64,000 nt of DNA from NCBI GenBank assembly GCA_036172245.1, contig JAYWIR010000029.1:1860001-1924000 (forward strand), written 5' to 3'. Shown here piece after piece: positions 1-64,000 of this stretch. Within the stretch, counting starts at the first letter, position 1. Each line of letters opens with the position of its first letter. Source of the stretch: Raillietiella orientalis (Eukaryota). A program made the position numbers and the translations under genes. The notes beneath the pieces are model-generated. The model did no database searches, had not been told where the DNA came from, and was given only the letters and a program-made list of their open reading frames with translations.

Positions 1-699
1 AGCGAAAGTGAGAAAGTTTTTTGTCCCTCACACAATTAGTTCCGACGTCCACGGATGGAGCTTGCATAAAGGTACCAGGAATAGCATGGACATATGTTGT
101 GATATGAGGGAATGAGTGTCAGCGAGTGAAAAAGTAGTCATACTGTCAACCTTGATACTGCATTTCAACAAGGCGAAGATCTATTTGACCAGCGACATTA
201 TACGTACTTTCGATGTTCCTCGACTGCTTCTTCAATTCTTATGAAGGTTCTAGAACAGGAATTGGAGAGATTGCATAAGGAGGAGGCATTTAAGTATGTT
301 TTCCCAATTGATGTGTTGCTGTCTGTATTCTCTTTCCCTTCGGATCTCGTTTCTTTCTGTTGATTCTGTCGATAAGTGCTGTCCCAAGACATGCTTGAAG
401 CTCTTTCGAACCGTCCTGAATCACATGGATTTCCCTTTCTTGTTTTTCTTGCTGTGTTTTCCCTGAGATGTCGGTTTCCTTATCTGTGCTTGACTCCTCC
501 TATTTATCGGAAATGTCTACTTCATCCTTTGCACCCACGTCTGACTTCCGTAAACTTGTTTCGGTCAGCTCACTACTTCCTGATATTCCAGTAAGAAGTC
601 TCTGCATCCTGCAAACTCACCAACAGGACCCCTCTACCCCAACAGGATTACTTTGCAGAGAATGAACGTCCTGCAAATCGATGAGTGAATGGATTCGCA

Positions 700-2700
700 C
701 GATGGCAGTGATGCCCCCAGATCACAAAGGACGTATACTTTCATGACAAAAACACACTTTCATGAGCCACGGCACATATATCCTTTCGTTTGAAGAATGG
801 AGTGCCTGCGGAGTTCGCGATCCTCCATCTTTTCGTTTAAGTGAAGTTTAGGATAAATTATTGCAAGGTGGAAGAAGTTTTTTTCCTGCTCTCACACTAG
901 GGAAACTGGTCTCATATTTGAAGCAGAGTAGTTTCGAATTCTACGCATCTTCATCAACCAGCTGGAGCACGATGATGGTTTCGAACCGTTGAGTTTGACG
1001 AATGTCGCGTGCTCGAAGCAGCAGGAGATACCTGATAACTCCACCCTTTTCTTATGACGTCTTTCAGTAAGCTGAACTGATGTTGGTAGATGGGTTCTGA
1101 ACAACTGTTGCATATGTCTTCGCTTTTGCATCATCCCGCATTCTGTTTAGAGGTCACCTTTCCAGAAAGAGAGATCATGGAAACCTACTTCTCTAAAAGG
1201 CTTGCCTTTTGTTATCAAAAATTAGATAAATGTCTCAGACCCAAACTGAACATCTTCTGTGATCCTGCGATGCGACAGTTCTGAGATCTGTATTAAATGC
1301 AAAACAAAGAGAGGTTTCAAGAGTCTTACCCCCTTCACCCCTTCCCTTTCAAAATCCAATGTTTGAAAAATCCTCAGGTTCCCTCAATGCATGAAGAGAT
1401 TTGATGCTGAGAAAACATCGGATCCTTGAAGAGTCTGGACTTTTGTCGAGATTGGAGATAGTTGCTGTTCCTGTTGTTGTTTATATCTCTTAACTAGGAA
1501 GGACTAGATTAGGGAGTCGTCGTGTTTCCTGCGTGTGTGCTTCCTGCTAGAATCTGAGTCCTTAAATCCCTTGTTTTTATTCAGAGAACCTCCATGGAAT
1601 TTGTCGTTTCAGATGAAAGCGCTGGCCGAGGATGATTTCCTGTTCTCACAGATTGACCTTCAGCAGCCCCGTGTCTGGTTGCTTCAGAGTTGATAGGAAA
1701 GTGCCCTCTCAAAGATTCTGAATTTGTAGTCCCACCCACTTTAATCTTTTCCTGACTTGGGCTTTCAGTTTGATTCGTTTCGTGTACATTTTACCTTGCA
1801 CTGTTTTGTTTTCTTTCAGGAGTTTCATCTGGGCTTCCTACAGTCGCTTTCCCAAAGTTCCCAAAACAATCAAGAGAATTACTTTCCTGGAAGCTGGATC
1901 GGGGTCATCGTTACGTGATCATGAGATCCCGAAGAGATTGCTTTTCGTCGTCTACCAAGGAGAATCTACTTCCGCATGAAAATGAAATTAAAACAGCCCA
2001 AGGGGCGAAGCTTAGAAAAGTGGAATTGATGCTTCAGAAAGCAAAAGCGATGATGGTGGCAACAAATTATCAGGTTCCAAGTGGGCCAAGGAGGAACATG
2101 CATGAACAAAGAAAAAGAGACATAGATTGCTGGAGATCTTGTTAATGCATTTTTTTCTTTATCTTTTTCTTCATTTTTGTTTTTTTTTTTCAATTGAATC
2201 AGATCGAGATCTTCCAAAAGTAAACACAAAAGCCCGATGGATTGATATTTGCAGGTTACCAAGCAAAAACCGATTTTTGCACTTGAAAACAGTACCCATT
2301 GCCAAGCTTGAATTAAACTGGAAGCTCCAAACTTGCGCTGTACTCCAATTGAGACAGCTGATTTCCAGCATCATCCGGTAAGGATCTGATGGGTCCTTTC
2401 CGGAATTTATGTCTTGGAAAACTGACGTTTAGTTGCCGGTGCGCACTTAATTTGAGGTACTCATCTGGAAGGTTTCCTCATTCGCCGTGTCGTTCGAATG
2501 CAGCTTAAGAAAAAGTTCCTGCCCCTTCCTGGATGCAGCACCACACTGTGAATGGAACTTTCACAACATCACGATTGGTAGTGAAGGTGGGCGCTTTCCA
2601 TACCCCAGAGCAGCTCGACACGCGTGCAAAATCCGTGCCGACCGTTGTAAAAGAAAGGAACAGTAGTTCGAGGGCACAACTTACTTATGAGCATGCATAA
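700..2700 (-). mobile_element. Highly decayed non-LTR retrotransposon (LINE) fragment
   Basis: Broken minus-strand frames give RWRIAN..TPFFKRK (~790-830) and NMRPVSL (~900), resembling the LINE RT W.xANV.PIFKKG / NYRPISL motifs; many stops; boundaries approximate. Confidence 0.35.
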
Positions 2701-2849
2701 AAGCACATGTGATTCGTTTGAATTCTTCCTCCCTAAGCAGCGTGACTTGCTATTGAGTCTTCAGCAATGTACCGGATGAACAACTTTCACTTTCTCCGGG
2801 CAGATGAAATTTCCTCAAGCGGCCGTCTGCTAATATTTTTGAACCTGGA

Positions 2850-5800
2850 ATCGACTCGCTTTAATCTGCCTGTTCCTAGCTCGAGGATCTCTCTTCTATC
2901 ATTCCCTCTTAAGGACCCTCAACCCACATCGCTTTGGGATTCTTGAAATGCTTCCTCAATATGCTTCTCATATGGAGATAACAAGCGAGATTACGAAAAG
3001 GGGAAAAAAAATCACTGATAGAAACAAGGTATACCAGCAAGCGAAAGAACAGATTTTTTTTAACATCGCGTAATGGACCAAAAATTAAGGACCCCAACAA
3101 CTTTCCCCGTATGATTCACGCCGCGGAGAAGCTCCACAGGGAAGCTCCGGTCGAGTTAGGACACACTCGTTACAGTGATAAGCACAAAAGAATGAAGACA
3201 GTTAAGCTGGAGGGAATCCTCTGCATCCTTTCCAGTATGCCGGCAAGTTCAATCCGAGTGTGTCCCAGGTGGGGTCACCTAGCTGCCGTCCGCAGGAAGC
3301 CCAGGGCGAAGCAGATGGCGTCTTCATCGTGCCATCCTCGTCTCACGTGACTCCAGGCCGCCACAATTCCGCGTAGGCAGCAGCAAAGAGCTCTGGGGAT
3401 GCAGCAGGCGAAAGGGCATCGCGCACGAAGAGGCACTTCGTCACGTCCCTGGGATTGTCCGTAGGTGCACCAAGGACCGTTGCGTAACGCAATCACAGGG
3501 ACCGGAGGGCAACACAGTCTACAAGCAGGTGCGAGAGCTGAGATTTCCGTTCCCCGCACCTGCAACGGTTCGGGTCCACAGCCACCCGGGTCCAGTGAGA
3601 CCGGCGGACGTTGCACGGGAGAGCCCGGTTGTTCTTCAGCGCTGGGCCTGCCACCCGAGACCTTCCTGCAGGATTCCCAGCAGCTCACCCCAGCGCAATT
3701 CGGTGGGACACTTGGGATCGCAGCGTCCGTGAGCTGGCCCGTGGTCCAACCACCTAGTTCCCTCGTCTTCTGACTGACTTCGCAACAGACCTCCCATTTG
3801 GCCAGCTGGTTACTGTCCAGGTGCTCCCTGAGGGAGGACAGTGCCGTGGCTAGGGAGGTCCTGTATGCCCACGCACGCGTGGTGGGCTGCAGGATGAGGT
3901 CCTGTAGAAGAGCGGTTGTTCTAGAAGAAATGCCGCAGTCGCTGCCGCATCTCCAGGCTCGCTTCGTTGTTCTTGACCCACGTGCGAACGGTTTCCTGCC
4001 TCCAGGCACTATCGTTCGCGGGCTGGCAGAAGATCCAGTTGCTGGTCTTGGTCAGCTTGGCCACCCGCAAGAGCTCCAATCAGCATATGCCTCTGAACAT
4101 TATGCCACCAACAGCGGCATCGGCATGATGTGATATGGATATGTTCGGTGCCTGGATCGAACCGTCATTAAATTGGAGAAGGGAATGGGAAACAGCTTTC
4201 GTAGTCAAGTGCTTCTCCACACTTTCGAGGGCATAGAAAGCAGTTGCGATGGGAGGAACTTGGGTATTCCACAATAATGAAATGCAAGGTAGAAGTTCCA
4301 AATTGCTTAGCCCTTTCTCTACCCCTTCCTCTTCTTGGTTTCTTCTGCTTTGAATTTTAGGCAAATGAAGAATCCTCAAAAATCGACTTGCTCACCACGG
4401 CTTTCCGAAACTCAATATTCAGGGTCAACAGGGTGCTGAGGGAGGGGGAACAGACACTCCTTGCTGAGAGGCTGCTATGCCCACCTTTTTCCTTCTTCGT
4501 ATCCACTGGAGTGGGAGGGTGTCGCTTCCTACTCGCTCCGCAAATCGGGCCGATTCGTCATGACTCGAGCAGTGGCACCGAGTGAGTAGCCAAAAGTATG
4601 AGAATGGAATTCTCCTCAGAAGAATAGAGGACGGCGCAGAGCATCAGAGAACTCTCTACCGAGATCCCTGGGAAACCGATGACCTGAGGCATCTGCTGGA
4701 TTGCTCGTACCCCTCACTTCATACGGAAAGGGTTTCCATAGCCTTCCTTCAGTGAATTGCTCCTGGAGGTCGCAGCGATTCATTTCCAAGTTTTCCAAAC
4801 CACTTGTAGTAATGGTCGACGGTTTGGAAATCTCTCGGAGCGGAGCTGTCTCCTCGGTGCTGATGACATGGCGACCGACGCACCCCAGCGGGAATCCAGG
4901 TTTCCAGGTTTCCTGTCCTCAACTGGGGATTTTCAGCATGAGAAAGTTGGCATGCAAGATGCGTGAATAAGGGAAAAGCTGCAACAGTGGAAGAGGTGGC
5001 ATTCGTCTTCATCCACAGTCGGACAGTTTCAATGCTTGGAAAGAAATTGGTAGCGACTGAAAGAGATGCTGGTCGTGCAATGGAGTACACAATCTACACA
5101 GAACCTGTATAATACTTGCCTCTCTGTGTTTCTTTAGAGAATTCTAACTCCACAAATTCATGGGATCCATGACTCAGGATTCTATCTGATTTCCATTCCA
5201 GGTTTACTGATTCTCTTCTTCACAGCGTTTTTCTTGTGGATGCCTTGTCATGGAATTGCAAGAGGCACGTGATCGTGTGCTCCACGTTCTCTATGTTCTC
5301 TAGTTGCTCTATGTGATCTTCGGTCAACTTTGGGAATCGGAGATCTCCCTGGTTGGCACTTTGTAAGATGAACAGAATCTTCTAGACCCGTGGATTTGGG
5401 CTGCTAGTTTCTTTTCAAGGTTATTGAAAGGTAGCTTTGGAGCTGATAGCTACGGATGGTCACCTTGTCAATATTCGAAGCCGTTGTCCATTATCATGGA
5501 AACACTAGCAGGTACTGGTTTACGATTGCCTTAGTCACACGAGGTCACACCAACCATGGCATCAAAGTTTGTCACTTTCTTTGCACACAGCTGCTTTTTA
5601 AAATCATGAAGTGTGACGTATTGAACGACCCAGTGTGACGAAACAGGTGCGGAGAATACATGCTGTATCACTCGATGACTGTCCAGAAGGAAGCTAGAAG
5701 TGCTTTTACCGTTTGCCATGCCATGAATACCAGACCAAGAAAAAGCCTTCGTTTTCACTGAGAAAGGAGTAAAGAATGCATTCACTAGTGGTAGATCGGG

Positions 5801-6100
5801 GATGTTCTTACAGACCTTGAAACGGAGAGTCCAGAAAACAACAAGACTTTTTAAACAAACCGCCAGCTGATGCGATTTGTAGACAAACTGGAATCTGTCT
5901 TGCGCTCCTTGTCAAAGTCAAGGCTGTTTGCTGGCAAATGGATCTTGTTTGTGTAGATAACGGGAACTAATTGACGAAGAAGACACGGCTCTCGGGATTC
6001 GTGGTGATCGATTTGGGGAATGATTCTGATGGTATCGATGCAGCGGTTCGGAAAAATTTCTCTTCCATTCATTTCTTGTTCTTCGCGATGGCGATTGCGG
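2850..6100 (-). mobile_element. Decayed non-LTR retrotransposon with RT and RNase H remnants
   Basis: Colinear degraded motifs on the minus strand: PRDFQTV..GKL (NYRPISL..GKL-like, ~4780-4840), QG..SP-like (~4445-4465), QLDLL / SLEMR (~3940-4045), MWVEG..GN.QAD-like RNase H end (~2860-2930). Frameshifts and stops throughout. Confidence 0.55.
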
Positions 6101-7149
6101 TTTTCCCTTCCCTAAATTTGAGCCACGTTTCGTGTGACTGATGACTTGATCCCCAAGAATCGCTGTCACTGTACCACATTGCTTAAAATGTTTCTGCGTC
6201 TTTGTCCTCCCATACGAGTTTCGAACTATGTTATGGTCATTTCACGGTCTCTACAGAAATCCTGGAAATTATCCTTCCGTTTCGAATTTCCTAAAATTTT
6301 GAAAAGGGCTCTTCGAACGGAGCTTCCAGCAGGCTTGCAGTTTTCTGGTGCTCTTGTTCCCTCTGCTGCCAATGTGCCTTCAGAAAAATTTTGCGGAACT
6401 TCGCTTGTTGTTGTGGGCTGAAAAAAATCACGCTGAATTTTCTGTTAATCTCTATCTTCAGGATTCTTTAGGTAATAGGAATTCTGTAGGTTTGGGGGGG
6501 GGGGGATTCATTCCATTCTGAATGAATGGACGGATGGACCACATTGGAATAAGCAATGCCAATGAAAGCGTTCAAGGAGAGCACATTTGTAGTGTTTTCA
6601 CGTTACTACGCATTTAATTACTAAGCACCACGTCGTGACTTTTTTAATGCGACTTCACTCTGAATCGCTCAGCGTTCCCTCGGGAGTTAAAAGTAGAATA
6701 AGCTGAATGTCACTTGCGAGGAAATGGATGGTTATTGGAACGCCCACGGCACAACAAAACTTTTTAAGAAGTCGGTCGAATGATGCACTTCATGATAATT
6801 TTGAGAGCATCGTTGAGATCACATGGATGCGGAGGGTTTTTGTCAACATCAATCCCCCACCCCTCACATTCAGGCACGCACGCACACTGGAAAAATAAAC
6901 CGCCTCCGAGGAAATACGACTACACGAAACACTAGGAAGTGTTCAAATAAAATTAACGTCCAGCCTTAGGTTAATGAAAGGTCTAAAGCAACTTTTAGAA
7001 GCGCTTGGAGAACGTCGATGGGCTTCGTTGGACTTGGACTCGGATTTGCAGTTTGTGATTCACCTTTCCACCCTTTTCCTGTTTTCCTTCTGTTGTTCCT
7101 CGACCTACTCAATCGTTTCAAAGAAACCACGGTGTTTCGATCACACCTG

Positions 7150-7430
7150 CTGCTTGGACCCCTTTCAACGCGGAATGTCCGATGTCACGAGCACAGCGAG
7201 CACACGGCAAACCGATGGCAGCAATGGATCACGTGACGAGTAGCCAGCCTCCTCTGCCCGGCTTCTGGAGGTCCACGCGTTCCGTTATTCGATTTTCGAC
7301 GCCATCCCACAGGAGCGGAAACCGTGGAAGGAATTTCGAATCGATCAGCGCACCGCAATCACCACACTAGGATTACTCCCCTGAAGAAGGGTTTACCAAA
7401 GGAGTCCGACGGCTCCAGGGACTCTAGCAA
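7150..7430 (+). mobile_element. Penelope-like element 3' remnant (GIY-YIG C-terminal part plus degenerate hammerhead-like end)
   Basis: ORF 7182-7370 has AAMDH...FW...R.FESI, resembling the PLE endonuclease C-terminus (SA.AEH..DW..R..ES.I), followed by CCCTGAAGAAGG...GTCCGA-CGG typical of PLE termini. Confidence 0.4.
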
Positions 7431-7603
7431 CGCAAGAAAAGCAAATCTTCTTTTCTCTTTCTCCACGCGGGATAAAAGTCGCCGTTAAACGGCTGCTGAG
7501 TGTCTACTTACTGGATTCACATTTATTGTATATTTATTATTGAAATCGTATTTATTATATCCTCCCGGAGCACCGAAAATGCCTACTCATTGTTTTAGCT
7601 TTC

Positions 7604-9340
7604 AAGAGCACCCGAGTCAGGTGTTGACCAGCCTGCTAAGCGAGTTTGACGTTTTGAAGAGGCGCCACCGTGGTGCCTTTGGCGAATATATTACGCCCGG
7701 TGTGAAACAAAAAGAAATGCCCTTTGCTACTAAAATACGAAATTTTAGTGAATAGTTAAAACAATCTCACTTAAATAGTATATTTTAGTTGTATTTTCTT
7801 TGGGACTGCAACGTGACCTTATTTATTTTTTATTGAAGCAATGTGAGGTGTGGCAACCAAACAAAAACTTCCTCGCTTTCTTTTTCTTTCTACATGCTGG
7901 GTTTGTTTACATGTTCTTTACATAATGGAAGCCTTAATTGAGGAAAATAATAATAACGCTTCAATTATTTTCCTCAATGAAGGCTTCAAATGATTCGCTT
8001 TGGCAAAAAGTGATCTCTGTAAGGCATAAACGTAATTTTAATTCTCTCATTTTGAAGCTGACCAAGACATGACTTCAAGAAGAAGAATCCCTGAAACTGA
8101 AACTGCTTGGACAAATATTCAACATAAATGCGGATCCTTCTACATTCCAGAACAACACATTGTATTGGATGAATCATTGTCGTCATGGAAAGGGAGATTG
8201 TCTTGGAAGCAGTAGATGTACCTTCTAAAAGGAGTCGTTCGGGAATAAAAAATTGTTGCCTTATGCGAAAATCAAGCTGAATACATTTGGAATTTCTGTG
8301 CATACATTGGCAAAAATACAGAACATGGTCAGCATTATCCTCAGTGTAAGACCGCAACTCCATCGTTCTTGAACTTTCTCATGACCTTTTAGGCCAGGGA
8401 TATCAATTCTGTCTGGATAACTGGTACATAAGTACAGAACTCGCACAGAAACCATGTACTTGCAAGGAAGACAGTATTGGTACAATGCTACAGCATAGAC
8501 TTGGTATTCCTGAAGACATGAAAACCACTTCTCTAAAGAAAGGTCAGTACATTGCAAGATATAACAACGAAATAATGGATTGAAGGGGGGGGGGGCAAAA
8601 GGGATGTACAGTTCCTCAGTACGATACACGGCGCCAATGTGATGGATGCAGAGGAACGAGGTGTTGTAAAAGGAAAGCGTAAAGTGGTTTTTGAGTAGGG
8701 AAAAAAAAATGGATGGAGTGTACAGAAGCGATGGTACAATTGGAGCACATACGCTGGCAAGAAAGAGGCTAAAGAAATATTACAGGAAAATATTTCTTCA
8801 TCTTTTCGACGTTATGCGCTTGAATCCATATTTATTATATGAAAAATACAATGCGAAATGAAATCGATTCGATTTTTTTGCTCGAGTGTATGGAACAACT
8901 TATTGAGGAATCTTCCCCTGAGGCAACTGGGACAGCTGGTGGACCAGCTGCGATTGCCAAGCCCACACGTCTCTCCGGACAACCTTTTCCAAATTCTATA
9001 CCATGTACACCATCCAAATGGAGTGCCTCTCGAAGGTGTATGTGTCGTGTGTTCCGAAAACGGCATTCGTCAGGAAAGACGATGTCGGCGCTGAACCTGC
9101 GAGATGCCCCTTCGTGTGGACTGTGGCTTTGAAGAAGAGCGTCTTGCAAAATCAGATGGAATTTCTCAAGACTTTTTCATTTTTCTTATGTAGGAAGTTT
9201 CCTATTTTCTGTACAATAACAGAGTTCCTATGAATCCAATTTTTTTCCTTTTCTCTCCACACAAAAAGTTGCTTTTGCCGTGCGTTTGACGTGTCTATTC
9301 GTTTTCTCCCATTTTAATTCACGCACCCACGGGTGCTCTT
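7604..9340 (+). mobile_element. Decayed piggyBac (PGBD4-like) DNA transposon
   Basis: Frameshifted transposase motifs FYIPEQHIVLDESLSSWKGRLSWKQ, PSKRSR, YIWNF..YIGK, GQGYQFCLDNWY, KYYRKIFLHLFD and a Cys-rich C-terminus (~8130-9120); flanked by an 11-bp inverted repeat AAGAGCACCCG (7604-7614) / CGGGTGCTCTT (9330-9340). Confidence 0.9.
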
Positions 9341-9636
9341 TGGAAACAAAAAAAAAGGAATTGCTCGCTTAGCAGACTGGAGCTCGTTCTCGGGGTTAGA
9401 CGGGAAGAAAACTTTCACTTGCATCATCCTTCGCTCTGTTGACTCTCCGAAATGTTTTTACCCCACATTTCACCCTTTTCTTTATCGGGGATAGGAAATC
9501 CCAAAGCCACGGGCGTGCAAGGCCGTCTAACGAGATAGAGAAAGGGAGGTTCCCTTTGTTCGAGGACACTCCCGTAGAACAGCGGCGAAGCCACAGCACT
9601 CCGTTCCGTTTACTGTTACCTGAGGATACATTGAGG

Positions 9637-10185
9637 ATGGTTCCCGCTCTTGCCATCTGCATCATCCAGCTACTGTTCGTTCCAGGTGGGAAAGCTCAGT
9701 TCGGAAATTTCGGAAATTTGATACAGCTCTCCAACAACGACTGGAAAAAGCTGTTAAACGACCAGGCCCTTGTCAACCGCCAGCTTGCGTGCGTCAAAGG
9801 ACACGGTCCATGCGATCGTCTGGGGAAAGATCTGAGAAGTGAGTACTGGCATGCGGTGTGGCTGGGGAGATGACAGCGCTTGTTTGTTGACTCGAATGGG
9901 TGCGGTGGCAGGGCATGCGCACCTACCCGTTCCCGGGCGGCGGTGGGAGGAGGGCGGGGAGAAGGCACGAGACCCACGACGTGTTCTAAAATCCGCGAAA
10001 AATGTTCCGCAGTTGGGCTGACATGCTACTGTGAATGCCGCCGAAGAGGCCGCTGCGAGTCGTGCAGCGTTTACCCCGACAATCCGAGGAAGATACTCAT
10101 GGCCGCCGACCGTTTCCTCCAGACAGTGCAGGCGTCCAACCACATTCGCCTGAAGCAGGAGCTCGGGAAGAAAATATGCCGCTAA
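9637..10185 (+). CDS. Chemosensory protein (CSP/OS-D)-like, atypical 8-Cys form; exons 9637-9838 and 10013-10185, 124 aa
   Basis: Signal peptide MVPALAICIIQLLFVPGGKA, CSP-type LLND.ALV.RQLACVKGHGPCDRLGKDLR, phase-1 GT-AG intron at the usual CSP position, exon 2 IGLTCYCECRRRGRCESC...KKICR*. Confidence 0.85.
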
Positions 10186-10699
10186 CCGCCGCCGCCGATC
10201 ACTACTGGGAAAGGAAGCAAGGGGAGGAGGAGGAGGAAGAAGGAAAAAAAAAGAGAGGGGTCAACCGTGCAGTAGTTATGCAAAGGTTAAGCCGTATAAT
10301 TATAGCGCACACACTTCTTGGTTCCCTTACACGTTGAGCGCACGTGTGCAGTCGTGCACGCATGCGTGCAAGAGGACGTACCTGTGCGCGTGCGTGCGTG
10401 CAAGCGCGGGTGCCAACCCTGAGCTCGGGATGTCGCGCGTTGAGTGGGAGGAGCCGGGAGACGCCTTGCGAGAACGTGGGCGCACGCGCGCCACTTGGTG
10501 ACCTGACGCGTTCCGGGCGCGCCGCTTGGCGCACGTTTTGCCCCTCTGCCCCTTGTCCAAGAGGAAAACCCACCGGGCTGGCCAGAACGCACGAGCGGTG
10601 GGCACGCCTGCGTCCGCTGACGAAACGGGACGCGACGGCGGGCTCTGCACCCAGCACCTAGGGATCGTTCCCTCACAGCCTGACCTCCCCGTTCCGAAA

Positions 10700-11700
10700 C
10701 GGCACACCTGTCTAAGCGCGGGAAGGAAGTGAGCGGGATGCCCTGAGGGAGTGCTTGGCAGGGTCCTTCCTCGCATCCCCATAGGGATGCGAGAAAAGTC
10801 CGGAATTGAGGTTCTATCCCTTACCCTTCCAAACGTCAGCATTTCGCGGCGGTGCCGTCGGAAGGAAAAGGCAAGGAGGAGAGGGAGAGGGGAAGGAAGG
10901 GGAGGATGTGCGGACAATCTGCTTCAACGGGAGAGAGATCCGGGACTCCAGGGTGTGGAGCAGGTGCCTCTTCGGAGGCAAAGGAAGAAAGAACACCTCT
11001 TGCAGAGGGACGTATCCACGGTGCTGCAGCTTCGTCTCCAAGACGCTCAGCTTCTTGACCAGCCATCGCCGTCTTCAGTTCGTGAAGCGCCACAGTTTTG
11101 CGGTGAACGCGTGGGCTCCTGGCCGCGCACCGCCACGTGGGTCTGGGCGCCGCCGACACGTGCAGTGACACGCAGTCCTTCGGCGCTCTCCGGTTGCCCT
11201 CGGCAACCTGACCGAAGAGCTGGAGCCTCCCTGGCAGCACTTGGGAGGAAAGCCTTCCTGGTTTCCGAGCTCATCATTTCGGGAGACGGGGACCGCGAGG
11301 GAGTTCCGGAGCTTCGCTTCCCGAGGAGACCCCTGGGAAGCGCGGCCAGTCCTTCGGAGCTCCTTGCAGCCGGCGTGGGCGCGCCCTGCCTTGCGGCCAT
11401 CTTCGTGGGTCCAGGTCCTCCTGCCTGTCCCCCTCAGGAGGAGGAGGAGCAGGGGGAAAATGAACTGGGACGGAGGTCCCGAGCCCTACATCGCCTGCCG
11501 CTCTCTTCCCTCCGGCGAATCTTTGCTGCGCACCACATCGTCTGGCAGGGGGGAGTTCGGAAGGCGTCGTCTGGATGATGGGAGTCCGGGAGGTCTCAGG
11601 GGACGGACGGGGACTCCTGGCGCAGGGCCGTCGACGAAGGCACCGCGAGGAACCCCGCCTAGGTCATCCTACAGGAAGCGCGCGAGTCCCCTAGGTGACA
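10700..11700 (-). mobile_element. Possible decayed LINE RT fragment between the two CSP-like genes
   Basis: Minus-strand SQGSP (~11325-11340), then an ADD-like segment (~11175) and a coding-like stretch WLVKKLSVLETKL interrupted by a stop; weak support. Confidence 0.3.
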
Positions 11701-12307
11701 ACTCCCCTGTCCCCCCTCCTTGTGCTAAACGCCGGCGGGGCCAGAGGAGTGAAGCAGTCGCCACGGCAGCAGCGGCGGCGGCGGCGTCCGAGTTGCCCTC
11801 GAGAACTACCTCCGAGCCGAAGGGAGCCGAGTTGTTCATCCTGGTGGCGGTCCACGCAGCACCGTCAAGGACCGCCGCCATCGCCGCCCATCAAGCACGA
11901 GGTCGCCGGACCGCCGTTCTTCTGCCGTGGGCGAAGCGGGGAATGGAACTCCACCAGCCGCTCTGCCCAGGCTCTGACTCCGTGTAGGAGGCTCCGCGCC
12001 CACGTCAGGGAATCTGTCGATCCGGAAAGGAGGTCGGCCGTAGCTCGCATCGGCCATGAGGCTTCCGCAGCTGATGGGCCAAAAGGAAGGCTGGATGGAG
12101 ATCCTCTTCTCTGGAGATCCCGTCGAGTCCGACGCAAATTTCCCTCCCTGCATGTTCCGGGCCACCGAGAGCGCGGGGCGGTCGTTCCCCTCCCGCCGCC
12201 CTCGTTCCCCCTCACTTGTACTCTGCCTCCTCCTCCTCCTCTTTTTTCTTCCTCTCCGAGCATTAGCGCGTCCCCTCCTGACGCGAAGAGAAGGACGGGC
12301 GGAGGCA

Positions 12308-12879
12308 TCAGTAGCAAAGGTTCCTCCGGAAGATCTTCTTGACGGAGGGGTCGCCATTCTTGCGGGCGGCTTCCACGTAGCGGTCGGCGACGCGGATGAA
12401 CTCGGCGGGATCTCCCTGGATGACCTCGCAGCTGTCGCAGCGGCCGCGGCGCCGGCAGTCGCAGTAGCAGTACAGGATCTCTGGAAGGAAGGAGAGGGGA
12501 GGGGGGAAAGCAGGCGGTGATGCGGGCGGAGGAGGAGGAGGAAGAGGCCACGCCCGTGTGCAGGTGCGCCGCTGCCCTCGCGGGACTCGGGAGGGGTGGG
12601 GGACGAGGAAGAGAGGTACTCACTCTTCAGCTCCACGCCCAGGTCGTTGCAGTCACCTCCCTGCAGGCACACCACGTGCTTGTCCACCAGCCCGTGATCC
12701 TTCACGTACACTTCCAGCGCCTCCAGCGAGCCGTTGACCTCCTTCAGGATGGAGGAGATCCCTGGTAGGTCGGCGTGGACGGCTGCAAACGAAGCGGGGG
12801 GGAGTGTCGATGCGTCCTCGGTGCTCCCGAGGCGCAGGAGCGCCGGGAGGACAAGACAGAGCATCCGTCCCGCGAGCAT
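12308..12879 (-). CDS. Second atypical 8-Cys CSP-like protein; exons 12879-12624 and 12480-12308, 142 aa
   Basis: Signal peptide MLAGRMLCLVLPALLRLGST, YVKDHGLVDKHVVCLQGGDCNDLGVELK, phase-1 intron GTGAGT..TTCCAG, exon 2 KILYCYCDCRRRGRCDSC...RRNLCY*; exon 2 is 173 nt, the same as in the first copy. Confidence 0.85.
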
Positions 12880-13859
12880 ATCCACGGTAACGCACCTTCT
12901 GGACCTTCTGTCGGCAGCCACGACGGCAGTCGAGCTGACTGGCGGGGAGGGGCCCTCGTGGCGTTTCCGGAGGGGACGAGTTGGGGAGGGGCATCGGAAG
13001 GAGACCTGCGAAGGTCGTTCACACGCGCACGCTCGCGCGCGCGCACGTGGCGGCGGCAGCGGATTTTCGCTCCGCACGAGTCCCTTCGGTGCGACTCCGC
13101 CGCCAACCCCTGGCGTGGAGCAGCTTCGGGATCCTCCAGGAAAGGCGCGGCCCCCTTCCAGAAAGGGAGGCTTTCGCGGAAAGGCTCCCCACGCTGCCGA
13201 TGGAGCGCTTGCTTCCCTCCCTCTCCCGTGATGCCCCCCGGATCTGCACTGGCAGGAAGATCCTCCGCGCAAGCGCCGCCGCAAACCTCCCTCCCCACTC
13301 CCCAGGGCGCGTCCGGCCTTGAGGCGGCGACTCAACCCCTTCCCCCTCCTCCTCCTCCTCCTCCTCCTCCTCCTTTTCCCGCAGAGCTCTCGGGAGGATC
13401 CCTTTCGTCGCCTCGGGATCTCAGCAGGGAAGCCACCAGTAGGGCGGGATCTCCCCCACCTCACCCACTATGAAGTGACCTCGCAGCTCCTCCAGGATCC
13501 AGCGCACCGCACTTGTCCGCTTCCTCCCTCATCCAGGAGCGCGACCCCAATGGGACGCCTCTTTCGCGAGCTCGGAGGGGCGAGGAGGCTATGCACCGCT
13601 CCCAGGCTCCCCGGTAGCAGCTTCCAATCCGGAATTTTCGGGTAGAGGCTGGAAAGGTGCTTTCCTTCGGAAAACCGGGAATGATCGCGGCTTCCCTGCG
13701 ACCAAGCGCATCCGGCGGACCCGCGAGTTTTTTTCGCGCGCGTTAGGCTGTTCCCCTTCCTCTCTAAGAAAGGTGAGGGCGCGTCCCCCCACGTCCATGT
13801 GGGTGTGCGATCCACCTTTCCCTCCCCTTCTTCCTTCCTTCCTCCAAGAAGAGGAAGAG

Positions 13860-14825
13860 ATGGGAGCCGGCTCGAGTAGGCTCCCACTCACGCGCCATCT
13901 ACTAGTGTTTCTGAGAACTGCGGTGGCTCTCATTCGCAGCACAAGGTGGCGGGCAGCGTCGACTTCCGTTTCGCTCTCTCTTGTGGTGCAGGACGACAGT
14001 GGTGGGCGTGGGAATGAAGAGGTGAACGTGGATTTCCGGTCCCTCCCGATTCCCGGAGGACGGAACTCCACCGCCTTCTCGTGCTGCTAACCGAGCCGCC
14101 TCTCTTCTCTCCCTCCGCGTCCTTTCCCCCTTGCGTAGACGTCTCAGCCCTGTTTTCCTCCCCTCCCACACTTCCACAGACGCTTCCAACCACACCACCT
14201 GCACGGTTCCTCGCTTCTCCCTTCTCAATGCGTACCATTAAACCCGAGGGAATGTTGAGCCCGAACTGCAGCAAGTGTGGCATAAGAGAGTCCTTCCCGC
14301 ACCTGCTCGTGAATTGCGTTATCCTCCTTTCCTTGTGGGACGCGTCTTTTGCAGCGTCCCTGCGTAACCCCAAGGGCAACCTTAGAGGCGTTATGAAGCG
14401 CCTCTTCCAGCGTGACGCCCTTACGCCGGCCGCATCCCTAGCATCACAGTACTGCCCACGCTGCGGGACCGCAGGGACAGCAACGCCAGAGAAGGCCAGA
14501 ACGACAGGGACGCCATCTATTTTGCTGTCCTCTTCATGAGGACAGCGTCAAGGTGTCCCCACCTGGGAGTCTTGAAACGGGAACATGCCGGCATCCTGCA
14601 AAGGATGCAGGGGACACCCTCCAGCACCCGGTGATTCCTTCCCAATCCCTCCCATTTTTTTGTTTTCTTTTCTTTTCTTGTTGTTTCTTATTCCCCTCTG
14701 CTGCCGAGGAGAACCTCGACGGCCGTGTCCCGGTTTTCAGCAGGTTCCTTTTTGTATATTTGTAACGTGGCAGGACCAAGCATCCTGCTACTAACCTGCA
14801 TGTTTATTTTTATGTAAATAAACGC
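13860..14825 (+). mobile_element. 3' fragment of a LINE (RNase H end and CCHC zinc finger)
   Basis: SGGRGNEEVN (H.G..GNE.AD-like, ~14000-14026), CSKCGIRESFPHLLVNC (C..CG..E...HLL..C, ~14267-14320) and AATAAA near 14817. Confidence 0.7.
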
Positions 14826-15649
14826 CCCGGCGCTACTGGGTGTCAACCCTTCTCAGTGAGCTCGTGGGACGTACTTATCAGAATGGGTGTCCTCGCTGGG
14901 GGACTTACGAAATGGCAGGCTGTCTCGCCTTCAGCATGGCTGCGAGGCTTCTGGTATATCCTGCAGGACAGACAGAAGCTGGTTATACCCTCCACGATGG
15001 CAGAACAGGGAGGGGCAACTGCAGCCCTGGCGCCTCGACCTCCACAGATAGCAGCGAACCCACGTGTTCCAGGGAACGAAGTAGCCTCAGGTAATCTTGG
15101 ATGGATCCATCAAGGGAAAGTCGCTAAAGAGGGGGAAGGAACGGGCTGAAATCTCCACCTTTAAGCTTCTTCCTCTGGGTTGCACTTGCTGGCGACGGAA
15201 ATCCTCATCGTGGTCGATCCACGGAGAGAACAGGAAGTTCCGCGGGAACTCGGAACAAGGGGGGGAGGGATCTCATAGAAATCTCATCCTACCGTCGTCT
15301 CTGGGACCAACAGAGGAAGACGCTCTTACGATGGTATCAGAACGTATCCTGCTCCATCTTCCCTCGGAACTCTGGTGCATGCAAAGCGAGCAGTCAGCGA
15401 CTGTCCGCCGTTCGGCGGCTGCCGTAGCCATGGCTACAAGACTCAGGGGTGAACGCGGAAGGACGAGGAAGTCGGCTCGATTTGGAGCGCTCTGAGACAC
15501 TCAAGAGGTCATTCCATCGAAAGCGACCACAACGGAGAAATCGTGGCCAAAGCAAACTGCAGGAAGCTACAGCAAGGAAGATTTTTCTCACCTTTGAGTT
15601 CCCAGATAATGAGTCGAGGGAGTGCAGCCAGTGACCAGGGACTTTCCGC

Positions 15650-17600
15650 CCCCTTCACTGCCTGGCTGTCCTCTCCGTTTCATCCACCACTCAAGGCCAT
15701 GATCTCAAGGAGATGCGTCACCCCGGCTAGTGCCCCACTTCCAATAGATTTCTCCGCACATCACTGTTTTTCTGATTCGCATGATCCATCCCTTAGCTAT
15801 CTCCCGTCACCTCAGCACTCCGTCGTTCACAGGGTTCCCTTGGATCCTGCAGTCCCACGACGATCTATCTGATGCATGATGGTACTTTTTCTTTTTTATC
15901 GGCACCAACCCTCTGTAGTTGCCCTCCTTCCTTTGTCTTGCCTCCTCTGGTGCTTCACAGGGACAGTCTTCGTCCAATATCGTTGCTTTCTAGACTCCCT
16001 GGAGCACTGAGTCCGGTTGCATTTCGGAATCTTTTCCAAGAGCGGATAGACTGGAGTTACCAGTCCCACCACCACCACCACCACTCTACCTTTTTTTCTC
16101 GCTTCGGATGCAATGAATGGAGGTGTCGTCAAGGAACTCTGAATACCTGCTGCAGTCGGGGCACCATCCCTGGTGGGTCGGCAGCAGCCCACCCACCAGG
16201 GATAATTGTACAGGTATCAAGTTGAACCCCCACCACGTGAATCAATTGATAATCGTAAAGTCTTGAATTTTCAGCACTGAACAGAGAAGGTGCCAGCGCA
16301 CGATGTTGTTCCGCGGCAGAAGAAAAAAGCTAAGACACAGATCGATGGCGCGGTGAAGATCAGCAATGCTGTGCTGGGATACGCACTCAGGCTGTTCACT
16401 GACCTCATCTACGTCTACTAGCGCCTTCGACGTCACCCTGGAGAAGGAAAGAGGGTTTACGAGGAAACAGTGAAGAGCAAAGCTGTTCCCCAACCACCCT
16501 CATCATGCTAGTCTCACTACACGGACATCAGACCCTACTGAAGACGGTTTTCGGAGACGTGGTTCTCCCCTTCTCATTTTTCTTAGATGACTCCATTCCT
16601 TTCAGCGCGTGCTCGATTTCAAGCGAGCAGTTTTAGTACTCATACCTGGGAATATCATGCATGATCAAGGCATGCCTACAGTCCAAACCTCCGATTTTGC
16701 CGATAGTGAGGCGCAAGATCATAATCTTGCACTTACCCACAGGGATCATCCAACTGCATTCCTACCCTAGTGATCTCCCACCGACGGTCCAGATGAAAAG
16801 CGTTTCCTTGTACAGAGGCACGGTCAAAACAGAACTGGAACTGGAGAAAAATGAGTTTCTGCTGGACGAAACCATTAACGTGCGGTTCGTGAACCGCTGC
16901 TCGAAGGACGTGTGCGCCTTGAGAATATTCGCCGTTTAGGAAATGAAGATGCCCTTCCCGAGGAAGACAATCCAAAACGTCGTAGGTGTCACTTCCTCGA
17001 CCCTCCATCAGGTCGTCAAATCTGGGGCGGATCTCGACATGTAGTTCGAGGTCAAACTGATGGTCTCAAGATGGTAAAAGTGGTTGGCGGTGTAAACCAT
17101 CCCTTAAAAAATGAAGAACCTACGCCTCTCAGACACCATTCTGGACGGGGTTAACCCCATTCGAGTCAGCAACTACGTGCAGGCGAATACGACCGCGAGT
17201 ATGTTCCTCGGATCCTCGGATATCCGAGTGCTGTTCAAAATCATCAGTGATTCTGTGAACACGATTGAGGAACTCATGAAAACGGATGTTCGCAGCCTTC
17301 TGAGTACTTCCTTGACCTATCAGAAGTGCTTCCTTGACCTATGATGTTGTTATGACCTGTGTCCCGACGAGAACTGCATGTTTTCCTTGCAGGCTGCCGT
17401 TCATCTGACAAGGAACTGTTTAAAAAATTCCACGTGCTCGGAAGAAAGTCGGGTGCTTTTCGGTGAGAGAAAGACATGCTTCCTTGTGCTGGACCGTGCT
17501 CAGGTCAGAAGAAACTCTCCTCCCCATGTGCTCGTTCAAGGTGGCATCCCCAATCGTGATTCTGAGTTCAGTTTCCTCCGAGGTCCATAGCTCCTTTACT
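15650..17600 (-). mobile_element. Decayed Penelope-like retroelement (RT plus GIY-YIG)
   Basis: Minus-strand remnants in PLE order: MG.P.S-like (~17140-17165), YVDD-like region and HFLN (~16930-16990), QKLIFL, VYK-like (~16810), C.E..IG-like GIY-YIG (~15740-15770). Confidence 0.45.
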
Positions 17601-18017
17601 CTGGAAAACGCTTGTCTTCCAAAGCCTCCCAGATGCTCCTAACATGACTGCTGAATCTATTGAATGTCTTCCAAGCGGATCGCGACATAAACGTACTCCG
17701 TCTTAGCACTGGTCTTTTTTTTTTTTTTCCTTTTCTTTTCTCTTCTTTCCTTGGCTATCGAGGAGGAAGGAAGGAATGAGAGTACTCGGGAAAACGTCTG
17801 CAAAACCAACGAGCATGTAAGCCTTCGAGGAACATTTAAGCACCTCACGAACGACTTATACAGTCACCCGAGAGCAAGTGTCAAGCATGGACGGAACACC
17901 CGTGCAAAGTGAGTCGCACGGAACTCTGGGAAGTTGGCTCACAGGCTTACGAACCCGTAAACGAACCCGAAAAGTTCTCGAGAAGGACTACAGCTTTCTG
18001 CGTTCAGGGTCTTTCCT

Positions 18018-18800
18018 GCCCGCGTCGGAGGCTTTGTGGTTAAGGCTTCCGCGCGTGGCACCATGCGTCGCGGGTTCGAATACTTCGGCAGATAACTTGA
18101 CGCCATTGCGTCGTTTGGGTCCCGCGTTTCTCCTGCAACCGCGCTGGTTGGCCGAGACATTCGGGCGTGGCCCCGACAGTGGATTAAGCCGGAGACCCCC
18201 GATGAAGACCGAAACAATGGGAAAATTGACCTTCGGGTCTTCCCAGGAATAAAGGATTGGGGAGTTCCCCCTCCTGTCGTGCAACGGAGTGCGGACCCCC
18301 GTCACCGGGGGACCGCCTCCGGTTTCAAGATGGAACAGGAGCCCTGACGGGCACCTCTCCAGTTGTTCAAAGGAGCGGATCCCCCTGTTGGGGGGTCCCT
18401 CCGAGTTGTCGCCTCTTCACAGAGTGTGCACAAAGGAAGCAAGCGAGAGCGATTCCCTGCGGGAAGCTGCAGCGCCCCTTCTATGTTTTGGAAGCGTCCC
18501 TTCGGGGATCTCTTCAGAGGAGTGAACAGGAGCACTTCCCTTGCGGGTTCCCTTCGGAGAAGAAATTCCTACAAGCGGATCCTTTTCGGATTCCCTTCGG
18601 AGAAGTTGAAATGGAGAGGACCACCCCCCATTACAGGGGGTGTCCCTCCGGAGAGAATGAGGAAGGAGAGATTCCCTTTGGGGTTCCCCTTCGGAGACAA
18701 CCAGGGTGGGAGGTGCGATCCCCCCCGTCCGGGGGGGATCCCTCCCTAAGCGTGAGAGGAACGGACTCCGAGCCCTTCCTGGATTCATAGGGCGGACCCT
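18018..18800 (+). mobile_element. tRNA-headed SINE-like element, copy 1
   Basis: Head with A-box-like GGCTTTGTGGTTAAGG and B box GGTTCGAATAC (18073-18083); body and 3' end (GAGCCCTTCCTGGATTCATAGG) shared with 39154-39787. Confidence 0.8.
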
Positions 18801-19739
18801 ATGGATAGTGGATAATTCCTTAGTGGGTAATTCGTTTTTCTCCGAGCATGAGATTTCCAAGGATTTCCTTTGATGTGAGGAAGACAAGGATCCCTTCTGT
18901 TCCCTGCTCCAGAACACCAATGTGTACACGTCAGCAGATAGAGAATCAATGCTCTGGTGAATCAGAGAAAAAAGTTGATGAACTTCACCTTTCATCTCTC
19001 CAAGGATCACGAATTGATTTACGATTGATGTGCGAGCAACTAACTCGGAAATACATATAGATATATATCAGCATCAAGTCTTAGGTTTTAATGTTCCTGA
19101 GGCTCTTGGTAAGATTTCTACATGTGATTTGAGTGATATGTATGAACTTTTGTAATGTCTCTTTTTTTCCGTCCTACACATCAGCAGTTTTCCTCGGCAT
19201 TTGCACATTTTCTGATCCTACAGACAAAAATCTAATGGTCAGTGCTTGCAAGCAGCGAGTTGAAGCTACGAGGCGTGGAAACTGCTTCACGTCCTCCTCT
19301 TTCTTTTCAAGCAGTGGCCTTCCGGCAACCCCTGGATGCACGTGAATTGCTTGGCGACTTTTAATGACTGCACTACGTTTCCCGTTATCAAGCTGACGCT
19401 CTGCTTCCCCTAGCACGGTAGATTCGCTGCAGATGCCCCAGTCTTTCATCGTGCTTGATTGTGTGATCGAGTTTTTTCATCAACGTCTCCGTAATCGGTT
19501 CCCATTCCAAGAAGAGAGCAGCAGACACCCATTTTCATCCATTACGCTTTCTTGCAAAAATTTGCAGTATCCACCTCACGCCACACGGACGCAAAGCCTA
19601 TCTTATGCTGGGACCACATCCTGATTTTCATTTGGGAAGATGTAATCTTACGGCCGGATTTTTATTAGGAAGAATCCCACGGTGGTCCGATCCTAAACTC
19701 GTAAACCTCCAGCTCGTATGGAACTCAAGAATGTATACG

Positions 19740-20650
19740 GATAAGCTAAAGGGTTTTTTTTGTTTTTTCTGATGGCATCGAATGAAAACGGGAGGACATC
19801 TTTCCAGAGTTAGTCAGCAGGGAATCCACCTTCTTGAAGTGAATATCTTTGAAAGTGATTGGAAATGTTTGAAATGCGGTTGTGTGAGAAAAAACTTTCA
19901 TAAGATAACATTCACCGAACATGGAAAGTTTGTCCAGGAGATACCGAAATCTTGCGATCAGTGGGCGGAAAATGGAAGTCCGATTAGAATGGGATGGAGA
20001 AAATTCAGATTTTATTGAAAGCTTTTCTAGTGTACTTGTGGAGCTCCTTGGCTGAATAATGAAAATAGTTTCTTGCAACCCGGCAAGATCTGGATTTTTT
20101 TTTCCGAAAAGGAAAAATATATACAGAAACAAATTCGGGAGATTAGCTAGCTACAAAGGAGAGAACCGGACTTATCTTAAGGAGAGACGGAAATGTAGAC
20201 CTACGATAAATGAGATAAATAAGAATGCATATGAGAAAAAAATTTTTTAAGAAATGCTCATAGAGGCTGAAAAATTCTGAATAGCTTGACCCAAAGACAT
20301 GGTTCGTATGGTAGAAAGGCAATGGAAGTAGTTGTTGAGATTCTGTACATTTTAACGAAAGTCACCAAATGATATTTCAGGAATAAAGGAAAGAGAATGT
20401 TCGAAAACAAGACCGAGATTAATGGGGAGTGCTGATTCAGATCAGACCAGAATGTAGAAGGCATATTTCTCAGAGTTAGATTTTGTTTCTATAGAAGTTT
20501 AGCTTATTTCATGCATCTTTCTTGCATTTTTCAGCGGAATGAAGAGTAAAACTTATTTCAACTTTCCCTCCAGAACGAACTCCTTGAAGCCAATATTCGA
20601 CGGTACGTGAAATGTTCAGGTGATAAAATAATCAGAATATCTTATGTTAA
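19740..20650 (+). mobile_element. Possible decayed DNA-transposase fragment
   Basis: SDG..TGG...GIHLLE...W.C resembles the DG..NTG..G.I.LLE..QW..C segment of arthropod DDE transposases; heavily disrupted. Confidence 0.25.
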
Positions 20651-22937
20651 CGTTCATCAAGACACACTAGAAAGTGACTTGGTAATCTCATGGTTAGTTT
20701 ACCTCCATTGCACACATTTTTTTGAATTAATTTACGTTAAATTATAGGGAGCCCTCTTTTTTCTCCTTGGAAATAAGGTGTAGAATTTTGGTATCAGCAA
20801 ATCATTTCTTTTAGAGATCACAGTAAATGTTAATGAAATACACGAGAAATTCCGATGTTCAACGTTACGAGATTTAAAAAAAAAAAAATTCTTATAGAGG
20901 CTTTTTATATGGAACAACGCATTTTCCATGATATTGGATTCTCTGTATCCTTTTACAGATTTGAATTCTAACATGATTAACGAGTTCTTTTGGTTTCTCC
21001 GTATCATTTCCAAATTACATATTTCTTGCGAAAAATTTTGTACGCATTCATTTTTAATGTGTTAAAATTACGCATCAGTTTGGAACACTTTTGGCTTTCT
21101 TCTTGTAGAAAACTATTGTTTCTCCTGAAACATTTCTTGCTTTTCTTTACTTCAGATTTTTATCTCACTTCTCATTGGTGAAATCTCAAAAGCACTCGAA
21201 ATTAGTCATCGTAATCCTTTTACATCGGAAATTAGTCATCCTTTTGAGAGCAGCAGTTTCCAAGCACCATAAAATAACACGATGAAACGTATGAGAATTT
21301 GCATGTCTATCCGGCCAGATCAGAAAGGGTTGGAAAAAGTAAAAACATGCTCATGAAAATTCTCTAACGGAGAAGAAAGTTTTATTTTTGTAACATGATC
21401 TTTTTATAGCATGATATGATGATTTTGCTTGTTTATACTGTCATCAAAGAAAGACTAGCATATTGATAAGTATTCTTGTTGCAGGTAATAGAATGAATCC
21501 GTCAATCATCCAGAATGAATCTGGAGATGAAACATGAATGGAAATTTTAGGATCCAAGAAATCAAATGATTCAGGATGCCATGACATGGATTTTCTTCAG
21601 AATTGAATTGCAGAATATACGGATCCAATGACTGAATAAAAACTTCCAATTAGAGTATACAATGAAAACAGCAATGATTGATTTTTACAAAGCAGATTGA
21701 AAGCAGTCAGTTTACTTCTAAACAATAGACGATAAATTTTAGACGAAGATAAAACGTTAAAATCATCATTAATGTCATTAAAAACGTGCGTGATAGGATA
21801 ATTCCAAATGAGAAAGTCCACCTCTAGGCATAAAATACTTATTCACAAACAGGATGCCTTTTGATGCAGCAGCAATAAAATTGCATCAAAGTGTAGTACA
21901 GTGGAATTTTTCACAGACACAGGTATCATTAGGTATGCTATTTCAATGCAGGATTCTTTGATTGCAAATGACTATCTATGTTCTTAAGTTATTTTTTCAC
22001 TTACATGGTATGTATATGTGAGCATCACCATTTCATTTTTTTTTTTTTTTTCAATTGAAAGCGTTGGCACTGTGCATCTGAATGCAAAATCATATTTGAT
22101 TTTATGGAGAGATATTTCTGCTACTTGTTTACCTTCGAACTGAAGCTTTATTTTTTTTTTTTTTGGCTGGTTTTACAAGTTTCGAAATACGTGATCACGA
22201 ATGTGAGCAAATCGATTCTTGTGATCGAAAACGAAGTTCATGCGTCACCCTGCTTCAGTAAACTCCTTAAATTTGCCCCCACACGTGCGTTTACAAAGTG
22301 TGGTAGAGCAAACACAAAATAATAATATGAAACATGAATTCATTTTATTGAATGTTCAGAGAATGTATGATGCATCTAACCATCAATATGCTAGTCTTGA
22401 TGTAGTTGGTGATAACGTGTTTGTACACGGTATATGTTTGGTGCGTGTAAAGTAAAAAAAGCTCTTTGTGTTTGAAATAGCATGCAAGTTTAAGTAACAT
22501 GTTTTCTTATTTAAGATGTTCTCATCATTATTATTAATAGTTATATCTTTATATTTATCAGCCTAGATTTCATATTATATTCATCACCAAACTTTCGATC
22601 AGATCTGTTTAATGTGCAATAATTATGGATCGTTGTTATTTTGAAATGAGAAGTAACACTAATTTTTACTTCAATTATAAAAGCAATATAAACCATAAAA
22701 CTGGAGATCTGGTAAATAAGTACGACTCATTGATGTACGCCATTGATGTTTTTTTTATTTCAATTACTATTTTTTAAAAGTACTGTGTGTAGTTTTTAGC
22801 TTTTTAGTTGTATCTTATTAAAATTCTAGATGAGTGTATAAAAATGTAAATAACACTACGAGAATGAAACTGAGAACTAATATACCTCAGTAGAAAAGTA
22901 TATATTTACTACGTATATTTCTGTTACCACAAAAGTG

Positions 22938-24500
22938 ATGGATAATGTAACGACCAAATTCATGTATGATCACATGTTCAATGACAGCAAGGAAATGGTT
23001 CATACTGCGAACCCAAGTAAAAGTAGGGCACAATTGTTTAACGAAAGTAAAAGAAAAGAAGAGTACACTCTAGAGAATATAACAGTAATTGATGTTTCTG
23101 TTATGGATGATTCTGATCAGGAAACTTGGTAAATTATTAATATTTAAGCTTTTTTTTTTTATTGAAAGTGAAGTATGTTTTCTACCAATCTTTCTATACC
23201 AATCTTTTAGGCTTTATTCTTTTGAGAATGAAACAAGTCTATCAGATCACATGCCACTTGAAGCATGGTCTCAGGTTGCTGTCAGAAATTTGCAAAATTC
23301 GGATCTTGTTTCAGATACAGATGGGTTATTAAAGACAATAATTGAGTACCACAAAGGTATTTTTAAACTTTGACTTGATTTGATAATCAGTCTGGAAAGG
23401 TTACATGTTTTACATATGCATAAGCTTTGTACGTACTACATTTGTCCTAGACATGAAATTTGAGTAGTAACTAAATAAACCTCATATTTTAAGCTCCCTT
23501 ATTGAAATGAATTGGAAAATTCTGTATTAATAAGTGTGTATCTTACTTCTCAGGCATAACTGCTTCCGGTGATCAATCACCTGCATATAATAATAAAATT
23601 GGAAATGATTCAGCATCCATCTTGAACCAAACATTCAGTGTGTCTCCATTGATTGAGCATGATAATGATCATGTTAGTAGTGGCTCAGATTGCAATTTCT
23701 GTCTTCATGATGTGCAGACAGCTGCAAGAAAACAGGAAGAAAGTACTTTAGCTCTTCAGCAAATCACCAACTAATTGAATGTTGTATTCATTTCAGCTTT
23801 GCATAATGTGTACACATCTTTTGCTCAAGAACAGGGGAATTCAAAAGAATCAGACAAAGTTTCATCTCAGCAGAAGTATGGTACATATGTAAAACATCGA
23901 CCTTCATCTAACAAGCAAGAAATTAGATCAAATACTGTTGATGATTTGAAGCAACAAAATTATGCACAATACCGTGCTTTAAAGAGTACATCACAGAGTA
24001 AGTTGCTCCAAGAAAGACGTTTAAGCATTCTGGTATCAGATTCTCACTATCGCAGCATGCCTAACTTGAATGCAGTACCTGCTTGTGGATCTAACAGGAT
24101 ATCTGCAATTCCAAGGCCACCATCTGCTGAGACCCAAATGCAGAAGAAACTACCTGTTTCAAATTCGAGTTTATTGGTGGGGAAAGCTCTTCTTCCCATC
24201 TTGTTTAGTAACAGATTTGTCCTCTTAGATGAGAAAGGGACCTGCAAATGCGCACAATATAGCAACAAATCGTGTGCCATCAAATATGTTAAATCGCATA
24301 GCAACACACAATCAACTGTTTGTTACTGGGAGACAACCAGCAATTAGTAAAACTCATTCCAGGCTACCAGGCCCAAGGTGTGTTTTTTTTTGTTCAGGTT
24401 GTGTTATTTTGCCTGTTTTTTTTGACACAGGAGACTTGTGCCAGTGCAGCACACTCAGGCTGCATATCAGTCCAATAATTGGCAAGATGAATGCTTTTGA
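22938..24500 (+). CDS. SLAIN: SLAIN motif-containing microtubule plus-end tracking protein; exons 22938-23128, 23211-23356, 23554-23742, 23797-24176, 24229-24377, 24431-24500 (5' end uncertain)
   Basis: Spliced frame gives LENITVIDV..DQETWLYS..PLEAW, DVQTAARKQEETL (cf. DVQ..ARMQEESL), RSMPNL, SxIP-like SAIP and SRLP, and C-terminus NWQDECF* (cf. W.DGCY*); all joins are GT-AG and phase-consistent. Confidence 0.85.
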
Positions 24501-25649
24501 ATTGCTGTACTGACTGTGATATGCTTTATGGTTCAGTCATGAAGTCACTGGACTGGACTGCTAGCTGTTCATTTTGTTTATTTTATTACATAAAGTTTCC
24601 TGACAATTGCTGCAAATCATGAGGATGACTCTCAATGTCATCAGAAGTATCGTCTTCATTAAACTATCTTTACTGGTATTAGGATACATTTACTGATGTG
24701 TAACGAGCGTATAGCCTTATGCATATTTTGACCTATTTACAATCGAGAAACAAACAGTATTAATACACGAAAAGAGCCATTGAAAACTATCCATTTCTCA
24801 TTTCTGAAGTTGTCTAAAGGAAGTGAGGAGCATTATGGAAATGATTACTCGGAAAAGCAAGCTTCATTCATTGCAAATGCAAATGAGATAGCAGAATCAT
24901 AAATATTTGACAGAAATGAAATTGATAAGGTATTCGGATTTCATTTTTTAAGAAGTTTCCTGTATTTGCATCTTAAAAAACGAGAAACTAATAACACCTA
25001 TGGAGGATTAAATTGTCATAAGTGATTTTCGGATTCATTGAATAAAATCATTGAACACTTATACGGATATTTTCAAAATCTTTGTTCTGTTTAATGTTTC
25101 CTGTTACCAAACATTTTGAAGTGAAGGAAACAGTGAAACTTAATGCCCTTATTTATTTCTATTTACATAATTGTTGTATGTTCAATGAAGTCTAATGTGT
25201 TCCACTTATACCCACAAGTGTGTTGAATACTGATTAAATTACTTTATCCATCCTGGCCCTTGTTCAGTTCATCCTTGCTCAGGTTTCAAGAATGAATTTT
25301 ATCATTGAGGCTTATGCTGCTGTTTCAAATACAAGGCCTCCTCACTTGTATAGCAAAATGAGGATCATAGGAGAGCACAGTTTTAAGTTTCTTCATAAAC
25401 ACTTGTGGTGGAAGAACAAATGAAAGGGAATAGCTGTTATTGTTATCGAGGACTGCAAGAGTGCACAGGATTCTGGGATAATGCCTAACATCAAGCAAGA
25501 GCAAGATTCATGTAGCACACAAAGAAAGAACATTGAACACTGTGAACATGGAATGGACCCAAAAGAGTACTCACAAAACTGTCTTGCAGTTGTGCATCTT
25601 CTGAACAAGTGTCATCTTGAGCACTTAAATTGTGGTAATGAATGAACCT

Positions 25650-26450
25650 GGATTGGACATGGTCTTGTTTTCCACTATACTTCCCAGAGATGAACATGAG
25701 GAACATTTTATTATACCTTAAGAAGTAATTTCTAACCCCGATTACTAAACTTCTACAAGCTATTATGGAACACTAAAAAGGATCTAATTGAGGAATAGCC
25801 ATGTCTCACCTTCAGCAAGCCACATGCTTGCTAAAGGTGAGACAAGAAAAAATATTACTTCTCAATCTATTCCTCTTCGGAAAAGCCATTCTTGGCTGAT
25901 CTTAGGCAGCAAAGAGAAGGAACGATGGAAATAATTCAGGGTGAAAACTTAGGGTGAAGACACAAATTAAAGCATACTCTGTTGAATGCCAACTTCATGG
26001 ATGATGCCTCACAACATAGCTTTTTGATCAGATTCCAAGCCTTTCTGAAGGCATTAAAGGGAAGGGTTGGCGTTAGTGACAGGAAATAAACTGGAGATTC
26101 GAAAAACATGACGTGGTCAGGAAAAAGAAAAGCATTTTGAATGCATTCGGAGATGGCTTCCGGAGAGCTAGAGAAATGTTCAAAATTGTTCTATTTACTT
26201 TATGTAAAGGCAAGCGACAAATTCTAAGGTAGAAGGCCAAAAGAGATTCGAAGAGGCCGACGCCTGTGATGCATCTGTAACTCAACCTCATCAAAGTTGT
26301 ATGGGTCTTTCGATTCATTTGTGTCTTAAAATTATAACTAAACATCGATATACTAGGATGGTAGTCAACGAAACAAGTTATGAAAGATTAATGAGATTTG
26401 GGATTGGAATTTAGCAATAGCTCTCAGAAGATAGAACAGATGGCGTACTG
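25650..26450 (+). mobile_element. Decayed LINE RT fragment
   Basis: Degenerate PI...K..ME, LFLLY, ADD-like, LKL.LN and DLGL motifs in RT order, with many stops. Confidence 0.35.
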
Positions 26451-27015
26451 TTTACTCAATTTTCAATAAAAAAAAAAAAAAATGCCCAAACATGTCCTTT
26501 GCATTCGATCTCCCTAATGCTCGGACGCATTCTGAATTTGAAGTACAAAATAATTGCTACTGATACGGAATATTAACGTGAACAGTAAGGAAACACAAAA
26601 AGCAGGGGAACAGTTTTTTTGTTGACTGTGCTTTTCATGTGTTCACTAAATCGAACAGCAGCTTCGGATTCAGTGGAAATCGCTTCATTCACTGAAGTTT
26701 AATTTGGTTACGTGCTGATCACAGTGACGAAGAATGCTGAAAAATCCGCTTAACCTTGGGGTGCCTCAGGAAAACGCCTCAATTTTGATCTTTGAACTAC
26801 TTGACCGAATGGGCGGCATCGTGTCTTTGGGTGTGTTATTCATATTTCAGTCATTGCAAAACAAAAATTCGATTACTTTCGAATTTTGGGAGACTTTGGA
26901 TGCACTGATCAGTCACCACTTCCATGCCCCTACGTCAAATTTGGCAGTGGGACAGATCACACGTCGATTAAAGTTTCCTTGCAGTGGAACCTTGAGATTG
27001 CAATCATACTGAAAC

Positions 27016-27183
27016 TGGAATGACTATGTAGGTAGAGGCTTTCAACCTACGATTCATGTTTTCGTAAAAGTGGAATGACTATGTAGGTAGAGGCTTTCAA
27101 CCTACGATTCATGTTTTCGTAAAAGTGGAATGACTATGTAGGTAAAGGCTTTCAACCTACGATTCATGTTTTCGTAAAAGTGG
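27016..27183. repeat. Tandem repeat, 3 x 55 bp, near-perfect
   Basis: Unit TGGAATGACTATGTAGGTAGAGGCTTTCAACCTACGATTCATGTTTTCGTAAAAG starts at 27016, 27071 and 27126; one substitution in copy 3. Confidence 0.98.
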
Positions 27184-29826
27184 TATTTATTGCAGCATCT
27201 GAATCTATTTGAAAACTTCCTACGTGATTACATACGCATCAAAGTATGGATATCTTAGACGTTTATGCTTATTGATACTCCAGGTGACAAAAAGATTAAA
27301 ACTTTACAGTGTTTCAGGACAACTATCATTCAAAAACAAATAAATTAGCCTTTCTGGGTTTGCCTTTAGCTGTAGAAGTCGTTATTCGTGACTGTAGATG
27401 CTGGATCATTTAGCAAATGCTTCTTACCCCACGTTAAGGATTTTCAAGCAGTCATGTGGATTTATCTATAATAATAATTCTAGCAGTAAATTATCATTAG
27501 GATATAACTGCTAACTGCATGTTACAAAAAACCTCAAGGATTGCTTGGAGGAGCTCTTGCAAAACAAAACAAAGCATTCCTTTGGTTTGAGGTTTAATCG
27601 TTCCCCTCAATCGAGAGCTGATCATTTCTGAATATCACGCAGATGAGCACTGCCATTGAAGAGCAGATAATTCACAACGAATCTTTTAGGTGAGCCAGAA
27701 ACCTCAAGGAATGTTCGAAAATGTGAACGCAGAAGAACTTTACTATTTTTCACTTTTTTTCATGATTCTCACAAATTTGGTACCTCTTATCTCAGGAATC
27801 CTAGCCTGATGTTTACATCAAATCGTTAAATAAATAACCGTGTTCTTGAATGTCATATCCTGTACATATTTGAAATGCACACTGCAGTCAACTGTACTGA
27901 ACTGTATGGTTGAACTTCCGAGTCAGTTGTTTTGCGAGATCGTAATTGGTGCCACCGATGTGGTGTTTGCCCTTTGGTCATGGGTCCAAAGTACGTCGAG
28001 CGTTCCGTATAAGCTAATTGAGTAGCATTTCAGTTTGTACGTGTGCATGTACACGAGGTGTGTTTTCGTTCGAAATCGTGTGTAATGGAATCAAGTCCTT
28101 GGAGATATGTACAGTTTCGGTGCTCGTGTGTAACTAGTAACTTGACCGTTTCTTTGAATATCTCCTGTGTTTAAGTAGGGCTCCGTTTTTGATAAGGGAA
28201 ATAATTTTTACTACGAAGTACGTGAGCAGATATCCCGCAAAATTTGCAAGAAATCGGCCTTCTTGCTTTCTTGTTTGCATGTAATGTTGGCACCACGATA
28301 AAAAACCAGCATGCAATGGTGAGCCTTCCGCTGCCAGGGGAAAGTAATGTCAGTAAAATCACAATAATTGACAGGCTTGAAACGGTTTAGGGCAATAAAA
28401 AAATTGGAATTCGTTATCACTTCCACGAAAATTTCCTCCTCTTCAGATTGTAATACTTCAACTGAGTTTCTGTCAGTTAACTAATTTGGTTTTGACATGC
28501 ACAACTTTTGTCGGGAACTTCCGCGCTGCCTCCGAGTTGCGGTTCGCATCCGGCTATCGTGGCAAGCGATTAATGCAAAAGCTGGACAGGGTAGCCAAGT
28601 AAATATGATGCTGAACTTGGAACTCCAGTCAAGGTTTTTAAAAGCGTATGAATACAAGAAAAGTTTGGAGTTGAAATTGTGTACAAGTTGCTGATAGCAA
28701 TTTGATGGAGTGGAATACGTATTATGGATCAGCTTCCAGTTGTAAAGATAAGTAGAGCTGAGGTCTTAGGGTTTCTTTCCCGGTTTCTATTTTAAAAAAT
28801 CACTGACTATTGGTTAAATAGGGGAAAAATCTTAGTCATGCTAATTTTAGGTGTTATGAAGAAATGTGAAACATGAAAATGCGTAAGTTGTTCACGATAT
28901 AATAATCCAAGTTGCATACCAAACAGAATAAGGATGAGTTTAGTTGCAGGAAGTTAAGTTCTGTGGATTATTATTTCATATCTATACACTTAACGCAGCA
29001 ACTTCAAGATCGATTTGATGTTGAATCATTGTGTTCTTTGTATTAGTACCAATCAATTTTGTTTCGTTTTCGAAAAACAAATGTACGTTTTCCACCTTTT
29101 TGTATAATTTTCATGCAAGTTCTGTTACCTTATTATCCGAAATTCCTGTGTATTCTGTGTATGTTTTTTTTTTTTACTAATTTCATGTTTCATACCTAAA
29201 CTGAATCTTTCAGTGATTGAACTCCTTTTAGGTCATCTGTAAATCTTTCAGGCTTTATCAGGTGCAACTTTAGTTCACTGCTTCGTGTGCAGTTCTAATC
29301 ATCGTAGTATTTTGTGATGGCCTCAATAAGGAGGTTTTACAAAATATATTTTTTGTGTATGATCTCTAAGTTTATCCCTTATTATTTTGGTTTGGCTTAG
29401 TTTATAAATTCCAGATACTTATGGAAGCTTTTACATGTACAAGAATGTACAATAGAACATACGAAAATTTATTCATCATTTATTTTCATTAAAAAAAAAT
29501 ATTCACATAAAAGATTCTAAAGGCCACAAATCATGGAGGAAAAAAAACTTTGCGGCTTGGAAGGTGCTCATGTAGGCGGACTATTTCTCAAAACCCGTAA
29601 AAATTGCCTTTAATGTTTAAAAAACGAAAATACTGTAATGGTTTTTGGAATGGCTGTTTACTAAATTCTATCCAGGATTCAATTGTTTGCACTCATCGGT
29701 ACAATTTTGGTTAAAGCTACGTTTAAATAGAATGCTTACATAAAAGTTTTTATTTTATAAAGCAGCATCAAGCAATTTTCTTGTATGTTCCTCATGTTAC
29801 TAACCCAGAAGATTTCTGGTCTAAAT

Positions 29827-30691
29827 TTACATCTTGCACAAAGTATCTCTTAAATTTTCCAAATCACAAACTTGACCAAGTGCTTTAACTGGGTCCATTG
29901 AAATAAAGTTTTCCAAATTGTTTTTGCATTCTGGTCACAAAAAGTTTTTTATAAAGTTTACTGTGAAACTTACCTGCTGTGCTTATGCAAGAATATAGGG
30001 GAGGATCTTGTATCCAAGACCCATCAGCATGCTTCATGTGTGAACGATCAGAAGCAAATGTTTGAAGAAAAACATTAGCTGATATCACATGGAAAAAACA
30101 CTTATATTGTCTTGGAAGTCCAGTCAGCTGAGAGAATGTTGCCTTCACATATTCCTCCAATAGAACAGGAAATGGAAGTTTAGAATCAAAATCATAAACG
30201 CTGATGCTTTGCTGCTTTTTCTCAACCAAAATACAGTGGTAGTCCTGTTGGAACCCAATGTGTTCAACATAACAAGTTTTATTCTTACCCAAATAATGGG
30301 TTCTTTGTCTCTACATTTCTTTTGATTCCACAAAGGTACTTGTTTCTCACAATTTGATATAAAAACAACATAGAATTCATGCAATCTGTTTGTGTTTTGG
30401 GTAGATATTTTTTCACATAACTTCCATATATTTTCTTCACTTAGGTAAATTTAGGTCATTCATTTGAATAATGAGTAATTGTTACATGCATTGTCAGATA
30501 ATGAATAAAAATCATTTAAATTTAAAATTTTGGTCTGATAATTGTAAAACTATATGGATTCAGAAGTTCATGAAGATTGAACTTAATGAGACAATACAAT
30601 AACTGTAAGTAAACTTCAATTACCAGTAATATGGAGTATATTCACAATGTTCCAGTCTCAAATTTTCCAACATTCTCTTTTCTTCTACCAT
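29827..30691 (-). CDS. NTAQ1: Protein N-terminal glutamine amidohydrolase; exons 30691-30624, 30439-30289, 30244-29974, 29930-29827, 197 aa
   Basis: YTPYYCEENIWKLC, VVFISN..KQVPLW, IIWDYHCI, VYDFDSKLPFP, FASDRSHM motifs; Cys-His-Asp triad intact; phase-consistent GT-AG joins. Confidence 0.95.
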
Positions 30692-31645
30692 GAGCAAGAA
30701 AGCAAAGCAAATTTCTTGAAATACTTATTAGAATACCCTCTGAAACTAGTAACACTGGATATGCTGACAGAATTCTAGATCTAATGAATTTTACTACTAC
30801 TATCCATCAAATATTGGTTTCCTATTTTATTTTTTTTATGCATAACTAAACTACCTTGCACAAAGAAATTCTATCTCTCATGTAAGTACATGAGTTTCCC
30901 AGTTCTGATGGTGAAGCTAAACTGTTCAGCTGAGAAATATGGTTTCATCCATCTTTTCAAGCTCACATGTCATGAACTGGAACAAAAGATGGATATGGAA
31001 ATCACCCAGTCATTTCAATAATTAGCACTGGCAGACACTGCAAAAACATGCAAGTAGAAAGCGGAAAGTAATCTAATCTAATCTAAATATAAAAATCTAA
31101 TCTTAAATCTCCCTGCTTTTTTTGCATTTCCAAATTGTCAAGGAATACTCTTTAAACTGATTCCCACCTGGAGCTTAATTTCAAAAACGAATTTAAATGA
31201 ATTTCTCTTAATCCTCTCTGAGTTTTCGGGTCGTTTCAAAAATGTCACCACCATAAAGCAAAAACACACAGACGAAAAACTTTATATTAGATAAAGAAAT
31301 GCCAGGCAATTGCAGCTAACTAGCTTCAACGATTTGGAATATTTTAGGTAAAACGGAATACTTTAAGTAAAGAAAAGTTAGGATGAAGTCTCTAATGAGG
31401 TTCGTCAGGGATAGCTGAGGATAAGCTTTGTCAGGGAAATTTTGGAATGCTACTCAATCAGTAGTTAAAACATTTTCGCGGCTTAATAATTGAAGTTGTT
31501 TTCTCCTGAAAGCATACTGCGGCCAGCGAAATTTATGTTCACACTGTACAGTCGTCTCATTAAAGAGACCGTACTCTTTTATTTTAATCTTCTGAACTTA
31601 CTATTCAGTAAACCAAAGTTTTACCGCTAAAGATTGTACCGCTCA

Positions 31646-32236
31646 TTATCTTTGGAAACCAAAAATCCATACTGTACATCGATGACATCAACTTGGAAAA
31701 ACTTTGATGCACTGGTGAAAAAACTGCACACAATACCCTTTAATGCACCTTCAAATAAAAGTTAACCAAAATTTTAAGCAATTATTCAATTGTCAATTTC
31801 GTATTGAGGATTGAAGCTTCCTCGTCATATGAAATAACGTACAAGTTTGGTATGAAAACATTTAATAACTTTACCCACAACCATTTTTGTTTTACACCCA
31901 AAGGCAAACTTTTGCTTTTATATTTCTTGCCCATAGTTCTTATAAAATCTGGTTTTGATTTATTCAGATTCTTCTAGAATTCATCACACGATAGCAATGT
32001 AGGTCCATGGTATGGTTATCGAGCACAATGAAATCCACCAGTATAAGATAATACCATGCACTTGTTTTTTTGGTAATAAAGTAGTTATAATATCCAACGT
32101 ACCATTCCTCAATATCGTTGAATCGCTTTTTGTGTTAACATTGCTATCCAAGATAAATTTCAACATTTAATGACGTTTAAATTAATAATGAAGATGTCAT
32201 CGATATACAGTATGGATTTTTGGTTTCCAAAGATAA
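31646..32236. mobile_element. MITE / non-autonomous TIR element (~590 bp)
   Basis: 44-bp inverted repeats at 31646-31689 and 32193-32236 with one mismatch; AT-rich non-coding interior; TA at both outer ends is compatible with a TA target-site duplication. Confidence 0.85.
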
Positions 32237-33091
32237 CCTTGGATCTCTACTGCAGTGAATCCAGTAGAAAATAAGTATTGCTGCTATACGATTGCTGTTG
32301 AAACTGGTCTTGGAAATAAATTTTTATGAACAAAATAATGCAGCGAATTGTAGTTTAAAAAAATGAAAATTGTTTTTATGATCACTGGTCAAAGAAGTCA
32401 AGATCACTGTTTGAAAAAGCCCTTTTCTTTTGCTTTGAGAATTTTCCTTTCGTTTTCTGTTTTAAACTCTTAATTAGGGATGCAATTATGAAGTTTCTGA
32501 AATCGGAAATAAAACGAATGTCTTAACAACATCTCAAGTCATTATGCATTATAATTAATAATGCTTCTCTCAGAATGAAAAAAAAAAAACTAAAACAAAT
32601 ATCATTTTATTAAAACTTTGTTACAAATGTTTGCAAACTACAGATTTTAGAACTAGGAATTTTCTTTCATCGATATGTCAATCTCCCGGAACTATGTTTT
32701 TCACATGACTTAGTTTGCTCATTGTAACAATCATCTAAAAACACTTGACTACTTCTGTTTCTTATCACAAATTCTGATGCAAGATGAAAATCTTTTATAT
32801 ATGAATATCAGTATTTCTCTCTCCCTTGTAAGCTCAGCTTTGAACTTTTTCCAGAAAGCCGGATTCGAAATACTAATGTGGCTTTTAAAAACACATATCT
32901 TTTTCTTAGAAATTAAATCATTTACATTTATTCCTATGACGTTTAACACTTTTGACCAATGAAACACGCCAAATTTTAAGGCAAAATTATTTATTTGGAT
33001 GAGTGGCATTATCACCGATGCAAATGAAGATCTGTAGTTGTATTTAGATTTATAAAGAGTAGACTATGCACCTGGTAGAATATTCGTTACA

Positions 33092-33857
33092 TCATTCTGC
33101 TGGCGAAAGAGTCCAGTAGGCTCCAACAAATTCTTCGATAACTACGTAGAAATCTTTGAGATCTGTTTTAATCTTCTTCCACAGAAGTAAAATATCTTCC
33201 TTTGTCATTCCGTTCATCCAGTTATGAAATTCCTTGATTTCCAGTTTTGCATTTTCCCACATGACAAGAATATCGTCTTTTGAAACTGAATTCATCCACC
33301 TAAGTAATTCATTTGTCTTATCTTTCGTTCGCTTCCAGAGTTTCAGCACTTCATCATCAGATAATTCCGTGGCTTTTTTAATTTCAACCAAAGTGCCTTC
33401 TGGTTTAAAAGGAAACCTATTTGATTTAGTTTTCAGAAGTGCTGAATCATCACTGTTACTGGTAAGCAATACATTCTCTGGAAAATACTTTGGCTCGTAA
33501 AAAAGAGCATCGACATGAAAATAACATTTGTGGCTACACTTCTCGAGGAAGGTCGCAATGAGATGGTCTGGAAAACATTTTGTCTGATTCTCACGTGAAG
33601 ACTTTAGCATCAGAGGGCTGATATCTTCAGGAAATCCATGAGATGCATATGAATCTTGGAAAGGAGGCTTCTGAAAAGTAACGGTAATGTTGTTATCCCT
33701 ACCATCTGCTTTTACGCTTTTTTTTTTTTTTTGAGATCTTTACCAATGAAAAATACAATTCATGGCACGAATAAGGTACAACAATTCTTACTTTACTTAG
33801 AAACAGCGCACACAGAGTACATAGGAAAACGATGAAGATGTGGAAATTTCCATTCAT
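33092..33857 (-). CDS. Orphan secreted or membrane-anchored protein with three 26-aa amphipathic repeats; a further 3' exon probably lies at ~32749-33063
   Basis: Exon 1 MNGNFHIFIVFLCTLCALFLSK|GTAAGA joins in phase 0 to acceptor TTTTCAG|33670; long open frame in AT-rich DNA; repeat S/T-K-D/E-D-I-L-x-x-W...WMN. 3' splicing unresolved. Confidence 0.65.
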
Positions 33858-34749
33858 TTTTTTCCAGAAGTATTGCACTATGGGTCAGGTCATAAAGAAT
33901 TTTGAATTTTATGATATGATAGTTCCAAATGCAGGAATAATAAAAGGCTCTGTTACTTTGGTTACGCCGTAATCCGATGCCATTTCTCTGATTGTTGTAT
34001 TGTGCTGATATGATGCATAATTAATATCCAAAGTAGCATTTGCTATATGATTCTCAACTAAGCTCGGATACTAATGTTCTGAATGCTTTCGTTTAACGCC
34101 TGAGGAATTCATTAAGGATTCCTCCATATGAAAACGAGAGAAAATCTCAAAAGTAATTGCCCCTGAGCCATTTCCTTGCCGCTTCATTTTTTGAGAACAT
34201 AAAACAAGAGGTGCAAACGGAAATGCGCACTACAGAAAACAAAATGTTAACGAGTCGTAAAATAAGCATCACGTACACCTCATTTTGAATATTTTTATGG
34301 TTTCTGTCGTAAGATATAAAGTATTTGGGTGTAGGAATTAAAGAGGATTGCGTCATGTGCAAGCAACCACCAAGATCAGGAAAAGCAATTTTAGGAAGGA
34401 TTCACAGTTTCCATCCTCCGTGAAACGAATCGAAGCTGCGCATTGGGAAAAGAGGCGCGCGCGGTGTTTTCAATCCCGAGCCGTCTCTTGCTGCAGTCTC
34501 AGCCGCTCGTAATATATGAGAATGCCTTCTATTCCTTCCTTCCACTTGTTTAGCTTCTTCACGAAGAGCATGATCATGTGACCAATGATCTGAACGCAAA
34601 TTAAAATTCGGATAGCCTCTGGTTCTGGGTGTCTCTTCCTAAAACGCTAATTTTCACATCAGCCGTGGAAGATGCAACCTTTCATTTTTGTTTCTATAGC
34701 TCCAGCTCATTTGATCATCAACTATGCATCACATACAATCTTCTTGGCC

Positions 34750-35850
34750 TCGTGCTTCTATTTATGCAACCATTGAGGTGGTGTTGAACATCACAAATGT
34801 GTTGCATCAGGGATTCTGTGGAGTCTCGATATGTGATGACTAAATCAAGTTCATCAGATCTGTTAATGAAAATACACAGCTCGCTGCATTCTCGTGATCC
34901 AGGAAAGTGGCAAGCAAACAGGTTCTACCATGTGAGGGGTGTCAGGTCATGGTTTCTTCTGGCGGTCACGTTGTATTGGGTTCGTTTCTTACTTTTTCCG
35001 CAAAATCACTGCTTTCCTGAAAATACGAAAGCAAGGACCATGAATACAACTCTTGAGGTCTTCAGCATCATTTGTTCCAGCGCCTCTGGAAACAAGTGGC
35101 ATCGAAAGGGCGATGAGAAGACTGCATTGTGGGAACCGGTTTCCTGACTATCCCTCCTGCTTGACAGGTGTGCTTGCCTCTCTCCCGCAGTTTGAATCTC
35201 AGCTTCACCTTAATCCTCGCTTAGCTGATTGCTGAGATTCGTGTTTTTGACAGCTTCAGTGGATCATGACTGATCCAAGCCACTATCCTCGTTGAGAGAG
35301 GGATGGCTAAGCACACACTCAAGTGGCAAAAAACGTGAGGCGCAAGGCGCACCCACCAAACGGCGGTACCTTCGAAGAGTTTCTGTGACGAATACTCGGA
35401 GAACGCCGCAGCCTTGGAAGCCAGAATGGTCCCAGACATCAGGCTTCTGTTCATCATCCTTCTTCATCAGGCCAGCATCTGTTCCCATCCTGGAGCCTGC
35501 AATGCATTCTTGGCTTTCTGAGCCTACAAAAAGCGTAAGGATGAGATGAGTCCAAGGTGACGACTTTGTTTGGACGGCACAAGGAAGGTCCACCCCTCCA
35601 GATTGCAGCCCTAAGAGCAGTAGTCGGCATCGCGTTGAATGGGCGCATGCTGGAATCACCATCTCCAAAAAGCAGCGTTTCCTGTGTCCTCACCTTCCTG
35701 TGAGTTCTTCCCTTCCTCTACCTCTTTCACGAAAACGGTTGAGGAAGCAAGAACTAGATCCTTCCTTCCAACCTCAGGGAAGGTCTTGCCGCTCTCCCAT
35801 CCTTTGCTCCCATCCTCGTTTTACGAAAGACTTTGCTGGACACCCTCCGT
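34750..35850 (+). mobile_element. Decayed LINE RT fragment
   Basis: QG-like and ADD-like remnants (~35030-35120) and VPILE...W...VQ (RPILEY...W...LE.VQ-like, ~35480-35560). Confidence 0.4.
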
Positions 35851-36239
35851 GCAACCGCTTCTTTCTTTTTTTTTGTTTAGAAAAAGAAGATCCATTGTGA
35901 TCCATTCCTAAGAATTCCATGGTTTTTTTTTATATTTTATTTTGTTTTTGTTTCACTTTTGGTTTGTCCCTTCCTCCCTCAGCAGCCGAGGAGGAAAAAA
36001 AAAAAGGACAATAGCGACTCCACGTGAAGATGGTAAAAAATTCTTCAAAGTTCTGTTTTCGCTGCCTTCCTTCCATCTTTTTCTTCTTTATTTTGGATTC
36101 GCGGAATGCTGAAGAAACCGTTGGGTCTCCTTAGAGAAGGCGGGGTGGACAAAGCTCCTTGGATACTGTCGACTCCACTCGATAGTTAGTGTGACTCAGT
36201 TGGGACCAACCCATGTGTCCAGGAAGGCCTCCGAAAGGA

Positions 36240-36400
36240 AGAGTCCGTTCCTCTTGCTCACTGGGAGGGAATCCCGGAGGGAACGTTCGCCCTGGTTGTC
36301 TCTGAAGGGAACCCCGGAGACTCCTTATTCTCTCTGGAGGCGTCCCCTGAAGGGGGGCATTCCTCATGTTTTCTTTGAAGGGAGCACGCAAGGGATCTGC
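36240..36400 (-). repeat. Partial inverted copy of the SINE body
   Basis: Reverse complement reads CCCCTTCAGGGGACGCCTCCAGAGAGAATAAGGAG...GGGGTTCCCTTCAGAGACAACCAGGG, matching 18630-18710 and 39645-39715. Confidence 0.75.
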
Positions 36401-37063
36401 TCCTTGTTTCTCCCTCTGAAGGAAATCCTCAGAAGGGATGCTTCTCGATTTCTCTGGAGGCCGCTCTCAGAAAAGAGCAGCGCTATTCTTCACACCCCAG
36501 AAAGGCACCCCTAGATGGGGGTATCGATCAGTTCCATAGTACGCGATGGAGGGTGCCTCCGAGGAGGGGGGGGGATGGCTCTATTTTCACAAGCGAAGAA
36601 AATGACTACTTGATTCCTGGAAGGACCCCGGCAAGTCAACTTCCAAACCTGGTCAGTTAACGGGAGCATCCGGTTTCCGGATTTCACTGGTGCTCTTGGG
36701 TGAACCAGCGTCACCCTGTGGGGGAGAGGGGGATGACTCGAAATCTCCCACGACGCATCCTTTTCTCGACGTCGATTCTCCACGTGGGGATTCAAACCCG
36801 TTCAACGTTCGGTGCTGCGCGCGGAAGCAGCAGGCACAGGGTTTCCAAACCGCCTTCTTATATGGAGGGGAGTGCACCTCCCAGACGCCGGAAAACTGCC
36901 GGAGCCGCCTCTCCCGTTGCTGAGCGCCTCTCTGCTTGCTTCATGCGTCGTCTCCTCGCAGCTGTCCGCGGGCTTTAAAAATATCCTCTGGCGCCCTGGT
37001 AGCGGAGTGCCAGGGACGGTCTCTCAGACACGTGAATTCTCTCGAAGAGTTCCTGGTCCGAAG

Positions 37064-50031: not shown

Positions 50032-52236
50032 TCCTTCCCCCCCCCCCTCCGCGCCTCTCCCCCTTTTTTCTCTTTTTTGTTCTCGACGAACTCGTGCTGC
50101 CAGTCGAAGCAAAGTGCACACTTAGCCGTGTCCACGGAAACGTCGGATTCCCCCGCAATCCGTACATGGCACGCGATGCATGTACACCTCGAGTGCCACC
50201 GTGAACCAGTGAAGCACCGGAGTAGTCCGAGGGGGAAAAAAAGCGGGTTGTCCTGGCGACGAGGAAAAAAAGGAAGGAACCGGGAACGAAAGCGTGAAGG
50301 GGCCGCCTTCTGCGACTGATGCTCCTCTTGCACTGCCCCGTGCATCTTCGGTTAGTACAACATGCACAGATGATGTTGAATGCCGTGCTTTCCCGTTCCA
50401 CCCAGCGGTGATCCCTCGCTGCCTCGACGCAATATGGCGTTCCTGACTTCCCTGCCGGCTGGATGGTAACTTCAGACGGTGGTTCGGGGAGAGGGGGCGT
50501 GACTAACTTGCTGTTGATGACTTTTTCACGAATTCGAGCACACCGTAAACACGCGCTGTTGCCCGGCCGGTATGGCAGTTTTATTGCATGGGTTCCTTCC
50601 GTTTTGCGTTGCATCCCACTCGCAATAAAATGCTCCAGAACTTTCCCTGCAGCATCGGCGCCCTCATCCGTTAATGACTTCCTCTTCTGTTCGTGTGGTG
50701 CGATTCGACTTTCACACCGTTCTGCGCCTGCTGTTATGCTGAAACCGCATGGCTCCATCCATTCACTGACTGCAGCTTTCATGAAGTGCGTGCGTGGGCA
50801 GCGTTTCTCGCTCGAAGAGCCCCACTTCCCTTAATGACTGCCTGCTATTACAGTGTTTCATTTTGCGTTCAGGTTCAGGAGAAAAAAATCGATTTCCAGT
50901 TCCCTGCTTTTTCTTAACGCTCGTTAGGTGCAGAGCTTCCTCTCGAGTTCTCACTCTTCACTGAACAGCAACCGAATCAGAAGTCCGAGGTCTTTAACAG
51001 CTTCTACCCTAAAGTTCAGCACTTTTTTGTGCACCGTTTTTTTTTTTTTTTCTTTCTTCCCGTCCTTAACCTTCCTCCCCCTTTTCTTCTTTTGCGCCTT
51101 CCGTCCTCTTCTTCCCCCTTCCCAAGCTTAGATTTCATTTTCCCTTTCCTTTGCTCCATCCAACTTTCCGTTCTTCCCAGTGTGCATTTTAAGGAGGAGT
51201 ATTCGTTGGGGCCCCGAATAGTCGGCAAGAAACTGTGGCATGACGAGATGGAATTCTGTGCACCACTTATTCCATCACTTTCGTTGGTATTCGCGCCAGG
51301 GGCAAATCCGAACGTTCGCTGCTTCCAGGTATTAACCCTATAGAGCTTTCTTACATCAGTATTACGAGGAATCATTGGAAGTTTATGGTTTTGTTTCCGA
51401 TGATTTTTCGCCTTTTTTTCAGGGGGGGGGGGGGGGGGTAAACAAATTTGCCGAATTGCCCACGCATACGTGTAAGCCAGCGCGGGTTGGGCTCCATCTC
51501 TGCGTGTCCTGCATCGTGTTTCCGTAATTGCCGACGCACTAATCCCCTGGGAACATGGAAAAGTGCACTCAGGAATTCTCTTAACGACCGCCTGGCAAAC
51601 TGAAGGGAAATTCGTGAATGGGCAGAACCAACATGTAAGGAAGAAGGCGTGTTTACGGAGCTGGAAAAAAAAAAAAAGTGCGCGCGACTATCGGGAGCAT
51701 CCGTGCTCCCAATTCGTGAGGGGTATTTAAAGAACACAAATGTTTCATCTTTTAAATTTAGAAGAATACTTGCTTTTTGTCTTTCCTTGCTGTTCAGTTC
51801 AACCGCGCATTCCTAGGCAGTGGGTTCCTTGGAAACGCTATCAAAATGCATCAAATTGAGCGTGGAAGAATCCGCTTGAAAACGTTCTTGCAATGTGGCA
51901 GGCGTATCATTTATCTCCTGATGCCTGTTTGGTCCAGCGGATGTGTTATTTGTTTCTTTTTTCTTTTTTTTTGAATATGTGTGAAGATCCATCATCTCCG
52001 CATCTCATCGTCGCTGGGTTATCCGTGGAATTTTTTTTTTGTTCTTCTTTTTACTGCTCTATGATGATCAGTGTAATCTAATAACAAATTATTTTTTCAT
52101 ATAGCAAGTCTACCTTTAACTGAGAAAAAAAAAAAAAAAAAAAGCCTGTTTTAATAACAGCCCAAGGTCGCACTAGAGCGTTATTTGAGATTCATATGCA
52201 AAAAGAAGCACACGTTTATGTTTTTCGTCAACAGTC

Positions 52237-54888
52237 ATGTGGGATTGTACTCGAGAAGATATTCGGAACCAACTTCTTTGCATATACAACCAGGATTTTC
52301 CCTTGGAAATCCGTTACTACCTTCACGACTGGATCGAGCGCCAAAACTGGTAGGGATCCTCGGTTCGCTAACGGGACGCAAATAAGTCCCTTCAGGAAGG
52401 GCTTCGATTCCTCCAACGCACAGCACAAGGTTTCTGCCATGCAGCTCCTGCAGGCACTTATCCAGCAGATAAGGTTGAAAGTCAATAGCCTGGACATTCC
52501 TATTAAAATAAAATTGATGGCAGTCGCCGATAGATTGGAGGCAAGTTCTTTGGCCGCAAGTAACAAGGAACATTGCTTTGGTAGACCCAGTACAAAGAAA
52601 ACCCATTGGCTTTCACCAAGTTGGTGAGCAACCTGCTGGAAACAGAAAAGCAGCTTCTGGAAACTGCCGCAGATCCCGCCAAGTCGGACATGGACGAAAC
52701 CAAGCTAACGGCCCCCATTCGGAACTGCGAGCACCTGCAGAAAGTATCCCAAGAGATCAACGTCGGTCTCCGCATGCTGGAGCAGGAACAAGGGGAGTGC
52801 ATTCTCGCGTTCCATACGTTGAAGAACTGCAGTTTCGGTAGGCAGGAAGGATTCCCGGGTGACCCGGGAGAAAAAGGGATCTTCCAGAATCGAAGTCTCG
52901 AAGCAAAGAAGCGCTGCAGCTGTTGAAGGACAAGCTGAAAGAAATGGAAATTCACATCGTGAAGCAGCGGAGCCACATCAAGTCCCTGCTCCTGGACGTG
53001 GCTTCCCAGGTGAAGGCTTCCTTGTTCAGTCTGGTGAACGGGCCGTTGGACGAGTGGAAGAGGCAGCAGAAACTGTTCGGGAACTGCTCGCGCGAGGCCG
53101 ACGAAACCGACCGCAACCAGACGTACTGGAAGCAGAGTCACGAGCTCGACGTCATGCAGAAGGGGTGCGTGATCCTTACCGCCGGTTTGGAAACAACGGG
53201 GGCAGGTGCGAAATTCTAGCCGAGATCCTCTGGCAGTCGCGGCAGCAGATCCAATATGTGAAGCGGCTCAGGGAACAGCTTCCTCTGATTTCCGAGGACA
53301 GCGAGGCGGCCGCGATCGCCAGCCTGGAACACCAGTTCACGCTGTTCCTCAGCACCCTGATGTCCAACGCCTTCGTCGTGGAGAGACAGCCTCCCCAGAT
53401 GCTGAAGACGAACACGAAGTTCGCAGCCAGGGTCCGCCTGTTGGTCGGGGCCGAGCTGAGCCTGAAGCAGGCACCCCCGCAGGTCGATGTCTCCATCATC
53501 AACGAGATGCAGGCGGAAGCGATCCAGAAGAACGAGGGCTCGTCCCTCAACAGCAAGAGCGGCGAACTGCTGAACACGTCGGCGCAGATGGAGTGGGACG
53601 GCGCGAATAAGCGCCTGGTGGCGTCCTTCCGCATGCTGCAGCTGAAGAAGATCAAGCGCTCCGAGAAAAAGGAAGGCAGCGAGGCGGTCACAGACGAGAA
53701 GTTCGCCATCCTGTTCCGGTCTAGCTTTCAAGTCGGCGGGCTGCAGTTCAACATCTGGACGACCTCCCTTCCGGTCGTGGTCGTCGTCCACGGAAACCAG
53801 GAAACCCACGCGATGGCGACCATCTACTGGGACAACGCCTTCTCGGAGACCAACCGCGTCCCTTTCCAGGTCCCCCATTCCGTCCCCTGGCCCGCGCTCG
53901 CCGAGATGCTGACCGGGTTGTTTGCGGACACCTGCGGGCGCGGGATCAGCGAGGAAGGCGTGGGCTACCTCCAGGCGAAGCTGTTCGGCTCCGCCGCGCC
54001 AGAGTCCGCGCCCTGCACCTGGAAGCACTTCTGCAAGGAGACTTTGCCCACCCGGACGTTCACCTTCTGGGAGTGGTTCTACGCCGCCCTCAAGCTCACC
54101 CGCACGCACTTCCGCAGGATCTGGCGCGACGGGCTGATCATGGGTTTCGTGACGCGGGACAAGGCGATCTCGATGCTCGCCGACAAGAATCCAGGCACAT
54201 TCCTGCTGCGCTTCAGCGACTCGGAAGTGGGCGGCGTGGTCATCACGTGCAGGAGCACCAGCGACGTGTTTCACGTGGCCATCAGCTTCAAGGAGCTGCT
54301 GCAGCGGACGCTGGCAGATCGGATAATTGACGAGGGACACTTCAAAACCCTATATCCCTCCGAGGACAAGTACCGCTGCTTCTCGCACTATTGCAAGACC
54401 GGTTAGCCCGCGGGATGGGATGGGATCGCGCGCAAACGTAACCCTGCGATACCCTCTTTTCTTTATTTTGTCGCCAGAACCTTTGGACACGATCTCTTCG
54501 GACGGCTACCTACGCCAGGGTCTCGTCTCGACCATCAAAGGGTGAGTTCCCGACCCTCTCCCCTTCCCCGCTGCCTCCCCTTTCGTCGTCGCGCCACGTG
54601 ACAGTCCCGGTGCCTCCTCCCTAGGATCCCGGGATCCCAGCTGCACAACGAGGACTCCGCTTCCGGAACTCGCGATTGCTCTTTCGAATACCCGAACGTC
54701 TACAGCACCGCTTCTTCCTCCGGGTGAGCCTTGTCTGCAGGGTTCCCGCCTGCCTCGCTGACCTCACTCTCCGAACCAGGACCTCCCATTCCCAGGACGA
54801 CGGTCTGGAAGCGAACATGGTGCTCGACAACGAGTTCGGACTCATGGATGAGGACATGGACATTTCGGCCATCTTGGATTTTTCGTAG
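52237..54888 (+). CDS. STAT: STAT transcription factor, STAT5/STAT92E type; exons 52237-52349, 52396-52540, 52585-52837, 52888-53164, 53206-54401, 54478-54541, 54625-54723, 54780-54888, 751 aa
   Basis: N-domain FPLEIRYYLHDWIE.QNW, coiled coil LDEWKRQQ..CEILAEILWQ, DNA-binding VERQPPQMLKT..SLPVVVVVHGNQE, linker FTFWEWF, SH2 GTFLLRFSDSE.GG, phospho-Tyr DGYL (TAC 54507-54509), acidic tail; exons sum to 2256 nt in frame. Confidence 0.95.
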
Positions 54889-55499
54889 CTTTTCCTCACG
54901 CGGGCCAGGAAGGGGACACAGCGGGCGGGAACAGACAGTGTGGATCGCCTGCGACGAGGTGCCGGGTTGCGCCCCGAGCCGTCCTCGCTGCATCCAAGAA
55001 GGATCGCGCCGGCCTCCACCTTAGCCTGTGGACCTGGGAGCCCGTCCGCGTCCTCTGCCGCCGTCTGCAGCACGCGCCCCGACGCCGGGAATCCGATCAC
55101 CTACGCGACCTTTGTGCGTCTCTCTCCCTCTCGTTGCTCTGGAAGTAAAAAAGAGAGAGGAGAGAGTACTTTTTAATCTTTTTCGAATCGGGAACTCCTC
55201 CGACGCGTCCAGGAAGGCGAGTTAACAGCGAATCCTCATGCCATGGGATCGACCATGACCCGAATCCCGCCCTCCCCTCTGCAGTTTCCGCAGACGAAAG
55301 AAAGAAGAAAGAGGACACCTGGTCGCGTGCGGCAGACCGACGACCCGCGACCCTACCGCCGCGCGTTTGGGTTAGCCCTCGCCGGCACTGGCGCCATTTT
55401 CCCCGCGAAGAAGAACGACCCGCAGGAGGCTCTCCGGCAATGCCACCGCTTCCGACTTTCTCCACCTAAAGGGACGCGGAGCCACCTTCGACTACTCCG

Positions 55500-56300
55500 C
55501 ATCGGTCCCGATGGCGGGCAAGAGCTCCGCCGCTGCAGACGGAAGCGGAATCCGCGCCTTGACGTGGGCAAAGATAACACGCCTTGTGAGCGCGCTGCGG
55601 GCGAGTTTGCGGCGGCAACGTGGCGCAGTCGCGCAACCCGACTCGTTGCTCAGTATCTTCTGGTTGCCGTATCGAGTATTTCGCGGGGCTACCATTCCCG
55701 CTTCCGGCGCTTGGCGGGTGCTCCTTCGGGGATGCTTGCTCCCGGTGATCCCTGTTCGAATGGGCCTCTTCGTTCCGCGGCCATGGTTATGTGTCTCCCC
55801 GTGGCAGGCCACGTAGAAAGACCTTCCCTGAAACATGAAGATTGCGCATTCCGCGGTACGCAACCAGTCTGCAAGGCGTTTTACGAAACGAGGAGAGGAG
55901 AGGCTTGGCTTTCTCCGAGGATGGACCCCGCGGGGTTCGTGAATCGGCTCGGGAGCGCCACCCGCTGTGGGGGATGCACGCTGCCATAGGAAAGCGAGGC
56001 TGAACCTGCGATCCGCTCGTGATCCCTGCCCGCATCCTGCCCTGCAAAATGCTTGGTTACGCCCCTCCTCGGATTTCCCCAGGAAAAAAAAAGGCAGGAA
56101 AGCCATGCAGCACCACTTTTCACCGTTCCTCTCCCGAAGAGGTCGAGGATCAAACTGGTCAGCTATCCGGGAGAGCAGGAAGAAGTCCTCGTTTGCGAGC
56201 AGCAGCAGCTGTGTCTACAGGATGACCTTACCTTGAACTTTGAATAAATCAGTGCTGCCGACGTGCGCGAACTTTCGGTCACGTGACGTAATCGGGCCTG
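55500..56300 (+). mobile_element. Decayed LTR-retrotransposon integrase fragment
   Basis: QYLLVAVSSISR (YLLV.VD.FSR-like) and SNGP (SDNGP-like) within ORF 55243-55989; catalytic Asp residues are lost. Confidence 0.5.
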
Positions 56301-57449
56301 TTGAAGTCGCTTGGAGAGTTCCCGTCGCATCCGTAACTCTTGAGATTTCTTTCCAGAAAAGCCTTTTTAACCCGCCCGGTTTTCGAAAACCATTGATCAA
56401 AATTGAGCGGGTTGCCCTTAGGCGAGAGGGCCGCGTTGTGAGGCCCATGAGGGGGATAGAGAGAGAGAGGCAAGTCGCCGTATTTGGCCTCTTTGGAGGT
56501 TCCCCACCGCTTCCTTGCACGAGGCCCATTCCAGAAAGAGCACCCGGCTCAACTTCTCACGGTCGACGTCTGCGGAAGCAGCAGCATAAGTGTGGCGCCT
56601 CCAGAGTTCCTAGGATTCGCCCAGTGGGCATTTCCAGTAGCAGCTCCCCCGAAGTAGCCTTCCCGCTCTCGACCCGACAAGTCCGAATTTCAGGACGAGC
56701 CGTCTTAGGACTCTGTCGACATTCTCGTTATCCTTCTCTTGGAGTTGGGTCACCGTTGCCTTTCTTTCTGCCGTTCTTGCGATCCTCGGCGGGATTTCTT
56801 TAGCCTGCAGCGACACGAGTGTACCGAAACTCTCCCCACCTCACTTGAGGCTGATTGCTGGGTGTGGACTGGGGGGGTCTGTTCTTTCGTTCGCCTCCTT
56901 AAGGCGGCGCGCTTGTGAATTTCTCCCCTGTGATCCGCTCCTATGCCTTCCCCATCCCCTAGACTCGAGTGGAATCTAGAGACAGCGAATGTCTTCAGTT
57001 TCTTCCAAGCTCTGATGCACATCTCCAAAGATAACCATCCTTCAAAGACGAAAGGTGTTAACCAGTTAACGATTCGGATTCATCGCATAATGCACAGCTT
57101 CGCATGAAAAGTTCGTCCACCGGGTAATCCAGACATCAATATTGCCATCACATTCAACGCAGAAGACAAAGCGACTAGTAATTTGACTATAGAATAAACA
57201 ATGTTTCCTATGAAGTGGCTGTTTAATTGTTGCCCATTGCTACAGAAGGATAGCCTCTGTTCTTATCAGTTCCAGTCGTTTCCAGCTGCCCTTTTCCAGT
57301 TTGGACTTTTCATTTTTCACACCCTTCCTGATAAAGATCGATTGGTAGTCTATCTACACTTTTTAGCCATTCTTCGAGCGACACATTTTTCTTCCCACGT
57401 TTGAATATTTTTATCGACACTGCTGCTGACTTTACACGGGACACGTCCA

Positions 57450-58500
57450 GTTCCTCCGTTGCTCAATTCGAGCTCACTTTGTGAGGGAATGTCTCCATCT
57501 GTGCTCCACCAACAGGGCAGGCTCGCTCGCTACCCCCAGGGGAAAATTCGGCCATTGGTACGCGCATGCAAGTCACCACGTTCGATTTTTCATACCCGCA
57601 CACTTTTACGAACACATGCAGTGACCGCGAAAAACACTGGCAGTGTATGAACTCTGCCCAACGTATGGGGAAAGAGAAGATTTGCTCCCCACCGCTTGCG
57701 ACAAAGATCCCAACACACCGACGTTAATCCGTCAGCTTCTTCACAGCAAACACTCATTGCGTTGACCACAGAAGGGATTTGTACGTAAACTGTGTTCCTT
57801 CCCATAAGCAGATACTGCTGGCACGTCCCTGGCTTTCAGTCGGCATGGACGGGTGGATCGGCGTGCAGTAAGGGCAATCAGATTAAGCCCTGATTCCCTA
57901 AGAGAGCGAGGCCGTCAACTGGAAGAATCATTCCTCCTGGAGCAGGGGAAATGTGATGGTGCTCAGCGTTCGGTTTGCTGACGCAGCTTTCCCACACAGG
58001 TGTGCCACGAGACGGCGTGAACACCTGCTCCACCAGTGGTAAATGATCCCCAGAAGGTGCAAAAACGGGAGCAGCAATTATCGAGCTTCCTCCCGGCAAC
58101 GTTGGCAAAGATACAGCGGGCATGGCGTTCTTTCGCGGAAGGCATGCTCGGGGCCGCTCGTCAATTCACGCTGGCTTGTCGGACCGTTCGCGCTCGCAAC
58201 TCTTGTGGAAACTCCCGCGTACATCCTCGGTACGGACAACTCTCCCGAGTACGTTTTTCCCCTGATGGCACTTCACGAATTTACCTTTCCGTACAGATAA
58301 CAGCGTACACTGATCGATTTCGCCTGGAAGTCAACGGCGCTGCGGTCCGCTGAAGTATTGCCATTGCTTACACGCGGGGCACACGGATCGCGTGGGAATC
58401 CTTCGCAACTTTGGTGAAAACGGCTCCCGTGCGTTGGAATGGCAGACGAAGATACGTTTGGCGAGTCACGGTTTTTTCAATATAACATTTTTCATGGTGG
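57450..58500 (+). mobile_element. Second decayed Gypsy-like integrase fragment
   Basis: G.L..P....P.-like (~57515-57560), H-P..G..-R (~57925-57970) and N...S..G..P (~58015-58050) segments in integrase order; weak. Confidence 0.35.
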
Positions 58501-58808
58501 CTACTACGGCTTTGTTTTTGCCTTAGCTGTTCCGTGTATCATCATCGGTAAGCACCATCGAATAACGTTGTAGGGCTTCAAAGCAACAATCCGTCAGGAT
58601 TCTTTGTGAAGAAACTGTTAGGAGGTCTGAAGCAGAAGGAACGCGCCCGCGAGGAAAAGCGCAGACTGAAGAGCCAAAAGAAGAAAAATTAGCTGTAATC
58701 TTATTTCACGGACCTATATTATGATGCTGTTTTGAAATAAATTTATGATGAAATCGCGTGAGATGATGGTTTATTATGAAAGGGTGAAGGTACCAGCATA
58801 ATGACACA

Positions 58809-58817
58809 CTATTTAAG
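58809..58817 (+). promoter_or_regulatory. TATA-like element upstream of the neuropeptide gene
   Basis: CTATTTAAG about 45 bp upstream of ATG 58859; position only, no transcript evidence. Confidence 0.35.
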
Positions 58818-58858
58818 GTTCGCGTTTGATCAAATTACGGATACAGCGAACTGCCAAT

Positions 58859-59156
58859 ATGAAAGGTAGGCATAACCAAAAGAGTGTGCTTAATTTCCAA
58901 ATATCTCTCAGTAACACTGATGGTTCTTGTTACAGCCCTATCAGGATCATGGGCTTTGGGTACACATTTTTATTCTAAGAACACGCGCAATTCCGTGCCT
59001 AGATTGGGACGACGAAGTGATCTTCAAGAATCATTTGACCAGTGGCCTGTGGCTGATGCAGAGGAAACACCTCAGCCAACATTTAAACTCCTGACATGGT
59101 TACTGTGGAGGTATTTAAGACATGAAGCCAAGCATGTTAATCAGGTAAGTCTTTAA
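58859..59156 (+). CDS. ETH: PRXamide neuropeptide precursor, ecdysis-triggering hormone/carcikinin-like; exons 58859-58865 and 58912-59144 (59156 if unspliced)
   Basis: MKVTLMVLVTALSGSWALG signal peptide directly followed by THFYSKNTRNSVPRL-G-RR (amidation Gly plus dibasic site); matches the F-F/Y-x-K...VPRL/Iamide ETH pattern; 46-nt phase-1 intron. Confidence 0.8.
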
Positions 59157-59201
59157 AGTGGATCCTAGATAATCTCCCATAGAAAATTGCAAACAATGGT
59201 A

Positions 59202-62200
59202 TCACTCATCCAACACAAAATTGGGATGACAGACCAATAGAGGATCATCAGCCTGCTCCTCCCCTATGTGGGCTTTCTGCGTCAAAGGAATGATTACCTG
59301 ATCCTGATGAAAACAAAACATGTGATGAGAAATACAAATTTACACTCACTTGATAAATCAGCCTATCAAGCACCTTCTCCACCAACAGCTTACGTTGCAA
59401 CAGTTCAGCTTCTGATTCCAGTTCAGCTTGTATTTCATTCAGGTACCAGTTGACCACCTGGCTACGACGTAAACCTGCTTCACCACCACTTTCTGCCTTC
59501 CATCATTAAGTGCCAATTAAATTGCGTTTTTTACCTTCTTTGGCTTCTTCAGCACGTAGATGCAATACTAGCAAAGTGGACATGGCTTTGTACTCTTTAA
59601 AAGACAATCTTAAAATATGACGAGATGAATCTGGGGTCCGTGGTGTTGGAGGCAGACCTTTGAATAGGATAGATAAGATAATTCCAGGGAAAAATATACT
59701 TACTGTCATGATCCTCACTCATCATGGTGTCATTGGCATCTGCATCTTCTTCATCCTCAAAAGCTACATCAGGCTGCTCCACACGTACCAATGATTTACT
59801 CAGTAGCCGGCATGCTTCCCTTGCATGGCGTGGAAGCACTTCATCACAGCAATGAAGCCTAGCCATCGCTTCCGAAAGACGTATCATAGATTCTAGCTGC
59901 CGCACTGTGACCCGCCATGCTGAGCGAAATGAACCACCAGCATCACGCTGACGCAATTGTCGGTACTGTTCAACCAGATACTTGCTAGTGCTGGCTGTAA
60001 TCCGAGGTCGGAATTGGCGGGCAAACAAGAGATAACGCTGAATCTCCTCAGTGGTGTACACTTGTTCCAGAGGACGGCCTACACCACTATGCAAGTCAAC
60101 AATGCGCCTTGCAATAGCATAGTCTGTCACCTCATTGCATTCATCTACCAGCACAAAGAATAAATCAAACCGTGACATAATAGGTGCTGAAAGAGCCACA
60201 TTCTGCCGTAAGGACTTTGTACGATCATAGTGACCACCAACAGGATTGGCAGCAGCTAGAATAGAAGTGCGGGCATTCAAAGTGGCCTGTACTCCAGCCT
60301 TGGTGATGGAAATGGTTTGTTGCTCCATAGCTTCATGTATGGCCACCTGATCTCGCAAATCCATTTTGTCAAATTCATCAATGCAACAAACTCCTCCATC
60401 AGCTAACATCAAAGCACCTGCTTCAATCACAAACTCTCCAGATTCTTCATCTCGAACTACAGCAGCAGTTAAACCAGCTGCACTGGAAGCTTTTCCTGAT
60501 GTGTAAATGGCACGTGGGATAAAATCAGCTACTCTCTTTAGCAACTGGGACTTTGCTGTACTAGGATCACCAACCACACAAACATTTATGTCCCCTCGAA
60601 GAGTAGTTCCTTCCTTGGTATGTTTAAGCACACCACCAAATAACATGAGCACAATGCCTCGCTTCACTTCATCATTTCCATGCACAGCTGGAAATAAGGA
60701 ACTAACTAAATGTTGATACAAGTTTGGATTTCTGCTCATTTCATAGACACGAGCCCATTCTGCGTCAGTCATTTGTCTTCGAATCACTTCTGCTGTTAAT
60801 TCTTCACTGCGGAAGTCTTGCCCACCTAGCTATTCTTCCTGAATTAAATCTCACCATCACTGCTCATACTTACTCTGATATGAGTCGGAGTCACACTGCA
60901 TGCTAGAAAGGCTAGGCGATAATTTAGTTCCCGCACACCCAAAGCTTTTAGTCCTCGAATGCCTTCAACTTCACGACCATCTTTCTGCTGCTGAGTATTT
61001 GTCTCAGAGCGTGCACCAGGTACAGACAGTGCACCAACATCAGGAATCACAATTAGAGTTCCTGTGAAATCACAACGATCTCCTGCTTGTGCCAACTCAA
61101 CAGCCTCAGCTCTCAAAATTACCTCAACACTTCATAACTTATTAGATTTTATGATGAGAATGCAGTCTTACCTGCGAGGAATGCACCCTCTGGGCAATTC
61201 AGATTGTGTTTCTTGAACCCGAACCTTCTGGAAGTCAACGAAGCGTGATTTACTGACTTCCAGTGAAAAACGAGTTCTGTTTTGACACACTGGATTGGCA
61301 CAAATGGTAGGTTGAGTATACTGACAGAATTGATTCCAGTGATGTTATACAGCACCACATTACCTTGAACTGTTGTTCCACATCTTTCATCTGTGTCTGG
61401 CAGTCCAAGCATGTAAATGTACCACTAACTAACTCTGGATGCACTGGGTGGGTGCGGACTACTTGACCAGCAATTTTCAACAAAGTTCCCAATTTTGTTG
61501 TGGAAAGCTCACGGACTTTATGACGCACAGGAACATCCACAAAGCTCACATAATATTCCTTATCGATGCGAACTTTCGCCTTCTGATGGACAAATTGGCA
61601 TACTGCATCACATAAATATGGATAAATTCTGGGAGGGAAGAGGAGGAGAAATGACAATAAAAAGTATTAGGGGTCTCTTTATGAATCTTACCGATAGTAA
61701 TCCTCTAGAATTATGGTGGATAATGTCTGATTATATTTTTCTACATCTTGAAAAGAAACTTGCAAAGTTTTCCTTTCTGGTTTGATTAATTCTTTAGCAT
61801 CCTCCAGATAATGCAATTCTCCCTCTACTTTGAATCTAGAAATAAATCCACATAAGAAACTGAAAAAACATTTAAAGATGTTTTTGCAATTTATCTACAA
61901 AGAGAATAATTTTGAACCCATAACTCTATTTTGCGAAAATTGTACACAGAACCAATGCACCATGAAACTGATGAAAGAGCAGTCAGACTCATATAGAAAC
62001 ATTTAATATTGCACACCTTAAATTTATCATCACAAACATTTGTGCTTTATTTCAGTATCACACCAATACTTTGTTATTGCATAAGGAGTTGAAACATTTC
62101 AAGATTCAGACATAGAAAATTCTTACTAAATTTGCTCAAAGTTCTCTACTTTACGTTTCTTTTTTTATAATTGTAAAATTCTTTAAACATTAAACACATA

Positions 62201-63505
62201 TGAAATATTGCAATGAATTCCTTAGAATGTCTTTGAAACAAAAGTCAACAGAAGTACAAACAAACTTTAAAGCACAAGAATCATAATGGTGAAGCCCAAG
62301 AATGACATGAAATTAAATAAATGAAACATAAAACACATGAACAAAAAAAATCAAATTCTTTATCCTTAACAAATGAAGTGTGAAGTACTCAAAAAAGTTT
62401 GTGAAGGTCTAAAAAATTTAGAATATAAAATGGATCCCTTGGATGCATTGCAGCTATTGGAAAAAATCATGAAAATACTTTAAATCTAAAGATCCTTAAA
62501 ATTCTAAAATCAATAGTGAAAACAAGTGATATATAAATGTTTTAAATCTCACTAATTCACCACCTCGCATAAAGATAACAATTATACACCAGCCAAGTTC
62601 CCAATCCAAGCTTCTATATCATCCCAGAACAAACCACTTTCATTTCCATGAAGGAAAATGAGCATTTTTACAACTGAATTCGTGCAAGAATGCAGATTCA
62701 GCACAAACGACAACCGATTACGATATCTTTGTAAATTCAAATTTAATTAAAGGCATCCGATCTCCCATTTGGTCAATCAGATGTTTATAAAAATCAGGTT
62801 AACAAATTTTCTCCTGGGTGAATGTTAGCACATAAGCATATAGAAATACACATGAAAGATGAGCCAGTTTTCAGCTTTTTATTATCTTTGTGAAAAATTT
62901 AATTTGTATATTGATATGACTTGATGATATCAAGTCACACCTACAGTCACCAGTCACCAGTATTTGAAACATCTTTTGGCTTCTGTAGCTAAAACGTAAA
63001 AACCAAAGTCATTTACCAAAACGAAGATTTGACCTAAATAATAAAACGTTTTCCTGAAAAGCTGCCTCAGTTATCCAAAAAGCACGTGCAAAGATAATGG
63101 AAAAATTAAGCTTTTCCTTTATACTATCTCATATAAGTTTGAATGCATATTTTAGTTCAAACGTGACCGCAACAGTGGAAACACTCGTTATATCTAAATA
63201 ATTTGCATGAGTTTACAAAACTGTTGATGGGTCGGAGCTTCGGCTGAACAGAGGGCTTGATTATTGAAAACATGACCTGGAACACTTGGAAATATGATCA
63301 AAATCAATCTGCTGTGAATATGTACCAAGCACATACTAGCATTAACAATATCTATCCAATTTTTTTCAGGGGGGGGGGATTATTTCAAAGAAGAATAATT
63401 CCTCTTTACATACTCTTCGAGAAATTCTTGGAATAGTTTTCGGCATTTAACTCCTAACTCGTCCTGAACATGTACATTTCTTACGTAAGCTTGTGATACA
63501 TCCAT
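59202..63505 (-). CDS. MCM6: DNA replication licensing factor MCM6; exons 63505-63414, 61835-61692, 61628-61364, 61320-61172, 61129-60874, 60829-59704, 59657-59535, 59492-59350, 59303-59202, 799 aa
   Basis: [32 protein letters not shown], Walker [17 protein letters not shown], arginine finger [22 protein letters not shown]-terminal LVCHPNF; exons sum to 2400 nt in frame. Confidence 0.98.
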
Positions 63506-64000
63506 TTAGACTATTCTTCCGATGGCAATCAAGAATAGCATTCAAAATACCAAATCATATATGCTCGATGTACATCAAGCACAAAACAAACCACACCATT
63601 CTTGCAACAAAACCAAGGGTGTGCACAACCTTAGAAGTTCCCGCCAAATTTCGGAACTTATGGCACCTGCCAAGTCTTTAGGTTTATTTAAAATTCAAAC
63701 TAATTCTTAATATCTTTGCAGGCATCGAAAAAAAGGCATGTGTGAAAAAATTAAATAGCGAAAACATTTCCTGCTTGACTTAGTAGTTTTGAGAACCATT
63801 CTGTATGAGAAAATAACGTTTGTTCCAGGAATATCTCAGACAAGGATAACGAGATTTACTCAAAAATTTATTAATTTTTTGTTTCGTAGATACCATGAAA
63901 TGAGTATTCAGTTAGTAGTTATAGATGATGGACTATAAAAACTTGAACTTTAAAACAAAAAGGTGTAACATGAAATTATTGCAAATTGTTTTTTCTCATT

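Follow-up and report, generated by a model that had tools for sequence, protein, structure and literature searches.

Chemosensory proteins (CSPs; the OS-D or A10 family) are described as invariably carrying four cysteines, joined in two short-range disulfides on a flexible helical body, and a 2026 review proposes renaming them "4CSP" (PMC12940638). Their published cysteine signature is C1-x6-8-C2-x18-19-C3-x2-C4 (PMC3149280). A hallmark splice site, that of a single conserved intron, is reported 1 nt after the conserved Lys codon of ...ELK (PMC3016857), and the legend to a figure places the intron after Lys45, splitting codon 46 (PMC12940638). A departure from this pattern has been described as the "Plus-C CSP" of Scleroderma guani and Nasonia vitripennis, which has six cysteines. 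In the SguaCSP1 type two cysteines join the canonical four, C5 within helix 4 and a C-terminal C6, and for the latter a long-range "interlocking" disulfide to helix 4 is predicted (PMC3149280). Full-text literature searches returned this six-Cys class only and no eight-Cys CSP class. A 5-helical, "ancient" CSP clade, which lacks helix 6 and includes AmelCSP5 and all three Daphnia CSPs, is the class reported for most non-insect arthropod CSPs (PMC3665776, PMC4145409). Plus-C odorant-binding proteins (OBPs) provide an analogy, as extra conserved cysteines are described there on a small helical carrier scaffold (PMC3149280, PMC13012876). They belong to a different fold and family and occur in insects only. 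The spider CCP family (PMC5381604) was also considered and was set aside, as its description gave no ground for comparison.

Here we analyzed two neighboring genes, A and B, in a 64-kb stretch of DNA (the window). The reading we favor, and hold to be probable, is that A and B are old tail-to-tail tandem paralogues that make up a lineage-specific, strongly diverged CSP-derived subfamily with two extra disulfides. Such a predicted eight-Cys CSP-like pair would be a modest novelty, of limited practical value for now.

Structure of the gene pair

The preliminary description had proposed two convergent two-exon genes at this locus. This was borne out, and GT-AG phase-1 introns and intact open reading frames (ORFs) were found in both. 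The features are as follows, with a slash marking each splice junction.

9637-9838, + strand: exon 1 of gene A; 202 nt, 67 codons plus 1 nt; donor GAA/GTGAGT
9839-10012, + strand: intron of gene A; 174 nt, GT-AG, phase 1, lying 1 nt past the Arg codon at C2+8; acceptor CCGCAG/
10013-10185, + strand: exon 2 of gene A; 173 nt with TAA; Cys/Arg-rich motif followed by a predicted helix pair, with Cys as the last residue but one
10024-10065, + strand: motif of gene A, CYCECRRRGRCESC
10186-12307, no strand: spacer between the stop codons of A and B; 2122 bp, GC-rich (64%)
12879-12624, - strand: exon 1 of gene B; 256 nt, 85 codons plus 1 nt; donor AGA/GTGAGT
12623-12481, - strand: intron of gene B; 143 nt, GT-AG, phase 1, lying 1 nt past the Lys codon at C2+8; pyrimidine-rich acceptor ...CCTTCCAG/
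12480-12308, - strand: exon 2 of gene B; 173 nt with TGA
12428-12469, - strand: motif of gene B, CYCDCRRRGRCDSC

The two genes are thus neighboring and convergent (tail-to-tail), with two exons each, and their predicted products consist of 124 aa for gene A (9637-10185, + strand) and 142 aa for gene B (12879-12308, - strand). GC3 was 0.66 in A and 0.86 in B, well above GC2 (0.40 and 0.42, respectively). Purine-rich (GGA)n-like tracts are located 3' of the stops, at ~20-75 nt in A and ~50-100 nt in B, and no AATAAA-type signal was found within ~500 nt 3' of the stop of either gene. The DNA around B is 65% GC and contains long ORFs in many frames. Two long ORFs in the spacer (10733-11575 and 11169-11984) matched no Pfam family and were therefore treated as GC-rich noise. 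Regex and HMM scans of the window in six frames, which covered 1617 ORFs, detected no third copy, and neither Rfam families nor tRNAs were found in the 64-kb window.

Exon 1 and its weak affinity to CSPs

Exon 1 had initially been taken for that of a normal CSP, and this view held in part. The sequence features stood. Exon 1 encodes a cysteine pair, which is C-x6-C followed by LGKDLR in A and C-x5-C followed by LGVELK in B, so G-x-(D/E)-L-(K/R) is present in both. The introns of both genes lie at the hallmark CSP position, in phase 1 and after C2+8, following an Arg codon in A (AGA A/GT) and a Lys codon in B (AAG A/GT). The family score did not stand. The pieces were scanned exon by exon against Pfam, in which the OS-D family (PF03392) has a gathering cut-off of 25 bits, and none of them reached it. 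A exon 1 matched OS-D at E 0.014 and 15.9 bits over profile positions 7-41 of 93, a sub-threshold match that was its sole match in Pfam, and B exon 1 and both exons 2 gave no OS-D match at E <= 10.

The best PDB match of A exon 1 was a CSP3 of Anopheles culicifacies (entry 9iw7, E 0.32, sub-threshold), and B exon 1 alone matched no CSP in the PDB. With a two-sequence exon-1 profile searched against 177,635 distinct PDB sequences, two of the top three matches were CSPs, both at sub-threshold values (9iw7, E 0.39; Bombyx CSP1 2jnt, E 1.2), and both alignments stop on ...G-x-E-L-K, which is the end of exon 1. Among the language-model neighbors (ESM Atlas) of the mature exon-1 part of A, OS-D clusters ranked top with scores of 0.77 and 0.75 (<0.9), and all 10 of the 10 best family-labelled matches were OS-D, which we regard as a lead only. 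A word-indexed protein search with the exon-1 alignment, covering proteins of 150-2000 aa and hence missing the usual CSP size, returned 1189 candidates, none of them at E <= 10. The Pfam, PDB, and Atlas signals, each of them weak and sub-threshold but concordant, point to a weak CSP/OS-D affinity of the exon-1 half.

Exon 2 and the eight-cysteine pattern

Both precursors contain nine cysteines, one of which is at residue 8 within the hydrophobic N-terminus in both genes, leaving eight in the presumed mature chain. The spacing of the cysteines after C2 is the same in A and B (12, 1, 1, 5, 2, and 37), in agreement with the earlier claim that four extra cysteines are conserved between these diverged paralogues. 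The sole C-x2-C follows C2 by 22 residues; three more cysteines fall inside this interval and another lies close to the C-terminus, and 39 residues follow C4 in both proteins.

We compared this pattern with those of the described CSPs. Like a classic CSP (PF03392), A and B are two-exon genes with a phase-1 intron 1 nt past a Lys/Arg codon at C2+8, and their products share with it a signal-like N-terminus, a small size, C1-x6-C2 (in A), G-x-(D/E)-L-(K/R), C-x2-C, and predicted helices. Unlike a classic CSP, they have eight mature cysteines instead of four, a C2-C3 spacing of 22 instead of 18-19, C-x5-C in B where the signature has x6-8, CYCxCRRRGR in place of the helix-3 segment, and an exon 2 without detectable OS-D similarity. 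With the Plus-C CSP, as far as that protein is described, they share cysteines beyond the canonical four, one of them near the C-terminus. By the same description they differ from it in having eight cysteines rather than six, with three of the extras upstream of C3 beside the polybasic loop; the C5 of the Plus-C CSP lies downstream of C4, in helix 4, and A and B do not have that arrangement. The short C-terminal part, with 39 residues after C4 and two predicted helices after C-x2-C, is like that reported for the 5-helical CSP clade. The members of that clade, unlike the orphans A and B with their eight cysteines, are described as highly conserved across arthropods and as having four.

The two exons 2, both of 173 nt, had been reported to align without gaps and to have in common the motif CYC[ED]CRRRGRC[ED]SC, ADR, and a penultimate Cys. 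This was confirmed. In the gapless alignment of their translations 20 of the 56 residues are identical, including C4 Y5 C6 C8 R9 R10 R11 G12 R13 C14 S16 C17, A31 D32 R33, and C55, and the overall DNA identity is 53%. None of 100,000 residue shuffles of exon 2 reached 20 identities, and the maximum was 14. Of the 14 codons of the motif, 7 are identical, 5 differ synonymously, and 2 are E/D changes (pN 0.16 versus pS 0.53; dN/dS ~0.2), and the nucleotide identity amounts to 83% over 35 nt, in the form of an inverted repeat. RRRGR is invariant as protein although three of its five codons differ synonymously. Outside the motif, the pN of exon 2 is approximately equal to its pS. The five synonymous codon changes against two conservative ones indicate that the motif is under purifying selection.

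These results bear on the question of whether A and B could be unexpressed models, either duplicates in decay or ORFs that arose by chance in DNA of high GC content. The GC content (65%) and the many-frame ORFs around B, the near equality of pN and pS in exon 2 outside the motif, and the lack of an AATAAA-type signal within ~500 nt 3' of either stop are all consistent with such an origin. We nevertheless regard it as quite improbable, since both genes have kept the start, splice sites, phase, exon length, and stop although their DNA identity is down to 53%, dN/dS in the motif is ~0.2, GC3 clearly exceeds GC2 in each gene, and the protein identity was not reproduced in any of the shuffles.

The chemistry of the cysteines was considered next to their conservation. 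The C-x-C-x-C-x5-C-x2-C cluster and the C-terminal Cys could form a site for Zn or another thiolate-bound metal instead of disulfides, and six clustered cysteines plus a distal one have been kept by both paralogues, which elsewhere approach saturation. Extracellular cysteines are usually oxidized, however, and both proteins open with a hydrophobic, signal-like segment. The even count of eight mature cysteines also fits four disulfides, and no metal-binding Pfam family was matched. A metal site is therefore very improbable in our estimate, and we favor extra disulfides in the putatively CSP-derived pair.

To look for relatives of exon 2, a profile was searched exhaustively against 1,835,955,588 representative proteins, arthropod proteins included, and no credible relative was found among them. 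Two matches were obtained at E <= 0.001, and both were rejected. One (P0001) is a 10-repeat ZinT protein in which the match was confined to the helical part, and the other (P0002), of metagenomic origin and 448 aa long, has six nearly identical repeats containing C-F-C-V-C-x5-C and was rejected because six weak stretches add up to its score (pairwise BLASTP E 0.002). A word-indexed search of longer proteins with B exon 2 returned four candidates, none of which was scored, and the ESM Atlas gave no usable match for B exon 2. In a metagenome scan the exon-2 pattern was matched 387 times, and 2 of the matches held up in tblastn; these were also discarded, as they share just the searched RRRGRCESC without CYCxC, and one of them (L002) has nearby stop codons. 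Pfam likewise yielded no relative of exon 2. Against the PDB, the exon-2 profile matched designed helical-repeat proteins only and no CSP structure, and on account of these matches exon 2 is suggested to be helix-turn-helix in character, and nothing more.

An alternative is that A and B represent a separate family of small, Cys-rich secreted proteins confined to their lineage, and that what they have in common with CSPs in exon 1 and in the position of the intron is coincidental or convergent. Every CSP signal is sub-threshold, neither B exon 1 nor either exon 2 matches a CSP, the canonical Cys spacing is broken, and the protein and metagenome searches yielded no relatives, all of which is in line with this alternative. 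Against it, three methods each rank OS-D/CSP top for A exon 1, and the alignments end at an exon boundary that coincides with the hallmark intron, in position and phase and in both genes, as this intron is described (PMC3016857). The size, the signal-like N-terminus, C-x6-C, and C-x2-C also fit a CSP. We consider an independent family rather unlikely, and descent from a CSP remains our preferred reading.

Predicted products and a probable CSP-derived subfamily

We examined the translations for features of secreted proteins. A hydrophobic core occupies residues 6-15 in both A and B (mean hydropathy 2.9 and 2.8, respectively), with the maximum 10-residue hydropathy of A (2.89) at residue 6, and the presumed signal peptide of A comprises approximately residues 1-20. 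The presumed mature chains would be 104 residues (A) and 123 residues (B) long, in line with the ~100-120 residues of secreted CSPs, and B has ~16 additional residues behind the hydrophobic N-terminus relative to A. The CSP fold is globular, with five or six helices enclosing a hydrophobic cavity. Exon-wise AlphaFold models, with pLDDT values of 64.8 and 54.1, placed low-confidence helices at 29-40 and 43-53 in exon 1 and at 2-11, 24-40, and 44-53 in exon 2. In these low-confidence models the predicted helices fall where CSP helices would be expected. Foldseek returned 0 matches for the exon-2 model, and in a wide VIA-align search its best Z was 3.9, to generic helical pieces, with no CSP among the 50 matches listed.

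According to our model, each gene would give rise to a putatively secreted protein of ~100-125 residues. The exon-1 half would keep the N-terminal layout of a CSP, namely a pair of helices, a small loop closed by the C1-C2 disulfide, and G-x-(D/E)-L-(K/R). In the exon-2 half C-x2-C would persist with two helices behind it, matching a 5-helix CSP in length. The ordinary helix-3 segment would have been swapped for C-Y-C-x-C-RRRGR, and one Cys would have been gained adjoining the C-terminus. We infer that the four extra cysteines form two further disulfides, one of which may tie the C-terminus to the cluster of cysteines where helix 4 begins; the bond predicted for the C-terminal Cys of the Plus-C CSP is a precedent. 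The outcome could be a small, more rigid carrier for hydrophobic ligands that exposes a polybasic loop.

A further alternative is that the CSP scaffold has turned into a secreted pro-protein or a cationic effector, with RRRGR serving as a convertase site or as a disulfide-stapled polybasic hairpin. Cleavage would then generate a two-chain, disulfide-linked product, or the hairpin would bind polyanions or membranes, in a host-defence-like role, instead of odorants. RRRGR contains R-x-x-R and RR, which we take to be furin and dibasic consensus sites, and the loop presumably resembles the Cys-stapled cationic hairpin peptides of chelicerates. The net charge of the exon-2 part is +7 in A and +5 in B and that of mature A is +10, in keeping with an effector, and so is the preservation of RRRGR as protein despite synonymous changes in three of five codons. 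However, mature B is not cationic overall (-2), the low-confidence AlphaFold model has the first part of the motif helical and not as a hairpin, and the flanking cysteines may block protease access to the loop. Overall we find an effector or pro-protein of this kind unlikely.

A bolder interpretation, to which we give a similarly small chance, is that a CSP scaffold with its third helix swapped for a Cys-stapled polybasic loop (CYCxC-RRRGR-CxxC) locked to the C-terminus defines a functionally new class of secreted CSP derivatives, in a lineage related to arthropods that has been poorly sampled. Such a protein might, for example, be an effector that acts against microbes or binds polyanions, or be processed by a convertase into a two-chain molecule. 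If true, the new class would be at odds with the "always four cysteines" rule behind the name "4CSP".

Under the reading that we favor, a conserved eight-Cys derivative would mean that the scaffold tolerates the replacement of a whole helix and also added long-range cross-links, comparable to those of Plus-C OBPs on the OBP fold, and it would extend the single earlier report of a six-Cys "Plus-C CSP". The pair could further serve as a natural experiment on what rigidity and a polybasic loop do to ligand binding, or on how they give rise to new function.

The lineage that the window comes from was assessed through its STAT gene, as CSPs are reported from arthropods only (PMC5850775). The STAT of the window grouped with 27 arthropod STATs versus 5 mollusc ones (SH-aLRT 95), as would fit a CSP-derived pair. 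In the tree it was sister to all arthropod STATs, on a very long branch (4.45), and its best identity to any STAT was 48-51%.

Gene models and paralogy of the tail-to-tail pair

Reading of positions 9000-13500 together with scripted extraction bore out the two convergent two-exon genes of the preliminary description, with phase-1 introns and 173-nt second exons, and placed their stop codons 2122 bp apart. These small genes, similar to those of chemosensory proteins (CSPs, the OS-D family), are called A and B.

Gene models of A and B (slash, exon-intron boundary)
9637, forward strand: start codon ATG of gene A
9637-9838, forward strand: exon 1 of gene A, 202 nt
9839-10012, forward strand: intron of gene A, 174 nt, phase 1, donor GAA/GTGAGT, acceptor ...CCGCAG/
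10013-10185, forward strand: exon 2 of gene A, 173 nt, stop TAA; product 124 aa
12879, reverse strand: start codon ATG of gene B
12879-12624, reverse strand: exon 1 of gene B, 256 nt
12623-12481, reverse strand: intron of gene B, 143 nt, phase 1, donor AGA/GTGAGT, acceptor pyrimidine-rich tract ending CCAG/
12480-12308, reverse strand: exon 2 of gene B, 173 nt, stop TGA; product 142 aa

A six-frame regex and HMMs from both exon pairs, the latter run over 1617 six-frame ORFs, found no third copy in the 64-kb window. That the two models are not expressed is, in our judgement, very unlikely; GC3 (0.66 in A, 0.86 in B) is far higher than GC2 (0.40 and 0.42). The gene A intron is a multiple of three in length and reads in the same frame as the two exons, with a single TGA (9871-9873), so its retention would yield a truncated 78-residue product and no frameshift.

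The exon-2 translations aligned without gaps and were identical at 20 of 56 positions, among them CYC.CRRRGRC.SC, ADR and the penultimate Cys. Across 100,000 shuffles of the exon-2 translation, the number of identities never reached 20 and peaked at 14; the gapless second exons with these shared elements stand as previously described. At the DNA level, 92 of the 173 nucleotides (53%) were identical. Among the 14 motif codons, seven were identical, five differed synonymously and two carried Glu/Asp changes, giving a pS of 0.53 and a pN of 0.16 (dN/dS ~0.2) for the motif; the values for the entire exon 2 were 0.54 and 0.44. On these figures the duplication behind the pair is old, selection has concentrated on the motif, and neither a recent copy nor gene conversion accounts for the similarity. 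Just two inverted repeats stood out between A and B, one over the motif (35 nt, 83%) and one at the exon-1/donor junction (27 nt, 74%), and this comparison detected no alignment between the two introns. Identity between the exon-1 translations was 24%, and their 16 invariant columns cluster near the Cys loop.

Probable affinity to chemosensory proteins

Family and structure tests were carried out exon by exon. Against Pfam, gene A exon 1 matched OS-D (PF03392) alone, with an E value of 0.014 over profile positions 7-41 of 93 and a score of 15.9 bits, below the family cut-off of 25 bits. Its top match among PDB sequences was Anopheles culicifacies CSP3 (9iw7, E 0.32), and a profile of the two first exons placed 9iw7 (E 0.39) and Bombyx CSP1 (2jnt, E 1.2) within the top three of 177,635 distinct PDB sequences. 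Both alignments stop at G-x-E-L-K, where the profile itself ends at the exon boundary. The language-model neighbours of the mature exon-1 part of gene A were two OS-D clusters (scores 0.77 and 0.75), no more than a lead by the calibration of the method.

The CSP affinity proposed earlier was supported by sub-threshold signals for gene A exon 1 and, through the intron position, for both genes; it found no support in the sequence of gene B exon 1 or of either exon 2. The exon-wise Pfam search gave no OS-D match for these three exons, and gene B exon 1 had no CSP match among PDB sequences. An unrelated lineage-specific Cys-rich family is unlikely. According to a figure legend in PMC12940638, the CSP intron follows Lys45 and splits codon 46; the second canonical Cys (C2) is residue 37 there, so that Lys45 is the eighth residue after it (C2+8). 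In both A and B, exon 1 ends with the full codon for C2+8, an Arg in A and a Lys in B, and one more nucleotide before the GT. This gene structure is the strongest single argument for CSP affinity. Because the score falls short of the Pfam threshold and the Cys spacing departs from the strict signature, A and B are not classed as ordinary CSPs; they are a CSP-like, probably CSP-derived variant.

AlphaFold models of the exon-2 pair contained three helices (2-11, 24-40 and 44-53; mean pLDDT 64.8), and those of the exon-1 pair a signal helix followed by helices 29-40 and 43-53 (pLDDT 54.1). The exon-wise models are compatible with five helices in total and are too uncertain to serve as evidence of a CSP fold. 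A Foldseek search gave no match, and a wide VIA-align search gave generic helical matches only (Z <= 3.9).

The cysteine pattern and its possible meaning

Each precursor contains nine Cys, one of them at residue 8 within the hydrophobic N-terminus. This Cys of the presumed signal peptides (9658-9660, forward strand, in A; 12856-12858, reverse strand, in B) is among the few invariant columns of otherwise diverged N-termini. For the other eight, C1 and C2 are separated by 6 residues in A and by 5 in B, and the spacing after C2 is the same in both (12, 1, 1, 5, 2, 37). The second exons share C-x2-C with classic CSPs, in which it lies 18-19 residues past C2, whereas in A and B it lies 22 residues past C2 and is preceded by C-Y-C-x-C and RRRGR. 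Both proteins have 39 residues after C4, which, given the 5-helical clade described in PMC3665776, would be the length of a 5-helix and not a 6-helix CSP.

Passages of PMC12940638, PMC13012876, PMC4145409 and PMC3665776 describe CSPs as four-Cys proteins. PMC3149280 describes six-Cys Plus-C CSPs in two parasitoid wasps, with C5 in helix 4 and, 33 residues from it, C6 at the C-terminus; an interlocking third bridge between these two is proposed. Within a full-text collection with few subscription journals, no further paper on Plus-C CSPs was found; nor did the literature there on additional-Cys, six-Cys or crustacean CSPs, judged mostly from listings, yield an eight-Cys class. Texts joining "chemosensory protein" with eight cysteines concerned, by title or abstract, OBPs, plus one Drosophila efferocytosis paper using each term once.

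The preliminary description of an eight-Cys CSP-like pair was confirmed as an observation, and its interpretation was supported in part. We favor, with some reserve, a CSP-derived secreted helical carrier rigidified by two extra disulfides; a thiolate metal site is highly improbable. One extra disulfide would probably run between the penultimate Cys and the Cys cluster where helix 4 begins, since on geometric grounds helix 5, antiparallel to helix 4, would return the C-terminus there; the C-terminal bridge proposed for Plus-C CSPs offers an analogy. RRRGR would form an exposed basic loop on such a carrier. That the same scaffold acts as a processed or polycationic effector is distinctly unlikely.

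An exon-2 profile searched against 1,835,955,588 representative proteins returned just two at E <= 0.001. A ZinT repeat protein matched at this threshold is not a demonstrated relative. The match to P0002, a 448-aa metagenome-derived protein, is unproven, its score being the sum of weak stretches over six near-identical repeats. Each repeat (~66 residues) reads C-F-C-V-C-x5-C then ...EPAEAAKL...NGAPYS, loosely paralleling gene B exon 2 (C-Y-C-D-C-x5-C ...GDPAEF...NGDPS); the source labels the protein Cas2, and Pfam DUF3801. A metagenome scan gave just two matches, both agreeing in the searched pattern alone. Against the PDB, the exon-2 profile matched only designed helical repeats, via the ...ADRY.EAA.K.GDP... 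part. A STAT search showed that the protein library and its sister collection contain arthropod proteins, and annotated close relatives therefore appear to be absent from both.

Neighborhood and source lineage

The window is metazoan.

Other coding features
29885-30310, reverse strand: ORF with N-terminal glutamine amidase domain
48222-48650, forward strand: ORF with Tim44-like domain, as in mitochondrial ribosomal protein L45
52823-54406, forward strand: STAT exon, single 527-codon open frame with DNA-binding, linker and SH2 domains
59597-60829 and 61250-61666, reverse strand: MCM6 exons with MCM P-loop, lid and OB domains

In the PDB, the MCM6 exons best matched human, Xenopus and Drosophila MCM6, and the Tim44-like and amidase ORFs look like ordinary housekeeping genes. 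The best identity of the STAT ORF to any protein found was 48-51%, spread evenly across spiders, centipedes, beetles, Daphnia and snails. A quick ML tree grouped the STAT ORF with 27 arthropod versus 5 mollusc sequences (SH-aLRT 95); its branch there is very long and leaves the tree outside every arthropod class sampled, as sister to them all. The source is probably an arthropod or close ally without a near relative in the collections, which would explain the orphan look of A and B; public protein sets seem to cover its lineage poorly.

GC content across 1-64000 is strongly mosaic, with adjacent 2-kb windows ranging between 32% and 65%, and the pair lies where a GC-rich block borders its surroundings. 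Purine-rich (GGA)n-like tracts (10205-10260 and 12208-12260) occur shortly downstream of the two stop codons and may be simple microsatellites or a 3'-UTR feature common to both genes. Upstream of gene B there is a long (CCT)n tract (13336-13391).
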